64,000 nt of DNA from assembly GCA_963719515.1 (NCBI GenBank), contig CAVRCJ010000016.1:1-64000 (forward strand), in the 5' to 3' direction. Each line of letters starts with the position of its first letter. Position 1 is the stretch's first letter. The notes under the pieces are model-generated. The model was not told the origin of the DNA. It saw only the letters and a list, made by a program, of their open reading frames with translations, and searched no databases. The stretch comes from an uncultured cyanobacterium (lineage in GTDB: Bacteria > Cyanobacteriota > Cyanobacteriia > CAKZMO01). Shown here one piece after another: positions 1 through 64,000 of the stretch. The translations under genes and the position numbers were made by a program.

Positions 1-40
1 AGCCAAGCCATGTTAGCTACTAGACAGGAAGCCCCGCGCT

Positions 41-223
41 CTACCCGTCAGGGTGAGCGTCGGGATGAGAGTCGCGGTCGTCGATGGGGCTCAATGCCCC
101 GGAGACGGCCAAACTTCGGATGTACTCCCTAAGGACATCGTTGATAGTTCTTTCGGTCATCTCACAATACTTGTCAAGATGCTGCTTTTCTCTGTCAGCG
201 GCTCTAATAGTTATTTGCTGCAT
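41..223 (-). CDS. Small ribbon-helix-helix (CopG-like) protein inside the IS
   Basis: MQQITIRAADREKQHLDKYCEMTERTINDVLREYIRSL has a beta-alpha-alpha pattern; divergent from tnpB where tnpA usually sits. Confidence 0.65.
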   Translation of the reverse strand: MQQITIRAADREKQHLDKYCEMTERTINDVLREYIRSLAVSGALSPIDDRDSHPDAHPDG

Positions 224-256
224 GTCGTTCTGATGTCAATATGCTATCATTATTGC

Positions 257-1453
257 ATGAAAGTCACCCATCAGTACAGGTTACGCCCAACGGCTGAGCA
301 AACGGTTACCATGACCCGATGGCTAGATATGCTTCGGGCACAGTACAACTGGTTGCTGGCTGAGCGCTTCGACTGGTGGGAGATGAACCGCTGTTCGGTC
401 AACGCCTGCCCACTCACCTGTAGCCTTGCGCCACTCAAAGATAATCCTAATTACTACAGCCAGAAGGCTAGCCTAGTACCTCTCAAGCGAGAGCGACCCT
501 GGTACAAAGATTTGCACTCACAAGCGCTTCAGGAGGTGACGAAGCAGGTAAAGCAGACGTTCGAGCGTTTCATCAAAGGTGATAAAAACGGTAAGCGTAG
601 CGGCAAGCCTCGGTTCAAAGGCGCGGGGCGCTACAGGACGTTCACGTTCCCGCAGATGAAACCTGACTGCATCGATGGAAGTCGTATTACCCTGCCTAAG
701 ATTGGCCAGGTGAAGCTAATCCTTCATCGCCCGATACCTGATGGGTTTACTGTCAAAACGGCCAAGGTGACTCGCAAAGCAGATGGTTGGTATGTGAGCC
801 TGTTACTGGAAAACAATGCCGTTCCGATGCTTACTCCGGATGTCGATAGGGCTAAGTCTGTCGGTGTTGATGTTGGGCTGAAGGATTTCTTGGTTACCAG
901 TGACGGTGAGAGCGTTCCTATCCCTCAGTTCTTTCGACGCTCAGAGCGGCAGCTATCCAAGCTGCAGCGGCAGCTATCGAGACAGAAGAAGGGCTCTAAC
1001 CGCTGGCGTAAGCAGGTGAATCGCATCGCCAAACTACACCTAAAGATATCGCGTCAGCGTCGTGATTTCTTTTCTAAGGTGTGGGATTGGCTGTTCTCAA
1101 AGTACGATGTTGTCGCTCATGAAAAGCTCAACATCAAAGGACTTGCTCGAACCAGACTGGCAAAGTCAATCGCTGATGCCGCATGGGGTACATTCTTGGA
1201 GATAGGCTCTTTCAAAGCCGCGAAAGCTGGAAAGATGACCATCGCTGAGAACCCACGCGGAACCAGCATTGATTGCTCGGGTTGTGGTGAGCGGGTACCA
1301 AAGACGCTGGCCGATCGGGTCCATAGTTGCCCGTCATGCGGCTTAACGATCTGTCGCGACCACAACGCGGCTATCAACCTATTGAATAGGGCTGTGGGAC
1401 ATCAAGCCCTTAATCTCTCAGGAAATGTCTCAGCGGTAGCTGGGAGTCACTGA
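257..1453 (+). CDS. tnpB: RNA-guided endonuclease TnpB
   Basis: N-terminal MKVTHQYRLRPT HTH, RuvC-I GVDVGLK, RuvC-II AHEKLNI, zinc finger CSGC..CPSC, RuvC-III RDHNAAINL. Start set at ATG 257, just after TGcTATCAT. Confidence 0.95.
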   Translation: MKVTHQYRLRPTAEQTVTMTRWLDMLRAQYNWLLAERFDWWEMNRCSVNACPLTCSLAPLKDNPNYYSQKASLVPLKRERPWYKDLHSQALQEVTKQVKQTFERFIKGDKNGKRSGKPRFKGAGRYRTFTFPQMKPDCIDGSRITLPKIGQVKLILHRPIPDGFTVKTAKVTRKADGWYVSLLLENNAVPMLTPDVDRAKSVGVDVGLKDFLVTSDGESVPIPQFFRRSERQLSKLQRQLSRQKKGSNRWRKQVNRIAKLHLKISRQRRDFFSKVWDWLFSKYDVVAHEKLNIKGLARTRLAKSIADAAWGTFLEIGSFKAAKAGKMTIAENPRGTSIDCSGCGERVPKTLADRVHSCPSCGLTICRDHNAAINLLNRAVGHQALNLSGNVSAVAGSH

Positions 1454-1499
1454 GGAAGCCCGCGCTGTATGCGTAGCATCAGCGTCGGGAGGATGTCAC

Positions 1500-2041
1500 C
1501 AACCGCCGCCAGGGCAAACTGGCTCCAAGCATCCGGGCCAACCGGCAGCTTAAATTACGGGTGGCGAAAGAGCTAGCCGCTATCCTGCCCATCTCCGTTT
1601 GTCAGCCACGAATCGTTCCGAACTAAAAACACTCACGGCAAAGTCTGGACCGGCAGCGTTGCTATCACCGATTGCCTGTTTAAGATCATTCGTCGTCCGC
1701 CTATCTGCCGCCGCCAACTTCACCTACTGCAGCCCGCCAAGGGTGGGAAGCGTCGCGCCTACGGCGGCACCGTCACCCGGCATGGCTATCGGAAGGGCGA
1801 CATGGTCCATGCGGTTCACGCTGGCCGTGAGTGCATCGGGTGGGTGTCTGGCGATACCGCTCGGCAAGTGTCTGTTTCCGATATCAATTGGAAACGAATA
1901 GCGCAGTTTGCCGCTTCAAAAGTGCGGCTGATTAAGCGCAGTACTGGGCTGCTGATTTCGGGGGCATCGTTGGCGCAGCCTGCGCACAGCACACACCCCA
2001 CTCAGTCAGCCCTCCTATCCCTCCCTAATCCGCTTCGCTGA
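1500..2041 (+). pseudogene. IsrB/IscB-like (RRXRR family) OMEGA protein remnant, interrupted by the tnpB element and internally deleted
   Basis: Bases 1-16 plus 1500 onward read SNRRQGKLAPSIRANRQLKLRVAKELAAILPIS. After a frame jump near 1597: IRRPPICRRQLHLLQPAKGGKRRAYGGTVTRHGYRKGD..IGWVSGDTARQVSVSDINWKRI, typical of cyanobacterial RRXRR proteins. Downstream hairpin CCCTAATC/GATTAGGG (2023-2049) and ATGA (2066-2069) resemble an element end. Confidence 0.75.
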
Positions 2042-2072
2042 GATTAGGGTATCCCCGAGAAAAAGATGAACC

Positions 2073-2114
2073 GCTGGAGGAAGAGAGCCGCTTGAGAAAG
2101 CCTCTTCCTCCAGC
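2073..2114 (-). terminator. Stem-loop downstream of msrA
   Basis: GCTGGAGGAAGAG ... CTCTTCCTCCAGC inverted repeat just past the msrA stop. Confidence 0.5.
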
Positions 2115-2138
2115 CCCATTCTGTTGGTAGCGACCAGC

Positions 2139-2801
2139 TTAACCGTGCTCAACCGCCAGTCCTACCGGGCAAGCGACCCCAGTTCCCCCCAATCCACAGT
2201 ATCCGCCTGGATTTTTTGCGAGATACTGCTGGTGGTAATCTTCAGCAAAATAAAACTCAGGAGCCTCCAAAATTTCAGTCGTGATGCCGCCATGACCTGC
2301 TGCATTCAGCTGCTCTTGGTAGGCCGCCTTGGACGTCTCGGCAAGCTGACGCTGCTCGTCTGAATAAGTGTAGATGCCTGAGCGGTACTGAGTTCCTGTA
2401 TCATTGCCCTGACGCATGCCTTGGGTCGGATTGTGGCTTTCCCAAAAGACTTTGAGCAATTCAGCGTAGCTGATAACGCCGGGGTCAAAGACGACGAGCA
2501 CCACTTCGTTGTGGCCCGTTGCCCCGGAGCAGACTTCCCGGTACGTCGGATTAGGCGTATAGCCTGCCGCATAGCCTACTGCAGTGGTGTAGACGCCCTC
2601 TTGCTGCCAAAAGCAGCGCTCTGCGCCCCAGAAGCAGCCTAGCCCAAACACCGCCGTCTCCATGCCGTCGGGATAGGGAGGCTTTAGGGGTTTTCCATTC
2701 ACAAAGTGCTTATCTGGCACGGGCATTGCTGCTTCGCGTCCGGGGAGCGCTTTTTCTGGAGTGGGCATTTCCGCTTTTTTCCCGAGTCCAAAGAGTGCCA
2801 T
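2139..2801 (-). CDS. msrA: Peptide-methionine (S)-S-oxide reductase
   Basis: GCFWGAE active site, AEDYHQQYL motif. Confidence 0.97.
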
Positions 2802-2892
2802 TTAAAGTGTTCCTGCTAAATTGAACGTCTGTATTCCGTACGGTGCTGTCGAACCATTGTCCCTATTTTAAAGGGCTGTCGTTTCTACCACA

Positions 2893-3341
2893 GTGACATA
2901 CTCCCGACGCTCATCTTTTAGATGGAGCGCGGGCTTCTTGGCTCACGCACCACAATTTAATGGATGCCGCGCAAGAAGGTTTCCTGCTTCATCTGGTCCT
3001 GTCTAGTTACGCAGCAAGCCGTGCAACCCCGATTAGATCCCATCGACAGGCGATTTGTTTAATGTCCAGGCAATGACCAACCCCAGACAGTGACGAGTAT
3101 TCAATTTCCAGCTACGTTTTCTACCGTCTGCACTGTTCACCAGCCAAGGGCTGTACGTTTGTGTCAGGATAGCAGGCCGCCGCCACGAAATAGTTTGAGC
3201 TTGGTTCAATTGTACCCTTTGCTCGCCTCGGCGCTGCCCTTAATTGCCGCCTTCGGCATCCAGTCAAGGGCGCACCTCGACTCGCTCGCTTACATCCCGA
3301 CGCTGATGCTGCGCATACAGCGCGGGGCTTTCACGAACTAG
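2893..3341 (-). mobile_element. Non-autonomous IS605-type element (449 bp, type 2)
   Basis: Minus strand: TTAG target (3342-3345), AAGC-CCCGCGCT..AGCGTCGGG left hairpin, GAAG-CCCGCGCT..AGCGTCGGG..TCAC right end. No credible ORF; internal TACAAT (3209-3214). Confidence 0.85.
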
Positions 3342-3463
3342 CTAAAAGTTTGTGGCGGATATCTGTTATCAATCGTTAGGAAAACCCTACCGATCGCCTT
3401 GTTAAGGGCGTTCTAGGTTGAGAGCGTTCTAGAATGTTGCGTCTGCTAATCCAGCCTACCGCC

Positions 3464-5635
3464 TCACACCGTCGCCCGCTCGCCATTGCTGGCGTGGGGC
3501 GTCAAGGCATCGGCAGACTTCCACGTAAAGGAAAACGTGGCCCCAGCGCCGACGTCAGACTCAACCCAAATCTTTCCCCCCTCCGCCCGCACGAGCCGCT
3601 TCACGATGGCCAGCCCAATGCCGGTGCTGACCACCGTACCCGTCTCTAGCACGGTAGACTGATTCGACTGCAGGGTTTCGAAGACGCCGAAGATTTTGGC
3701 CTGGTCGGCAGGGGCAATCCCTGGCCCTTTGTCGGCGATCGCAAACCGGTAGCCGTCGAGCTGCTCCCAGGCTGAAATCGTAATTTCGCCCTGCCCCTTC
3801 ACGCAGCCGTATTTGATGGCATTGCTGATCAGATTGGCAAACACCTGGCTGAGCATCACCCGCCTCACCTGAAAAGTCGGCAGCTTCGTGGCGACTCGAA
3901 TTACGATGCCGGGGGGTACCGTCAAGATACTGACCACCTCCCGCACTAGTTCAGCTACGTCAACGCGCTCAGGGGGCTGCTTCACCCGTCCGGCCCGGGA
4001 ATAGTCCAGCAGGTCGTTGATTAACGTCTCCATCAGGGTGACCCGGTTTCCCAACAGCCTGAGCTGATTTTGGTTATCGGGTGGGATGATGTCACCGAGG
4101 TCTTCCTGCAGCCATTGAGATAAATTGTGAATACCGCGTAGGGGAGCCTTGAGGTCATGGGAGACGACATAGGCAAATTGATTGAGGTCTTTGTTTCTTT
4201 GATCGAGATCTGCTGTGATGGTCTTGAGGACGTGATTGAGCCGGGTCAGCTCTTGCGCCCGGTATGCCAGAGCTTCCTCGACCCGCTTCCGCTCGGTGAC
4301 GTTGAGGGTGATGCCCGTCATGCGAGTAGGGTGCCCCCCGCTGCTGTAAAGGGTCTGGCCGATAACCGTCAGCCAGCGGATACCGCCGGTTGGATGCAAG
4401 ATCCGAAATTCGACGTTGAGTCCGACTCTTTTTTCTAGAGCGTTGAAAATGGCCTGGTTGACGCGAACGCGATCGGGCTTCAAGACGGAAGCCAGCCAGC
4501 TCTCATAGGAAAGAATTTCTGAGGCGTCAAGGCCGTGAAGCCGGTAGCACTCTTCTGACCAGGTAATTGTATTGTTGAGCAGGTTCCAGTCCCAAAGGCC
4601 TGCGCCTGCGGCCCGCTGAGCGAGGCGCAGGCGCTCTTCGCTCTCTCTCAGTTCAGCTTCAACGCGACCCCGTTCAGCGATTTCCGTTTGCGCCTGCCGG
4701 TAGAGCTCTGCCTGCTGGAGCGCAATGCCAACTTGAGTCGCGATATCTTGAAGCAGCTCAACTTCCAAAGGCTTCCACTGCCGGGGGGCTGCGCAGTGAT
4801 GAACAATCAGCATTCCCCACAAATCGCCTTTTTGTAGAATGGGCACCACCAGGTTGGCCTGCACCTGCAGTTTGTCTAGCAGCTCAACGTGGCAGGCATC
4901 TAAATTGCCGTCATGGATGTCAGAGCGAAGGACAGCCTGTCCTTGGCGAAAGGGTTCTACGTGGCTTTCTTCCAGGCAGGGGTCGTAAAAATCATGCGTT
5001 AGCGTTGCGAGCCATCCATCACCCGCAGATTCAGTGACTACTGTCCCTTCTCCGTTGGGATGGAGGCGAAACAGCAGGACGCGGTCGGTCTGCAAGAACT
5101 GACGAACCTCGGTGACGGTAGTCTGCAAAAGGCTCTCTAGATCCAGAGTTTGATGAATCTTGCGGGTGATTTCTGAAACCAGCTGCTCGCGCTCGATTCG
5201 CTGCTGCAGCTGGGCGCGGAGCTGCACCGTTGAAATGGCGCTATCAACCGCTACATGCAGCCCCTCTGCGGTAATTCTGCCCTTGACGAGGTAGTCTTGC
5301 GCCCCCGCCTTCATGGCCTTAACCGCGATCGCCTCGTTGCCTTGCCCCGTCACCATAATCACCGGAAAGGCGGGGCTTTGCGGTGAGCAAAAGTAAGGCT
5401 GCTGTGGCAAACATTCTAGGCGGGCCAAAAACTCTAGCCCATCGAAATCGGGGAGGCAATAGTCCAACAAAATCACGTCCGGGTGGTGCTGCTGCCACAG
5501 CTCTAGACCTTGCTCCCCCATTGTTGCCTCAATCAGCACGTAGTCGTGATCGGGGTCGCGCTCCAGGTACCTTCGGTAGAGTTCTCTATCTTCCGGAGAA
5601 TCGTCGACGACAAGTACAGTGCGTGGTAAAGACAT
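3464..5635 (-). CDS. Hybrid sensor kinase REC-GAF-PAS-HisKA-HATPase
   Basis: VLVVDD/ILLD receiver, GAF with DPC and CH residues (cyanobacteriochrome-like), PAS WDW, SHDLKAPL H-box, G boxes. Confidence 0.9.
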   Translation of the reverse strand: MSLPRTVLVVDDSPEDRELYRRYLERDPDHDYVLIEATMGEQGLELWQQHHPDVILLDYCLPDFDGLEFLARLECLPQQPYFCSPQSPAFPVIMVTGQGNEAIAVKAMKAGAQDYLVKGRITAEGLHVAVDSAISTVQLRAQLQQRIEREQLVSEITRKIHQTLDLESLLQTTVTEVRQFLQTDRVLLFRLHPNGEGTVVTESAGDGWLATLTHDFYDPCLEESHVEPFRQGQAVLRSDIHDGNLDACHVELLDKLQVQANLVVPILQKGDLWGMLIVHHCAAPRQWKPLEVELLQDIATQVGIALQQAELYRQAQTEIAERGRVEAELRESEERLRLAQRAAGAGLWDWNLLNNTITWSEECYRLHGLDASEILSYESWLASVLKPDRVRVNQAIFNALEKRVGLNVEFRILHPTGGIRWLTVIGQTLYSSGGHPTRMTGITLNVTERKRVEEALAYRAQELTRLNHVLKTITADLDQRNKDLNQFAYVVSHDLKAPLRGIHNLSQWLQEDLGDIIPPDNQNQLRLLGNRVTLMETLINDLLDYSRAGRVKQPPERVDVAELVREVVSILTVPPGIVIRVATKLPTFQVRRVMLSQVFANLISNAIKYGCVKGQGEITISAWEQLDGYRFAIADKGPGIAPADQAKIFGVFETLQSNQSTVLETGTVVSTGIGLAIVKRLVRAEGGKIWVESDVGAGATFSFTWKSADALTPHASNGERATV

Positions 5636-5637
5636 GA

Positions 5638-6108
5638 CTAATCCTGGACGAGACTGGGAAGCGTCGTAACCCCAAACCAATAATGCACCAGCGTTTGGAT
5701 ATCCTGCTTCAGCTGCGCAAAGTCGATGGGCTTGATGATGTAGCTGTTGACGCCATACCGGTAGCAGTCCTCTACATCTTTGGGGTTGTTGGAGGTCGTA
5801 AACACCACAACGGGGATGGTTTTGAGCGCCTCATCCTGCTTGATCTGGTGCAGCACCTGTCTGCCGTCAGTTCGAGGGAGATTGAGATCAAGCATAATCA
5901 TACCGGGGCGGGGAGCGCTGCTCTCCCGGTAAACCCCGGTATGGTAGAGAAATTCTAGGGCTTCTTCTCCGTTGACGCACCGAAAGATGGGGACAGCGAT
6001 CGCAGACCTACGCAGCAGACGGCAGACCGTTTCAAAGTCCTCGTTGCTGTCTTCTACAATCAACATTGGGGCCGTCACCTTGGGGGGCAACGCTAACGTA
6101 GAGCTCAT
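5638..6108 (-). CDS. rcpB: Phytochrome-associated single-domain response regulator (Rcp type)
   Basis: LIVEDS..MLDLNLP..VNSYIIKP..YWF; ATGA overlap with the phytochrome stop. Confidence 0.85.
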   Translation of the reverse strand: MSSTLALPPKVTAPMLIVEDSNEDFETVCRLLRRSAIAVPIFRCVNGEEALEFLYHTGVYRESSAPRPGMIMLDLNLPRTDGRQVLHQIKQDEALKTIPVVVFTTSNNPKDVEDCYRYGVNSYIIKPIDFAQLKQDIQTLVHYWFGVTTLPSLVQD

Positions 6109-8414
6109 GCGATCGCCTCTTCCATCAAGGTAAAGTAAAACGTACTGCCGTGGCCGGGGGCCGATTCTACCCAAAGTTTGCCGCCGTGCCTTTCTACTAT
6201 CTTACGAGCAATGGTAAGACCTGCCCCAGTGCCTCCGCCAAAGCTATCCCGCTCGTGTAGACGGTGAAAAATCTGAAAGATCCTGTCGAAGTACTTGGGG
6301 GATATTCCAATGCCGTTGTCTCGCACGTAGAAAATCTGCGCTGCCCCTGACCGGTCTACCTTTGGCGGTATACAGACCTCTCCTGATGAACTGACGTAGC
6401 CAATCTCAATCCACGGGTCGGCTTTATCATTATATTTGATCGCATTGCTGATTAAGTTGGTGAACAGCTCGCTGGCCTGGGCGCGATCGCAGCTCACCGC
6501 TGGCAGCGGTCTTGGAATCCGAAACTCGACGTTGTGGGGACGAGAGATATCGAGCATCGCGGTTGCCTGCCGGACGAGTAAGCCGAGGTCTACGGGCTCG
6601 CGAATCAGCGCATCTCGTCCCAAACGGGAAAAATAGAGGAGCGAATTGAGCAGCTCCTCCATACGCTGGGCAAGCCGCACTATTGTCTGCAGCTTCCTCA
6701 CCCCGTCTTGGTCCAGCTGGTCTTCGTAGTCCTCCATTAAGAAGTTGGCGTAGTTGTGAATCCCACGCAGCGGCTCTTTAAGATCATGAGAGGCAACGTA
6801 GGCAAAGGAGTCCAGCTCGTCATTGCTCCGCTGCAGCTCAGAGTTAACGGAGGCGATTTCGTCCGCCTGTCGCAGCACGATACCTACAATTAAGTTCCGT
6901 AGCTCAATGACGGCGTTGGTTTCAGCCAGCCGCCAAGGCAGAGAGCGGCCACGCACCGTCTCCTGCCAGCGCTCAAACGACTTGCGAGGCCTGAGGTCGA
7001 GGCTGCCGTCGGAGAGAACCTCGCCGGACTTGTTGGGGTCTCCGCCCCAGCTTACGGTGTGAACCACTTCGGGGCGAAACCAAAGAACGTAGTTGTGGTG
7101 AACTCGGGAAATCTCTAGGGCCAGAACTCCGCTAGCGATCGCCTGGAACGATTCTGCTGGCGGATAGCGCTTAGGGAGCGATCGCGTCTCGAATAGGTTC
7201 TGTAGCTGCGGTTTAATCCACTTCAGTAGCGCTGAGAGCTGATCATCCGTTGGAACATCCCCGACTTTGACGCAATGGCTCCCGCTATAGACCACGGCTC
7301 CCGATGCGTTGACCAAATCCAGCAGCTTGAGGTCGAGCTGTTGGATCCCCTCAAGAAAGTAATCTGCTTGAGAAAGGGCATCGACAAATTCGGTCTGCAG
7401 CGACGCCAATCGCCTTCGGTAATCGGCATCTTGGCTAGCTTCTTTATTGACCAGCTCTGCAGACATCACCTGACCTATAAACTGGCAGGCCGTACGCGTG
7501 CTGTAGGGGATGTACTTGGGCGATAGGTGATGGCAGGCAATTAGGCCCCACAGCGTTTGACCCCGCATCAGGGAGATAGACATAGACGCCGTGACGCCCA
7601 TGTTTTGGAGATATTCTAGGTGCAGCGGGGACACGCTGCGCAGCACGGCGTGGCTGAGGTCTAAAGGCAGGGCGGGGGTTGATGGGGAAGCGGTTAGGCC
7701 AACGGGCTGGTAGCTGACGTCTGGAATCAATCGGAGCCAGTTGAGGGTATAGAGATGGCGCGCCTGCTGGGGGATATCTGAGGCGGGGTAATGTAGCCCC
7801 AGGTAAGACGAGTCTTGGTCTGTCGCTTCGGCCACAACGCTCCCAGCGTAGTCTGGGTCAAACTGGTAGACCATGACGCGGTCAAAGCCGGTAATGCGGC
7901 GGATATCTTGGACTACGATTTGGCACATCTCCGAGGGCGTCGAAGACCTCTGAAGACGGGTTACCGTTCCGTGAACCTGGTGGTAAAACTCGGAAAAGCT
8001 CCCCTGCTCTGGCTCTATCTGGGACTCCAGCTCCAGAAGCACAAAGGCGTCGTTTGGGTGGACAATGCCATCGAAATGAACCGTCTTGGAATTTACCTGA
8101 ACCGAGATCTTCAGAGAATTGATGCGCTCAAACTCTTGGGTCAAGCAGCCCTGGATCTCCTCGACCTGGTCAGCGCCAATCAGCGCTGATAGCGGTTGCC
8201 CCAGCAGCGCCTGCGGCTGGCGCGCCAGCAAATGAGCAACGTTGTTGCTCACCTGGGCAATCGTTAAGTCCGCGCGCTCTAAGACCAGTAGAGCGCCGTG
8301 GGGCTGGATTAATCCAGGCACGTGAATGGGTTCGCGATCGCAGTTGGTCAAGTTTGCCGCTTCAACGGGCGGTTCGATCGCTTGCTGAGCCTCTGGCATG
8401 GGTGACTTTACCAT
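6105..8414 (-). CDS. cphB: Bacteriophytochrome-type PAS-GAF-PHY histidine kinase (CphB/AphB class)
   Basis: N-terminal NCDREPIH Cys, PASDIP, SPLH (Leu at the Cph1 chromophore Cys position), PRKSF tongue, SHDLKEPL. Confidence 0.88.
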   Translation of the reverse strand: MVKSPMPEAQQAIEPPVEAANLTNCDREPIHVPGLIQPHGALLVLERADLTIAQVSNNVAHLLARQPQALLGQPLSALIGADQVEEIQGCLTQEFERINSLKISVQVNSKTVHFDGIVHPNDAFVLLELESQIEPEQGSFSEFYHQVHGTVTRLQRSSTPSEMCQIVVQDIRRITGFDRVMVYQFDPDYAGSVVAEATDQDSSYLGLHYPASDIPQQARHLYTLNWLRLIPDVSYQPVGLTASPSTPALPLDLSHAVLRSVSPLHLEYLQNMGVTASMSISLMRGQTLWGLIACHHLSPKYIPYSTRTACQFIGQVMSAELVNKEASQDADYRRRLASLQTEFVDALSQADYFLEGIQQLDLKLLDLVNASGAVVYSGSHCVKVGDVPTDDQLSALLKWIKPQLQNLFETRSLPKRYPPAESFQAIASGVLALEISRVHHNYVLWFRPEVVHTVSWGGDPNKSGEVLSDGSLDLRPRKSFERWQETVRGRSLPWRLAETNAVIELRNLIVGIVLRQADEIASVNSELQRSNDELDSFAYVASHDLKEPLRGIHNYANFLMEDYEDQLDQDGVRKLQTIVRLAQRMEELLNSLLYFSRLGRDALIREPVDLGLLVRQATAMLDISRPHNVEFRIPRPLPAVSCDRAQASELFTNLISNAIKYNDKADPWIEIGYVSSSGEVCIPPKVDRSGAAQIFYVRDNGIGISPKYFDRIFQIFHRLHERDSFGGGTGAGLTIARKIVERHGGKLWVESAPGHGSTFYFTLMEEAIA

Positions 8415-8494
8415 ACAGGTTGAGGGACAAACAGACGGGTTGCCCTAGTCTACGGCAACGCTCCACTCTCATTATGTCCCAAAGCCACGGTGTC

Positions 8495-8886
8495 GTGACA
8501 TCCTCCCGACGCTGACAGCGAGCTGTACAGCGCGGGCTTCCTCAGTGACTCCCAGCTATTGCCGAGACATATCCTGAGATAGGTTTATACTCCGCCTGAT
8601 GCCCCACGGCAGAGTTTTGAATTTTCATCTCCGCGAGGGAGGATACGCACTATGTGTCGCAGATACATTTGCAAACTGAGGAACGGGTGACTTGCAGCTT
8701 TCGCCTACGGGCCCGTCACACTCTTTGCGGGGTGTATCACCTTGCTATCTCTATCATACCAACTGCTAGCCTCAGCGCTGAGCGCACTATCCGCTGTGCA
8801 TCATTTTGCGGGCGCACTTCGGCTAGCGCGACTCTCATCCCGACGCTCACCCTGACGGGTAGAGCGCGGGGCTTCCTGTCTAGTAG
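8495..8886 (-). mobile_element. Non-autonomous IS605 derivative, 392 bp (copy A)
   Basis: First 60 nt identical to the left end at 17-76; last ~110 nt homologous to the tnpB 3' end/right end; TTAG target at 8887-8890; nearly identical to copies B and C. Confidence 0.92.
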
Positions 8887-9040
8887 CTAAAGGCTTGTCC
8901 TGGTTTCTACAGTACAGATATTCTAGTTTGAAGGTCACCCGTTCAGCATTAGTACCGCGCCAGCGTAGTTTACAGAAGACGTCGTAAAGCCCACTCCTTT
9001 AGGGGTGGGCTATAAGGCGGCGAGCCAGAGGCGAGCAATC

Positions 9041-9439
9041 CTATCGGCTCTTCTGCTCTTTCACATATCTTCTAATCATGTCACCTGAGACATTGCCAGC
9101 AGTTGATACGAAATATGAGCGAGTCCACAGACTAGGCAATCTACGCTTTAGCTCTGGAAATTCTTTCCGCAGCGCATGAGAGGTGAAACCCTTAATTTTG
9201 TGCATCACCTGATATGGAGCAATGCGCGGGTGAGCATTTAGAAACAGATGCACATGGTCATAGTGAGTTTCTAGGGCTATGACCTCACAGTCAATCTCTT
9301 TAGCGGCTTGATAGACCAAGTCTTTCAATCGATTGTCTAGCGGACCGGTGAGCAGCTTCCGCCTACGCCTGACTATCCAGACAAAGTGATAGTTGAGCAT
9401 GGAAACAGAGGTGCTGTCTTGTCGATAATCTTGCCCCAT
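9041..9439 (-). CDS. tnpA: IS200-like Y1 (HUH) transposase
   Basis: NYHFVW, DHVHLF HUH motif, LWTRSYFVST, YVKEQ catalytic Tyr. Confidence 0.95.
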   Translation of the reverse strand: MGQDYRQDSTSVSMLNYHFVWIVRRRRKLLTGPLDNRLKDLVYQAAKEIDCEVIALETHYDHVHLFLNAHPRIAPYQVMHKIKGFTSHALRKEFPELKRRLPSLWTRSYFVSTAGNVSGDMIRRYVKEQKSR

Positions 9440-9481
9440 AGCACTGCCATAATGGTCTATGACTATGCTAACATAGACCAC

Positions 9482-10606
9482 ATGAAGACGTTGAAGTTCA
9501 AGCTATACGAGCATAAGCGGAACCGACACCTAAAGCGCACTATTAATGCTGCTGGGGTGATCTCGAACCACTGTATCGCCCTCCACAAACGGTACTACCG
9601 CATGTGGAGTAAGCACCTCAATGGCTCAAAGCTTCAGTCTCATATTGCCAAGTTGCGTAAGCGCAATCCGTTTTGGCAGCTGGTGGGGTCTCAGGCGGTG
9701 CAAGACATCTGCCAGCAAATTGAGAAGGCGTACCAATTGTTCTTTGAGTATCACGGCAAAGGCTACAGGCCGCTCAGCTTTCAGAAGGTGAGGCGATACA
9801 AGTCTTTCACCCTGAAGCAAGCGGGCTACAAGCTGTTGAATGGTGGCCGCATTAAGGTAGGGGACAGAGTCTACCAGTATTGGAATTCACGAGAGGTCGA
9901 GGGCAAGGTGAAGACCATCATGGTAAAACGCACCCCCCTAGGTGAGCTGTTTTTAACCCTTGTGGTGGACCAAGAAACCGAGCTAAGCCCTGGTGTCGAG
10001 ACGGGTAAAACCGCTGGCGCTGATTTTAGACTGAAGACGTTTCTCACTCTGTCCGATGGTGCTCAGATCAAATCCCCTGAGTTTCTGAAAGCTGCTCTGA
10101 AGGAACTGCGTTGCGCCAACCGCAACCTATCGCGCAAGCGGAAAGGTTCAGCTAATTGGCATAAGGCGCGGCTACAGCTAGCTCGCTGCCACGAGGTCAT
10201 AGCCAATCGGCGGCGGGACTGGTTCTGGAAGCTTGCCCATCAGTTGACCGACACCTACGACGCGCTCTACTTTGAGACGTTGAACCTGAAGGGAATGAAG
10301 AGGCTATGGGGCCGGAAGATATCGGACTTGGCTTTAGCTGAATTCCTCGAAATCCTTCAGTGGGTCGCGAAGAAAAAAGGCAAGCTCGTAGCGTTCATTG
10401 ACCAGTGGTATCCCAGTTCGAAGACCTGTTCATGCTGCGGGCATGTCTTAAAAGAGTTGGACCTGAAGCAGCGAGAGTGGGATTGTCCCGCCTGCGGGGC
10501 TCACCACGAGCGGGACCTAAACGCTGCAATAAATATTCAACGGGCTGGGGCGTCAACCTGTGGGCTAGATGAGGTAAGACAGTCTCAGCCTGCACTTGTT
10601 GTCTGA
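9482..10606 (+). CDS. tnpB: TnpB endonuclease
   Basis: MKTLKFKLY start, ADFRLKT (RuvC-I), FETLNL (RuvC-II), CSCC..CPAC zinc finger, RDLNAAINI. Confidence 0.92.
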   Translation: MKTLKFKLYEHKRNRHLKRTINAAGVISNHCIALHKRYYRMWSKHLNGSKLQSHIAKLRKRNPFWQLVGSQAVQDICQQIEKAYQLFFEYHGKGYRPLSFQKVRRYKSFTLKQAGYKLLNGGRIKVGDRVYQYWNSREVEGKVKTIMVKRTPLGELFLTLVVDQETELSPGVETGKTAGADFRLKTFLTLSDGAQIKSPEFLKAALKELRCANRNLSRKRKGSANWHKARLQLARCHEVIANRRRDWFWKLAHQLTDTYDALYFETLNLKGMKRLWGRKISDLALAEFLEILQWVAKKKGKLVAFIDQWYPSSKTCSCCGHVLKELDLKQREWDCPACGAHHERDLNAAINIQRAGASTCGLDEVRQSQPALVV

Positions 10607-10691
10607 CCCCAGAATCCCACGCGCTTTAGCCGTGGGAGTACGTCAAGATACTGAAAGTCTGTCCAATTAAAAGGGCACCGTCTCCCAAACT

Positions 10692-12077
10692 ATGTACAGA
10701 ACCAAACTTCACCGCTGGCAGTGGCGGGGGCGGCAGCGGCAGGGCATGATGGCCCTCATGGCCTGCTTGGCCGCACTGATGCTCGCCCTGAGCAGCCCCT
10801 CCACCGTGGCACAGGAGGGACTCCCAGCTGACGTAGCTGCCCCTGCCGCCCCTGCTGCCGCTGCAACAGGCTCCTACTTCGCCGACGTGCTGGTGCGGGG
10901 CCGACCCATTTTTCAGATCGGCGGCCTAGCCGATATTGACGCTCAGGCAAGAGCCGCCATCGTTAACCGCCGCATTACTAGCCTGCTCACCAGCACCGAC
11001 GAGCCCAGCTCAGCCACCGTTGAGCTAGGTCCAGAGGAGGCGCTGGCGACTATCCGGGTAAACAACCGGGTGCTGATGACGGTGACCCAGCAAGACGCAG
11101 ACGACTACGGCCTGGGCCTAGAGTCGCTAGCCGAGCGCTGGACGGAGGATCTAAATCAGGCTTTCGACAAGCCGCCCCTATTTGTCGACGTTGCTCAGCG
11201 ACTCAACACCACGGTACGGCAGCTCGGTCGTGACGCTGTCGATAAGCTCCCGGCCCTGCTGGGGGCGCTCGTTGTCGTGCTGCTGACCTGGGGGGCAGCT
11301 AGCCTAGTGCGCTATGCCGCCTTTACCTGGGCGCAGCAAACCGAGGGCGATCGCAGTACTGAGGTCTTGGTGGGTCGTTTGGGCTACGGAGCCGTGTGGG
11401 TGTTGGGGGCAGTGGTTGCGCTGGGGGTAATGGGGCTAGAGTTTGGGTCGCTCTTGGGAGCGTTGGGTCTCACCAGTGTGGCCATTGGTTTCAGCCTTAA
11501 AGACGTGCTCAGCAACTATATTTCAGGAGTGATTTTACTGGCGGCGCGGCCTTTTCGCTTGGGCGATCAGGTGGTGATCGATGAGTATGAGGGCACCATT
11601 ACCCAGATTCAGCTGCGGGCCACCACCATGCGCACTTATGACGGTCGCCTGGTCTACATCCCCAATCAGGAGGTATTTCAGGCCAGCATCACCAACAACA
11701 CGGCCTCCCCGCTGCGGCGCAGCTCGGTGATTGTGGGCATTGACTACGACGAAGACATCTCTGAGGCGAAGGAGGTGATTCAGCGGGGGCTCAAGGACAT
11801 TAAGGGCGTTGACCCCGATCGCCCAATAGACGTGCTAGTGAAAGAGCTCGCCGCCAGTACCGTGAACCTGGAGGTACGGTTTTGGGTAAATTCTCACCGA
11901 GGCGAATTTTTAGAAACCACCTCAAGGGTGGCCCAAGATATCAAGGAATCTCTGGAGCGGGCCGACATCAGCATGCCTACGGAAATCTACACGCTGTCGT
12001 TCCGCAACAACAATCCCATTACCCTCAACGCCATGACGCGGGCCCAGATTACTGAAGGGCAGGGCAACTCGGCGTAG
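10692..12077 (+). CDS. Small-conductance mechanosensitive channel (MscS family)
   Basis: Signal peptide, TM helices, AIGFSLKDVLSNYISG..PFRLGD..YIPN. Confidence 0.9.
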   Translation: MYRTKLHRWQWRGRQRQGMMALMACLAALMLALSSPSTVAQEGLPADVAAPAAPAAAATGSYFADVLVRGRPIFQIGGLADIDAQARAAIVNRRITSLLTSTDEPSSATVELGPEEALATIRVNNRVLMTVTQQDADDYGLGLESLAERWTEDLNQAFDKPPLFVDVAQRLNTTVRQLGRDAVDKLPALLGALVVVLLTWGAASLVRYAAFTWAQQTEGDRSTEVLVGRLGYGAVWVLGAVVALGVMGLEFGSLLGALGLTSVAIGFSLKDVLSNYISGVILLAARPFRLGDQVVIDEYEGTITQIQLRATTMRTYDGRLVYIPNQEVFQASITNNTASPLRRSSVIVGIDYDEDISEAKEVIQRGLKDIKGVDPDRPIDVLVKELAASTVNLEVRFWVNSHRGEFLETTSRVAQDIKESLERADISMPTEIYTLSFRNNNPITLNAMTRAQITEGQGNSA

Positions 12078-12172
12078 GATCGAAGCAGGCGTTACGGACA
12101 GATCTTGCTCAAACTTAGATAATTAAAGCAGCACGGGTCAACAGACATCAACCTATTCGGTGGATATGGCTT

Positions 12173-12535
12173 ATGGAATTGACGAGCACAGACCGCGCTG
12201 CCATTCACTCGGTGATCGAGCAGCAGATTCAAGCATTTCGCCGAGCTGACGCCGAGGCTGCATTTGGATTGGCGAGTTTGGGAATTCGGCAGCAGTTTGA
12301 GAGCGCCCAAGCCTTCATTAACATGGTGAAAACCTCCTACGATCCGCTGTATCGATCGCGGTCGGTAATCTTCGAAGACATCGGTACCGTTGAGGGGCAA
12401 CTTGCCCAGCAGCTGCTGGTGATGGGGGCAGATGGGGCGCTATACCGGGCTTATTACCTGATGCAGCGCCAGTCTAGCCCAACCTGGCGTATCAATGGCT
12501 GCTACCTAACGCGCATGAAGGAGCCTAAGCGTTAA
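12173..12535 (+). CDS. DUF4864-like protein
   Basis: VIEQQIQAFRRADAEAAF..F.NMVK..Y..WRINGC pattern. Confidence 0.75.
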   Translation: MELTSTDRAAIHSVIEQQIQAFRRADAEAAFGLASLGIRQQFESAQAFINMVKTSYDPLYRSRSVIFEDIGTVEGQLAQQLLVMGADGALYRAYYLMQRQSSPTWRINGCYLTRMKEPKR

Positions 12536-13049
12536 TCGAGCCCCTTCGCCGCCGGTAGCTCTCGTAGCGGAACCCGAGCTGCTGCTGTCGGTAGCGCTGC
12601 TGAAAACACTGGTCTAGCAAAGATCGGTAGGGGGGAAAGAAGGCATCTCCTTCGTACTGACCTTCCACCAGGGTCAGCTCCAGCCGGTCGGCAAGGCGCA
12701 GGCTTTGGGCGTAGACTGTGGCCCCGCCGATGATAAAAATCTGGGGGGTACGGGCTTCCTGTAGGGCAGCCTGTAGGGTAGATACAATATCTAGCCGGGT
12801 TTGAGGCGCGACGACCTCCGATCGCGGCGGCAAACTGTGGGACAGCACGATATTATGGCGCTGTGGCAGGGCGCTGGGGAGCTGGCTGGGTAGGCTCTGC
12901 CAGGTTCGCCGACCCATGACGACCGTATGGCCGAGGGTGAGCCGCTTAAAACGCTTGAGGTCTGCTGGCAGGTCCCAAGGTAGGCGATCGCCTTTGCCAA
13001 TAGCGCGATTTGTCTCGGCGAGGGCCGCGATCACCACCACTTCAGCCAT
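12525..13049 (-). CDS. folA: Dihydrofolate reductase
   Basis: IGKGDRLPWDLPADLKRFK, MGRRTW, IIGGATVY, GDAFFP. Confidence 0.92.
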   Translation of the reverse strand: MAEVVVIAALAETNRAIGKGDRLPWDLPADLKRFKRLTLGHTVVMGRRTWQSLPSQLPSALPQRHNIVLSHSLPPRSEVVAPQTRLDIVSTLQAALQEARTPQIFIIGGATVYAQSLRLADRLELTLVEGQYEGDAFFPPYRSLLDQCFQQRYRQQQLGFRYESYRRRRGSINA

Positions 13050-13065
13050 TGACTGCGCCTCTATC

Positions 13066-13755
13066 CTACGCTGCCCTTAGCTCATCGTACTTTTGCCGCA
13101 CCGTCTGAATATCCTGCCACATGAGCCACTTAGGGCTGCCCTTTTCCTTCGACTGGTTGCGCAGCAGGTAAGCGGGGTGGAAGATCGGCATGCACAGCCG
13201 CCCGTCCCACTCGATCCACTGGCCCCGAATTTTAGTGATTCCTCGTTTATCGCCAATCAAGCCCTTCACCGAAGAGGCCCCGGTGAGCAAGATAATCTTT
13301 GGGTCCACCAGCCGAATCTGCTCCAGCAAGTAGGGGCGGCAGGCGTCCATTTCCTGGGTAGAGGGGGCGCGGTTGTCCGGGGGACGGCATTTAACGATGT
13401 TGCAGATGTAGACGTCCGCCTCGCTACTCAGCTTCACCGAGGCCAAAATTTTCTCCAGCAGCTGCCCGGACCGACCCACAAACGGCAGGCCTGTCTCATC
13501 CTCGTTTTGCCCGGGCCCTTCTCCCACAATCATGATGTCGGCATTGGGGTTGCCCCTACCAACTACGGCGTGGGTACGGCCCGCCGCCAGGCCGCACCTC
13601 TGACAAGTATTACAGTGGGTCACCATCAGATCTAGAGCGTCGTAGGTGCCTGGAGGAATGGGGATGCTAGCGCTAGTGGGCACTAGATCGGGGTCGATAT
13701 CTTCGGCAGCTGGCACGGAGGCCACGTTGAACAGATCAATCTGCTGGTCACTCAT
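13066..13755 (-). CDS. Uracil-DNA glycosylase family 4 (Fe-S)
   Basis: CQRC, GEGPG, KCRPP, HPAYLLR. Confidence 0.93.
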
Positions 13756-13876
13756 AGCTTAGAAAGGGAAAATGCCGGTGGCACTAGAGGGCCACAAGCT
13801 TAATGGATGCCAGTGTAGTGGATTACGATAGGTTTTTCCTAGCGGCTTTGGGTAGGTCTAGTACAATTTGGAGACA

Positions 13877-14713
13877 ATGCGCTGTCGAATACCTTGGCAA
13901 CGCAGATCGGCAAAACAACCCCTTATGCATCTAGACTGGCCCACGCGCCTCAAATACAGTCTGGACGATGTCGATTCGTCAGTAGGCCGAGTTCTCAATT
14001 TGGCCATTGCCGTACTAGTGCTGCTCTCCTGTGCCATCTACGTGGCCGAGACATACCCCATTAGCACGGAACTGCACAGCCGCCTGCGGCTGCTCGATAC
14101 CGGCATTTTAGTGATCTTTTTTGTAGAGTATGTCGTCCGCTTTTGGCTTGCCAAACGCAAGCTACGCTACATCGTCAGCCCTTATTCCCTTGTCGATTTG
14201 GTGGCGATCGTCCCTTTCTTCCTGGGCCTGCTCGACGTCAGCATCGTGCTGGTGTTTAGATGGTTCCGCGTCCTGCGACTGCTGCGGCTGGTGGAGGGAA
14301 GCCGGTTCGGAGCCTTTAACTCCGAAGATGTTTCCAAGTTCGCCCGCATCTTAATGACGCTGTTCACGATTGTGTTTGTCTATTCTGGGCTGATCTACCA
14401 GGTTGAGCACCCCACCAACCCCCAGGGATTTGGCACCCTGCTAGACGCCCTTTACTTTGCGGTCGCTACCATGACTACCGTCGGCTTTGGCGACATCACC
14501 CCTACCTCAGAACTAGGGCGGCTGCTGACCATCTTGATGATCTGGACCGGCATCATTTTTATTCCCTGGCAGATAGGAGACTTGGTCACCCACGCTCTCA
14601 AGACGCTGCAGCGGGTGGAGCGCCCCTGCGACAGCTGTGGGACGGATTACCACGACGGGGATGCCCGCTTTTGCCGGGTGTGCGGGGATACGCTGCCCGA
14701 TGAGCTGAGCTGA
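13877..14713 (+). CDS. Voltage-gated potassium channel / ion transporter with C-terminal zinc ribbon
   Basis: S4 RWFRVLRLLR, selectivity filter TTVGFGD, CDSC..CRVC; start uncertain. Confidence 0.88.
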   Translation: MRCRIPWQRRSAKQPLMHLDWPTRLKYSLDDVDSSVGRVLNLAIAVLVLLSCAIYVAETYPISTELHSRLRLLDTGILVIFFVEYVVRFWLAKRKLRYIVSPYSLVDLVAIVPFFLGLLDVSIVLVFRWFRVLRLLRLVEGSRFGAFNSEDVSKFARILMTLFTIVFVYSGLIYQVEHPTNPQGFGTLLDALYFAVATMTTVGFGDITPTSELGRLLTILMIWTGIIFIPWQIGDLVTHALKTLQRVERPCDSCGTDYHDGDARFCRVCGDTLPDELS

Positions 14714-14780
14714 GGTAGGGTTTGTCAGGACGAGCGTACTATACTGTAAGGCAGTTGCCGTCTGAAGCTGGGGTTTGACC

Positions 14781-15905
14781 ATGGCTATTATTTCTTCCAA
14801 GGAGCCAGCCGATGAGGGACCGCGATCGCGATCCTCGCCAGCTCCCTTCACCCCACCCGGCAGGGTCAGTGAGCCCCCAAAAACGCCATCGACGCTGCTA
14901 CAGCCCGAAAAGCGACAGGATGAAGGGGGGCCCCCAGAAGACGGCCTGCGGCCCCAGCGGCTGGGAGATTACATCGGCCAGTCGGCCCTTAAAGAAGTTT
15001 TGGACATTGCCATTCGGGCCGCTCAGGGGCGCGGTGAGCCGCTGGATCATCTGCTGCTCTACGGCCCGCCAGGACTTGGAAAAACCACAATGGCGCTGAT
15101 CTTGGCCCAGGAAATGGGGGTAGCCTGCAAGATTACCACGGCCCCGGCTCTAGAGCGGCCTCGGGATATTGCCGGTCTCCTGGTGAACCTCAAGCCTGGA
15201 GACGTGCTGTTTATCGATGAGATTCACCGTCTGCCGCGGATGACGGAGGAAATCCTCTACCCCGCCATGGAGGACTTCCGCCTAGATATCACCATCGGCA
15301 AGGGCCAAAGCGCCCGTATCCGCAGCCTGCCGCTGCAGCGCTTTACCCTGGTGGGGGCGACGACACGGGTAGGGGCGCTCACCTCCCCCCTGCGCGATCG
15401 CTTCGGGCTGGTGCAGCGGCTGCGGTTTTACGACCTAGAAGAGCTGACCCAAATTGTGCAGCGGACGGCAACTATTCTAGAGACCCCCGTGACCGCCGAG
15501 GGCGCAGCGGAGATTGGCCGCCGAGCGCGGGGCACCCCCCGAATCGCCAACCGGCTGCTGAAGCGGGTGCGGGACTACGCCCAGGTGAAGAAATCAGGGA
15601 TGGTGACGCAGCCAGTAGCGGCGGAGGCGCTGGAGCTGTTCAACGTCGATCCGGTGGGCCTAGACTGGACCGACCGGCGCATGCTAACGGTGATGATAGA
15701 GAATTTTGGCGGCGGGCCGGTGGGCCTAGACACCCTAGCAGCAGCAACGGGAGAAGACGCCCAGACCATCGAAGAAGTCTACGAGCCTTACCTAATGCAG
15801 ATTGGCTACCTGCAGCGCACCCCGCGAGGCCGCATTGCTGCGCCTTCTGCCTGGCAGCATCTGGGCTATCGCCCGCCCGATACTCAGCTGCCTTTGCTCT
15901 CGTGA
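14781..15905 (+). CDS. ruvB: Holliday junction branch migration helicase RuvB
   Basis: [39 protein letters not shown]. Confidence 0.97.
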
Positions 15906-15931
15906 AGGGCAGGCTGTCTTAAACTGTTCTT

Positions 15932-16756
15932 ATGAGAGTGCTACTGGTTTGGATTTTATCGCTGACCCTGCTGACGGGCTGGACGCTGCCCGCCTACAGC
16001 CTGCCCACCTACAGCCTGTCCGCCTACAGCCCGCCCGCTGACCTGCAGACGCCCCAGCAGCTCGAAGCCATCAAGGAGAAGGCGTTTGCCGCGTCGCAAG
16101 CGGGCCAGTTTGAGGCGGCAGAAGGCTACTGGTCCCAGCTTCTAGAGGCCTTTCCCACCAGCGCCCCCCTATGGAGCAACCGCGGCAACATCCGCGTCAG
16201 CCAAAATCGGCTCGAGGACGCGATCGCTGACTACGATCGCTCAGTGGAGCTGGCTCCCAATAGCCCCGATCCCTATATGAACCGGGGCGCGGCCCTAGAA
16301 GGGCTGGGCCGGTGGCAGGAGGCCATAGCCGACTACAACCAGGCGCTGCAGCTTGAGCCCGACAGCGCTGCCCTTTACAACAACCGAGGTAATGCCAAGG
16401 GCGGCCAGGGCGACTGGGCGGGGGCTATAGCCGACTATCAGCGGGCCACTGAGCTGCTGCCCAATTTTGCTTTAGCCAGGGTCAATACGGCCCTAGCGCT
16501 CTACCAAACGGGAGAAGGTGAGCAGTCGATCAGCCGGCTGCGGGGTTTGGTGCGAAAGTATCCTCGATTTGCGGACGTGCGGGCGGCGCTAACGGCGGTG
16601 CTGTGGGCGACGGGGCGGCAGGGCGAGGCGGAGAGCAACTGGTATGCCGTCATGGGGCTAGACACCCGCTACAAGGATATCGCTTGGGTGCGGCAGATTC
16701 GCCGCTGGCCCCCCGCCGTTGCCGATGCCCTCAACGAGTTTTTGACCCTCTCTTAG
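15932..16756 (+). CDS. Tetratricopeptide repeat protein
   Basis: Repeated NRG..AIADY motifs after a signal peptide. Confidence 0.9.
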   Translation: MRVLLVWILSLTLLTGWTLPAYSLPTYSLSAYSPPADLQTPQQLEAIKEKAFAASQAGQFEAAEGYWSQLLEAFPTSAPLWSNRGNIRVSQNRLEDAIADYDRSVELAPNSPDPYMNRGAALEGLGRWQEAIADYNQALQLEPDSAALYNNRGNAKGGQGDWAGAIADYQRATELLPNFALARVNTALALYQTGEGEQSISRLRGLVRKYPRFADVRAALTAVLWATGRQGEAESNWYAVMGLDTRYKDIAWVRQIRRWPPAVADALNEFLTLS

Positions 16757-16859
16757 CGGCAGCTGGGAGGGACGGTACTAAGAGCTGCTGGAGCGCTAGA
16801 CCTGAGCTGAGGCTGTTTGGAAGAAATTTACTGTACTTTCCCAAGTCTGGGACAAATTC

Positions 16860-16887
16860 CCCGGATGACACGGCCGCGCCTGGAAGA
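16860..16887 (+). promoter_or_regulatory. DIF1-like promoter, copy 1 (CCCGGA-N16-GGA)
   Basis: One mismatch to TCCGGA, 34 nt upstream of the putative sRNA 5' end. Confidence 0.5.
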
Positions 16888-16893
16888 TTGATA

Positions 16894-16940
16894 TGGTAGA
16901 TGCACCCTGATTAAACCCTGGCTCCGGCTAGGGTTTTTTT
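16894..16940 (+). ncRNA. nsiR1: NsiR1-like small RNA, copy 1
   Basis: Starts TGGTAGATGCACCCTGAT (matches the NsiR1 5' end as I recall it); ends in hairpin CCCTGGC-tccg-GCTAGGG plus T7. Confidence 0.65.
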
Positions 16941-16998
16941 GTTTTCTGCCCCAGCCCCAGTCGCTTTTCAATATTGGCCCAGTAAAAGATTGCTCCTT

Positions 16999-17026
16999 TC
17001 CGGATGACACGGCCGCGCCTGGAAGA
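16999..17026 (+). promoter_or_regulatory. DIF1-like promoter, copy 2 (TCCGGA-N16-GGA)
   Basis: Perfect TCCGGA at about -35 relative to 17033. Confidence 0.6.
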
Positions 17027-17032
17027 TTGATA

Positions 17033-17079
17033 TGGTAGATGCACCCTGATTAAACCCTGGCTCCGGCTAGGGTTTTTTT
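17033..17079 (+). ncRNA. nsiR1: NsiR1-like small RNA, copy 2
   Basis: Identical to copy 1; direct repeat with 139-bp period. Confidence 0.65.
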
Positions 17080-17132
17080 GTTTACCCCAGCCCTTTTATG
17101 GAAGACCCATCACGGCCCGTCGCCGGCCCCTG

Positions 17133-17732
17133 CTAATCACCGGTGCGCTGCTGTGCAAAGCCGGTCGCCTTCCACAAACAGCCCGATAAAATATTGGTCG
17201 TCGCGTGGGCCGCTAGGGGCACTAGCAAACTCCCGGTGGCGATCGCACTCCCTCCCAAAGCGGCCCCCACAACGCTGGCCCACACCACGTAAGGCCACTG
17301 CTCCCTGCCGCTAAAGTGCATTGCCCCAAAACACAGACTCGACAGCCCCACACCCACCCAGTCCAGGCCAAACGCCGGCAGCATTAGACCACGGAACAGC
17401 AGCTCTTCACTGGCTCCCGGCAGCAGCCCCAGCCAAATCAAGTCTGGCCAGATGAGGGGCCGCAGTATCATCGTCACGTAGCGTTCAGCGCTGTCTCTGT
17501 AGGCGGGCCACAGACGATAGACCCCGCCGCTGCTCAGGGTGAGGGCAACCCCAAGGGCAACCCCAAGACCTAAGTGCGACCAGCTCCAAGCAAGGGGCAG
17601 CATCACCGGAGCTCCCACCAGCCGCCAAACCTGAATCACTAGCAGCAAAATGAGTGCCGTAATCCCCATCGCTGTCAGCACTTGGACACGGGTAAGATGA
17701 ACGTCGGGGTCAGGCTGAGCGGACTGGTTCAT
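17133..17732 (-). CDS. CPBP (Abi/CAAX) intramembrane metalloprotease
   Basis: EELLFRG, FGAMH, HATTN motifs. Confidence 0.9.
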   Translation of the reverse strand: MNQSAQPDPDVHLTRVQVLTAMGITALILLLVIQVWRLVGAPVMLPLAWSWSHLGLGVALGVALTLSSGGVYRLWPAYRDSAERYVTMILRPLIWPDLIWLGLLPGASEELLFRGLMLPAFGLDWVGVGLSSLCFGAMHFSGREQWPYVVWASVVGAALGGSAIATGSLLVPLAAHATTNILSGCLWKATGFAQQRTGD

Positions 17733-17747
17733 GGGGATACGGTGGGG

Positions 17748-18935
17748 CTACGGTGGGGCAAGAGGCGATAGGGAACTAAGAGGCAGCGGGGCCAGAGATA
17801 GGGGAGCCAGAGGCGACAGACCGGGTCGCAGGCTCGAGAGGCTAACCCCCGCCTTGAGCGCGGCCAGCACGCCTAGCGCTTCCACATACGATTCTACCGA
17901 TATTGCCGAGAGGCCTAAGGCCGCCGGAGACACCCGCATTCGCGTCGTATTTTCTCGGACAGTGATCAGGGTAGTCTGGCGACGCTCCCTTGGGGCTAAT
18001 CTTTGATTTTCGCTTAGGCTAAGCACGGCGCTGCCGCCGCAGGCCGATTCTGGGACGATGACGGCGTCGACGTCGCTGGCCCATACAGCACTCTGATGGC
18101 TGCGGAGGTCAGACAGAGGGCCTGAGGGCGGGCGAAGCTGACGGGCTGCGGGGAGAACAAATTGGGGGGCACGGCTCAGCCCCACGAGAACGCAGGGCAA
18201 AAACGTATAGCCCAGCTCTTCGGCGGCAGAACGGGGCGAGAGCTGGGGGTCAGGCGGCAGGGGCTGCAGCGCCGGGGCGTGGGCACAGGGCAGACCAAAG
18301 TGGTCTACCACGAGGTGAGAGATGACCGCTTCGGCCCCCGCCAGCGGATCCACGCCCTGGCCATGGCGATAGTTCTGCAGGGCGGCGCTATCCTCATCGT
18401 CAGGAAAGCGGGCCACTACGGCGATCGCCTCTGCCCCCGCCTGGTTCACCAGGGCGTCTACGCCCCTCAGCAGACTGTCGGGCCGCTCGACTGTGCCCCA
18501 GGTGGCTCCCGACGCGGCGGTTTTGAGGGTGACCCCTAGCGGCGCATCGGTAGTGACGTATTCCGTTAGCTCCAGCCCCAGGGTGGCGCGGGTGGCGTCA
18601 GCGGCCTGCAGGTGGCGCAGCCGCAGCTCCGGCTCAATAGCCGCATCGAGGAGCAGCCCCACGCGGTTTTGCCGCACCGGCTGCAGTCCCCAGTCCCCCG
18701 CAGCAAACCGGTCGAGGCCGTAGCCTTCCACATAGAGCACGTTGTCTAAGGGCCAGTAGAGCTGAGCGCCGTTGAGGACGTTGGGGTGGGTGATGAGGCG
18801 GTCTGAGAGGTGAGCTACCGCTTTGGCTACCGGGAGGGCATCCCCAGCGTAGCCCCCGACGGCGGCCCCAACCCCTGTGGGAATAACCAGCACTGTGGTG
18901 AAGGGGGCGCTATGCACGGCGAATGACGGCCTCAA
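17748..18935 (-). CDS. DUF3326 family protein
   Basis: IPTGVGAAVGGYAGDA, ITHPNVLNGA, GAEAVISH; start uncertain. Confidence 0.85.
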   Translation of the reverse strand: MRPSFAVHSAPFTTVLVIPTGVGAAVGGYAGDALPVAKAVAHLSDRLITHPNVLNGAQLYWPLDNVLYVEGYGLDRFAAGDWGLQPVRQNRVGLLLDAAIEPELRLRHLQAADATRATLGLELTEYVTTDAPLGVTLKTAASGATWGTVERPDSLLRGVDALVNQAGAEAIAVVARFPDDEDSAALQNYRHGQGVDPLAGAEAVISHLVVDHFGLPCAHAPALQPLPPDPQLSPRSAAEELGYTFLPCVLVGLSRAPQFVLPAARQLRPPSGPLSDLRSHQSAVWASDVDAVIVPESACGGSAVLSLSENQRLAPRERRQTTLITVRENTTRMRVSPAALGLSAISVESYVEALGVLAALKAGVSLSSLRPGLSPLAPLSLAPLPLSSLSPLAPP

Positions 18936-19094
18936 CCACTGCCGCCCCCCCGTCTGTCGTGGTGATGGCCCAGCGCAGCGGGTGGCCCTGCAGCAGCAGC
19001 GCCCGCTCCACGCGATCGCGCAGTGTCGCGGGTGGCGCTAGCGGGACTTGGAGGGTAATGAACTGAAGCGCTGTTGACTGCACGCCGCTCGTCC

Positions 19095-19418
19095 CTACTG
19101 TTGGAACTGGCCAAACTGGAGGTGATAGACCTCGTCTTCCTTTTCTGACTCAATTTTGAGGTTTGATTTTGGGTAGGCGCTGCACAGCAGCACGTAGCCC
19201 TGATCCTGCAGGTCGCGGCTGATGCCGGCGGCGTCGCTCTGGTCGACGTCGCCCTCTGTGACTCGGGCTGCGCAGGTTGTGCAGACTCCGGCGCTACAGG
19301 AGTACGGCAGCTCAACACCGCTCTCCAGCGCCACCTCAAGAATATTACGATCGCCGGGAACTGACAGGGTGTGAGCGGTGCCTTGGTGTTGGATTTCGAC
19401 CTGGTAGGTATCAGCCAT
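19095..19418 (-). CDS. 2Fe-2S plant-type ferredoxin
   Basis: LPYSCSAGVCTTCAA..LLC. Confidence 0.93.
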   Translation of the reverse strand: MADTYQVEIQHQGTAHTLSVPGDRNILEVALESGVELPYSCSAGVCTTCAARVTEGDVDQSDAAGISRDLQDQGYVLLCSAYPKSNLKIESEKEDEVYHLQFGQFQQ

Positions 19419-19498
19419 GGGTTTTATAAAAGCAGGTAGCGTCTAATGCTGGACTCCAGAAATAGCTTCTGGGCCTGTCGTAGACCGCTATTCTACCG

Positions 19499-20479
19499 TT
19501 ACTCTAGCCCCAGTTCACGCTTAAGCAGGTTGACCGACTTGGTGCCGATGTAGTTTTCGCAACAGAGGATCTGCGGGGCGCGAATCAGTTCTTCCCTGAC
19601 GGCCTGAATGGCGTCTTTCACCCGCTCGTGGCTGGCCTGATCGCAGATAATGGTTTGGGCGGCCCGCACAATAGCGTTGAGCTTGAACTCGTCGTCGGCT
19701 TTTGCGGTCAGCACTAAAAGCTCGTCCCCCATTAGACTGTGAACGATCACCTCCGCTGCCCGTAAAATGCCAGAGCTGAGGCTCACCATGCCAATGGAGC
19801 TGCCGTCTGAGAGTTTAGTAATCACCTGCAGCTCTTTACTGTAGTCGTAGATGTCGACGGGGATGACGCGCACCGACTTGGGCTCAGCGATCGCTTTCGC
19901 TTCTCCGATAAAATAGCGAGTGGTGACTACCGTACCCGAGCGGGTTTGGTCTAGCACATCTCCCAGTTCTTCGAGGGGCACCAGCTGCACCGGAATCCGC
20001 AGCGCCTTCTCTAGCTCTTGAACGATCAGCTCTCCAGCGCCGATGTCCCCCTGGGGAGCCGTCACGAGGACTCGGGCGCTACAGCGCAGCCGCCAGTCGA
20101 TTTCAGAGAGAAACAGCTCCCGAGCCTGGGTGAGAGAGCAGCCCTGATTGAGCAGCTCGTCGAGGCTCTTTTGCACCAGCTGGTGAGATTCTGGAAACTG
20201 GTCAAATAGGGGGGAGTGAGGCGAATTGCCCTCGTCAATCTGGGCTCTCACGTAGATCCCAGACCCGGCCTGAGCGTTGACAATACCCAAGTCCTCTAGC
20301 TGCCGGTAAACCTTACTGATGGTGTTGCGATGTAGCCCGGTTTGCATGGCCAACTGGCGGGTGCTGGGCAAACGATGTCCAGGTGGAAACTGGCGGGAGG
20401 CGATCGCAAATCGAATCTGATTGAAAAGCTGCGTGGAGGCAGGAATTTCGCTGTCAGACTGAATGTGAAACTGAACCAT
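19499..20479 (-). CDS. plmA: GntR-family regulator, PlmA subfamily
   Basis: MVQFHIQSDSEIPASTQLFNQIRFAIASRQFPPGHRLPSTRQLAMQTGLHRNTISKVY. Confidence 0.88.
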   Translation of the reverse strand: MVQFHIQSDSEIPASTQLFNQIRFAIASRQFPPGHRLPSTRQLAMQTGLHRNTISKVYRQLEDLGIVNAQAGSGIYVRAQIDEGNSPHSPLFDQFPESHQLVQKSLDELLNQGCSLTQARELFLSEIDWRLRCSARVLVTAPQGDIGAGELIVQELEKALRIPVQLVPLEELGDVLDQTRSGTVVTTRYFIGEAKAIAEPKSVRVIPVDIYDYSKELQVITKLSDGSSIGMVSLSSGILRAAEVIVHSLMGDELLVLTAKADDEFKLNAIVRAAQTIICDQASHERVKDAIQAVREELIRAPQILCCENYIGTKSVNLLKRELGLE

Positions 20480-20856
20480 GATAAATCCTCCAAAGCCCTC
20501 TAAAATCTTGAAGTTGGTGGGGACAGCTATATCCTTGTCTAGGATAGGCTCAGCTCCCAAAATTAAATGGCAGTACTAGGCTTCGGCCCACGTTTGGCCC
20601 GTGAACAGGGACATCGCCCCACTGCACTGCACTGTTCATACGGCCCTAGGCTGAACCATTCTATGTTCTGAAACACCCCATCTGAACCGCCTCAAGATCA
20701 AGCGCGATGGCAGACAGGCCAACGTAGCCAGTGTTCCTTGCCCCTATGCTACAGAAAAATTGCCAACACCAACAATTACCTGACTGGGGTATTTTGTCGG
20801 CTGTTTGCCAATCGTAAAGATTCTCTGAGTGTTTTCGTCGACGCTAGCATAGCTCT

Positions 20857-21666
20857 ATGGCCCTCGCCAGCACCCCCCTTAAAGCAAACAGCCCTATTAG
20901 AGCAAACGGCCCTATATCATCCCCTATGGCACCTCCTCACATCCAAACTCAGTCCGTCAATCTAATGAGTGGTGATAGTTCCATTGCGGCCTACTGGGCC
21001 GCGCCCGCTGCCCAGCCCCGAGGGGGTGTCGTTGTGCTGCAGGAGATCTTTGGCGTTAACGCGCATATTCGAGACATCACGGAGCGCTTTGCCCGAGCGG
21101 GATACTTGGCGATCGCCCCGGCTCTCTATCACCGTCAGGCCCCTGGATTTGAAGCGGGCTACGGGCCGGAAGACATTCAGGTCGGGCGGGAGTATAAGGG
21201 GCGTACCCAGGCCGACGAGCTGCTGCAGGATGTGCAGGCCGCCGTAAGCCATCTTAAAGATCAGCTTGAGGACCAAAAAGTGGGCTGCATTGGGTTCTGC
21301 TTTGGTGGCCATGTGGCCTACCTGGCGGCCACCCTCCCCGACGTGGCGGCGACGGCATCGTTCTATGGCGCTGGGATTGCCACTTGGTGCCCTGGCAATG
21401 GCCCAGATCACCAGACCACCCTCGCCCGCACTCCCCAGATCTCGGGGGAGCTGTACGGCTTTTTTGGCACAGAAGACGCCAGCATTCCCGTCGCCGAGGT
21501 GGACCAAATTGAAGCAGCGCTGCAGCGCGCTGGCGTTTCGCACCAGCTCTTTCGCTACGACGGCGCTGGGCACGGTTTTTTCTGCGATCGCAGGCAGAGC
21601 TATCACCCTGAGGCAGCAGCAGACGCTTGGTCAAAAGCGCTGACGCTGTTTGAGCGGGCGCTGTGA
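20857..21666 (+). CDS. Dienelactone hydrolase family protein
   Basis: QEIFGVN, GFCFGG, GHGFFCD; the true start may be downstream. Confidence 0.9.
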   Translation: MALASTPLKANSPIRANGPISSPMAPPHIQTQSVNLMSGDSSIAAYWAAPAAQPRGGVVVLQEIFGVNAHIRDITERFARAGYLAIAPALYHRQAPGFEAGYGPEDIQVGREYKGRTQADELLQDVQAAVSHLKDQLEDQKVGCIGFCFGGHVAYLAATLPDVAATASFYGAGIATWCPGNGPDHQTTLARTPQISGELYGFFGTEDASIPVAEVDQIEAALQRAGVSHQLFRYDGAGHGFFCDRRQSYHPEAAADAWSKALTLFERAL

Positions 21667-21889
21667 TGAAGGCCGACAAGAGCCCTTTGAGCAGCTCACC
21701 CCGGCTAAACCGGCTAGAGCCAGAGCCCTTGCTCAGTCGTCACCTTACTTAATACTCAACGCTTAGAGAATTGATTATATTGAGAACGTTCTCGGTATTT
21801 TGGACGCTCTGTACCCTATTGTTTTATGCTAATAACTTCATCCGCTTCCTAATACTGTCCGACCTAGAAACGCTACTAGGGGGTTTAAC

Positions 21890-22759
21890 TTGTCCTTTTC
21901 GTCCGATGATTTTGCAAAAGCTCTAGAGCAGCACGATTCCTCTCAACAACGGGGCGATGTTGTTCACGGCACCGTTTATAGTCACGAAGCAGATGGCATC
22001 TACGTCGATATTGGCGGCAAAGCGACGGCCTACCTGCCCAAAGACGAAGCGGCGCTCAAAGCTGGAGCAAATTTGGCAGAGATTTTGCCCGTCGGCGAAG
22101 CGCGAGACTTTTTAATTATTAAGGAGCAAAACGCCGACGGGCAGGTGACCTTATCGGTGCGGCAGCTGGAAATTCAGCGCCTGTGGGACCGCTTTAACGC
22201 TATTTTAGACACCGAAGAAACCATTGACGTGCGGGTGAGCGGCGTCAATAAGGGCGGGGTAACGGTCAACGCTCAGGGTGTGCGGGGCTTCATTCCGCGA
22301 TCGCATCTGATTGAGCGCCATGATCTCGATGCTTTGGTGGGCAACCTGATGACGGTGAGCGTGCTGGAGGTCGAGCCGGAGCGGCGGCGGCTCGTGCTCT
22401 CTCAGCGGCTGGCACGACAGGCAGCGAGCCTCAGTCAACTGGAGGTGGGGCAGCTAGTGGAAGGCAAGGTGTCCGGCGTTAAGCCTTTTGGGGTTTTCAT
22501 CGACTTCGACGGCGTGACGGGACTGCTGCACATTAACCAAGTGAGCAAGAATTTCGTTTCCTCTTTAGACGAGCTTTTTGAGGCGGGCAAGCCCATTCGG
22601 GCGATGATCATCGCCCTAGATGAGTCGAAGCGGCGGGTGTCGCTGTCGACCAAGGTGCTAGAAAATCACCCCGGTGAAATGCTAGAGAGCCTAGACACCG
22701 TCATGGATGAAGCCCATGACCGAGCCTCACGTGCGCGTAACGTCCTAACTCAAGAGTAA
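21890..22759 (+). CDS. 30S ribosomal protein S1 homolog (three S1 domains)
   Basis: FSSDDFAKAL, GFIPRSHL, GLLHINQVS; TTG start. Confidence 0.88.
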   Translation: MSFSSDDFAKALEQHDSSQQRGDVVHGTVYSHEADGIYVDIGGKATAYLPKDEAALKAGANLAEILPVGEARDFLIIKEQNADGQVTLSVRQLEIQRLWDRFNAILDTEETIDVRVSGVNKGGVTVNAQGVRGFIPRSHLIERHDLDALVGNLMTVSVLEVEPERRRLVLSQRLARQAASLSQLEVGQLVEGKVSGVKPFGVFIDFDGVTGLLHINQVSKNFVSSLDELFEAGKPIRAMIIALDESKRRVSLSTKVLENHPGEMLESLDTVMDEAHDRASRARNVLTQE

Positions 22760-22770
22760 GAAGGCGTCCG

Positions 22771-24393
22771 ATGGCCGCTGACCCCCCGATCCGCGCTGCC
22801 TCTCGTTCGCTGCGCCAGCCGTGGCTGCGATATTTCGCGGCAATTTTGCTGGTGCTAGGGATCTTCTTTCGGGTTTATCAGCTGGATGGCAAGGTCTACT
22901 GGCACGACGAAACAATGACCTCGCTGCGCATCTCGGGCTACACACAGTCCCAGTTCATCGAGCAGGTTTACACCGGTCAAACCCTCAGCGCAGACGCGCT
23001 GCTAGAGCGCTACCAGTACCCCAATACTGAGCGGGGCTGGGGCGAGACCTGGCAGGCCCTGGCAAAACACCCAGAGCATTCCCCGGCCTACTATGTACTG
23101 GCCCGTCTGTGGCTGCAGGTGATGCCCCATTCGGTGACGGCGGCGCGGCTGCTTCCGGCCCTCATTGGCCTGCTTACGATTCCCGCAATGTTTTGGCTCA
23201 CCCAAACCCTGTTTCAATCGCCTGTCGTGGCTTGGGTAACAACGGCTCTGTTTGCCGTGTCGCCATTCCAGGTGCTCTATTCTCAGGAGGCCCGCGAGTA
23301 TAGCCTGTGGACCCTAGCGATTCTGGGGAGCAGCGCTCTGCTGCTGAGGGCGCAGCGGTGGCGGGGCTGGACCGGGTATGGCCTCTGTGCCGCTGCTGCG
23401 CTTTACGTCCATCCCTTTTCGGCCTTTGTGCTGGCAAGCCATGGGCTCTACGTGATGCTCACCCGCAAGCGGCGAGACTGGTTAGGGTTTCTGGGGGCGA
23501 TCGCCCTAGCAGTGCTGCTATTCGCGCCGTGGCTGGCGGTAGTAATACAAAATTTTGATCGGTTCACGGGTAACACTGCTTCGGTGAACGCCAACCGGGC
23601 AGGAGAAATGCCGCTCTTTTGGCTGCTCAATCTCAGCCGGGTGTTTGTCGACCTCAACCAGGGTCCCAGCGCCATCAACCCCATTCACTATTTGCTGGCG
23701 GCTCTAGCGATCGCGGCCCTGATTGATCTGTGTCGCCGCGAGCCGCGCCGCCGCTGGGCATTTGTGATTACCCTGGTGGGGGTCTTGGGGCTGGCGCTCA
23801 TTGGCCCAGACGTGCTGCTAGGGGGAAGGCGGTCTAGCATTACCCGCTATGCGGTGCCCGTGTACCTGGGGCTGCAGATTGCTGTGGGGCATTTCTTAGC
23901 GCAGCGAGTGACATCGGTCTCGCAGTCCCCCCAGGCGCTACAGTCCTCCCAGCCGCCGCGCCGCAATCCCTGGCGAGGGGTGGCGATCGCTTTGGCCTTG
24001 GGGGGTATCCTCTCCTGCGCCGTGAATTCTCAGGTGCCGGTATGGTGGCATAAAAGCTACGCGAAGAGCCGCCGTATTCCTGACGTAGCCCAAGTGATCA
24101 ACGCCAGCGATCGCCCCTTTGTGGTGAGCGATCGCCAACCAGCAGGCCGCGTCTTGACCTTGACCCATCTGCTGCGACCAGAGGCTCAGCTGCAGCTGGT
24201 GCAGACACCGAGGCAGATCGATCTGCCCGCTGAACCGACGGACCTAGCGGTATTCTTGCCGAGTCGGCGGCTAGAGCGGCGGCTGACTCGGCTGCTGGGG
24301 CGACAGGGAAGGAGATTAGAGCCGGTAAACTTTAAGGCCCGGGAGGATGAGCCCTGGCTTTTGAAAGAGATAAGGCTACCCCCAGAGAACTGA
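22771..24393 (+). CDS. Glycosyltransferase family 39 (GT-C) membrane protein
   Basis: YWHDE, HSPAYY, YSQEAREYSL, many TM helices. Confidence 0.85.
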   Translation: MAADPPIRAASRSLRQPWLRYFAAILLVLGIFFRVYQLDGKVYWHDETMTSLRISGYTQSQFIEQVYTGQTLSADALLERYQYPNTERGWGETWQALAKHPEHSPAYYVLARLWLQVMPHSVTAARLLPALIGLLTIPAMFWLTQTLFQSPVVAWVTTALFAVSPFQVLYSQEAREYSLWTLAILGSSALLLRAQRWRGWTGYGLCAAAALYVHPFSAFVLASHGLYVMLTRKRRDWLGFLGAIALAVLLFAPWLAVVIQNFDRFTGNTASVNANRAGEMPLFWLLNLSRVFVDLNQGPSAINPIHYLLAALAIAALIDLCRREPRRRWAFVITLVGVLGLALIGPDVLLGGRRSSITRYAVPVYLGLQIAVGHFLAQRVTSVSQSPQALQSSQPPRRNPWRGVAIALALGGILSCAVNSQVPVWWHKSYAKSRRIPDVAQVINASDRPFVVSDRQPAGRVLTLTHLLRPEAQLQLVQTPRQIDLPAEPTDLAVFLPSRRLERRLTRLLGRQGRRLEPVNFKAREDEPWLLKEIRLPPEN

Positions 24394-24396
24394 CCC

Positions 24397-25712
24397 CTTA
24401 GTGGTGCAGAAATCTCATAAGAGGCTTAAGCGGACTCATCATGAGAAGACGACCACCCTTGAGAACTCAATTTGGCAGTCTAAAGCGGCTCGCTTGCGCC
24501 TCGAGGCACAGGCTTTAGGTGGACTTTGGGGCGGCAGGGCAATCAGCGTTGGCAGTAGCACTCGCCTGTAGCAGCACCGTCCTATATTTCTCAGACCAAG
24601 CTGCAGAAAACTCAGTCCCCTATCGCCATGCCAGTCGAGCTTTGAGCGTTGACCGCTCTGAACAAGGATCATGCCAACAATCAGCGCAATCAGATAGGCC
24701 GTGTCCAACAGCATGAATAGACACGTCAGGGCTTGAGCATCCCTTAGACCGGAAGCGACAACATTGAAGGCCGCCGACTTGTAGTCTTTGAAGTGCGGCT
24801 CTATGCCGCCAAAGCGCTTGCCGTAGAGCGCGAAGGTTTGCAGGGAGGGGGGCGTGCTTGATAGAACCGCCCAGGGCTCGCTGGCGTTGGGAAGGTGGCC
24901 TGTGACGAGGTGTGCCTCAATGTCCTCTAAGACAGTGACATTGTGTAATAGATAAGCTTGCTGCTCTGGGGGGAATAGATATTGCACCGAACGAGTCGCT
25001 CCAGTAGCAAGGCGGACCTGCATGTCACACTTGACCCGAACCGCCCACTGCCACTGGCACTCCTCGAGCCAGACCAGCAGTTCTCTGTGGGCAAAGCCTC
25101 GGTCAGCCAACAGCGTCACCCCGCAACCGGAGGGCACCAGCGCTTTGGCTGCCTCAAGAACGGGTTTGTAGTCCTTGAAGGCGACACTAGCACTCTTGTG
25201 CTCTAGCACCACCTGAGCCAAGGCAAACGAGCGCCCACCCCACACCAGACAGACTTCCACCAAACAGAACTGCTCCCACAGCATGCTGGTGTCTAAAGTT
25301 AGGGTAATCTCGCTGCCGTCAAATGCTTGCAGAGCATGGCGTAGGAGCGGTACGTAGAAGCGCTCAGCGCTGATGTGCTGGTTGTGAACCAAGTAGCTTA
25401 GGCGCTCCATGTGTGCTCTAGCCTCGCAGTTTCGATGGCTCAGGTAGGTGACCCATTTCCCCAGACAGGCGCTTTGAGATTGCAGGATAGCAGCGACTGC
25501 TTCTGCAACGCCTTGCAGGTGACGCTCGTCTTTTGGGTTGACCCATTGACGTAGTTGGTCCATCAGCTGACGATAAAGCAGGGGTGTTTCCATTGATTTA
25601 GCTTTGAGTTGGGGAACTTAAGCTTCTCATGGAACACCCCTACCGTTAACCCCTGTCCTAGGCTGAGACTTTATGTATACCAATACTTTCAGGACTTCCC
25701 TGCACCACTAAG
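24397..25712 (-). mobile_element. IS4-family insertion sequence (1316 bp)
   Basis: 13-bp perfect terminal inverted repeats CTTAGTGGTGCAG; 10-bp target duplication GAACTGACCC (24387-24396, 25713-25722). Confidence 0.9.
24439..25593 (-). CDS. DDE transposase (IS4 family)
   Basis: TLDTS, LADRGF, YGKRFGGIEPHFKDYKS (YREK-like). Confidence 0.9.
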   Translation of the reverse strand: METPLLYRQLMDQLRQWVNPKDERHLQGVAEAVAAILQSQSACLGKWVTYLSHRNCEARAHMERLSYLVHNQHISAERFYVPLLRHALQAFDGSEITLTLDTSMLWEQFCLVEVCLVWGGRSFALAQVVLEHKSASVAFKDYKPVLEAAKALVPSGCGVTLLADRGFAHRELLVWLEECQWQWAVRVKCDMQVRLATGATRSVQYLFPPEQQAYLLHNVTVLEDIEAHLVTGHLPNASEPWAVLSSTPPSLQTFALYGKRFGGIEPHFKDYKSAAFNVVASGLRDAQALTCLFMLLDTAYLIALIVGMILVQSGQRSKLDWHGDRGLSFLQLGLRNIGRCCYRRVLLPTLIALPPQSPPKACASRRKRAALDCQIEFSRVVVFS

Positions 25713-25750
25713 GAACTGACCCACAGAGCGATAGAGGTCTACGGTACCCA

Positions 25751-26142
25751 GTGACATCCTCCCGACGCTGACAGCAAGCTGTACAGCGCGGGCTTCCTCA
25801 GTGACTCCCAGCTATTGCCGAGACATATCCTGAGATAGGTTTATACTCCGCCTGATGCCCCACGGCAGAGTTTTGAATTTTCATCTCCGCGAGGGAGGAT
25901 ACGCACTATGTGTCGCAGATACATTTGCAAACTGAGGAACGGGTGACTTGTAGCTTTCGCCTACGGGCCCGTCACACTCTTTGCGGGGTGCATCACCTTG
26001 CTATCTCTATCATACCAACTGCTAGCCTCAGCGCTGAGCGCACTATCCGCTGTGCATCATTTTGCGGGCGCACTTCGGCTAGCGCGACTCTCATCCCGAC
26101 GCTCACCCTGACGGGTAGAGCGCGGGGCTTCCTGTCTAGTAG
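25751..26142 (-). mobile_element. Non-autonomous IS605 derivative, 392 bp (copy B)
   Basis: About 3 substitutions from copy A; TTAG at 26143-26146; TCAC right end. Confidence 0.92.
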
Positions 26143-26204
26143 CTAAACTGGGAACTGCTAACGTCCTGCAGCCCTCGCCGCAGCAACGCCTCCATGACGC
26201 CTCT

Positions 26205-27944
26205 ATGTTAAATCGCCTACAGCGCTGGCTCACCACGCCCACCCAGTCTCAGCGGTGGCGCTATCTCTGGTTTGGCCTCAGCTGCTGCGCTCCTTTACTC
26301 TACGGAGCCCTGGCCCTGAAACAGGGATGGGGAGACGCCATCGTCCAGGATGACGCCCGGCAGTACCTGTTTTGGATGCAGCGGTTTAGCAACCCGTCCC
26401 TGTTTCAGGGCGATCCCATTGCTGATTACTTTCAGTCCGTCAGCCCCGTAGGCTACGTTGGGCTCTATCGCCTCGGCGCAGCCGTAGGTCTGGAGCCTTT
26501 TTTGCTCAACAAGCTGCTGCCCCCTGTCTTAGCGCTCGTCACCACCGGCTACTTTTTCTGGCTCACCCTAGAGATTTTGCCCGTGCCCTTCACCGGGTTC
26601 GCGGCAACGCTGCTGCTCAATCAGACCCTGTGGATGAAGGACGACGTCGTCTCCGCCACGCCGCGCGCCTTCGTCTATCCGCTATTTGTAGCCTCTCTCT
26701 ACGCCTGGGTGTCTTACCGCGCCCATCCCAAGCGATCGCTCACGCTAGCCACTTTGAGCTGCGGGGTGCCGCTGCTGCTGCTGGGGCTGTTTTACCCCCA
26801 GTACGTGCTGGTCATGAGCGGGGTACTCGTGCTGGGGCTGGTGCAGCGGCCCAGCGCGGCGGGCGGACGCTGGCGGCTGCAGCTGACGGAGCGAGACGCG
26901 GTGTTTTGTGGGGTGAGCTTGGGGATAGCGCTGGCGGTGGTGGCTTACTACAGCTTGACGGTGTCGGACTATGGCCCCACCATCACCGCCGAGCAGGCCC
27001 GCCAGCTGCCGGAGTTTTGGCCCGGTGGCCGCAACTTCTTTTTTAGCGACAATCTCTGGTGGTTTTACGTCTTGGGCGATCGCAGCGGGCTACTGCACGT
27101 GGGGCTGGTGCGTCCCGCGACGCTTTGTCTGGGGTTGGGGCTGCCGGCGCTGTGGCGGCGATCGCCCTTGCTCCGGGATAGCGCTCAGCAGGGCATTCTC
27201 TGGCGCATCTGGCTCGCGGGGTTTATCTGGTTCTTGGCCGCTCATCTGCTGCTGTTCCGGCTGCACCTTCCCAGCCGCTATATGGATCACACCTGGCGAT
27301 TCGTGATGGCGATCGCGGCTGCGCTGGTGGTAACTACTGCTGTGGATGCGCTGCTGCGGTGGGGGCAGCGGGCTCGTCGTCCTCTGGTGGCGGCGGGCGG
27401 CCTGTCGCTGATTGCTGGCCTACTGCTGGCCTATCCCGCCTTTGTGGAAGACTTTCCGCTTACCAAATACAAAGCCGGGCAATCGCCCCAGCTCTACCAG
27501 TTTTTTCGTGAGCAGCCTGCGGATATTCGCGTGGCTTCCCTGACCGAGGAGGCGAGCAACCTGCCCACCTTTGCCGCTCGCTCCGTTGTGGTCGCCCGAG
27601 AATACGCCATTCCCTATCATCTAGGCTACTACCTCCCCTTTCGAGAGCGGGCGATCGCCCTCACCAAGGCGCAGTACACCCCCGATCTGCGGGAGCTTCA
27701 GGCCGCAATTCGCCGTTACGATATTGATTTTTGGCTACTAGAGGGGAACGCTTTCGAGGCCGATTACGTCAGTAGAAGTTGGGTTGCCCAATATGAGGCT
27801 GAGCTCCAAGCTGCACTGACGCCCTTTCACGGTGGGGTCAAGCCCGCCCTAGCCGTCGCCGCCCCCCTATGTCGCCGTAAAGAGGTTCGGTCCCAGGTGA
27901 TTGACGCCGCCTGTGTGCTGAAGCTGTCTTTGCCACCCCAGTAA
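26205..27944 (+). CDS. Polytopic membrane protein, probably GT-C-fold glycosyltransferase-like
   Basis: Long ORF with many TM segments and a QDDARQ acidic motif after TM1; same strand as the upstream GT39 gene. Confidence 0.7.
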   Translation: MLNRLQRWLTTPTQSQRWRYLWFGLSCCAPLLYGALALKQGWGDAIVQDDARQYLFWMQRFSNPSLFQGDPIADYFQSVSPVGYVGLYRLGAAVGLEPFLLNKLLPPVLALVTTGYFFWLTLEILPVPFTGFAATLLLNQTLWMKDDVVSATPRAFVYPLFVASLYAWVSYRAHPKRSLTLATLSCGVPLLLLGLFYPQYVLVMSGVLVLGLVQRPSAAGGRWRLQLTERDAVFCGVSLGIALAVVAYYSLTVSDYGPTITAEQARQLPEFWPGGRNFFFSDNLWWFYVLGDRSGLLHVGLVRPATLCLGLGLPALWRRSPLLRDSAQQGILWRIWLAGFIWFLAAHLLLFRLHLPSRYMDHTWRFVMAIAAALVVTTAVDALLRWGQRARRPLVAAGGLSLIAGLLLAYPAFVEDFPLTKYKAGQSPQLYQFFREQPADIRVASLTEEASNLPTFAARSVVVAREYAIPYHLGYYLPFRERAIALTKAQYTPDLRELQAAIRRYDIDFWLLEGNAFEADYVSRSWVAQYEAELQAALTPFHGGVKPALAVAAPLCRRKEVRSQVIDAACVLKLSLPPQ

Positions 27945-28311
27945 ATAATGGCTGTGTCTCGGCGGTCCGCGAGTGAACTGTGGACTAGTCAAAGGCGCCC
28001 ACTCAAGCGGACTGTGGATGTCTTACTGCATATAACGCAGTCTACGAGCGTTCTTGACCCACTCTAGTGGGTGTTCTCAGTTGCTCACATTTTCTAAAAT
28101 GAGAGTTGCTGCAGCGGCTCGTCCTGATCTAATCGCTTTTGGGTTGCTTAATGTAAGTGAGGCCCTCGGAGAAGGTTCACCGAAACGGACTGAAATAATA
28201 CTGAGGCTCAAGCGTCAGCCTCGCTCTCGGGGCACTATATTTGGACGCCGTAGCAATATCTCCAGAAAAATTGGTATCGCGGATAATGGAGCTAGGTAAG
28301 CGGGTAAGGAA

Positions 28312-29136
28312 ATGATGCATAACAGCGAAGCTGAGCTTCTAGAGCATCTGTTGAAATACTATAGCTTTGAGCTAGATGGCCACACGGTTGAGCACTGCGT
28401 AGTCCAATGGCGCGATCGCTATCCTGACCACTGGCTACGACCGGCGATCGTCGAGGCGCTATATCAAGGGCGCTATAAAGCGGTGTCGGTAGCGCAGATT
28501 CTAGATATGTGGTGCCGCCGAGGCCAGAGCCTGTGCCACTACAACGGCGAATTTGAGCGCATGATCTGCAACAAGTTTTTGGCGCGGACCTTTTCTGAAG
28601 CCGCCCCAGAAGCCAACCCCAAAGTCAACCGAAGAACGGCGTCCGCAGCTGCCCTCTCGCCCCAGCCTTCTCAAAGCGACGCAGCGGGGCTAGCCGATGA
28701 CGGCACTACCCACGTCGGCCCGTCTTCCCAACCCGCTGGCGATCGCCTGAGCGATACTTCACGCGAAACTTCTTCAAATGTGCCCTCTTCGGTAAGCGCA
28801 GCCTCTCCCACAACCCCATTCAACGCCGACGAGCCCCAGGTCTCCCTGCTTGACGACGATTTTCTAGAAGTCTTTGCGGCGGAAGCAGAGTCAGACGAGA
28901 CCCATACAATCGCCCCCTTTAAGCCCAGCGCCAAGGTGCCCAGCGCCACGAGCCGCTTTAGTCACAATGCAATGCCCTCCCAGAATCAGGGGCTCGCTTC
29001 AGGAGAAGCGTCGCCTCCCCTTGCTTTAGAAAATCCCATCCACCAGTTCACCCCGCCTACCACGACCTCGGATCTGTACAGCAAGCTGAAGGCCGCTCTC
29101 AATCGCGTCGTCTCAGCCACCACAGACGATCGCTAA
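28312..29136 (+). CDS. Conserved cyanobacterial hypothetical protein
   Basis: YSFEL..W..AIVEALYQGRYKAVSV.QIL..W.RRG N-terminal domain, low-complexity tail. Confidence 0.75.
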   Translation: MMHNSEAELLEHLLKYYSFELDGHTVEHCVVQWRDRYPDHWLRPAIVEALYQGRYKAVSVAQILDMWCRRGQSLCHYNGEFERMICNKFLARTFSEAAPEANPKVNRRTASAAALSPQPSQSDAAGLADDGTTHVGPSSQPAGDRLSDTSRETSSNVPSSVSAASPTTPFNADEPQVSLLDDDFLEVFAAEAESDETHTIAPFKPSAKVPSATSRFSHNAMPSQNQGLASGEASPPLALENPIHQFTPPTTTSDLYSKLKAALNRVVSATTDDR

Positions 29137-29594
29137 TTTGTAGATTGACGGTCCAAAAATTCAGCAACTGCCGGCACAAAGTTGCGGTTTTCGTGGCTCG
29201 GGCGGCTGAGCTTGATGAGGGCGAAGCGCTGCAGCGGCGATAGAGAGGCCCACTGAGCTAGGGTGAGGGTTTGCTGCGTCTCTTCTAGCTTCTCCACCAC
29301 AGAAAGGGGAATCTCGCCCTCGTTCAGCCAGGGCGGGTGGGCATCGAGGGACAAGGTTCCCGCGGGCGAACCGGTGTGCGCCACGACGCGCCCCTGCAGG
29401 TAATCTCGGTAGGCTTCAGCCTCTTGGGGACTGTTGCAGGGCAAGTCCACCAGCTGCTGGTGCTCCTCATCGGTCAGGGCATTCCAATGGACCAGCTTGA
29501 GCTTGACGCCGCAGGTGTCGAGGTTGTAGCGCACCTGCATCGGAATGCAGCGCAGGGACTGGGTAAAATCGGCTTCAAATTGAAAGAAAGTCAT
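29133..29594 (-). CDS. narM: Nitrate reductase maturation protein
   Basis: FFQFEADFTQSLRCIPMQVR..LQRFALIKLSRPSHENRNF; directly after narB. Confidence 0.9.
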   Translation of the reverse strand: MTFFQFEADFTQSLRCIPMQVRYNLDTCGVKLKLVHWNALTDEEHQQLVDLPCNSPQEAEAYRDYLQGRVVAHTGSPAGTLSLDAHPPWLNEGEIPLSVVEKLEETQQTLTLAQWASLSPLQRFALIKLSRPSHENRNFVPAVAEFLDRQSTN

Positions 29595-29598
29595 ACCC

Positions 29599-31836
29599 TT
29601 ATCGTACAAGCGCCCCAGAGCGCTGGGTACGGTTTTCTTGGTCGGCGGTGCCCTCTACCGCTCCGCTTTCTGGCAGCGGCACAATGCTAACAGCGCAGGC
29701 TTTAAGCTCGGGCTGCAGTGAGATGGGACAAACCTCGGGGTGGGTCAGAGTGTTGGCCTCAGCGTCGTCGGCCCAAAGAAATCCCCAGTGCATAGGAATA
29801 AATACGGTTCCCGGTGCGATCGCCTTGGTGACCTTAGCCTTAAACCGCGTCATGCCGCGACGCGATCGCACTTCTACCATTTTCCCGTCTTCCACGCTGA
29901 GCCGCTGGGCGTCGCGGGGGTGAATTTCGAGGAAGGGCTCGGCGTGCATCTTGGCGGTTTTGACGATGCGGCCCGTGCGGGTGAGGGTATGCCAGTGGCC
30001 ATACAGCCGGCCCGTGGTGAGCACCATCGGGTAGTCGGGGGTGGGGGGCTCGGCCAGCCCGTTGGCGTGAAAGGCGCTGAACCGCGCCCGACCGTCGGGG
30101 GTGTGAAAGCGGAAATTGGTGTAGAGTCGCTTGGCGTGGTTCGGAGCCATGGCACCAGCCTCAATAGAAGATTTCTCCTCAGACGAATAGGGCCACTGAA
30201 TCGGTCCCTGCTGTTGCAAATGCTCATGGCTGAGGCCGCTCATATCGCAGGGTCGTCCCCAAGTGAGCCTTACGAACTCGTCATAGACCTGGGCCGAGTT
30301 CTCGAAGCTGAACTGGGCCTCAAATCCCAGCCGTCGGCCCACCTCTGCAAAAATTTCCCAGTCGGGGCGGGCGCTGCCGGGAGCGGAGCGAAAGGTGGGA
30401 CATAGGGTCACCGTTCGCTCTGAATTGGTCATGGCTCCGGTCTTCTCGCTCCACTGGCTGGCAGGGAGCAGCAGGTGGGCGTAGTGGGCCGTCTCTGTGG
30501 GGTAGTAGGCGTCTTGGCACACCGTGAAGGGGGACTTGAGCAGGGCGGCTTTGGTGCGCTCGAGGTCCGGCATGCTCACCGCTGGGTTGGTGGCCGCCAC
30601 CCAAAAGACCCCCACCTGCCCTTGCTCTAGAGCGCGAATCATATCCCAGGCGGCGAGCCCCGGCTCAGGGGAGATCTGGCCTTCGGGCAGTCCCCAATGC
30701 TGCTCGACCTGGCGGCGGTGCTGGGGGTTCTTCACCAGGCGATACCCCGGCAAGATATGGGACAAGCCCCCGGCTTCGCGGCCCCCCATGGCGTTGGGCT
30801 GCCCGGTGAGGGAGAAGGGTCCCGCCCCCGGCTTGCCAATACTGCCGGTCATCAGGTGCAGATTGATCAAGTTGCGTACCTTGGCCGTCCCCTCTGAGGA
30901 CTGGTTGACGCCCATGGACCAGAGGGACAAGACGCGATCGCTCTCGGCCCAGTAGCGGGCGGCCTGCTCTAAATCTTTGACGGCAATGCCGCAGTCTTCG
31001 GCGACGCGCTCGGGTGGGTACTGCTCCGCTACCTCAACGAAGTCGGTGTAGCCGACGGTACATTCGTCGATTAGCAGCGAGTCGATGGCGTTCCAGCGGA
31101 TCAGTAGGTGGGCGATGCCGTTGAGTAAATAGAGATCGCTGCCGGGGCGGATGGCCAGGTGCAGGTCGGCGGCTTTGGCCGTCAGGGTTTCTCTGGGGTC
31201 CACCACCACCATCTTGACATGGCGGTTTTTGCGGTGGTACTTCTGCAGGCGGTTGAAAATAATGGGGTGGCATTCGGCGGTGTTGGTGCCAATCAAAAAG
31301 GCGCAGTCCGTTTTCTCGAGGTCGTCGTAGCAACAGGGTGGCCCGTCTGCCCCAAAGCTCTGAATATAGCCCGCTACGGCGGAGGACATGCACAGGCGAG
31401 AGTTGGCGTCGAAATTATTGGTGCGCAGGCAGCCTTTGAGCAGCTTTTGAGCAGTGTAGTAGTCTTCCGTTTGAAACTGACCGGAGCCGTACATGCAGAT
31501 GCCCTCTGGCCCCTGGTGCTCCAGCGTCATCCGCAGGCGGCTCACCAAGCGCTCCATGGCCTCATCCCAGCTCACCTGACGAAACGGCTCGCTGAGGCTG
31601 TTGCGCAGCATGGGATACTTGAGCCGGTCTTTGTGCAGGGATTCGGACACTGTGGCCCCCTTAACGCACACCTGGCCTTTGCTGGAGGGATGGGCGCGAT
31701 CGCCCCGCACCTGCCAGATGGGCTGACCGTCAGGAGCGCGCAGGGTCGCCTTTCCCCCCGGACGTGCCGGAGGCAGCACTTCTAGGCCGCAGCCAACGCC
31801 GCAGTAGGGGCATAGGGTTTTTGATGCGTCCGTCAT
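29599..31836 (-). CDS. narB: Ferredoxin-nitrate reductase
   Basis: [36 protein letters not shown]. Confidence 0.96.
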
Positions 31837-31877
31837 TGGTCATCCTCCAAGATGCAGGTCACAGCGTATGTACAGGG

Positions 31878-31905
31878 GTAGGGACATGGCATGCCATGTC
31901 CCTAC
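31878..31905. repeat. GTAG-type REP-like perfect palindrome
   Basis: GTAGGGACATGGC-AT-GCCATGTCCCTAC between nrtP and narB. Confidence 0.7.
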
Positions 31906-31934
31906 GGGGCGTATCAGACTAGACCGATAGTCAT

Positions 31935-33551
31935 TTAGATGATGCGGGCAGACTGATCTTCAGGCATTGCCGAGGGGTGGAGATCCACCTCACCCTCATG
32001 CAGCTCCGCAAAGGAATCCTTAGGTTCCTCCAGGAAGAAGAGACATAAGAAGGCCACAATCAGACCCACAATGCCTAGAACCTGGAAGAAGCCGGAGTTC
32101 ACCGCACCCATCACGGCCTCACCGCCGTTGGCCGCTTCCGACGCATTGGCAAACAGCAGCCGGGTAGTCAAGAAGGCCACCGCACCCACGTTGCCATAAG
32201 CGCCGACGTTGCCCGCCACCTGGCCGGTAATCCGGCGCTTCACCAGCGGCACAATGGCAAACGTGGAGCCCTCAGAGGCCTGCACAAAGAAGGAGCAGGC
32301 CATGGTGAGCAGTACCGCCAGCGGCAGCGGCCAAGCGCTGTTCACGGTGCTCATCATCAGGTAACCAATTCCCATCCCCGCCGTGAGGACCACCATGGTC
32401 CATTTGCGGCTGCCCATGCGGTCAGAGATGATGCCGCCGCCGGGACGAGAAACCAGGTTCATAAAGGCGTAGCTGGCGGCAATCAGGCCCGCAGTCGCCT
32501 TGTCCAGTCCAAAGGTGCCCTCAAAGAAGGACGGCAGCATGGTGACCACCGCCAGCTCAGAGCCGAAGTTGGCAATATAGGTCAGCTCCAGCATGGCTAC
32601 CTGACGGAAGCGATAGCGATCTTCTGGGGGATAGACCTTGCGGCCCGCCATCAAATCCTTGTTCACGGTCCAGCAGTTGTAGGCCTGGAACGCATAGAGG
32701 CCCAGCAGCAGCAGCCAAGCGACGTACATGCCGCCGGTATTCAGGAAGTTGACCTTCTGCAGACGCCACGCCAGCACCATCAGAATAATGGTCAGCGGCG
32801 CGTTCATCACCATCAAGAACCAGAAGTCGCGCTTGGTGGTGACCTCAATGCCCCGGACGCTGGCCGGACGCTGGTAGACCTTACCGGGGGGCGTATCGGA
32901 AACGTTGAAGTAGTAGAAGATACCGTAGAGCGCCGCAATGATGCCGCTACCGGCGATCGCTGCCCGCCAGTTCAAGATATCGGTCTGAAACGGCGGAAAG
33001 GCTAGAACTCGGAAGCTCTCTGCCTCGGGGAACTGGAACGCACCGGGCAGAAACGCCAGGGCTAACGCAAACAGCACCATGGTAAAGGCAGAAAAGGCAG
33101 ACCCGAAGTTGCCCCAGCCGCCGTAGATCCCTTCTGCAGTTCCCACTTCTTTCGGGGGAAACCACTCAGCGGTCATTCGAATTCCAATCACAAAACCGGC
33201 ACCGACGATGCCCATCAGCAGACGGCCAATCACAAGCTGGTTAAAGCTCTGCGCCGTCGCGAAGATCAAGCAGGGGATGGCGGCATAAATTAGCAGCAGG
33301 GAGTAGGTTAAGCGGGGGCCATACTTATCCAGCAGCATTCCGATGAGAATACGCGCCGGAACCGTTAATGCCACGTTACATAGACCTATTGTCAGTATCT
33401 GAGGCTGCTCTAGGCCAAAGTCCTGCGCAATTGTCGTCGCAAAGGGTGGAAAGTTGAACCAAACCACAAACGACAGGAAAAATGCAAACCAGGTCAGGTG
33501 CAATATTCTGTACCGTCCCTGAGTTGCTTTTGAAAACAACTCTCCAATCAT
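31935..33551 (-). CDS. nrtP: NarK-family MFS nitrate/nitrite transporter
   Basis: GWGNFG and GAYGNVG signatures, FGSELAVV; lies between nirA and narB. Confidence 0.93.
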   Translation of the reverse strand: MIGELFSKATQGRYRILHLTWFAFFLSFVVWFNFPPFATTIAQDFGLEQPQILTIGLCNVALTVPARILIGMLLDKYGPRLTYSLLLIYAAIPCLIFATAQSFNQLVIGRLLMGIVGAGFVIGIRMTAEWFPPKEVGTAEGIYGGWGNFGSAFSAFTMVLFALALAFLPGAFQFPEAESFRVLAFPPFQTDILNWRAAIAGSGIIAALYGIFYYFNVSDTPPGKVYQRPASVRGIEVTTKRDFWFLMVMNAPLTIILMVLAWRLQKVNFLNTGGMYVAWLLLLGLYAFQAYNCWTVNKDLMAGRKVYPPEDRYRFRQVAMLELTYIANFGSELAVVTMLPSFFEGTFGLDKATAGLIAASYAFMNLVSRPGGGIISDRMGSRKWTMVVLTAGMGIGYLMMSTVNSAWPLPLAVLLTMACSFFVQASEGSTFAIVPLVKRRITGQVAGNVGAYGNVGAVAFLTTRLLFANASEAANGGEAVMGAVNSGFFQVLGIVGLIVAFLCLFFLEEPKDSFAELHEGEVDLHPSAMPEDQSARII

Positions 33552-33741
33552 CCGTATTCTTCTCCGAATTTAGATTAAGAAACAGCCAACTCTGAGCCCT
33601 AGTGGAAACCAGCTCCACGGGCTTTCATCTACGCCCCCTTCAACTTGCTTGAGAGGGGGGGTCAATGGGCAACAGGTCTACCTAAGACCTTTGCCCAAAG
33701 CTTTGCTCGCACACAGCGACAGGAAACTACTGAGCCATCTA

Positions 33742-35310
33742 TTAGGTGGCCTGCTTCGGCTTAGCGCCAAAGTGTTCCATCAGCAAATCTTTCAGTACGG
33801 GCTTCAGGTCATCGCAGGGGATGCCCTTCATCACCCGTTCGCCCAGCACGGCGTCTTTACCGACCTTGCCGCCCATATAGACGTCAACCCCCTCCACCGT
33901 CTTGCCCTCTTTGCGCACCTTGGTGCCAATGAAGCCGATTTCGGCCACCTGAGGTTGCCCGCAGGAGTTGGGGCAGCCGGTCCAGTGAATACGCACTGAG
34001 CGAGGCAGCTCTAGTTCCGACTCCACCTCTCGCGCCATCGCCAAAGCTCGGTTTTTGGTCTCCACCAGGGCAAAATTGCAGAACTGTGCCCCCGTACAGG
34101 ATACGAGCGATCGCGTCAGGGCAGCAGGGTCAAGGGTGAAGCGCTCTAGCAGGGGCTCTTTTTGCAGGGCCTCAAGGCGATCGCTGGGCACATGGGGAAT
34201 AATTGCGTTTTGCTCCACCGTGAGGCGAATCTCGCTGCCGCCGTAGACCTCGGCGATGCGGGCTAGGTCGAACATGTCTTGGGCGAACAGCCGACCCACC
34301 GGAACATGTAGACCCACGTAGCTGTAGCCCTCCTGCTGCTGGGAATACACCCCAATGTGGTCCCGCTTGTCCCAGTCGATCTCATCTTCCGGGGCCGCCG
34401 TCAGCAGATCTTGGCCCAGCTGCTCCGCCACTTTCGTGCGGAACTGCTCGACGCCCCACTCATCAATCAGCCACATCAGCCGCGACTTTTGCCGATTAGC
34501 GCGGGGTCCGTTGTCCCGGTACACCTCTAGAATGGCGCGGCATAGCCCCACCACAATCTCCTCTTCAGGGGGAACCCAGGCGTCGAGGGGAATCGCCGCC
34601 GCGCAGCGCTTGGCGGAAAAGAACCCTCCCACCAGCACATTGAACCCCAGCTCTCCCTCGCGGTAGGCGGGGACAAAGGCGATGTCGTTAATTTCGGCGT
34701 GGACAGAGTTGTCGCGACCGCCCTCAATGGCGATATTGAACTTACGGGGCAGGTTTGTGAACTCCGGGTTGCCCTCACCACTGTTGGTAATCATGTCCTG
34801 GGTGAGCTTCACCAAGTCGCGGGTGTCGATTAGCTCACTGGCGTCGATGCCCGCCATGGGAGAGCCGGTGATGTTGCGCACGTTGTCCATGCCCGACTGC
34901 ACCGAAGTCATGCCCACCTTGTCTAGCCGCTCAAAGATATCGGGCACATCTTCCAGACGGATGCCCCGCAGCTGCAGGTTTTGTCGCGTGGTGATGTCGG
35001 CGTTGCCGTCTTCGCCATAGCGCTGCACGATCTCAGCTAAGACCCTCATCTGCTCGCTGGTCAAAATGCCGTTGGGCATCCGCATCCGCAGCATAAATTT
35101 GCCGGGGGTAACGGGGCGGAAAAAGACGCCAAGCCACTTGAGACGATGATCGCGGTCGGTTTCGTCAATGTCCTCCCAACCGAGTTCAGCAAACTTTTGC
35201 AGCTCGCTCTTGACGGCTAGGCCGTCTTTCTCAGCTTTAAAGCGCTCAAACTTGTTTAGCTTTCCTGATTTGTTTGGGACAACGCTGGTCACGGTTTCTC
35301 CTTGGTGCAT
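33742..35310 (-). CDS. nirA: Ferredoxin-nitrite reductase
   Basis: LNKFERFKAEKDG, TTRQNLQLR, CTGAQFC..GCPNSCGQ siroheme/4Fe-4S ligands. Confidence 0.96.
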   Translation of the reverse strand: MHQGETVTSVVPNKSGKLNKFERFKAEKDGLAVKSELQKFAELGWEDIDETDRDHRLKWLGVFFRPVTPGKFMLRMRMPNGILTSEQMRVLAEIVQRYGEDGNADITTRQNLQLRGIRLEDVPDIFERLDKVGMTSVQSGMDNVRNITGSPMAGIDASELIDTRDLVKLTQDMITNSGEGNPEFTNLPRKFNIAIEGGRDNSVHAEINDIAFVPAYREGELGFNVLVGGFFSAKRCAAAIPLDAWVPPEEEIVVGLCRAILEVYRDNGPRANRQKSRLMWLIDEWGVEQFRTKVAEQLGQDLLTAAPEDEIDWDKRDHIGVYSQQQEGYSYVGLHVPVGRLFAQDMFDLARIAEVYGGSEIRLTVEQNAIIPHVPSDRLEALQKEPLLERFTLDPAALTRSLVSCTGAQFCNFALVETKNRALAMAREVESELELPRSVRIHWTGCPNSCGQPQVAEIGFIGTKVRKEGKTVEGVDVYMGGKVGKDAVLGERVMKGIPCDDLKPVLKDLLMEHFGAKPKQAT

Positions 35311-35373
35311 GCGCCTAAAATCTCAAGCTCAGCCGTCGAGGCAGAGCAGAAATTGAGATTCCGCTTGCCCTCA

Positions 35374-35415
35374 ACCCTAGTGACGGGTACGACAGGTCGC
35401 CGTATCAACCCATAC
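35374..35415 (-). promoter_or_regulatory. NtcA-activated promoter of the nirA operon
   Basis: Minus strand GTA-TGGGTTGA-TAC (35415-35402), exactly 22 nt, then TAGGGT (TAN3T). Confidence 0.88.
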
Positions 35416-35670
35416 GATTTCGACAGGATTGAGGATTGACAAGATTCATTATGGAGAAACAATTAATAAAAAGTGTTACCTCCTATACGCTTTCGGGATT
35501 GAGTATTCGGCTCTGTCATCAAAGCTATGCGATCGCTGCATGATGCACAGCGGAGCTATTCCTATAGGCTTGGAGGGAAACCGAATGGGCAGGGCGCACT
35601 ATCTACACTTCTCAGTCTTTTCGGGGTCTGTCACCATATAAATGTCACCGCCTCCCAGGGGAAACAGAAA

Positions 35671-35976
35671 ATGTCAAATGAGCCTCGCCAATCGACCAAT
35701 GTCGTCCAAGCCTTTTACAGCTGGTATCGCGCCACCCTCCGCAACCCGAAATATCGCTGGCTGCTAATCGGCGCTTCACTACTCTATTTAGTTTCACCCA
35801 TCGACATCGCCCCAGACATTATTCCTATCGTGGGCTGGATTGATGACGGCATCGTGGCCACCCTGCTGGTATCGGAAGTATCGCAGCTGCTGATGGGCAT
35901 GCTAAAGCGCCCGTCCGAAAAGCCTGAGCAGGTTGCTACCACCGTGGATATCGACGCCGAAAATACCGCTGTGTAG
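35671..35976 (+). CDS. YkvA/DUF1232 family protein
   Basis: YLVSPIDIAPDIIPIVGWIDD. Confidence 0.88.
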   Translation: MSNEPRQSTNVVQAFYSWYRATLRNPKYRWLLIGASLLYLVSPIDIAPDIIPIVGWIDDGIVATLLVSEVSQLLMGMLKRPSEKPEQVATTVDIDAENTAV

Positions 35977-36107
35977 GGCTACAAGACTTCGACAATTTGA
36001 CGGAAGCTCGTTGGGGGCATGCAGCTGCGTGCCCCTTCTTGCTGCATCAGCCCCTTTTTGGCTCGATTGGGTTTGACAGCAGGGGGCAGATTCAAGGCAT
36101 GGGCAGA

Positions 36108-36773
36108 CTATGGCGCTAGTCGCTCAATCGACCAGCGAGGGGCAGGCGCCGATGCCAAAGGCCCAGCATCCTGCCGCCGGTACACCAGGCGATCGTGCAG
36201 TCGACTAGAGCGGCCCTGCCAGAACTCGATCGCCTGCGGGGCTAGCCGGTAGCCCCCCCAGTGAGCGGGGCGAGGAATTTCTTTTCCCTCATATTGCGCC
36301 TTGAGCTCCGCCATGCGCTGCTCTAAGGCCTCGCGAGTCGTAGGGCGGCTTTGACCTGAGGCCCAGGCCCCCAGCTGGCTGCCGATAGGTCTACTGTGAA
36401 AATAGCCCGTCGACTCGGCGTCACTCGTGCGGCTGATGAGCCCCTCGACGCGCACCTGCCTTTCCAGCGCTTCCCACCAAAATACTAGGGCCGCGTGGGA
36501 ATTCTGCGCTAGCTCTTGTCCCTTGCGGCTTTCGTAGTTGCTGTAAAGCACGAATCCTCGCTCGTCTAGGCCTTTGAGCAGCACAATGCGGGCCGATGGA
36601 ACGCCGTTGGGCGTCGCAGTGGCCAAAGTCATGGCATTAGGTTCACGAATTTCAGCAGCCACCGCCTCGTCAAACCAGGTCTGAAACTGTTGAAATGGAT
36701 TAGGACTGACCTCAGCTTGCTCTAGCGTTCTGAGGGTGTAGTCTTCTCGGAGGTTGGCGATCGGTTGGCTCAT
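36108..36773 (-). CDS. pdxH: Pyridoxamine 5'-phosphate oxidase
   Basis: [24 protein letters not shown]. Confidence 0.95.
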
Positions 36774-36824
36774 GGCTACGGCGTCAGCGTTTGATGTATG
36801 CAGGTTATTTTAAGGAGAAATTCT

Positions 36825-37874
36825 ATGACACAGCTCTTAGCCGGAGATATTGGCGGTACAAAGACAATTTTAAGGCTGGTCAAGCTGTCCTCAGCAGAGC
36901 CGAGCCTAGAGACAGTTCACGAGGCCCGCTACTCTAGCGGCGACTACCCTGACTTGGTCCCCATCGTGCAGCAGTTTTTTGAAGAGACCCAAGCCGTAAC
37001 GGGGAGTACGCCTAGCCCTGAGCGAGCCTGCTTTGCTATTGCAGGGCCGGTGGCCAATAACACCTCGTCTCTGACAAACCTCTCTTGGCTACTGGAGGGC
37101 GATCGCCTCGAAAAGGTGCTCAAAATTTCTCGGGTGGAGCTGATCAACGACTTTGCCGCCGTGGGCTACGGGGTGGTGGCCCTAGACAAGCTCGATCTGC
37201 ATACGCTGCAGGATGTCCCGCTTCAGTCCAATGCGCCAGTCGCGGTGATTGGCGCGGGAACAGGGCTAGGACAGGGCTTCTTGGTCCCCTGCAGCGGCCG
37301 CTATTCGGTTTATCCCTCGGAAGGTGGACATGCCGACTTTGCCCCCCGCTCTGACCTGGAGTTTCAGCTGCTGCTCTACTTGCGCGATAAGTTCAGCGTC
37401 ACCCGCATCTCTGTTGAGCGGGTGGTCTCCGGGCAGGGTATCGTGGCCATCTACCAGTTTTTGCGCGACCGCAAGATGGCGGATGAATCCCCTACCGTGG
37501 GCGAAGTCGTACGGGAGTGGGAGCGGCAGACGGGACTGAAAGAAAAAACCATCGACCCCGCAGCGGCGATCGCCATATCGGCGGCGGCCCACGACGAAGA
37601 CTTTTTGAGCGAGCGCACTATGCAGATTTTCTCGGGGGCCTACGGCGCTGAGGCGGGAAACCTGGCGCTGAAGCTGCTGCCCTATGGCGGACTCTTCATT
37701 GCGGGGGGAATTGCCGCGAAGAATCTAAACCTGCTGAAGGCTGGGGCCTTTATGAAGGCGTTTTCGGAAAAGGGACGTGTTAGCTCGCTGCTGGAGCAGG
37801 TGCCGGTGCATATCGTGCTCAATCCAAACGTGGGGCTGATTGGCGCGGCGCAGTACGCGGCGCAGATGGACTAG
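36825..37874 (+). CDS. glk: Glucokinase
   Basis: LAGDIGGTKT, INDF, GAGTGLG, SEGGH. Confidence 0.95.
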   Translation: MTQLLAGDIGGTKTILRLVKLSSAEPSLETVHEARYSSGDYPDLVPIVQQFFEETQAVTGSTPSPERACFAIAGPVANNTSSLTNLSWLLEGDRLEKVLKISRVELINDFAAVGYGVVALDKLDLHTLQDVPLQSNAPVAVIGAGTGLGQGFLVPCSGRYSVYPSEGGHADFAPRSDLEFQLLLYLRDKFSVTRISVERVVSGQGIVAIYQFLRDRKMADESPTVGEVVREWERQTGLKEKTIDPAAAIAISAAAHDEDFLSERTMQIFSGAYGAEAGNLALKLLPYGGLFIAGGIAAKNLNLLKAGAFMKAFSEKGRVSSLLEQVPVHIVLNPNVGLIGAAQYAAQMD

Positions 37875-39001
37875 GCCGCTATTAGGTCGGCCTTAGACGC
37901 CACCGATTGATAGAGCGTCTGCAGCTGCTGTGTCGCTGCAGACCAGCCCCAGCGCTCTGCCTCCTCTCGGGCGCGAATTCGCAGCGCCTCTCGCTCCTCT
38001 GGCTGGCTTAAAAGCCGCTTGGTGGCGTCAATAGCACCGTTTTCCTCCATCGGGTTAAACAGATAGCCGTTGACGCCATCATCCACGATGTCAGTAATGC
38101 CCCCGGTGCCTGCCGCTACCACGGGGCAGCCCGCCGCCATGGCCTCTAGCAACACGAGACCTAGGGTTTCAGTGCGAGACGGGAAAATAAAGGCGTCTGA
38201 GGAGGCAAACGCCGCCGCTAGGTCGACGCCCGTCAGGTAGCCCACAAAGTGGGTCGCCGTGCCCGCAAAGTGCTGCTCTAGCTCTTGGCGGTGGGGGCCG
38301 TCGCCCACCAGCGCCAGTCTGGCGCCAGGGATAGACTCTAGCACTGGCTTGATGCGATCGATTTCTTTTTCCGCAGACAGTCGACCCACGTACAGCAGCA
38401 GCGGACTTTCGGGATGCCCCTGACTGAGATGCGATCGCATCTCGGCGCTGGCGTGGTGGGGCTGAAACAGCTCAGTATCGACGCCCCGCTGCCATACGGC
38501 AACCCGCTCAATGCCGTGGGTGGTGAGGGCCTCCTCCATCGCCGTGGAGGTGCAGAGGTTGATTTGCGCTTGGTTGTGCATTGCCTTAAGCAGCTCCCAC
38601 AGCACGCCCTCCAGCATCCCTAACCCATAGTGCTCTAGGTATTTGGGCAGATGGGTATGGTAGGAGGCCACTAAGGGAACGCCGAGAGACTTCGCGTAGT
38701 AGAGCCCGCCCAACCCCAGCACAGCCGGGTTGACGATATGTACCAGGTCAGGCTTAAACTCATCCATAACCTGGCGGATAGCGGGGCGAGGCAGCGCTAG
38801 CTTGAGCTCGGGGTAGAGCGGCAGCGGAAACCCCGGAACGCCATAGATCCGCGCCCCGCGATACTCAGTGAGTCCGCCGTCGGGCGACACCACCAGAACC
38901 TGATCCCCCAAACGCTGTAGATGGTCCACCGTTTGGCTCAGGCGCGTCACAATGCCGTCTACCTTGGGTAAAAACGTTTCCGTAAATAGGGCAATCCGCA
39001 T
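37871..39001 (-). CDS. sqdX: Sulfoquinovosyltransferase (GT4)
   Basis: FTETFLPKVDGIVTRL, ETLGLVLLEAMA; downstream of sqdB. Confidence 0.9.
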   Translation of the reverse strand: MRIALFTETFLPKVDGIVTRLSQTVDHLQRLGDQVLVVSPDGGLTEYRGARIYGVPGFPLPLYPELKLALPRPAIRQVMDEFKPDLVHIVNPAVLGLGGLYYAKSLGVPLVASYHTHLPKYLEHYGLGMLEGVLWELLKAMHNQAQINLCTSTAMEEALTTHGIERVAVWQRGVDTELFQPHHASAEMRSHLSQGHPESPLLLYVGRLSAEKEIDRIKPVLESIPGARLALVGDGPHRQELEQHFAGTATHFVGYLTGVDLAAAFASSDAFIFPSRTETLGLVLLEAMAAGCPVVAAGTGGITDIVDDGVNGYLFNPMEENGAIDATKRLLSQPEEREALRIRAREEAERWGWSAATQQLQTLYQSVASKADLIAA

Positions 39002-39029
39002 CTCTTACCTCGCTCTCAAACCATCAATA

Positions 39030-40211
<1,182 letters not shown>

Positions 40212-40413
40212 CTAATACTCGCTCAAATCTACCAGGTTTAGGGGACCTTTTGAGCAATTCAAGCGGGGCTTTTGGTAATTTACCCAACATAGCCTATGAG
40301 ACAGAGATGTTATGGGGGATGTAACAATCCAAGAAGATATCGAAGTAGAAGGACAGTATGCTGCGCCTTCTAGCGGGTTCCTATCACACCGTTTGCCTCA
40401 AAATCAGTCGCCT

Positions 40414-40805
40414 GTGACATCCTCCCGACGCTGACAGCAAGCTGTACAGCGCGGGCTTCCTCAGTGACTCCCAGCTATTGCCGGGACATATCCTGAGATA
40501 GGTTTATACTCCGCCTGATGCCCCACGGCAGAGTTTTGAATTTTCATCTCCGCGAGGGAGGATACGCACTATGTGTCGCAGATACATTTGCAAACTGAGG
40601 AACGGGTGACTTGCAGCTTTCGCCTACGGGCCCGTCACACTCTTTGCGGGGTGTATCACCTTGCTATCTCTATCATACCAACTGCTAGCCTCAGCGCTGA
40701 GCGCACTATCGGCTGTGCATCATTTTGCGGGCGCACTTCGGCTAGCGCGACTCTCATCCCGACGCTCACCCTGACGGGTAGAGCGCGGGGCTTCCCGTCT
40801 AGTCG
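40414..40805 (-). mobile_element. Non-autonomous IS605 derivative, 392 bp (copy C)
   Basis: About 5 substitutions from copy A; TTAG at 40806-40809; TCAC right end. Confidence 0.92.
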
Positions 40806-40820
40806 CTAAAATCGGGCGGG

Positions 40821-41454
40821 TCAATGTCGGCGATCGCCAAACCGATAGCGGCGGTGCCTTGAGAAAAAATCGCTGTCTGAGCTGTCGTAGATATGAATTC
40901 GTCCGAAGCCAATGAACTGACCGTGGGACAGTTCACCTTCCGGGAAGACCGTCACGCCAAACAGATAGACGCCTCCCCGGCGTGGGTTGCGCTTCGCTTC
41001 GAGCCGCAGAGCAACGTCTGTCCCGGGCGGGACCGGTGGGTCGAACGCCACAGAGATGGTCTCGCTTTCGTCATCCCACGTCACTGTCCCCAAGAGAGAG
41101 CTCCTCCCCTCGCCAACCCGCGCCGATGAAGGCCCGCGTCTCTTCTGGCTCAAACTCAACTTCACGAAACGCGCTGTCTCCGTTGCGCTGGCTGACGACA
41201 ACGCGCTTGAGCGGCTCACCGGCATCTTCAGGAATGCTGAGGGTGAAGTAGTAGCCAGGATTAGCCCGGCCCGCCGCATCCCGGGTGGTGGTTGCTTCCC
41301 CAAAAAGAGGAGGTCGATCAAAGAAGACGGTACCATCGGCAACCTGAACGGCTCGCAGCCCGGACGCTCCGGCCAGCAGAGCGCCCCAGGCCAGCACCAC
41401 AGCGCCAGCGCGCCTAAAATGCGATCGCCTCAGAAAATTTCTCATCACAGTCAC
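40821..41454 (-). pseudogene. DUF2808-like secreted protein, frameshifted (possibly a sequencing error)
   Basis: DGTVFFDRPP..YYFTLSIP continues as TVTWDDE..FDPPVPPG..NPRRGGVYLFGVT after one extra G in a G-run near 41088-41091. Confidence 0.75.
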
Positions 41455-41546
41455 CGCCAGCGTCTTCCGCTATTATACGAACGCTATTACTACGAACGCT
41501 AGCGGCTATACGGACCCCCATCGCGGCAGTGCCAATAGCGACAGTG

Positions 41547-42281
41547 CTAGTAGCGGATTTGCAGCGTTACAGAGGCAGCTCACCTCCTGCTCTTGACCCA
41601 CAACGGGCGTAGACGCATCATTGGCAGCGAGGGACTCAACTCGCGCCACGGGAAGTGGAATGGGTGGGGGCGTATTGGCGCCGTTGACCTGGATACCGAC
41701 GATCTCCTGTGCGGTGAACCCGAGCGCCTGTAAAACTGCGGTCGCCTGCGCCTGCGCGTCTTGAACCGCCTCTCTGCAAGCGCCTGCTGCTGGGCCGTGG
41801 CGATCGCCTCGTCACTGGCGATAAAACTTACGCCGTTAATATCGGTGGCTCCCGTTTGCACTAGCTCATCTAAGAGTTCACCCGCTCGTCCGGTATCAAC
41901 CTCAAAGCTAACGGTGTTGGTGGCCGTGTAGCCCACGAGCCGCCGCCGGTTGTCTGAATAGTCGTAGCGAGGATTGAGGGTAATTCCGGCGGTTTCTAGC
42001 TTGTCGACCTGCTCAGACTGGAGCTTTTCGACGATGCGGGTAGAGCGCTGGGCCGCCTCGGACTGAGCATCCTCAGCCGTAGCCCCATCGACTTGAACCC
42101 CCAGGGAGACCCTAGTCGCCGACGTCGGCGCGGCCTCGCTGCCCCGACCCGTAACCGACAGGACGCGGGCAAGGTTTTCCTGGGCGCAAGCAGGCTGCGT
42201 TGCGAGGCCGACGACCAAAAGCGCAGCGGGGACGATCTGTAAACTACGGCGAGCGAGTTGGGCGAGTTGATTTTGCAGCAT
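41547..42281 (-). pseudogene. SIMPL (DUF541) protein with two frameshifts (possibly sequencing errors)
   Basis: LSVTGRG..GYTATNTV..GVSF; continues AVQDAQAQA..TPVVGQEQEV after ~41770 and ASVTLQIRY* after ~41578. Confidence 0.75.
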
Positions 42282-42443
42282 TCTAGAAGACCTTACACCT
42301 GGCTATTGGCTTTACTCTTCTAGGGTCATACGAATTTTGAGCAAATGGGCCTGAGTTGAAAAAACTGTAACGGCACGGGCGCCGTGAACTGTACCAAATA
42401 GCCCCCTAAATGGCCCCGTGCTTAACAAAACAGATGAAATCGC

Positions 42444-42472
42444 TTTACAAAACTCAATAAAAGCCCTACTAT
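42444..42472 (+). promoter_or_regulatory. sigma70-type psbA promoter
   Basis: TTTACA-N17-TACTAT about 65 nt upstream of the ATG. Confidence 0.7.
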
Positions 42473-42535
42473 TGTTCACATGGGTTAAGCAATCGCTCAC
42501 CCGTTTTCAAATTTCAATAAGGCACTCATTACATT

Positions 42536-43597
42536 ATGACTACTACCCTACAGCAGCGCTCTGGCGCTAACGTATGGCAGCAGTTCTGCGAGTGGGTCAC
42601 CAGCACCAACAACCGCCTCTACGTAGGCTGGTTCGGCGTCCTGATGATTCCGACTCTCTTAGCTGCTACTACCTGCTTCCTCATCGCCTTCGTCGCGGCT
42701 CCTCCTGTGGATATCGACGGCATCCGCGAGCCCGTTGCAGGTTCACTGATGTACGGCAACAACATCATCTCTGGTGCGATTGTTCCGTCATCCAACGCCA
42801 TCGGTCTACACTTCTACCCCATCTGGGAAGCAGCATCTCTTGACGAGTGGCTGTACAACGGCGGACCTTACCAGCTGGTGGTATTCCACTTCCTGATTGG
42901 CGTCTTCTGCTACATGGGCCGCGAGTGGGAACTATCCTACCGTCTGGGCATGCGCCCCTGGATTTGCGTTGCCTACAGTGCACCTGTTGCAGCGGCATCT
43001 GCAGTCTTCCTCATCTACCCCATCGGTCAGGGTTCGTTCTCTGACGGCATGCCATTGGGCATCTCGGGTACGTTCAACTTCATGTTCGTGTTCCAGGCCG
43101 AGCACAACATTCTGATGCACCCCTTCCACATGCTAGGAGTGGCAGGCGTCTTCGGCGGAGCGCTGTTCAGCGCCATGCACGGTTCACTGGTGACCTCTTC
43201 ACTGGTGCGAGAGACGACCGAGTCTGAGTCGCAGAACTACGGCTACAAGTTCGGGCAAGAAGAAGAGACCTACAACATCGTTGCAGCGCACGGCTACTTC
43301 GGCCGCCTGATCTTCCAATACGCATCGTTCAACAACTCACGGGCACTGCACTTCTTCTTGGGTGCATGGCCTGTCGTAGGCATCTGGTTCACGGCGCTGG
43401 GCATCAGCACGATGGCGTTCAACCTGAACGGGTTCAACTTCAACCAGTCTGTTCTAGACAGCCAGGGCCGGGTCATCAACACCTGGGCGGACATCATCAA
43501 CCGCGCCAACCTGGGTATGGAAGTGATGCACGAGCGCAACGCTCACAACTTCCCGCTTGACCTTGCTGCTGCTGAGGCACCTGCCATCAACGGCTAG
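42536..43597 (+). CDS. psbA: Photosystem II D1 protein (Glu130, D1:2-type), 353 aa
   Basis: Canonical D1 with Mn ligands, YMGREWE, C-terminus [17 protein letters not shown]. Confidence 0.99.
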
Positions 43598-43627
43598 GAC
43601 TCCTCACTTCAGCTAAGCTAAGCTAAC

Positions 43628-43659
43628 AAAAGCGCCTCCCACTGCGGGGGGCGCTTTTT
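43628..43659 (+). terminator. Rho-independent terminator of psbA
   Basis: AAAAGCGCCTCCC-actgc-GGGGGGCGCTTTTT. Confidence 0.85.
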
Positions 43660-44004
43660 GCTTTCCGCATTAATGCCCGCCCTAACCCCCTTAAAGACGC
43701 CGCGCCGCGATCGCCACGTGTGGGCGTCTCATCTCAAATATCAGCGACCCTCTTGCCATGGCAGCACAAATGACCTATCTTCTAGAGCTAGAGCCGTGGT
43801 TCATGGTTCTAAGTCTCCCAAAGATTCGGTCGGGCGGAGCCGCATGTTGATGCGAACAACATGTGGCCCCTAAAGCCACCACGACAGGAATAGGCTGTCC
43901 GGATGACCCTGTGTCGATTGTACTTGAGTCATTCCGAACCCTTAACGCGTCTGGAATGACCGGGTTCTTTGGGGGACTCCAACTCAACAAAACAGGAGTC
44001 CCTC

Positions 44005-44367
44005 ATGACAATCCAATATCCTTCGCTGTCTCTTGCTCAAGAGGCCGCCCGTCTCGCTGTGCGACAAGCCGTAATAGCGAACCAGCTCGCCGCAGGCCAG
44101 CCCCCTCGGCTACCGTCTCCCACAGGCGCACCCCATGTCCCCACGCTGGTTGAGCCCTCTCCAGCGCCGGGGTGTGAGCATCTACGGCATTTGCTCATCG
44201 GCTCCCCTGAGGGCGTGCGCCACGCCATCGAGCGGCTGCATGTGCTGCAGTATGTGGAGGGGCGACTGTGGACGCCGTTGATCGCTATTCCTGCGCAGGG
44301 CATCCACATTACCCCGGCCCATGGTCAGGTGTTGAGCTATCTGGTGCAGCAGCGTCCTATCCGCTAG
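44005..44367 (+). CDS. Conserved cyanobacterial hypothetical protein
   Basis: EHLRHLLIGSPEGVRHAIERLHVLQYVE..W motif; AGGAG RBS upstream. Confidence 0.7.
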   Translation: MTIQYPSLSLAQEAARLAVRQAVIANQLAAGQPPRLPSPTGAPHVPTLVEPSPAPGCEHLRHLLIGSPEGVRHAIERLHVLQYVEGRLWTPLIAIPAQGIHITPAHGQVLSYLVQQRPIR

Positions 44368-44384
44368 GAGCCTAAAGCGATCGC

Positions 44385-44762
44385 CTATTTGTGGTGACCC
44401 CTCAGGTCTCTAATCTTTTGGGCGATCGCTAGCAACACATCTTCTAAATTCTGCTCAACTTGACCATTGGTAAATCTGATAAGCGTGCTCCCTTTGCTGA
44501 TTAGGAAGGCATCCCGTTCTTGGTCGTAGGTTTGGGCATTTTCTGCGAAGTGACTTTCTCCGTCAAGCTCTATGGCTAGCTTTAGTTCGGGGGCGTAGAA
44601 GTCGGTGACGAAGGGGCCGATGCTATATTGGCGGCGGAATTTGCAGTTTTCGATTTGCCTGGCTCTGATTCTGTCCCAGAGGAGTTGCTCTGCGGGCGGC
44701 ATGTTGCTGCGGAGGGTTTGCCGCTTGGTTTTCTCTGAGCTTTTGTTGTAGAGTTTGGTCAT
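44385..44762 (-). CDS. DUF559 / Vsr-like endonuclease
   Basis: LRSNMPPAEQLLW..KFRRQYSIGPFVTDFY..IELDGESH..DQERDAFL..IRFTN. Confidence 0.92.
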   Translation of the reverse strand: MTKLYNKSSEKTKRQTLRSNMPPAEQLLWDRIRARQIENCKFRRQYSIGPFVTDFYAPELKLAIELDGESHFAENAQTYDQERDAFLISKGSTLIRFTNGQVEQNLEDVLLAIAQKIRDLRGHHK

Positions 44763-44817
44763 ATTGACATTGCCCTATGGTTCCTCTCAAGAGTTCCCAC
44801 TAAGCAGGAAGCCTCCA

Positions 44818-45267
44818 GTTCTCCCCCTTAGCTTTGGCGTTAGCCTGCCCGCAGGGCGTAGGGGAGCTAGAGGGGGTAATCAGAACGTGGGGCGATCGCT
44901 CATATTATGGACGAATGTAGCACCTCTTGATTTACCCCCCTTAGTCCCCCCTTGCTAAGGGGGGAAACTGTGAACTCTTAATTCTGTAATCGCTCTATAC
45001 CCCTCTTTCCCTTCACTATTGAGCCTTCGACATCCAAAGTCATGGTCTTCCAAAATGAGGATATTGTGGTTCTCCCCTGCGTGCTAAGGACACGCTTCGC
45101 GAAAAGCAAGGGGGAGCTAGAGGGGGTAAATCAAAACGTGGCGCGATCGCCAGGTCTTGGCTGCGTCGGTACGTCTTGCTTACCCCCCTTAGTCCCCCCT
45201 TGCCAAGGGGGGAAACTGTGAATTCTTATTTCTGTAATCTCTCTATGTCCCTCTTTCCCTCACTATT
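44818..45267. repeat. Two tandem ~200-bp units (period ~250 bp), each an inverted pair of CCCCCTT..AAGGGGG REP-like palindromes around a HIP1 site
   Basis: 44818-45020 and 45069-45267 share GGGGAGCTAGAGGGGGTAA..GCGATCGC..TTACCCCCCTTAGTCCCCCCTTGCYAAGGGGGGAAACTGTGAA..CACTATT. Confidence 0.85.
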
Positions 45268-45279
45268 AAATTCTCAAGC

Positions 45280-45556
45280 TCCAACGACGAAGCTTTTTGC
45301 TTCAGCGGCGAGGCTCTGGGCCTGAACAGTCAGGCTTTTTGCTCGGGCGATGAGGTTCTGAACTCCAATGACGAAGCTTTGAGCTCGGATGATGAAGCTT
45401 TTTACCTGAGCAAAGAAGTCCTGAGCTTCAGCGGTGAGGCTTTTTGCTCGGGCGGTGAGGTTCTGAACTCGGGCGATGGGGCTTTCTACTTCGGCAGCGA
45501 GGTGTTGAGCGTTGACGGCGATCGCTTGAGCGTCAACGGTGAGGTGGTTTGCTTTT
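45280..45556 (+). repeat. Degenerate 21-bp tandem repeat array (~13 units)
   Basis: Translates stop-free as heptads SNDEAFC FSGEALG LNSQAFC SGDEVLN SNDEALS SDDEAFY LSKEVLS FSGEAFC SGGEVLN... Confidence 0.75.
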
Positions 45557-48500
45557 ATTGAGAGTCATTGTGGTCAACTGCTCCCATCAATTTTAGTGTT
45601 GTCTGCTGTCCTGCTTTCAGGCCTTTAGCTCCAGAAATATTCGCTCCTGAACATGCCCGCTCGTCAATCACTCGCAAGCATTCGCCTGTTTCTACATCCC
45701 ACACTCGAATCGTCTCGTCTGAGCTACTAGAGACAATTTGAGCATTGTCAGGACTGAAAGCCATAGACCACACTCCACCCAAATGCCCCTCAAATGTGCG
45801 TATGCATTTTCCCGAAATTATAGACCATATCTTTAGCGTACGATCAAAGCTACCAGAAGCGATTGATGTGCCATTGTGGCTGAAGGCCAGAGACCATACC
45901 CGGCTTGAGTGACCTTGCAAGGTGCGTATGCATTCTCCTGATTTAATAGACCACAGCTTTACAGTATTGTCATCACTGCTAGAGGCTAATGTCATACCAT
46001 CAGGACTGAAGACTACAGAGCTAACCGAATCCAAATGGCCCTTGAGGGTGCGTATACATTTCCCTGATTCAATGGACCACAGTTTTACAGTGTTGTCTCT
46101 GCTGCCAGAAGCTAATGTTATGTCATCAGGGCAGAAGGTCACAGATCTAACTGCGTCCGAATGTCCTCTAAAGGTACGGATACAGTTACCTGACCTAACA
46201 GACCATAGCTCTAGCAAGTTATCAGAGCTACTAGAGGCAAGTAAGCTACCATCAATGCTAAAAGCTAGAGACGTGACCCAGTTCGAGTGGCTTTGAAAGG
46301 TTTGGATACATTCGCCTGACTTGACAGCCCACAGCTTCAGCGTGCCATCAGAACTGCTAGAGGCAAGTAACCTACCATCAATGCTAAAAGCTAGAGACAT
46401 GACCCAGTTCAAGTGGCCTTCAAAAGTGCGGATACACTTCCCGTTCCCAATGGACCACAACTTCAATGTACTGTCAGAGCTACCCAAGGCAAATTTCGTA
46501 CTATCAGGGTTGAAGACCACGGACAAAGTCCTATTTGAGTGACCTTGTAAGGTGCGGATACATTTTCCTGATTCTACAGACCACGTCTTCAGCGTGCTGT
46601 CAGAACTGCCTGAGACAAGTGCTTTACCATCAAGGCTGAAGACTACACACCTAACCCAATTTAAGTGCCCCTCCAGACTGTGGATGCAATCTCCCGATTC
46701 AACAGACCATAGCCTTATCGTCTTGTCAGAACCACCAGAGGCAATTTTTGTACCATCAGGACTGAAAGCTATGGACCAAATCCAATCTGAATAGTCATTA
46801 AGGGTACGAGTACATCGCTCAGATAACACATCCCACAACTTCAACACACTGTCAGAACTACTGGAGGCAAGTGTTGTGCCATTCGGGGCAAAAACCACAG
46901 ATAAAATACCGCTTGAGTGTCCCTCAAAGGTGCGGATGCACTCTCCTGATTCTACGGACCAGAGCTTCACCGTCCCGTCAAGACTGCCGGATGCGATTGT
47001 TTTACCATTGGGGCTAAAAACTACAGATCTAACTGCACCTGTATGTCCCTCGAAGGTGCAAATGCACTGCCCTGAATCTATGGAACATAGCTTCACGGTC
47101 TTGTCAGAACTACCAGAAGCGATTGTTCTACCGCTAGGGCTGAAGGCCACCGACCAAACTAAACCTGAATGGCCTCTTAAGGTACGGATACATTTCCCAG
47201 ACTCGACAGACCATAACTTCACGGTCTTATCAGAGCTGCTGGAGGCGAACACCATGCTGTCAGAATTGAAAGCTACTGAACTAACTGCATCCAAGTGGCC
47301 TAGGCAGGATAAGATTGCTTGGCCTGTTTCAACATCCCAAATTTGTACCGTTGTTTTACTGTCTCCGATGGCGAAGTAATTTCCATCAGGGCTCAATGCT
47401 GCTGAATTAATGCTACCGACAATCTTGGAAAAGACTGCTTCCAAAAACGTCGCTCCCTGTAGATCGACACAACGCAAAAATGCTCTACTGAAATCAACAC
47501 CTTTGAGTTTAGTGCAGCTAAAATCACACCCCTCCAACGCATGCGCCGATCGCCCCAACATCAGCTGCACTACATTCCCGCCAAAATACCCCACATCCTC
47601 CAACGATCGCCCCCGTGTCTCCCAGACCAAAGGCAAGAGCCGCTCCCGCATCGTCTCCGCGTCTAGCATCGGCGAAGCCAAATCCAGCACCGCCCGCGCC
47701 AGCTTCGCATCTCGCAGCAGCGGCAGCAACTCCTCATATGCCATCGCCCGAAACTGATCCAAAGGCGCGATCGCCTCCACCGCCCCATCAGTCCCCAGCG
47801 ATCGCCGAAAATACCCTTCCCAGGTATACTCCTGTGCAGGCAGCGCCTCATTCACCCCCGACTGCTCCCGCGCTACGGCCACAAAATCCTCCGCCATCGC
47901 CCCCAGCGACGCCACAATCTTATAGGCCACAAAAAACTCCAGCAGCGATCGATGCGCCGGGCTGTAATCCCCCTCCGAATTGCGAATCAGCATCGTCTGG
48001 CCCATCATGTCGTAGCGCCAGTGGTCCAGCTCCTTCTCCTCCCGCACCCGCTCGTCAAACATCTGCTGCAGCCGCATCCGGAAAGGCCCGATAATTCAGA
48101 CTCATCTGGTCCGTCGACAACATCTCCCACGACAGCTCACACAAAAAGTAGAGCTTATCCGCCAAAGAGGTGAACGTGCGATCGCTCTTGATATCCCGGT
48201 CCATTTTCTGGGTCACCGCATACAGATAGACCCGCGCCATATCCACCGGCTTCCCCGCCTCAATCTCCGGCAGCGCCTCCAAAATCAGGTCCACCATCAC
48301 CGGACGCCGCGCCAAGTCCAGCAATTGCGGGTTATCCGTCACCTTGGCCACCGTCTCCGGCTTGGCTTTATGTCCCAGCAGTTCCCCAATCTGCTCATCG
48401 CTAAACTTCGCCAGCTCCAGCACCTCAAACTGGGGCGGCTCCCCCGTCAGGTTAGCGGTGGAGGCCTTCAGCTCCGCTCCCAGCAGCTTTCGCCCCTCAA

Positions 48501-50015
48501 TCGCATCCGGGAAATGCTCCGTGCGGCAGGTCAAAATCGCCTTCGCCCCCGGCACCACCACGCGGGCCAGCTCCCAAAAGTTGTCGATCATCGCCTGGCG
48601 GTTGACTCTCGCCGCCATCTCGTCAAAGCCATCAAAAATCAGCAGCAGCTTACCCATGCGGTTCAGCCGCTCAAAGGCGCTGTACCCCGGCAGCGGGATT
48701 TCATGCTTACGGAAAAAGAACTCCGAAAACAGCGACTCCACGGTCACCGCCTTGGCGTAGTCCCGCAGGGGAATCACTAGGGGCAGCCGGGGCCGCTCCA
48801 CCCCCTTCTTCTTTGCCTCCTGGTACTTCTGCAGCGCCACCCAGGCGTAGTGCAGGGCAAACCAAGTTTTACCGGTGCCAAACTCCCCCAGCACCGACAG
48901 GTGCTCCTTGGAGGGGTCCGCCAGCCACTGGTCCACATAGCCCTCAATCCAGCCCTCGTCTTCGCCGTAGTGGCTGATGCCCAGCTTCTGGTGCGTTTTG
49001 GGGTCGATTTCGTCCTTGGAGCAGCCTAAAGGAATGTAGTCCTGGTCAATGCGGCGATCGCGAATTTCCTGCTCTAGCCACTCTAGATATTGCGTAAAGT
49101 CGGCGTCTTCATCCAGCAGCTCGTCTAGGGTATAGCAGGAGAGCCGGTCGTCCTCCTCGACGGCTTTGCGGGCCGCGCCGCTCACCCGGCGATTAGAGAC
49201 CAGCCATCCCTCATCGGTGTTGTGCTGCTGCACCGAGTCTCGTAGATCCTGCAGGTGAGATATCCCCGCTTCCCCCATCACCCCCCGCACCAGCACCCGG
49301 TCGTAGCGCCGCCGCCGTACGGGGATGGTGATGATCCATTCAAAGTAGTCTTCGCCTGTAACGTTGTGGGATTCCCAGCCGTAGCCCAGCACCTCAAACC
49401 AGTCCCGGAGCTGGGCGGCCAACGCCATCTCGCCTGGTGAAGCGTCGGAAGCAGCGATCGCCTTTAGCTTCTCCTCCAAGACCTGCGGCAGCTTAGCCAA
49501 GTCAGAGATGCCCGCCAGCTGCGATCGCAATTCCCCCAGTTCCCGACTGAGCTCCTGCTTCAAAATCACCGTCTGCAGATGCTCCTTGGGCGTCTGGCTG
49601 CGCCGCACCACATCTACAAAGACGGCAAAGAACAGCGTCACCTCCCGCTGAGTATCGATGCCCTGTTCCTGCACCGCCTGGGCCACAAAGTTCCACTCGT
49701 TGGCCCATTGGTCGTTCGGTTAGCGCTGGTTCGCTGGTCTACCGCCTGGCGCAGCGGCGTCGCATCCCACTGGTCAAAAGCTTGGCGAAAGGCGGCTTTG
49801 GTTTCTGGCTCATCCAAGAGCTGCAAAATTGCTGGCGAGGTCCCCTCTTCCCGTATGGCGTACTCCACCAGCGCATAGGTATAGGCCGCGCCAAAGCTGG
49901 CGGGGGGATGCTCCGGGTCGAGGCCGAATTGCTTCAGCGTTCTAATATAAACTGCGCTGCGCTGCGCGGGCGCTTTGGCGACGGTGGCGATCGCCTTGAG
50001 GAGGATGTTCAGCAT
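45555..50015 (-). CDS. NLR-like STAND protein: helical N-domain, Mrr/REase-like domain, NACHT NTPase, pentapeptide segment, 14 WD40 repeats; two frameshifts in this sequence
   Basis: Three ORF pieces join with single-base corrections near 49718 and 48075. Walker A GEFGTGKT, Walker B LLIFDGFDEM, ILTCR sensor, 14 GH..W repeats. Confidence 0.85.
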
Positions 50016-50033
50016 TGGCCATAGTCGCCGATT

Positions 50034-50078
50034 GATGACAATGCTATTATGGCGGCTGAAATTCGGCACTGTCGAAAA
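50034..50078 (-). repeat. 45-bp direct repeat copy 1 (promoter-like, upstream of the NACHT gene)
   Basis: GATGACAATGCTATTATGGCGGCTGAAATTCGGCACTGTCGAAAA; near-identical copy at 54769-54814; CATAAT on the minus strand. Confidence 0.75.
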
Positions 50079-50178
50079 CGCTCACCCGGCGATCGCGGAG
50101 GTGCCACATCAACAAAATCGTCTTTGCGGGACTACACTCAAACCTACTGCTGCAGCCCATGTATTCCAGTCCTTTTCT

Positions 50179-50886
50179 ATGAACACCTCTGAGCAAAGCC
50201 CCGCCCAAATCTTCCACTCCGACCACTACTTGCGTCACAATGCGCGGCGGCTGGAGCATCTGACGAGCCTACGCATTCCCGTCGCGGGGCTGTCCGTGCT
50301 AGAGGTTGGTGCCGGTATTGGCGACCACTCCCACTATTTTATTGACCGGGGCTGTAACATCACCATCACCGAAGCCCGCAGCGAGAACATCGATTATCTA
50401 AAGCAGCGCTATCCCGATCAAAAGGTTCAGTTCCTCGATATGGAGGCTCTCCAGCCCGTCCAAGGCGCACCGTTTGATGTGGTCCACTGCTACGGCTTGC
50501 TTTACCATTTGAGCAACCCCCAGGAGGCCCTGGCCTTTTTGAGTGAGAACGCAAGTAAGCTCCTGCTGCTCGAAACCTGCGTCTCGTTTGACGTCGGCAG
50601 CGCCATCAATCTCACTGATGAGGATCAGGTAAACCCTTCACAGGCTTACTCTAGTAAGGGCTGCAGACCAACAAGGGCGTGGTTGTTTGCGCAGCTAAAG
50701 CAGCATTTCGACCATGTTTACATTCCAAAAACGCAGCCGTGGCACGAGGAATTTCCGTTGGACTGGACCGCGCCAGAACAGCACCGCGCGCCGCTACAGC
50801 GGGCGATATTCATCGCATCCCGAGAGGCGCTGGACAATCGGGTACTGGTCCCCACGCTAATTAACCAGCACCGACGGCATAGATAA
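50179..50886 (+). CDS. Class I SAM-dependent methyltransferase
   Basis: VLEVGAGIG motif I, FDVVHCYGLLYHL. Confidence 0.88.
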   Translation: MNTSEQSPAQIFHSDHYLRHNARRLEHLTSLRIPVAGLSVLEVGAGIGDHSHYFIDRGCNITITEARSENIDYLKQRYPDQKVQFLDMEALQPVQGAPFDVVHCYGLLYHLSNPQEALAFLSENASKLLLLETCVSFDVGSAINLTDEDQVNPSQAYSSKGCRPTRAWLFAQLKQHFDHVYIPKTQPWHEEFPLDWTAPEQHRAPLQRAIFIASREALDNRVLVPTLINQHRRHR

Positions 50887-50908
50887 ACTTGCGATTGCCT
50901 CTGCTGCT

Positions 50909-51110
50909 CTACTGCCCCTGAATCGCCTGAATCTGAGCATTAAAGTAGCCCGTCCGGTAGCTGAGCTGCTGGGCCGTCAGCCCCCGCTGGAAGGCCGCGA
51001 TCGCCCGCTGGTTGGCCCCTAATTCGCGGTGAATCTGGCCGATCTGGTCAAAGAGGCTCCATCATGCCGTAGGTGTTGAGGTTGTCTACCTGCCCAACTT
51101 GCCGTAGCTA
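50909..51110 (-). pseudogene. C-terminal fragment of a TPR protein
   Basis: NTYGMME / LFDQIGQIHRELGANQRAIAAFQRGL..QQLSYRTGYFNAQIQAIQGQ*, with an internal frameshift and no start. Confidence 0.5.
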
Positions 51111-51126
51111 GGCTGCTAACCCGCTA

Positions 51127-52530
51127 TCACTGGGACTTGGGTTCGTAAAGAACGGTTCCGCGGCCTTTGCGCGCGGATGGCTTAGATACTGAGCTTTTCG
51201 GTCTCTCGTATAAAGGCTCTAGAGTACTTCTACCATAGCCAAAGTCACTGTCTTGGGCAGATTGATAGAACGAGTCCTTTTGGGGTTGGTAGTTCGTCTG
51301 ATACAGGGTCTTTTCAACGCCGTTATCAGATAAATTAGGCTCAGCATCCCCTTGGACAGGCTGGTAGAAATAGTCGCCACGGTGACCTAGTCCGAAATAG
51401 GGCTCGGCCTCAGCCTGGGGCATACCGTATGCCAAGGCTCCATTTGTGCTGGGCTGCAGTACTCCTGCCGCCTGGTAGGCTAGCCCAGGGCTATCGCTAA
51501 TCTCAATGTGACCGCGTCGCCAGTTCTCCAGCAGATTATTGATATCGAAGCCCACCGACCGTTGGAAATGCCACAGGCCACCCTGCAGGAAGAAAAAGGC
51601 TAAGTAGAAGTGCGCGTTTGCAAGCCAAACCCGGGAGGTATACCCGTCAGCCAGCGTGGGCTGCACCTCGTAGTAGCGGGGCAGTAATGATGACTGCAGC
51701 TGCAGGGTAGGGCCGTAGAACTTCTCGGGGTAGCTGAGCGAGTCGAAGCCGCAGTAGTAGGAGGCCGCAAAGCCGGCGATCGCAATGCCAAACAGCGAGT
51801 AGGACAAGATGCCGTCTCCCGAAAAGGAGAGAACCCGCTGCACCCAAGGGAAAGGGGGGACTAAAATATGCCAGACGCCGCCGATAAACAGCAAGCCAGC
51901 CACATAGATATGTCCGCCCACCAAGTCTTCTAGGCTACGGACGTCGAACAGATGGGTTCTGTAGTCCCAAATAGCCCCCGGATCGAGGGTGGGCGCGGTG
52001 ACCAGCCGCACTGAATCTGAGTAAGCGTCATACAGCCCTCCAAAGTACTGCGCCTTAACAACCAGCAGCAGCGCACCTAGACCTAAAAAGATAAGGTGGT
52101 GCCCCAAGATGAAGCCGAGTTTACCGGCATCCTGCCATTCAAAATCAAATTTCCGGGCTGTTTCAGGGGCGAGCGATAGGTCAGCCGGTAGCCGAGTGTA
52201 GTGGAAATAAGCCCCAGCCGCTAAGACGAGGGCCGCTACAAGGTGAATCGCCCCAATGGAGGACCAAACACCAGCGTCAACGATCGCGCCGTCTGGGCTG
52301 AGACCCCAGCCCTCAGTGGCGAGATGGGGCAGCAGAATCAGGCCTTGGGTGTAGAGCGGCGCATCAGGAGAATAGACGGCCAGCTCAAACAGGGTGTAAG
52401 CCCCGGCCCACAGCATGATTAGGGCTGCCTGGGCCACATGGGCCACGATAAAGGTGTTAGAGAGATGGATAAATCGGGCGTTTCCGGCCCACCAGGGGTA
52501 GCGCTCCTGGGTTTGATTGGAGACATACAT
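51127..52530 (-). CDS. isiX: IsiA/CP43-family chlorophyll-binding antenna with long C-terminal extension (IsiX)
   Basis: YPWWAGNARF, AHVAQAAL, GHHLIFLG, LEDLVGGH, WLANAHFYLAFFFLQG; ~130-aa soluble tail; downstream of apcD4-apcB3. Confidence 0.85.
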   Translation of the reverse strand: MYVSNQTQERYPWWAGNARFIHLSNTFIVAHVAQAALIMLWAGAYTLFELAVYSPDAPLYTQGLILLPHLATEGWGLSPDGAIVDAGVWSSIGAIHLVAALVLAAGAYFHYTRLPADLSLAPETARKFDFEWQDAGKLGFILGHHLIFLGLGALLLVVKAQYFGGLYDAYSDSVRLVTAPTLDPGAIWDYRTHLFDVRSLEDLVGGHIYVAGLLFIGGVWHILVPPFPWVQRVLSFSGDGILSYSLFGIAIAGFAASYYCGFDSLSYPEKFYGPTLQLQSSLLPRYYEVQPTLADGYTSRVWLANAHFYLAFFFLQGGLWHFQRSVGFDINNLLENWRRGHIEISDSPGLAYQAAGVLQPSTNGALAYGMPQAEAEPYFGLGHRGDYFYQPVQGDAEPNLSDNGVEKTLYQTNYQPQKDSFYQSAQDSDFGYGRSTLEPLYERPKSSVSKPSARKGRGTVLYEPKSQ

Positions 52531-52596
52531 GGCAATAGGGTTGCGATGGGAATATTCACTGTGGGTCCAGCTTTATGAGATAGACCCACAGACTCA

Positions 52597-52799
52597 AAGG
52601 ATGTTTGAAAAGTGTTGGTTAAAGCGTTATGCCACTGCTTCACCCCCCTTAATCCCCCTGCGCCCGTAGGACGCGCTGCGCGAAAGCCAAGGGGGGAAAT
52701 CATGGTTCTCCCCCTTGAGCTTTGGCGTTAGCCTGCCCGCAGGGCGTAGGGGAGCTAGAGGGGGTAATGTAGAACGTTTGCTACTTTTCAAACGTCCTC
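52597..52799. mobile_element. 203-bp MITE with IS5(IS1031)-like ends carrying a REP-like palindrome doublet
   Basis: TIRs AAGGATGTTTGAAAAGT / ACTTTTCAAACGTCCTC (15/17 match); TCA duplicated at 52594-52596 and 52800-52802. Confidence 0.78.
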
Positions 52800-52855
52800 T
52801 CAAAGGCTGATCGATTAAAGGCCCTCAAAAGGCCCCATAATTACCGGTCCACCGC

Positions 52856-53341
52856 CTATCTCAAACCAGCAATAATATGGTCAAGATACACTCCCATCTC
52901 TTGTCCGGCCTCAGCGCCGACCCGCTGGGTCACCACGTCTTTCATCGCTTCCACAGCCTGCACCGTTGTCTCAATAGGGACCCCCAATGAGTCATAGGTT
53001 TCCTTTAAGCCGTTGAGAACCCGCTCATCCAGTATCGAGGCGTCCCCAGCCAGCATGGCATAGGTGGCATAGCGTAAGAAATAGGTCAAATCTTTTAGGC
53101 AAGCCGCATAGCGCCGGGTCGGATACATGTTGCCGCCGGGGAGGGTAACATCGCCGTAGAGCAGACTTTTCTCGACAGTTTCGCTGATGATGCTGGCAGA
53201 ACTGTTGCTGATTTGGCCGGCCGCTTTCACCCGTAGCGCACCCGTTTGCAGATATTGCTTAAGCTGGTCAAGGGCGCTGTCCTCTAAATACTGACCTCTC
53301 TCGTCGGCGGGGTTAATTAGGGAAGTAATCGTGTCTTGCAT
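52856..53341 (-). CDS. apcB3: Far-red allophycocyanin beta subunit
   Basis: [42 protein letters not shown], divergent from canonical ApcB. Confidence 0.85.
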
Positions 53342-53445
53342 GGTTATTTTTAGGCTAAGAAAATTAGTTTTCAGGTAGGGGGATTCGCCTGTAGCCTGGG
53401 CACAGCTTCAGCGGCGATCGCAATTAGTGTAAAACGGAATAAGGC

Positions 53446-53919
53446 TTAGAAGGCCCGAATCAGCTGATCGAAATAAGGGCCAGCTAGGGCCGCTTCTTCA
53501 GAGGTTAGCTTCCCCATCGCAACTTGCTTTAAGCAGCGCATTGCCATCTTCAAGTTAGTCAAAGGCACATTGAGGGAGGTATACATATCGCGCATCCCGT
53601 CTAAGCCGATATCTTCTAAGGGCTTAGAGTTGCCGGCCAGTACGCAGTAGCTCACGAGGCGGATGTACCATCCCTGATCGCGCTGACAGAGCGCAGTTTT
53701 CTGCTTATCGCCGCTGTTGCTAGGGGTATTGGGGCATTGGGACCAAAACCGCTCGCTGCCTTCCTGAACAATTTTCTGCTGATTCGCCGCTAGCTTTTGA
53801 GCGGCGCTGAGCCGAGCATTGCTGTCATTGAAAAAGTCTTGGAGCTGGTTTAGTTCAGCACTTCCCGGAAATCGGTCAGCACGATCTGACTGAGCGATCA
53901 CTTTGGCTACGATACTCAT
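53446..53919 (-). CDS. apcD4: Far-red allophycocyanin alpha-type subunit
   Basis: MSIVAKVIAQSDRADRF..RFWSQCPNTPSNSG..TALCQRDQGWYIRLVSYCVLAG. Confidence 0.85.
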   Translation of the reverse strand: MSIVAKVIAQSDRADRFPGSAELNQLQDFFNDSNARLSAAQKLAANQQKIVQEGSERFWSQCPNTPSNSGDKQKTALCQRDQGWYIRLVSYCVLAGNSKPLEDIGLDGMRDMYTSLNVPLTNLKMAMRCLKQVAMGKLTSEEAALAGPYFDQLIRAF

Positions 53920-54334
53920 TGGCAAAGCCTCCTATAATTTATTTGAATGTGCTTCGAGAAAGTTCGCTTTGTATTGCTTTTAGAAAAGCGCTTTTGAGCG
54001 CAGCTAAGCAAATCTAAAGGAGTTAGCAGTTGCCCCTGGCAGAAAACATAAAGATTCGCGGCTTCACGAGCAGCGATGCCCTATATAATTTGCCTGCGCA
54101 AGCGCCAGCCCTTAAAAAGCTGCTAGCTTCGTAATCTATTAGCTTCAAACGTCAATGATCTCTCAAATAGCTCTTTAGAAGATCAGGTGACCGCGAGCTG
54201 TTAGGGATCATAAACTTCTGCACGTCCGCCTAAGCCGCGCTGGTTACGCGCGAAATAAACGTCTACTCAGACCCTCAACTTAGATGTTGATTGGGTCATT
54301 TCCCGGTGCCTTTCTATAATCAACAGTAAAATCT

Positions 54335-54384
54335 CTTGTACTTATGTGTCTAGCCTTCTAAAGAACTAAACACATAAGTACAAG
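54335..54384. repeat. 19-bp inverted repeat upstream of apcD4
   Basis: CTTGTACTTATGTGTCTAG-N12-CTAAACACATAAGTACAAG (18/19). Confidence 0.75.
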
Positions 54385-54768
54385 GATGTTTACCTTCAAA
54401 AGAAACCTTCAAGAATCCCAATCCAATCCATAGAGAAACTGCCAAAAGGGCTACCTACTGGCCTACTGCTATCGCCTCTTGGTATAGCAGACGCCCTGAC
54501 TTGTTAGAACATCTGCGCGTTCAGTTGCCTGCACGGGCGTAAGGCTTGAGCCAACCGGACTGTCCTAAGCAACTGAGCCAACGCAATAAGCCCGCGCCGC
54601 TGCGTTTGGCTGGCCTAGCTGCCGGTGCCGTTCGGCGATCGCCCACTTCCGCAAAGTTCTGTATAACTCAGGCAATCTGTAGCAGCAGGTCGTAGCCGGG
54701 GCCAGGCGATCGCCCCGGGTCGCCCGTGAGAATTGAAACAATGTTGTCCAGCATCAGCCGACCGCAAC

Positions 54769-54814
54769 GATGACAATGCCATTATGGCGGCTGAAAATTC
54801 GGCGCTGTCGAAAA
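54769..54814 (-). repeat. 45-bp direct repeat copy 2
   Basis: GATGACAATGCCATTATGGCGGCTGAAAATTCGGCGCTGTCGAAAA; followed on the minus strand by ATG CTG GAC AAC ATT (compare ATG CTG AAC ATC at 50015). Confidence 0.75.
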
Positions 54815-54913
54815 GGGTGCTGTAGGTGATGGAAGTAGAGGGAAGCGTGAAGGAATACCTTCTGTTGGGTAACATAAGCGCCGAGTAGTCTACTTAGACC
54901 TAAAGGCTTCCGT

Positions 54914-55969
54914 GTGACTGAGTACCCAATTTTCCTCAAACCACGACAGATCAGTTCTGCTTTACGAGCAGAACCGACCGTCAAGCTGCCGCCAAAACCG
55001 ATCTTGAGACTGCCAATAGCCCCTGATCCACCTGGTTCGAAGCCCCGAGAAATCGAGTGGAACCGAAAAGTGTTTAAGCCAATGTTTGCTGTAGGCGTTG
55101 GATTGTTGATGCTTGCATGGCTTTTTAGCTTCACTAGTATGATGTTAGCGATCATACTAGCTGCTCCGACTGTTCTTGTGCTGAGCGAAATATCTATTCG
55201 CTACGCTGTAGCTCAGCTAGAGTCTTATCCAAACAGGCTGAAGGGCTGGAGAGACTATAGGCAAAAGTACTCTACTCTTACTCAAGACTATGAACGTAAG
55301 AAGGCCGACGATCGAGAAAGTTACCAGAAGGCTTTAGGGGAACACGAGCAGGCATGCGATCGCATTAGGTCGGAAGAACTTTCACCCAGCAAGATCAAGA
55401 CCCATCAAAACTTGCTTGTGCTGAAGGAGCTAGAAAAAACGGTTCCTCCTGGTGAAGAAGTCAGCAATACTTCTATAGGCTGGTGCGAACGTACGTTTCT
55501 CGGCTGCCTGATGCAGTATTTTCCAGACAACGTCTGTACGGAATCGACGTTGTCCATTCCTGATTTTGACTACCCATATAGTCCTGACATTGCCTATATA
55601 GATAAAACGACTAATCTACATATTGATATTGAAGTTGATGAGCCTTATATTTATCACTCCAAAGAGCCCTATCACTACATCGGCAAAGACGATAGAAGAA
55701 ACAATTTCTTCCTCGACTGCGGCTGGCTAGTCATTCGGTTTAGCGAGGAGCAGGTTGCTTGTTATCCTGAAAGCTGCTGCAAAGCTGTCGCTCAAGCGAT
55801 CGCTGAAGTTACTGGTGACGACGAGATCATGAGGCAGTTTGAGGACGTCCTAGACCTGACGCCAATACCTCAGTGGACGGAGGAGGAGGCGCATATAATG
55901 GCGATAGAAAATTACAGAGACGAGTACCTCGACAAAAGCTCTCCGCGTAAGTTGGAGAGAATAAAGTGA
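54914..55969 (+). CDS. Membrane-anchored coiled-coil protein with C-terminal Vsr/DUF559-like nuclease domain
   Basis: Two TM helices, charged coil, YSPDIAY..IDIEVDEPY..H..DDRRNNFFLDCGWLVIRFSEEQV. Confidence 0.75.
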   Translation: MTEYPIFLKPRQISSALRAEPTVKLPPKPILRLPIAPDPPGSKPREIEWNRKVFKPMFAVGVGLLMLAWLFSFTSMMLAIILAAPTVLVLSEISIRYAVAQLESYPNRLKGWRDYRQKYSTLTQDYERKKADDRESYQKALGEHEQACDRIRSEELSPSKIKTHQNLLVLKELEKTVPPGEEVSNTSIGWCERTFLGCLMQYFPDNVCTESTLSIPDFDYPYSPDIAYIDKTTNLHIDIEVDEPYIYHSKEPYHYIGKDDRRNNFFLDCGWLVIRFSEEQVACYPESCCKAVAQAIAEVTGDDEIMRQFEDVLDLTPIPQWTEEEAHIMAIENYRDEYLDKSSPRKLERIK

Positions 55970-56110
55970 CACCCAACACCGGCAGTGGTTATGCTGGGTT
56001 GTGCTGCCGCCAACCAGCCTACGACTGCACCTGCGCTTTGGCGATCGCCTTGAGCTCGCCTGTGAGAATCGACTCACAAAGCAATTTCGTTTGAGCTGCC
56101 CGACTCTCGT

Positions 56111-57521
56111 CTAGGTCAGCAAGAAGACCCGCTGTGCGGCGCGGGTGACGCTGACGTATAGGAGCTGATTGCGTTCTTCAACATTAGAGTTAACGTTGAC
56201 GTTGAGGGCATCGATAAACACGTTCTGAAACGTCGACCCCTGGGATTTGTGGATGGTTAAGCAGTAAGAATAGCCCAGATCATGGAACAGATGTTTGAGC
56301 TCCCAAAACTCTTGCCAGCGCCGCTCTGCCGCGTACTGAGCCAGAGAGACTGTCGAACAGGCGGCGGCTGTCATCGTGCAGCACCGTCAAGCTGCGGTGC
56401 TTGTTGCCGTCGGTGCGCACCTCCAAAAACCAGACGCGCCACGGCCCCTCTTCTCCCTCTACCGCCACTAGCACCTCGCACTCCTCCGAGTTTTGGAGGA
56501 CAAGCGCCTCGCCCACCCAGCAGGGGGTATTGGCCATGAGACGTTCCCCGATGACGAACTGTGGGGCCTCAGGGCCGTGCAGCGCCCGTCTTGCCGCTCG
56601 GTTGAGCTGGTTGACCCTGGCATTGGTGTAGGCTAGCGCTCTGACGTAGTCGGGCTCTCGCCGGTAGGTCTCGCTTTGAAGCGCCTGGATTAGGCACCGA
56701 TTCCACTGGGACCGCCGTAGGGCAAAGACTCCCTGGGTGCGATCGCGGTTGGTGTCGGTGGTGAAGGGCGGGAGGCGGGCGTGGAGGTGCTGACGAATCG
56801 TGGTGGCTAGCGTCCCAATAGCGCCGCCGTAGCGCACCACCTCTGTCAAATCGGTGCGATCGTGAATCTGGCTGAACACCCGCGATTCGCTTTCGTTGAT
56901 GGGGGAAAGCTGGGCCATATCCCCCACAAACAGCAGCTGGGTCTGCTTGTAGAGGTCGGCTACGGAGGCCGTCAGCAGCAGCCACAGCTCTTGGTCGACC
57001 ATAGAAGCCTCATCGACGATCACCAGGCGATATCGGTCGAAGCGATTCTCGCTGTTGGAGTCAATACGAAACACCTGGTTGCCGGTTTGAGAGTCGATCT
57101 CGGGCTTCAGTCCTAGGAGCTTACAGCAGGTCATACAGTCGACATCTAGCTCCCAGTCTTCTGCCATACGCAGCAGTACTTTGGTGGCTTTGTTGCTAAA
57201 AGCCGTCAGCACCACCGAGCGGCGATCGCCATCTTGCCGCATCTGATGGATCAACGCCTGCAGCAGCGTGGTCTTTCCCGTTCCTGCATAGCCCGTCAGC
57301 AGGTAGAGCTTTTGGCGACTGTGGACGAAGTCTAGCAGCTGGTCTAATGCGGCCTGCTGATGGTCCGTCAGCTCGAGGCCCAGCGGGTTAGCCGTAGGGG
57401 GGGCTGGGGCAGCGATCGCCTCGTCCATAATCTCGGTCGTGCTATCAGCTATACCGTTGGTCGCGCCGTCGGCCTCGTCCCCGTCCGCTGTTAACTCAGG
57501 CAGCGATTCAGAAAAAGCCAT
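56111..57521 (-). CDS. RecD/Dda-like SF1B helicase, frameshifted near 56345
   Basis: GYAGTGKT, IVDEASMV, VGDMAQL; C-terminal TIHKSQGSTF..YVSVTRA in the adjacent frame. Confidence 0.85.
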
Positions 57522-57621
57522 GGGTGACCTCGAAACTGCTAAAAAATAATGCGCATGAACTAGTTTGCCACAGCCGCCGCCTAATTCGCACCTCCTCAAA
57601 CCTTGAGCGGAAAGACTACGA

Positions 57622-59469
57622 CTAGGCCTTGTCCCCAGGGACAGATGGCACTGCCCCTGGCTGTAAAGGCATTGCCATCTGGCCATCGACCCGGATGGCC
57701 TGGTGGGGCGTACCGATGTCAATTCCCGCCGTATTGAAGGCAAGCTTGAGGCGGCGACGATACTCACGCGCGACGTCCCACTGCTTTAGCGGCAGCGTTT
57801 TGATCCACAGCCGCACCGTCGCCCCGGCGTGGCTCAGCTGCTCCACCCCGAGCACCACGGGCGGCTCTATGATAATGCTTTTCCATGCGGGATCGTGCTG
57901 CAGATCTTGAGCCACTTTGTTGATCACCTCTAGGGCGAGGTCGATGTCTGAGGTATAGGCCACATCCACCGTTAGGTCGACCCGAGACCATTCTTTGGTC
58001 AAATTTTGAACCACGGTGATGGAGCCGTTAGGAACGGTGATTAGACGGCCCTCCTCGTTGCGCAGCTGGGTGATTCGCAGCCCCATATTTTCTACAAACC
58101 CAGCCACCTCCCCCAAAATTACCACGTCCCCCACGCCGTACTGGTCTTCTAGAAGAATCAAAAAACCGTTGATGATGTCGCGAATTAGGCTCTGGGCAGC
58201 AAACGATACGGCCAAGCCAAAAATTCCGGCTCCCGCGACTAGAGGGCCAACGTCAACGCCGATGACCCACAAGGCGGCAACAGCGCCAGCGGTGATCACG
58301 ATGAGGTTGGTGATGCTTTTGGCCACGGTGGAGAAAGTTGACAGCCGTAAAGCTCGGCGCTGAGAATCGTGAATCAAAAATCGGGGGGTCTGCTGCAGAA
58401 AGACGAACAGCCGATCGATCAAGATATCATCTAGGCGAATCAGGAGATAGGTGACTAGAGCCACTAGCAGCAGCTTGCCTGGCAGGTGAAATCCTCTGAG
58501 CAGCAGCACCTGTAGCCAGCGCGTGTAGGGAATCAGCCCCACAATTATCAAGCCACTGCTAATCCACAGCGCCAGCTCTCCAATCTGAACCACCCGGCGC
58601 TTCAACAGGCAAATACTCTGCTGCTGCTGGGCCTTGACGTCCTGGCGCACCAAGTTCAGCTGAGCAGCTGGATCTTCGGATGTTTCTGCAAGCTGTTGGG
58701 CGATCGCCGTCCGCTGCTCTTCGAGCTGAGCCTGCCTTTTTTCCAGCCGCCGTTTGGGCCGCAGCAGGCTCATGCTCATCACCAGAAGAGCCACCAAAAT
58801 ACCGCAGGCGATTTGAAGCTGCTGCAATAAAAACCGGCTCTGACGCTCGGCTTTAAAGCGAACGAGCGATCGCTCAATTTTGTCAGCCCAGTTTCGCGCC
58901 AGCGCTTCTACCACGTCTCGCTGGGCGGGGCGATCGAGGCTCGCTAGGCTATCCCCGAGGCGTTGCGCATCGGCAATGGTGACGGTGAGCAGTTCAGAAG
59001 CGATCGCTTCTGCGACGGAGCTGGCGTCATCGGTCGCATTGAGCTGCGCCGTAGCCATTAACACAATTAAGTTACCCACCTTCTCTGGCGTAACTTCGAG
59101 GGTGCGCGGGTCAAATTTTTGAGTAGCAAACGATTCGATCTGTCGCTCGATGGTGTCGTCCCGGTTATCCACCAGAGCAGCCACTCGCAGCAAGCGACGC
59201 CCGTCAAACCAGACCGTCTGCCATTCAATATCAGAGGCTTCTGAGTCACTGTCGACCAGCCCTTTGATTTCCGGAGGTAAAACCGGCGTGATGCGCCGCA
59301 CTCCAGTACTCAGCTGGGAGGAGGGTTTCTCGGTGGGCTTGGGGGGGTCTGCGTCCTGGGCTTGTGCAGTACTACCCACCGTCAGCACCAGGGCTATAGC
59401 GCCCGCTAAGAGCCACAGGCAAAACCGACGGATTCTCGATGTAATGTAAGGCCCTGCTGAGCTGCTCAT
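57622..59469 (-). CDS. MscS-family mechanosensitive channel with large N-terminal domain
   Basis: AVSFAAQSLIRDIING..EDQYGVGD..TVPNG. Confidence 0.9.
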   Translation of the reverse strand: MSSSAGPYITSRIRRFCLWLLAGAIALVLTVGSTAQAQDADPPKPTEKPSSQLSTGVRRITPVLPPEIKGLVDSDSEASDIEWQTVWFDGRRLLRVAALVDNRDDTIERQIESFATQKFDPRTLEVTPEKVGNLIVLMATAQLNATDDASSVAEAIASELLTVTIADAQRLGDSLASLDRPAQRDVVEALARNWADKIERSLVRFKAERQSRFLLQQLQIACGILVALLVMSMSLLRPKRRLEKRQAQLEEQRTAIAQQLAETSEDPAAQLNLVRQDVKAQQQQSICLLKRRVVQIGELALWISSGLIIVGLIPYTRWLQVLLLRGFHLPGKLLLVALVTYLLIRLDDILIDRLFVFLQQTPRFLIHDSQRRALRLSTFSTVAKSITNLIVITAGAVAALWVIGVDVGPLVAGAGIFGLAVSFAAQSLIRDIINGFLILLEDQYGVGDVVILGEVAGFVENMGLRITQLRNEEGRLITVPNGSITVVQNLTKEWSRVDLTVDVAYTSDIDLALEVINKVAQDLQHDPAWKSIIIEPPVVLGVEQLSHAGATVRLWIKTLPLKQWDVAREYRRRLKLAFNTAGIDIGTPHQAIRVDGQMAMPLQPGAVPSVPGDKA

Positions 59470-59580
59470 TTGGGCATTCCCGTGACGTGTGTCTGTCAGC
59501 CCTCAAAGAGCTGTTACAGATCTACAAAGTTGGCAATACTTACCCGAACAATTCTAGCCCACAGCTCAAAGTGCCCGATC

Positions 59581-60531
59581 TCACTCTTGCACCAGTACGG
59601 GTGGGCAGAGAGGTACCGTGAAGGTCACGGTGGAACCGAGGCCTTCCCCCCGGCTGAAGAAGTCAACCACACCGCCCATCGCCTCTACAAACTTTTGAGA
59701 AAGGGCTAGCCCCAGTCCTGACCCCCCAAACCGCCGCGTTCGGGACCCATCCACCTGGCTAAAGGACTGGAACAGTTTGCCTTGATTTTCTAGGGAAACC
59801 CCAATGCCGGTATCGGAAATCTCCAGCTTCACCATCTGGCCCTGGCTAGCCTCCGATGGGCTCCCTTCTACGTCTGCCGAAATCGTGATGCCGCCCTCCT
59901 GGGTAAACTTAATCGCGTTGCCCACAAAGTTGAGCAGCACCTGCAGCAGTAGCCGGTAGTTGCCGTACAGCACAACGCGATCGCTAGCCGCCGGGAGCAT
60001 AATTTTGTAGCTGAGCTTTTTTTGCTCAGCCTGGGTGCGCGTGAACTTCTCTACTTCGGCAAGCAGCTCATCTAACACCACCGGACCTGCCTCAATGGGC
60101 ATTTTTCCCACTTCGATGCGGGTGATGTCGAGGATGTCGTTGACGATGGCGAGCAGGTGCATCGCTGAGCAATAGGCCTCGTCGATAAACTCTTTTTCTT
60201 CCTCAGGGTCATCAGCAAGGCCATCCATCACCAGCTTGAGGAAGCCGATGATGGCGTTGAGGGGGTTGCGCAGCTCGTGGGAGGTATTGGCCAAAAACTC
60301 ACGCTTGAGGCGCAGCGCTTCTTGAGTGTCTTGATACTTTTTTTCGAGCTCAGCGTGTTTTCTGAGCAGCTGCTCAGTAATCTGGGTGGGCGCTGCGGCA
60401 ATATTAGAACGACATTTAGGGCAATGGACGCGATCGCGGCAACCCGCTTCTGAGGGCGCACTGCTGCGGTGAACAGTCTTTGGGAAATAGAGGTGATTAC
60501 TGGACGTTGAGGATAGGGGTTCTTCAAACAT
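59581..60531 (-). CDS. Sensor-less histidine kinase, partial duplicate of the upstream kinase
   Basis: FLANTSHELRNPLN..ADDPEEEKEFIDEAY..GGSGLGL; kinase core closely matches 60654-62420; start uncertain. Confidence 0.82.
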   Translation of the reverse strand: MFEEPLSSTSSNHLYFPKTVHRSSAPSEAGCRDRVHCPKCRSNIAAAPTQITEQLLRKHAELEKKYQDTQEALRLKREFLANTSHELRNPLNAIIGFLKLVMDGLADDPEEEKEFIDEAYCSAMHLLAIVNDILDITRIEVGKMPIEAGPVVLDELLAEVEKFTRTQAEQKKLSYKIMLPAASDRVVLYGNYRLLLQVLLNFVGNAIKFTQEGGITISADVEGSPSEASQGQMVKLEISDTGIGVSLENQGKLFQSFSQVDGSRTRRFGGSGLGLALSQKFVEAMGGVVDFFSRGEGLGSTVTFTVPLCPPVLVQE

Positions 60532-60653
60532 CTCTTTGCTCCGGGGGATGGAATCTTGTGTGAAGATACCAACAAAAAACATCCCGCTACGCTTAAAATC
60601 CGGAGAACTTTAAATAACTTGAGTAGGTTTGTTTGGCGGCGAAGCCCCAACGG

Positions 60654-62420
60654 CTACTCTTGGCTATCCACCATGACCGGCTCTTGATACAGCGGTATTG
60701 TGAAGGTCACCGTGGACCCTAGGCCTTCCCCCATGCTGAAGAAGTTGACCACACCGCCCATCGCCTCTACCAGCTTTTGTGAAATCACCAGCCCCAATCC
60801 TGAGCCGCCAAACCGCCGCGTCCGCGAACCGTCCACTTGACTGAAGGACTGAAACAGTTTGTCTTGATCTTCCAGGGAAACCCCAATGCCGGTATCCGCG
60901 ACCCCTAGCTTCACCATCCGGGAGCGAGCAACATCCTGCTGATTCTCTTCTACATCTGCCGAAATCGTGATGCCACCCTCATGGGTAAACTTAATCGAAT
61001 TCCCCACTAGGTTGAGCAGCACCTGCAGCAGTCGCTGGTAGTTGCCGTACAGCACAATGCGATCGCGGGTCGCCGGGGTCAAAATCTCGTAGAACAGATT
61101 TTTTTGCTCTGCCTGAGTACGGGTAAAATTCTCAACATCTGTGAGCAGCTCATCCAGCGTCACCGGGTTCATCTCCAGCTGCATCTTACCCGCCTCTATG
61201 CGGGCGATATCTAGGATGTCGTTGATAATATTGAGCAGGTGGACCGCTGAGCGATAGGCCTCGTTGATAAACTCTTCTTGCTCTTCCGGGTCGTCAGCCA
61301 TACCGTCAAGCACGAGTTTCAGAAAGCCGATCATGGCGTTGAGAGGGGTGCGCAGCTCGTGGGAGGTGTTGGCCAAAAATTCGCTTTTAAGCCGAGAGGC
61401 TTCTTCTGCCTGCTGGTGAGCCTCTTCTAGCTCGCTGTGCTTTTTGAGCAACTGCTCGTTGACCTGCAGGAGCTCCACCGCCAAATCTCGGCTTTCGGCG
61501 AACAGGGTTGCATGAGCGATGCCCGTGCCAATTTGCTGCGCGAACTCTTGAACAAACGCAATCTCTTGCGGGTTGAGCTGCTGGGCACGGTTCGCTTGCC
61601 AAATGACGATGAGGCCGTTCGCTTCATCCTGATAGACGGTCGGCACTGCAATCACGCCGCAGGCTGCTTCGTCACAGTCGCTAGCGCTCTCGCTGTAGAA
61701 CACCGGCGTAAGGGTGGAAATCGCCTCCAAAAGGTGAGGCTCTTGGGAAAGCTGCAGGGGCTCTTGTTCAAGGAACTCTATCGGCGGCGCGTGGTATGCC
61801 GCTGCCGCCGATAGCTCCTGGCATCCCGGACGGCAGGGATAGATCAAGCACTTCACCGCATCCAACGCACTGCCCAGACCATCCGCTGTCTTTTGCCAGA
61901 TGGTCTCGATATCAAGGGTGCGGCGAATATCCCAAGCGGCTCGCGCCAGCCGAGCCTGATAATGCTGCTCGCAGCCAGCGCCGACCAATCGCCCTGGGCT
62001 ATGACAAATGGCGATCGCCTCTTGTTCGGTGAGCGATTGGCGAACGCTTCCGGTCACTACCACTCGGCGAGCCTGGCGGTTGGTGGACAGGTGCGGGCTA
62101 ATGCTGAGGGCCAGCAGCAGGTACTGGCCATGGACGCAGAAAGGATAGTCTACCTCTAGCGGCGTCAGGGTATTGAGAACGCAGCGCAGGTGGTGGAGAT
62201 AGAGGCTAACGTTGGCAGGCTGAAACGGTGCCTCCGCCAAATCGCCTAGTACTTGACTAGCGTCTAAGTCGTAGCCTGTCGCGTCAAGCCAGGAAAACGA
62301 GAGATACCGGCCCGACTCTTCCTGAATAAACGCGAGTTCTAAATCTGAAGTTTCACCGCAGCGGCTTGACGCTTCGGATCTAGTTGCTGAAGAAAGTGGC
62401 AAGTGACTAGACGTCGTCAT
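60654..62420 (-). CDS. GAF-domain histidine kinase (HepK-like)
   Basis: ELAFIQEESGRYLSFSW N-domain, IRRTLD GAF, FLANTSHELRTPLN, HATPase; HepK similarity is from memory. Confidence 0.85.
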   Translation of the reverse strand: MTTSSHLPLSSATRSEASSRCGETSDLELAFIQEESGRYLSFSWLDATGYDLDASQVLGDLAEAPFQPANVSLYLHHLRCVLNTLTPLEVDYPFCVHGQYLLLALSISPHLSTNRQARRVVVTGSVRQSLTEQEAIAICHSPGRLVGAGCEQHYQARLARAAWDIRRTLDIETIWQKTADGLGSALDAVKCLIYPCRPGCQELSAAAAYHAPPIEFLEQEPLQLSQEPHLLEAISTLTPVFYSESASDCDEAACGVIAVPTVYQDEANGLIVIWQANRAQQLNPQEIAFVQEFAQQIGTGIAHATLFAESRDLAVELLQVNEQLLKKHSELEEAHQQAEEASRLKSEFLANTSHELRTPLNAMIGFLKLVLDGMADDPEEQEEFINEAYRSAVHLLNIINDILDIARIEAGKMQLEMNPVTLDELLTDVENFTRTQAEQKNLFYEILTPATRDRIVLYGNYQRLLQVLLNLVGNSIKFTHEGGITISADVEENQQDVARSRMVKLGVADTGIGVSLEDQDKLFQSFSQVDGSRTRRFGGSGLGLVISQKLVEAMGGVVNFFSMGEGLGSTVTFTIPLYQEPVMVDSQE

Positions 62421-62710
62421 ATTGGGGTCTGCAAGAGATATGCTGATAGCCTACGGAGACAGCCAAAGTGGCCAACGTTGACGGGTTAAGATTACCCGAA
62501 TCTGATGTAGCGTCTGCGAGCACCCTATTTGACTGGGTTAATAATAGCGCTCATCGCGAAAAGCGAACCAAGGTATTTTGCCAGGGGCGAATCGGAAAGC
62601 CGAGCTGAGCGCAAATGCGAGCTGCTCTGCCGAATACTAAATCGACAGAGCACACCAGAGTTAGCTGCGCTGAGCAAGTCGCCCCGCCCCGCAGCAGTAC
62701 AGACGCTAAG

Positions 62711-62965
62711 TTAGTCATTCCACTCGCCCCGCGCCGGTACCGGAGGATTACGCTCCAAATTTCGGGTCAGATCGTCGTCTCGACGAGCTCCCCCCCGCAG
62801 CCACTGCCGCAGCGCCACCTCAATCACCTTGCTGGGGTTGTCCGTGAGGTAGCTCACCTGCCTGACTAAAGCGGGATCGAGGTGAACCGAAAGCTCAACT
62901 TTTTCCAAGTCTTGATCGGGGGCCTCTAGAGCGTTTGAGGATGTTGGGTCAGCGGAATTAGCCAT
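62711..62965 (-). CDS. Small conserved cyanobacterial protein (RHH/CcdA-like)
   Basis: EKVELSVHLDPALVRQVSYLTDNPSKVIEVALRQWL..PPVPARGEWND. Confidence 0.75.
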   Translation of the reverse strand: MANSADPTSSNALEAPDQDLEKVELSVHLDPALVRQVSYLTDNPSKVIEVALRQWLRGGARRDDDLTRNLERNPPVPARGEWND

Positions 62966-63478
62966 AGCATTACAGCAGGTACGGTAGTTTTGCCCAAGCT
63001 AGGGAGGCAAGAGGGAGAAGATTTCGGTCTCACAGAGTTGACCAGCTTCCACCTCAGCCCCAAAGATTGGTCACAATGAGCATCTTATCTAGAAGCAGGT
63101 TGTTCCTTCTCAAGGACACACATTATGAGTCAGTCTAAGTGAAGTATTGACGAATTCACTATAGTGATCACCATTTAAACCCATTCGACTGGTAGTTTGA
63201 ACGGCTGTTGCATAAATGTTTCACAAAGAGATATTGTTGCTCGAGGCGGCTGAGGCTTGGCAAGCTCCTGGACCGGCTGGGTCAGCTGTCAAGATCCATC
63301 AACTTCCTGCAGCAACTTGAGTCAGCGCCCGCACGGAGCGAATTATAGGCACTACAATAGATTAACCTTCCATCAGCCCCGCGCCGCAATGGTGCAGTTC
63401 GTGAAGCTGTCATAAAGGTATTCTCGTTCACCTCAAGTACCCGTCATCTCAGCGTTTGCTGACTGAACCCGTGCTGCT

Positions 63479-64000
63479 ATGACCGACATTCCCGTTTCTC
63501 GCATTCGCAACTTTTCCATCATTGCTCACATCGACCACGGCAAGTCGACCCTGGCCGATCGCCTCCTGCAGGCGACGGGAACAGTAAGCGATCGCGACAT
63601 GAAGCAGCAGTTCCTCGACTCTATGGATTTAGAGCGAGAGCGGGGCATCACCATTAAGCTGCAGGCCGCCCGCATGAACTACCGGGCTAAAGACGGGGAA
63701 ACTTATGTGCTCAACCTGATTGACACCCCAGGGCACGTAGACTTTTCCTACGAGGTGTCTCGCTCTTTGGCCGCTTGTGAAGGAGCGCTCCTGGTCGTAG
63801 ACGCCTCTCAGGGCGTAGAGGCGCAGACGTTGGCTAACGTCTACTTGGCTCTAGAGAACGACTTAGAGATTATTCCCGTCCTCAACAAGATTGACCTGCC
63901 GGGGTCTGAACCCGAGCGAGTGACGTCGGAAATTGAAGAAGTGGTGGGCCTAGACTGCAGCAACGCCATTCTCGCCTCTGCCAAAGAGGGTTTGGGCATT
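63479..64000 (+). CDS. lepA: Elongation factor 4 (5' part, runs off window)
   Basis: [57 protein letters not shown]. Confidence 0.97.

Follow-up and report, generated by a model that had tools for sequence, protein, structure and literature searches.

Background

IsrB is reportedly a relative of IscB that lacks the HNH domain and is preceded by an omega RNA (the HEARO family of Rfam, RF02033), as Altae-Tran and colleagues are said to have found in 2021. The DNA described here contains remains of such an element. Like IsrB, the remaining pieces match proteins of 360-400 aa in which RRXRR is the only domain, and the flank on their far left is a piece of the HEARO-like RNA of relatives. Unlike IsrB, the relic is dead: it lacks the N-terminus with RuvC-I as well as RuvC-II/III, it is frameshifted, and it has only 12-31 nt of omega RNA.

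A TnpB element sits in this relic. Together with its short derivatives, it presumably belongs beside the IS1341-type elements that carry tnpB only and the short hairpin-ended derivatives; as with the IS1341 type, non-autonomous copies far outnumber autonomous ones, and we see no difference of kind.

Also among the closest described systems are ISDra2 and the IS608-type elements (Karvelis et al. 2021, PMC8612924; Meers et al. 2023, PMC10055086). They share with our element a TnpB with RuvC and zinc finger, subterminal hairpins, insertion 3' of a short motif with no target duplication, and a right end that directly abuts the presumptive guide. The motif differs, being (T)TTAG here and TTGAT or TTAC there. 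Moreover, the copy described here has no tnpA but a doubtful 60-aa ORF in its place, and tnpA of this family occurs in three sister copies only, where it is divergent from tnpB. In ISDra2 the guide is the 16 nt that follow the right end and the TAM is the TnpA target (PMC8612924), and PMC10055086 and 10.1101/2023.11.20.567912 give TnpB a role in homing. None of the papers listed by our literature search is, to judge from title and opening of the abstract, about a TnpB nested within an IsrB.

Presentation of the hypothesis

The window is the whole stretch of DNA that was analysed, the initial 64 kb of the 71,637-nt contig C16, in an assembly of 5.28 Mb and 21 contigs. An earlier note on the window had proposed that a TnpB element beside TTAG is nested in an IsrB-type element and is programmed against it. 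The first part of this proposal we confirm. As to the rest, we consider it quite probable that the locus is a TnpB insertion in the wreck of the only IsrB, that it went through two insertions and a recombination, and that its guide has no target. The features are collected in Table 1.

Table 1. Features at the left end of the window, with the evidence for each
Feature	Position	Strand	Evidence or remark
Piece of IsrB omega RNA (HEARO-type), from its 3' part; contig start	1..12	+	Match to relatives
TTAG, TnpA target and predicted TnpB TAM	13..16	+	Precedes 70 of 70 left ends
TnpB element of the IS200/IS605 family, without tnpA	17..1499	+	13-1499 recovered in 14 further copies (98-100% identity); left and right flanks vary from copy to copy
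Imperfect subterminal hairpin, left end	33..64	+	DNA fold; stem sequence similar to the right-end hairpin
60-aa ORF, in the place held by tnpA in autonomous sister copies	41..223	-	Doubtful gene status
tnpB, 398 codons plus stop, intact	257..1456	+	NF040570 guided_TnpB, 299 bits; OrfB_IS605, TNB and HTH domains
Predicted omega RNA (reRNA) scaffold, tnpB 3' end plus right end	1330..1499	+	Analogy with ISDra2 (PMC8612924); RNA fold z -2.78
Subterminal hairpin, right end	1459..1490	+	DNA fold
Predicted 16-nt guide, equal to isrB codons ~126-131	1500..1515	+	Position rule of PMC8612924; RRXRR frame
isrB relic, piece 1: arginine-rich bridge-helix region, runs into a stop	1500..1623	+	PF14239, 26.5 bits
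Junction of the internal deletion: ~262 nt lost, imperfect 11-nt direct repeat, +1 frame shift	1586..1596	+	Two blastn pieces overlap
isrB relic, piece 2: C-terminal domain to stop	1592..2041	+	100 of 132 identical to P0001 residues 245-376
Hairpin conserved at the 3' end of IsrB elements, probable right end	2023..2049	+	Similarity to relatives

The ends of the TnpB element can be read from its many copies. Searched with the DNA of window 1-2100, the genome returned 61 matches, and 14 loci besides the window's own cover ~13-1499 at 98-100% identity, so that there are 15 full-length copies. Three further copies match only 258-1499, one more is split between the starts of contigs C1 and C17, and the copy on C13 has a small internal rearrangement. 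In all, the genome, which is crowded with insertion sequences, holds about 20 near-identical copies with tnpB and about 50 short derivatives, each of ~400 nt, which retain only positions 13-84 and 1416-1499 of the element. The 30-mer of the left end occurs 70 times with up to 3 mismatches, each time directly preceded by TTAG, and 60 of the 69 ends with a full 10-nt flank have T at position -5. The 23 right-end 30-mers found at the same tolerance finish in GTCAC, after which unrelated flanks begin with no repeated TTAG. Insertion thus takes place 3' of a fixed motif, with neither target duplication nor terminal inverted repeats. Both ends have a subterminal hairpin; the z-scores of these short stretches are weak (-1.4 and -1.2). 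Given the alignment of the copies and the TTAG at every left end, the boundaries at 17 and 1499 that the earlier note had drawn are exact, and TTAG is the target. The best explanation of these findings is a young, multi-copy member of the IS200/IS605 family that carries tnpB without tnpA.

The tnpB gene itself is intact. Its product contains the Pfam domains PF01385, PF07282 and PF12323 and resembles the solved structures of ISDra2 TnpB (8bf8, 8exa and 8h1j; E 3.8e-44). The motifs GVDVG, AHE and RDHNAA align to the D, E and D of a solved TnpB-like nuclease, so the split RuvC is present, and so is the zinc finger, with a pair of CxxC motifs. The frame of 398 codons is kept in 14 of 16 fully aligned copies. 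Rfam has no family match for the predicted reRNA scaffold, and in window 1-6000, searched at E<=1, only toga_FSE and Transposase-1 matched, both sub-threshold.

The transposase is to be sought elsewhere in the genome. There is no tnpA of the Y1 (HUH) type within the window's copy, and the likeness of the 60-aa ORF to ribbon-helix-helix proteins is weak (DUF6290, E 0.0036; RHH_1, E 0.022; both below the cut-off). A search for homologues of this ORF returned only three protein clusters, two of them with no listed public source, which by convention stands for the window's own genome. The Y1_Tnp profile has 14 matches in the genome, three of which lie inside sister copies of this TnpB family, at C10:313500, C1:305130 and C5:98556, each with a diverged left end on one side (85-87% identity over 13-103) and, on the other, a tnpB with 97-99% identity to that of the window. 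Because three sister copies have tnpA, the family has autonomous members able to move the rest; the window's copy is non-autonomous, with TnpA supplied in trans.

We agree with the earlier note that the right flank is IsrB-like. Window 1501-1623 matches positions 116-150 of the RRXRR profile PF14239 with 26.5 bits (cut-off 25), and the first piece is 82% identical over 99 nt to the isrB gene of a relative of the same genus (L035). A protein search with window 1577-2038 gave 640 longer proteins at E<=0.01, the top one at E 4.4e-61 and 76% identity; the best 120 of these 640 are 282-409 aa long with PF14239 as the sole listed domain, and the full-length homologues are HNH-less RRXRR proteins of 360-400 aa from cyanobacteria. 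When P0001, the best relative, is aligned by tblastn, its residues 245-376 fall on 1592-1984 and residues ~126-161 on 1501-1605. Residues ~161-244 have no counterpart, which bears out the further claim that the host copy has lost its central RuvC-II/III region; relative to L035 this amounts to ~262 nt, and the frame changes at the junction. In the blastn comparison with L035, window 1586-1596 aligns both to 480-470 and to 218-207 of that gene. None of the four relatives scanned has an HNH domain (RRXRR only, at E<=0.01), and the relic itself is deleted at the HNH position. HEARO-like RNA lies just upstream of isrB in three of these four loci (E 2e-7 to 2e-5, below the gathering score). Similarity to relatives extends past the gene: window ~1995-2062 has 75% identity (68 nt) with the sequence that follows isrB in L033, and ~2012-2059 has 77% identity (48 nt) with that in L038.

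The relic thus retains the bridge helix (RRXRR) and a homologous C-terminal domain, while all three RuvC motifs are absent. The 125 N-terminal codons of isrB are found nowhere in the assembly by searches with PF14239 and P0001. With its RuvC-II/III region deleted and its frame shifted, the host is a dead IsrB-type element and its gene a pseudogene.

The left flank is a different matter. Only 16 nt, namely 12 nt of flank and TTAG, separate the element from the start of the contig. The same flank occurs at the other end of C16. There, in reverse complement, the contig's final 35 nt read as a 31-nt flank and TTAG, followed by the left end of the element, and window 1-12 repeats the closing 12 nt of this flank exactly. 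This 31-mer matches L033 at 26 of 27 positions (1423-1448), 52-78 nt upstream of the isrB start, and it aligns to the 3' segment of the omega RNA, some 70 nt ahead of the start codon, in all four relatives, one of which (G022) has a native TTAG at this very position. The alternative that the left flank represents isrB codons 121-125 was rejected, with agreement at ~10 of 15 positions and a gap, against 26 of 27 for the omega RNA. In the relatives, the coding sequence enters the right flank as CGN TTC AG|C AAC, and the 12-nt left flank does not fit these codons. The exact 17-mer formed with the left flank and TTAG also occurs at 46 metagenome and 31 genome loci, none of which is similar to window 1-2100, to the omega RNA and isrB of L033 or to P0001; these 77 loci are chance matches.

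Consequently we disagree with the claim that removing 17-1499 rejoins a single isrB frame, for which the left flank would have to be codons 120-125 and not omega RNA. The left junction, in the omega RNA, and the right junction, at codon ~126, are ~424 nt apart in L033, and the host DNA missing between them comprises the end of the omega RNA and isrB codons 1-125. Since these ~424 nt are absent, excision of the element would not restore the gene; all that rejoining gains is the serine codon which spans the junction. The right flank begins exactly past the TTCAG of the relatives' F-S codons. With the left junction at TTAG and the right one just after TTCAG (the synonymous TTT would give TTTAG), two insertions make the simplest history: two elements of this family would have entered one IsrB element, one at each TTAG-like site, and recombination between the two direct copies would have removed one of them together with the host DNA between. 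In our opinion this is the most likely course of events. TTCAG is one mismatch away from TTAG, and by our own arithmetic ~5% of random deletion end-points would match equally well, so the coincidence is suggestive of the two-insertion step.

It has to be considered that the left junction is not real. The element lies 12 nt from one contig end and its flank is repeated at the other, therefore the junction could be an effect of assembly. In that event the assembly would contain an artefact or a mixed population, with the first 16 nt joined through the repeat, for example by a flip-flop inversion between the inverted copies at the two ends. At both its ends C16 does run out past a left end of the element, and the flank reached is the same, 12 nt of it in one case and 31 nt in the other; the end of C6 and the starts of C1 and C17 also stop in the element or just past it, and an analysis of contig-end overlaps shows the end of C3 and the start of C13 converging on one 145-nt sequence. 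A simple crossover within the element, however, cannot account for element position 18, only 2 nt inside, where one junction has T and the other G, and a random mis-join leaves unexplained why left and right flank both come from an IsrB-type element. On balance, we regard the artefact as unlikely, although it has to be taken seriously.

A second copy, which lies at the opposite end of C16 (66,091-71,618, minus strand, inverted relative to that of the window), deserves attention in its own right. Between it and the window's copy 17 positions differ, position 18 included, and its sequence is interrupted by other transposase genes, nested over 4 kb and accompanied by a 10-bp duplication. The two copies have the omega-RNA left flank in common and unrelated right flanks; on the right, the far-end copy borders on the 3' terminus of a DUF429 gene, and in neither copy does the omega RNA continue natively there. 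The omega-RNA flank may be present twice; otherwise a repeat that the assembly did not resolve, or a mixed population, lies behind the contig ends. If it is present twice, the pair of copies that share a flank could be due to two hits at a single site, to duplication, or to past homing between sister IsrBs.

As for the mechanism behind our preferred history, with its two insertions and recombination, it would follow the known systems. The element would move by single-strand peel-and-paste with Y1 TnpA from the three autonomous sisters and would always land 3' of (T)TTAG. If the ISDra2 rule applies, TnpB would load an RNA made of the 3' end of tnpB, the right end and ~16 nt of flank; it would then cut TTAG plus flank, which is its own emptied site, and repair would reinstate the element.

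Testing the hypothesis

The second component of the earlier proposal is that the TnpB is aimed at isrB, cuts sister IsrBs at TTAG plus target and spreads by homology-directed repair, so that one RNA-guided transposon parasitises another. It has some appeal. By analogy with ISDra2, the 16 nt past the right end, which are the predicted guide, are isrB coding sequence as the note had said; they spell the codons for NRRQGK in the conserved arginine-rich stretch. Further, one and the same omega-RNA TTAG is occupied by two TnpB copies that differ in subtype, a state which past homing could produce.

What such an attack requires is at least one other site with TAM and target, and the assembly has none. 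The PF14239 search of the genome gave one match among 15 candidates, the window's own fragment; P0001 finds only the window's own two pieces; and HEARO has no match among 23 candidates, the omega RNA in this assembly being limited to the 12-nt piece and the 31 nt at the other contig end. The sister copies that were supposed to serve as targets are therefore not in the assembly, and the relic is its only IsrB element. The same applies to the target sites. TTAG with 20 nt of target has no other site in the assembly within 4 mismatches of 24, the guide-side 20-mer alone none within 2, and TTAG with a 12-nt seed none within 2; TTAG with 16 nt finds one site at 3 mismatches, which is unrelated. The earlier note had named the lack of another copy with TAM plus target as the outcome that would speak against it, and since no other RRXRR gene, HEARO RNA or TAM with target is found, this is the outcome for the assembly.

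The relatives do not help the parasitism idea either. At the homologous site the same-genus relative has TCAG, and 2 of the 16 target positions are mismatched. A search of 16 other genomes of the family for the two junction patterns found no match for the left junction and, for the right one, a single match with 2 mismatches, in G012, a genome without a P0001 match at E<=1e-5. Homing, moreover, should leave both flanks in common, whereas the right flanks of the two C16 copies are unrelated and neither is the native continuation. We find it very hard to believe, on this evidence, that the TnpB preys on sister IsrBs in the manner proposed. Equally improbable in our view is a further reading, that the TTAG in the conserved 3' part of the omega RNA is a recurrent landing site at which two subtypes mark a guide-directed homing into a sister IsrB, later scrambled by recombination.

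What stands of the claim that this TnpB is programmed against isrB is that the guide is literally isrB sequence; what falls is the consequence, as the assembly offers no target. The guide spells isrB merely because this is the sequence adjoining the right end, and in this genome it has nothing to cut. In every TnpB element the guide is its own right flank, hence there is no special programming of this copy. The absence of IsrB and of targets holds for the assembly, whose smallest contig is 25.9 kb, so that small contigs with another IsrB may have been dropped.

Metagenomic data were also consulted. In Logan contigs from four sediment metagenomes of one study, aligned to window 1-3000, coverage is high over the element and low over the unique flank. 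Among the contigs listed, none runs across position 1 or across 1499/1500 and none joins the flanks by skipping 17-1499; as nothing either bridges or skips the element, these data say nothing for or against an empty site. Contigs break at 2015 and 2049, which agrees with a probable right end of the IsrB element in this region. A variant contig in one of the metagenomes (X1) ends near 1584, beside the deletion junction of the isrB relic, and might come from a strain with an undeleted isrB.

Implications of the hypothesis

The locus is, then, an ordinary nested insertion and not an RNA-guided transposon preying on another. As it stands this is of little consequence, given that a guide equal to the flank is how all TnpB elements work. 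It does serve as a worked example of how a frame 'rejoined' at the edge of a contig can mislead.

For the family, the many copies provide an intact TnpB of 398 aa as a resource, and the 70 ends give a natural reading of the TAM of this TnpB family, which is clean: (T)TTAG. If the two copies at the omega-RNA TTAG were after all the trace of guide-directed homing into a sister IsrB, this would be a first example in nature of an OMEGA transposon that gains ground at another's cost; and if the omega-RNA flank shared by the two C16 copies is real and derived from homing, it would show a conflict between two kinds of RNA-guided transposons.

Copies and derivatives of the TnpB element

The tnpB-bearing copies of the element at window 17-1499 are outnumbered in this assembly by much shorter forms. 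About 50 derivatives of some 400 nt each are found across the genome, and of the TnpB element they retain only positions 13-84 and 1416-1499, with about 247 nt of other sequence between these ends. The same form is seen in metagenome contigs, where the joint runs from 76 to 1416 and 247 letters lie between.

Several contigs of the assembly end within the TnpB element or a few bases past its edge (among them the ends of C3 and C6 and the starts of C13, C1 and C17). The end of C3 and the start of C13 converge on one 145-nt sequence that they have in common, and the starts of C1 and C17 are one copy of the element, split at 295/296.

On the contig that carries the window, a nest of DDE-type transposase ORFs inserted into one TnpB copy is flanked by a 10-bp target duplication corresponding to positions 821-830 of the TnpB element, and its inverted ends start CAGGGTAAGCGCAAGAAA. 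The copies at C9:14566-16052 and C10:705518-707004 have both flanks in common, 40 nt per side with one difference; thus a larger segment containing the element was duplicated.

Features in and around the copies
Feature	Coordinates	Strand	Remark
60-aa ORF	window 41-223	-	left part of tnpA-less TnpB copies; occupies the place of tnpA in autonomous copies
Peptide methionine sulfoxide reductase gene	window 2139-2801	-	ordinary neighbour gene; PMSR, 210 bits
Hairpin-ended derivative, second IS200/IS605-type family	window 2893-3346	-	454 nt; right end GAGCGTCGGGAGTATGTCAC
Example of a ~400-nt TnpB-element derivative	G000 C10:479347-479745
Nest of DDE-type transposase ORFs	G000:C16:66771-70788 (= L032, an extracted stretch, 6771-10788)		4 kb; inside a TnpB copy

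A second family in the window

The hairpin-ended derivative has about 15 further copies in the genome, 98-99% identical. The Rfam model Transposase-1 matches weakly at window 2822-2909 (20.5 bits vs a gathering score of 42.8), and from 2893 onward the window has high depth in the metagenome.

Reading frames

The ribbon-helix-helix or antitoxin-like matches of the 60-aa ORF are all below threshold, and its homologues comprise only three protein clusters, one of which, from other sources, is 88% identical. This ORF may encode a small regulator or may not be a gene at all.

Some IsrB proteins of relatives in the databases (P0003 and P0038) open with 17-18 additional residues, MFDSV... (compare 1443-1500 of L033, a relative's omega-RNA/isrB locus). 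This N-terminal addition is the omega-RNA 3' end translated as protein, and the true start of such IsrB proteins is a downstream Met, Ile or Leu codon.

Follow-up and report, generated by a model that had tools for sequence, protein, structure and literature searches.

Three near-identical 392-nt elements in the window, the 64,000-nt stretch of cyanobacterial DNA analysed here, belong to a family of palindrome-associated transposable elements (PATEs) that is real, recently active and present in high copy number, and that has a scaffold for omega-RNA and, probably, its own promoter. We think it likely, short of firm confidence, that these repeats are a homogeneous family of protein-less IS200/IS605 (IS605-group) derivatives supplying omega-RNA in trans to TnpB. 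The window is part of contig C16 of a 5.28 Mb genome assembly in 21 contigs.

The copies in the window all lie on the minus strand, at 8495-8890 (copy A), 25751-26146 (copy B) and 40414-40809 (copy C), and are mutually 98.7-100% identical (blastn); B and C share 99.2% and 98.7% identity, respectively, with A. Each measures 396 nt with the TTAG at its edge and 392 nt without it. The original prediction of three near-identical 392-bp copies beside TTAG was borne out, and the ends it gave for B (element 25751-26142) and C (element 40414-40805) are correct when TTAG is counted as target and not as element. A genome-wide count, which it had proposed as a check, gave 53 full-length copies that are 95.96-100% identical and have flanks unique to each; there were no partial copies among the blastn matches in the genome. 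TTAG is found directly 5' of the element in all 53 copies, preceded by T in 47, so that the target or transposon-adjacent motif (TAM) reads TTTAG. In copy A this motif abuts the left end on its 5' side, outside the element (8887-8891, minus strand; TTAG, 8890-8887). It occurs on the left side only, and the 20 bases past the right end are unbiased across the 53 copies, showing that there is no target-site duplication.

According to crude longest-ORF calls, all 53 copies are intergenic. One copy outside the window (C6:428063-428458) sits inside a tnpB gene of another family, whose tblastn match is split at 428062/428491, and several copies are found within 100-400 nt of other PATEs. The positive-skew strand holds 25 of the 53 copies, a count that is uninformative about replication-strand bias because the GC skew is too weak (mean absolute value, 0.01). 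No open reading frame of the element is conserved between copies of different genomes, in agreement with the claim that it encodes no protein; the longest frame, of 89 codons on the bottom strand, is broken in the copy from a genome of the same genus (G002). No Rfam family matched any gene-less copy or tnpB 3' end (whole window, and 1-9500 at E up to 10). A match to the Rfam family Transposase-1 at 2822-2909, which adjoins another PATE, was rejected as weak (E 1.4) and not significant.

The element was matched somewhere in 13 of the 41 genomes searched (its own included), mostly at the ends only. G002 contains one full-length copy (93% identical overall), and the copy in G004 (86%) is cut by a contig end. 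A diverged copy in G008, from another genus, aligns only at the left end and at positions 275-396 (73% identity); this diverged element is single-copy, with no further copies in G008 or G012. Copy C is absent at the orthologous place in another genome (G003), between conserved flanks; about 75 nt beside the insertion have diverged there, leaving the exact pre-insertion joint unreadable. For copy B, the flanks in the compared genomes were split between contigs or had diverged too far.

The left end of copy A (8819-8886, minus strand) carries a subterminal hairpin at about 8870-8839 that recurs, directly oriented, at the right end. The latter consists of a hairpin (8536-8505) and the terminal GGAGGATGTCAC, together spanning 8495-8536 on the minus strand; the hairpin is presumed to bind TnpA and would also be part of the RNA. 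The two hairpins (element positions ~21-52 and 355-386) share the pattern GAAGCCC..GCGCT..AGCGTCGGGA in direct, not inverted, orientation. Terminal inverted repeats are absent and near-terminal palindromes are present at both ends, as the definition of PATEs demands.

Both ends resemble those of a tnpB element at the start of the window. The predicted left-end match of 60 nt extends in fact over 72 nt including TTAG, at 96% identity (window 13-84; blastn). The 3' segment had been called homologous to the tnpB 3' end, and rightly so: the right ends are 87% identical over 85 nt (blastn), that is, 11 of 85 positions differ, and the homology reaches about 115 nt by global alignment. The right-end hairpin of the gene-less element, GCTGTACAGCTTGCTGTCAGC, is unlike that of the resident tnpB element, being identical in two tnpB relatives (L044 and L048) and one mismatch away from a third (L057); it follows that the gene-less element stems from a lineage that is sister to the resident one.

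The resident partner is a tnpB-only element of 1483 nt (17-1499, plus strand; TTAG at 13-16), comprising a left end, a divergent ribbon-helix-helix-like ORF, tnpB (257-1453) and a right end. The encoded TnpB has 398 amino acids, contains the Pfam domains OrfB_IS605 (PF01385), Cas12f1-like_TNB (PF07282) and HTH_OrfB_IS605 (PF12323), and matches ISDra2 TnpB (8bf8/8exa/8h1j) with an E value of 3.8e-44. Asp205, Glu289 and Asp368 align opposite Asp191, Glu278 and Asp361 of ISDra2 TnpB, the last of which we take to be a residue of the RuvC catalytic triad. The substitutions D191A and E278A are reported to abolish interference by ISDra2 TnpB (PMC8612924). The resident TnpB is apparently intact, judging by its sequence.

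The genome contains 21 right ends of this tnpB element and 17 full-length tnpB frames, the latter counted as tblastn alignments to the resident TnpB at 97-100% identity; two of the resident tnpB copies share flanks and are not independent. The tnpB elements are inserted at the same (T)TTAG as the gene-less copies. Three of them (C10:312171-313974, C5:98444-100227 and C1:303800-305604) also carry a Y1 tnpA gene, with open frames of 163, 173 and 163 amino acids, respectively, placed divergently between the left end and tnpB; the genome has 14 PF01797 matches in total. The parent element can accordingly be assigned to the IS200/IS605 family, IS605 group, by its Y1 transposase and TnpB, fixed motif and aligned RuvC triad. 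Partners for use in trans, as had been postulated, are therefore available: 17 full-length tnpB frames and three tnpA genes next to this tnpB family.

The divergent ORF of the tnpB-only element (41-223, minus strand) encodes 60 amino acids and occupies, between the left end and tnpB, the slot that tnpA has in the autonomous copies. It looks ribbon-helix-helix-like by eye and has a weak match to DUF6290 (E 0.0036, below cut-off). There are 16 copies in the genome at 98-100% amino acid identity (tblastn), and 33 matches among 1.84 billion representative proteins; a homologue with 58% identity occupies the equivalent position ahead of a TnpB with 52% identity (L049). This ORF may regulate the tnpB element. 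This tnpB element occurs at each end of contig C16 (window 1-1510 and C16:70789-71618), the two copies being inverted relative to each other and sharing a 13-nt outer flank; the one at the far end is split by about 4 kb (70789/66770). The arrangement may be a repeat-assembly artefact or a real inverted duplication.

The last ~122 nt of the gene-less element, on the top strand directly inside the right end, are homologous to the 3' end and right end of the cognate tnpB element and comprise three stem-loops common to the 3' ends of tnpB relatives (43-81% amino acid identity, mostly from cyanobacterial MAGs). The 3' ends of the relatives that we fetched finish in GGGAG[G/T]ATGTCAC or a near variant. 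The 122-nt segment folds markedly better than expected, with a z-score of -4.31 and none of 200 shuffles as good. Stem-loop 1 (8590-8614, minus strand) has the stem CTCTGCC/GGCGGAG and the loop GTGGGGCATCA; both sides of the stem are altered relative to the tnpB genes, which have AGGGCC/GGCCCT, and the loop GTGGGrCATCA is kept. Stem-loop 2 (8537-8582, minus strand) has an outer helix, TCTCAG/CTGAGG, that does not vary and an inner helix that does. Stem-loop 3 is the hairpin also present in the left end. Covariation is seen in its inner stem, but is not specific for RNA, as this is presumably the DNA hairpin bound by TnpA.

Covariation analysis had been suggested as a check on the scaffold. RNAalifold, applied to eight tnpB 3' ends and three gene-less copies (our own and those of G002 and G008), gave 33 consensus pairs, and in 12 of these both sides have changed. 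We then ran over the whole genome a covariance model, R1, built from the eight tnpB 3' ends only. It detected every one of the 53 gene-less copies, with matches that span model positions 1-120 and score 94.1-102.6 bits (101.7 for copy B and 102.6 for copy C), in line with the expectation that the scaffold region is kept. The 21 tnpB ends, one of which was in the training set, scored 132.9-142.3 bits, and two other PATE families 48 and 37-39 bits. A metagenome scan with an 18-nt word from stem-loop 1 returned 51 loci, all of them chance hits: only 33 matched the consensus at all, and these over no more than 19-21 nt. Judged from the alignments, the compensatory changes mark the module as an omega-RNA-type scaffold and do not speak for its continued use. 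Relative to the resident tnpB's own scaffold, that of the gene-less element has an insertion between stem-loops 1 and 2 besides the 11 differences in 85 positions, which counts against its assumed compatibility with the resident TnpB.

Continued use is the point on which an alternative turns, namely that the element is an inert PATE, mobilised by TnpA, in which the scaffold and the -10-like motif discussed below are mere leftovers of a recently deleted tnpB and no functional RNA is made. The copies are 96-100% identical, suggestive of a recent burst, and their likeness may reflect youth and not selection. In the element, a remnant of the TnpB C-terminal reading frame (..AVGHQAEYKPISGYVSAIAGSH, compared with ..AVGHQALNLSGNVSAVAGSH in TnpB) has stayed open, so the compensatory changes in stem-loop 1 may date from a tnpB-coding ancestor. 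Moreover, bare-end PATEs of 52 bp appear to be mobile in Haloquadratum (PMC3119063), suggesting that a scaffold is unnecessary for mobility. Other observations fit this alternative poorly. The 53 copies have 38 variable columns, of which 31 fall in positions 1-220 and only seven in positions 221-396, which make up 44% of the length; positions 220-300 are invariant. Five of the seven sites lie at predicted pairs, and the changes keep the pair in three cases (two from U.G to C-G, one from C-G to U.G) and break it in two; these counts are small and the copies young. The region in common with tnpB elements also runs about 70 nt beyond the right-end hairpin, the presumed TnpA-binding site. The strongest sign of continued constraint on the scaffold comes, at the level of sequence comparison, from the G008 element, which can be aligned only at the left end and scaffold and yet carries the -10-like TGATATAAT at a similar place. 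We consider an inert PATE unlikely, and proceed with the reading that the family supplies omega-RNA to TnpB in trans.

The original prediction placed an internal extended -10 at 8761-8753 on the minus strand, some 250 nt from the end of the element. The position is right: the motif TGGTATGAT (8753-8761, minus strand) lies about 252 nt from the right end, with a predicted transcription start near 8746 and transcription directed towards the right end. Among the 53 copies, element positions 136 and 137 of the motif each vary in a single copy. The pattern TGnTAnnnT is kept in the three diverged copies, with the hexamer TATACT in G002, TATAAT in G004 and TGATATAAT in G008; the full motif reads TGCTATACT in the G002 copy and TGGTATAAT in the G004 copy, which at 93% and 86% overall identity are weak witnesses of promoter conservation. 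There is no recognisable -35 box ahead of the extended -10. A simple scan for -35/-10 consensus sequences did not flag the motif, its sole hit being on the opposite strand and not conserved. A 12-nt palindrome upstream of the -10, CTCAGCGCTGAG, was considered as an operator and dropped, as it is absent from the G002 and G004 copies. With the conserved extended -10 as the sole indication of transcription, the element probably has its own promoter.

Between the putative start and the scaffold lies a leader of obscure origin (8616-8746, minus strand). The middle of the element had been described as hairpin-rich, which we could not confirm: the 132-nt leader folds no better than shuffled sequences (z-score, -0.69; 46 of 200 shuffles as good). 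A blastn-short comparison of the middle (positions 61-315) with the loci of the tnpB relatives gave only chance matches of 11 nt. The 3' part of the leader aligns weakly to the tnpB 3' coding region and looks like a decayed remnant of the sequence coding for the zinc finger and RuvC-III.

An internal promoter could also make the element a mobile promoter, whose main effect would be read-through into the gene beside the right end. For 37 of the 53 copies, the nearest crude ORF on the right-end side runs in the direction of the element, and it frequently lies no more than 100 nt away; none of the copies is inside a crude ORF. Measured against an expectation of one half, this co-orientation has a p value of 0.005. 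Intergenic TTTAG sites, however, themselves point the same way as the ORF downstream of them in 1568 of 2608 cases (60%), and relative to this null the excess is not significant (p = 0.16). The underlying gene calls are crude, longest-ORF ones, and a mobile promoter leaves the retention of stem-loops 1 and 2 unexplained. We regard this possibility as decidedly improbable, more so than an inert element, and return to an RNA that acts through TnpB.

The TAM abuts the left end and the putative guide abuts the right end in 53 of 53 copies. For copy A, the 16-nt guide would be GACACCGTGGCTTTGG (8479-8494, minus strand), the flank directly abutting the right end; the guides quoted earlier for copies A, B and C are all correct. 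The 16 nt past each right end are unique to their locus in all 53 copies. If the RNAs are made, the family would thus provide 53 different guides, and it had been proposed that these form a dispersed library. Such a library would serve defence or regulation by sending TnpB to further sites on the chromosome, plasmids or phages. Searching the guides against their own genome with up to two mismatches produced 221 non-self matches, none of them exact and none following TTAG, so no guide has a second TAM-flanked target in this genome. A guide is simply whatever DNA happens to flank an insertion. The library proposal is not supported by these results, and we judge it the least probable of the alternatives, with very little in its favour. 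Each guide has just one predictable target, the TTTAG-plus-flank joint that scarless excision would leave at its own site, and this agrees with the omega-RNA reading, in which the guides serve retention at home. A homing and retention role of TnpB has been demonstrated by Meers et al. (PMC10055086).

We envisage the following cycle. The Y1 TnpA encoded by one of the three tnpA-tnpB copies would excise the element and insert it as single-stranded DNA; the 53 near-identical copies at unique sites and the lack of copy C at the orthologous place in G003 are indirect evidence of such mobilisation in trans. Transcription from the extended -10 promoter would cover about 250 nt, reading through both the scaffold and the right end into flanking DNA. 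TnpB from the tnpB elements would bind this RNA in trans, trim the leader and take 16-20 flanking nucleotides as guide for TAM-dependent cleavage. Excision by TnpA would rejoin the donor site as TTTAG plus guide, which would make it a substrate for cutting by TnpB, and repair from a chromosome copy still holding the element would restore the latter. The element would thereby exploit TnpA in order to move and TnpB in order to stay, encoding neither.

The window contains a copy of a second gene-less PATE family at 2893-3346 (minus strand; 454 nt including TTTAG), with 18 copies in the genome at 98% identity or higher. It has a -10-like TACAAT about 130 nt from the left end, and its scaffold is similar to the 3' ends found in another TnpB clade, which shares 37% identity with the TnpB at 257. 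A third family, elsewhere in the genome, is 426 nt long, has four copies at ~99% identity and two at 89%, and carries the extended -10 TGCTAGAAT. At least three PATE families are thus found in this genome, with 53, 18 and six copies, or 77 altogether. They match two TnpB clades, and ahead of the scaffold two of the three have an extended -10 and the third the plain TACAAT. One could imagine an RNA-only layer of hyperparasites on TnpB: the 77 PATEs outnumber the nuclease genes, their RNAs could dominate the TnpB pool and drive insertions to fixation in a polyploid host, and in the 392-nt family the promoter-bearing middle of ~200 nt would have been acquired de novo and not by simple deletion. 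We offer this as speculation and think it unlikely to hold.

Several other features of the window were recorded. Copy A is adjoined by a different IS605-type element (9041-10606). Its Y1 TnpA ORF occupies 9041-9481 on the minus strand (PF01797, E 4.3e-37); the TnpB ORF, at 9386-10606 on the plus strand, is oriented divergently and shares 33% identity with the TnpB at 257. Rfam matches above the gathering score are the IsrR antisense RNA at 51960-52137 (84.7 bits) and two NsiR1 RNAs at 16894-16942 and 17033-17081 (52.6 bits each), located in a perfect 84-nt direct repeat. A tandem repeat at 45784-47295 consists of eleven 126-nt units that are 63-75% identical, and adjoins repeats with 21/42-nt periodicity at 45277-45527. 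Dispersed repeats of 58 and 81 nt occur at 44823-45260 and 52711-52768.

The 392-nt family illustrates how little a transposon of this kind needs, namely two ends for TnpA, and a promoter and scaffold for TnpB. Such a minimal element supports a modular model of peel-and-paste transposition plus RNA-guided homing and leaves the known mechanism unchanged. It also offers a test system, consisting of a compact guide-RNA gene that stands alone, 53 natural guides with a single TAM (TTTAG), and a TnpB that appears to be intact, in which one can ask whether gene-less and tnpB elements compete for the nuclease.

The elements can be compared with several known systems. In ISDra2 (Karvelis et al. 2021, PMC8612924), as here, the guide RNA derives from the right end and its last 16 nt from the flanking DNA, cleavage occurs beside a 5-nt transposon-adjacent motif, and the RuvC residues are those kept in the resident TnpB. 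The motif differs, being TTGAT in ISDra2 and TTTAG in the present family, and the ISDra2 RNA is encoded together with tnpB, whereas the scaffold of the gene-less element stands alone. PATEs were defined in Haloquadratum walsbyi and other haloarchaea (Dyall-Smith et al. 2011, PMC3119063). They share with our family the lack of terminal inverted repeats and of target duplication, the near-terminal palindromes, a length too short for a transposase, IS605-type ends, homogeneous high-copy families and an origin by core deletion. That description concerns archaeal hosts and predates the discovery of omega-RNA; the parts of it compared here do not consider a promoter or RNA role.

The original prediction saw the own-promoter, multi-copy architecture as what stands out, a view that the literature does not support, as both PATE omega-RNAs for use in trans (PMC10055086) and mobilised stand-alone omega-RNAs (PMC10691335) have been published. 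Our literature search, confined to running text, found no description of this cyanobacterial family and no promoter analysis of PATEs. The stand-alone omega-RNAs of OMEGA systems (Altae-Tran et al. 2021, via PMC10691335) are mobilised and function in trans; like the elements described here, they have no effector or transposase of their own, with effector loci elsewhere in the genome. According to Meers et al. 2023 (PMC10055086), PATEs 'often encode omega-RNAs', which are necessarily used in trans. The PATE-like elements of Geobacillus stearothermophilus described there are likewise protein-less, have the left and right ends of resident tnpB or iscB elements, and are mobilised in trans. Compared with the elements as described in the running text of that paper, our family differs in its cyanobacterial host, in being far more numerous (53 copies, compared with 21 right ends of tnpB elements), and in having an extended -10 that is conserved as well as ~200 nt of internal sequence for which no parent could be detected. 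Thus, the principle of PATEs that encode omega-RNAs is already published, and the cyanobacterial family adds to it a clean, high-copy example.
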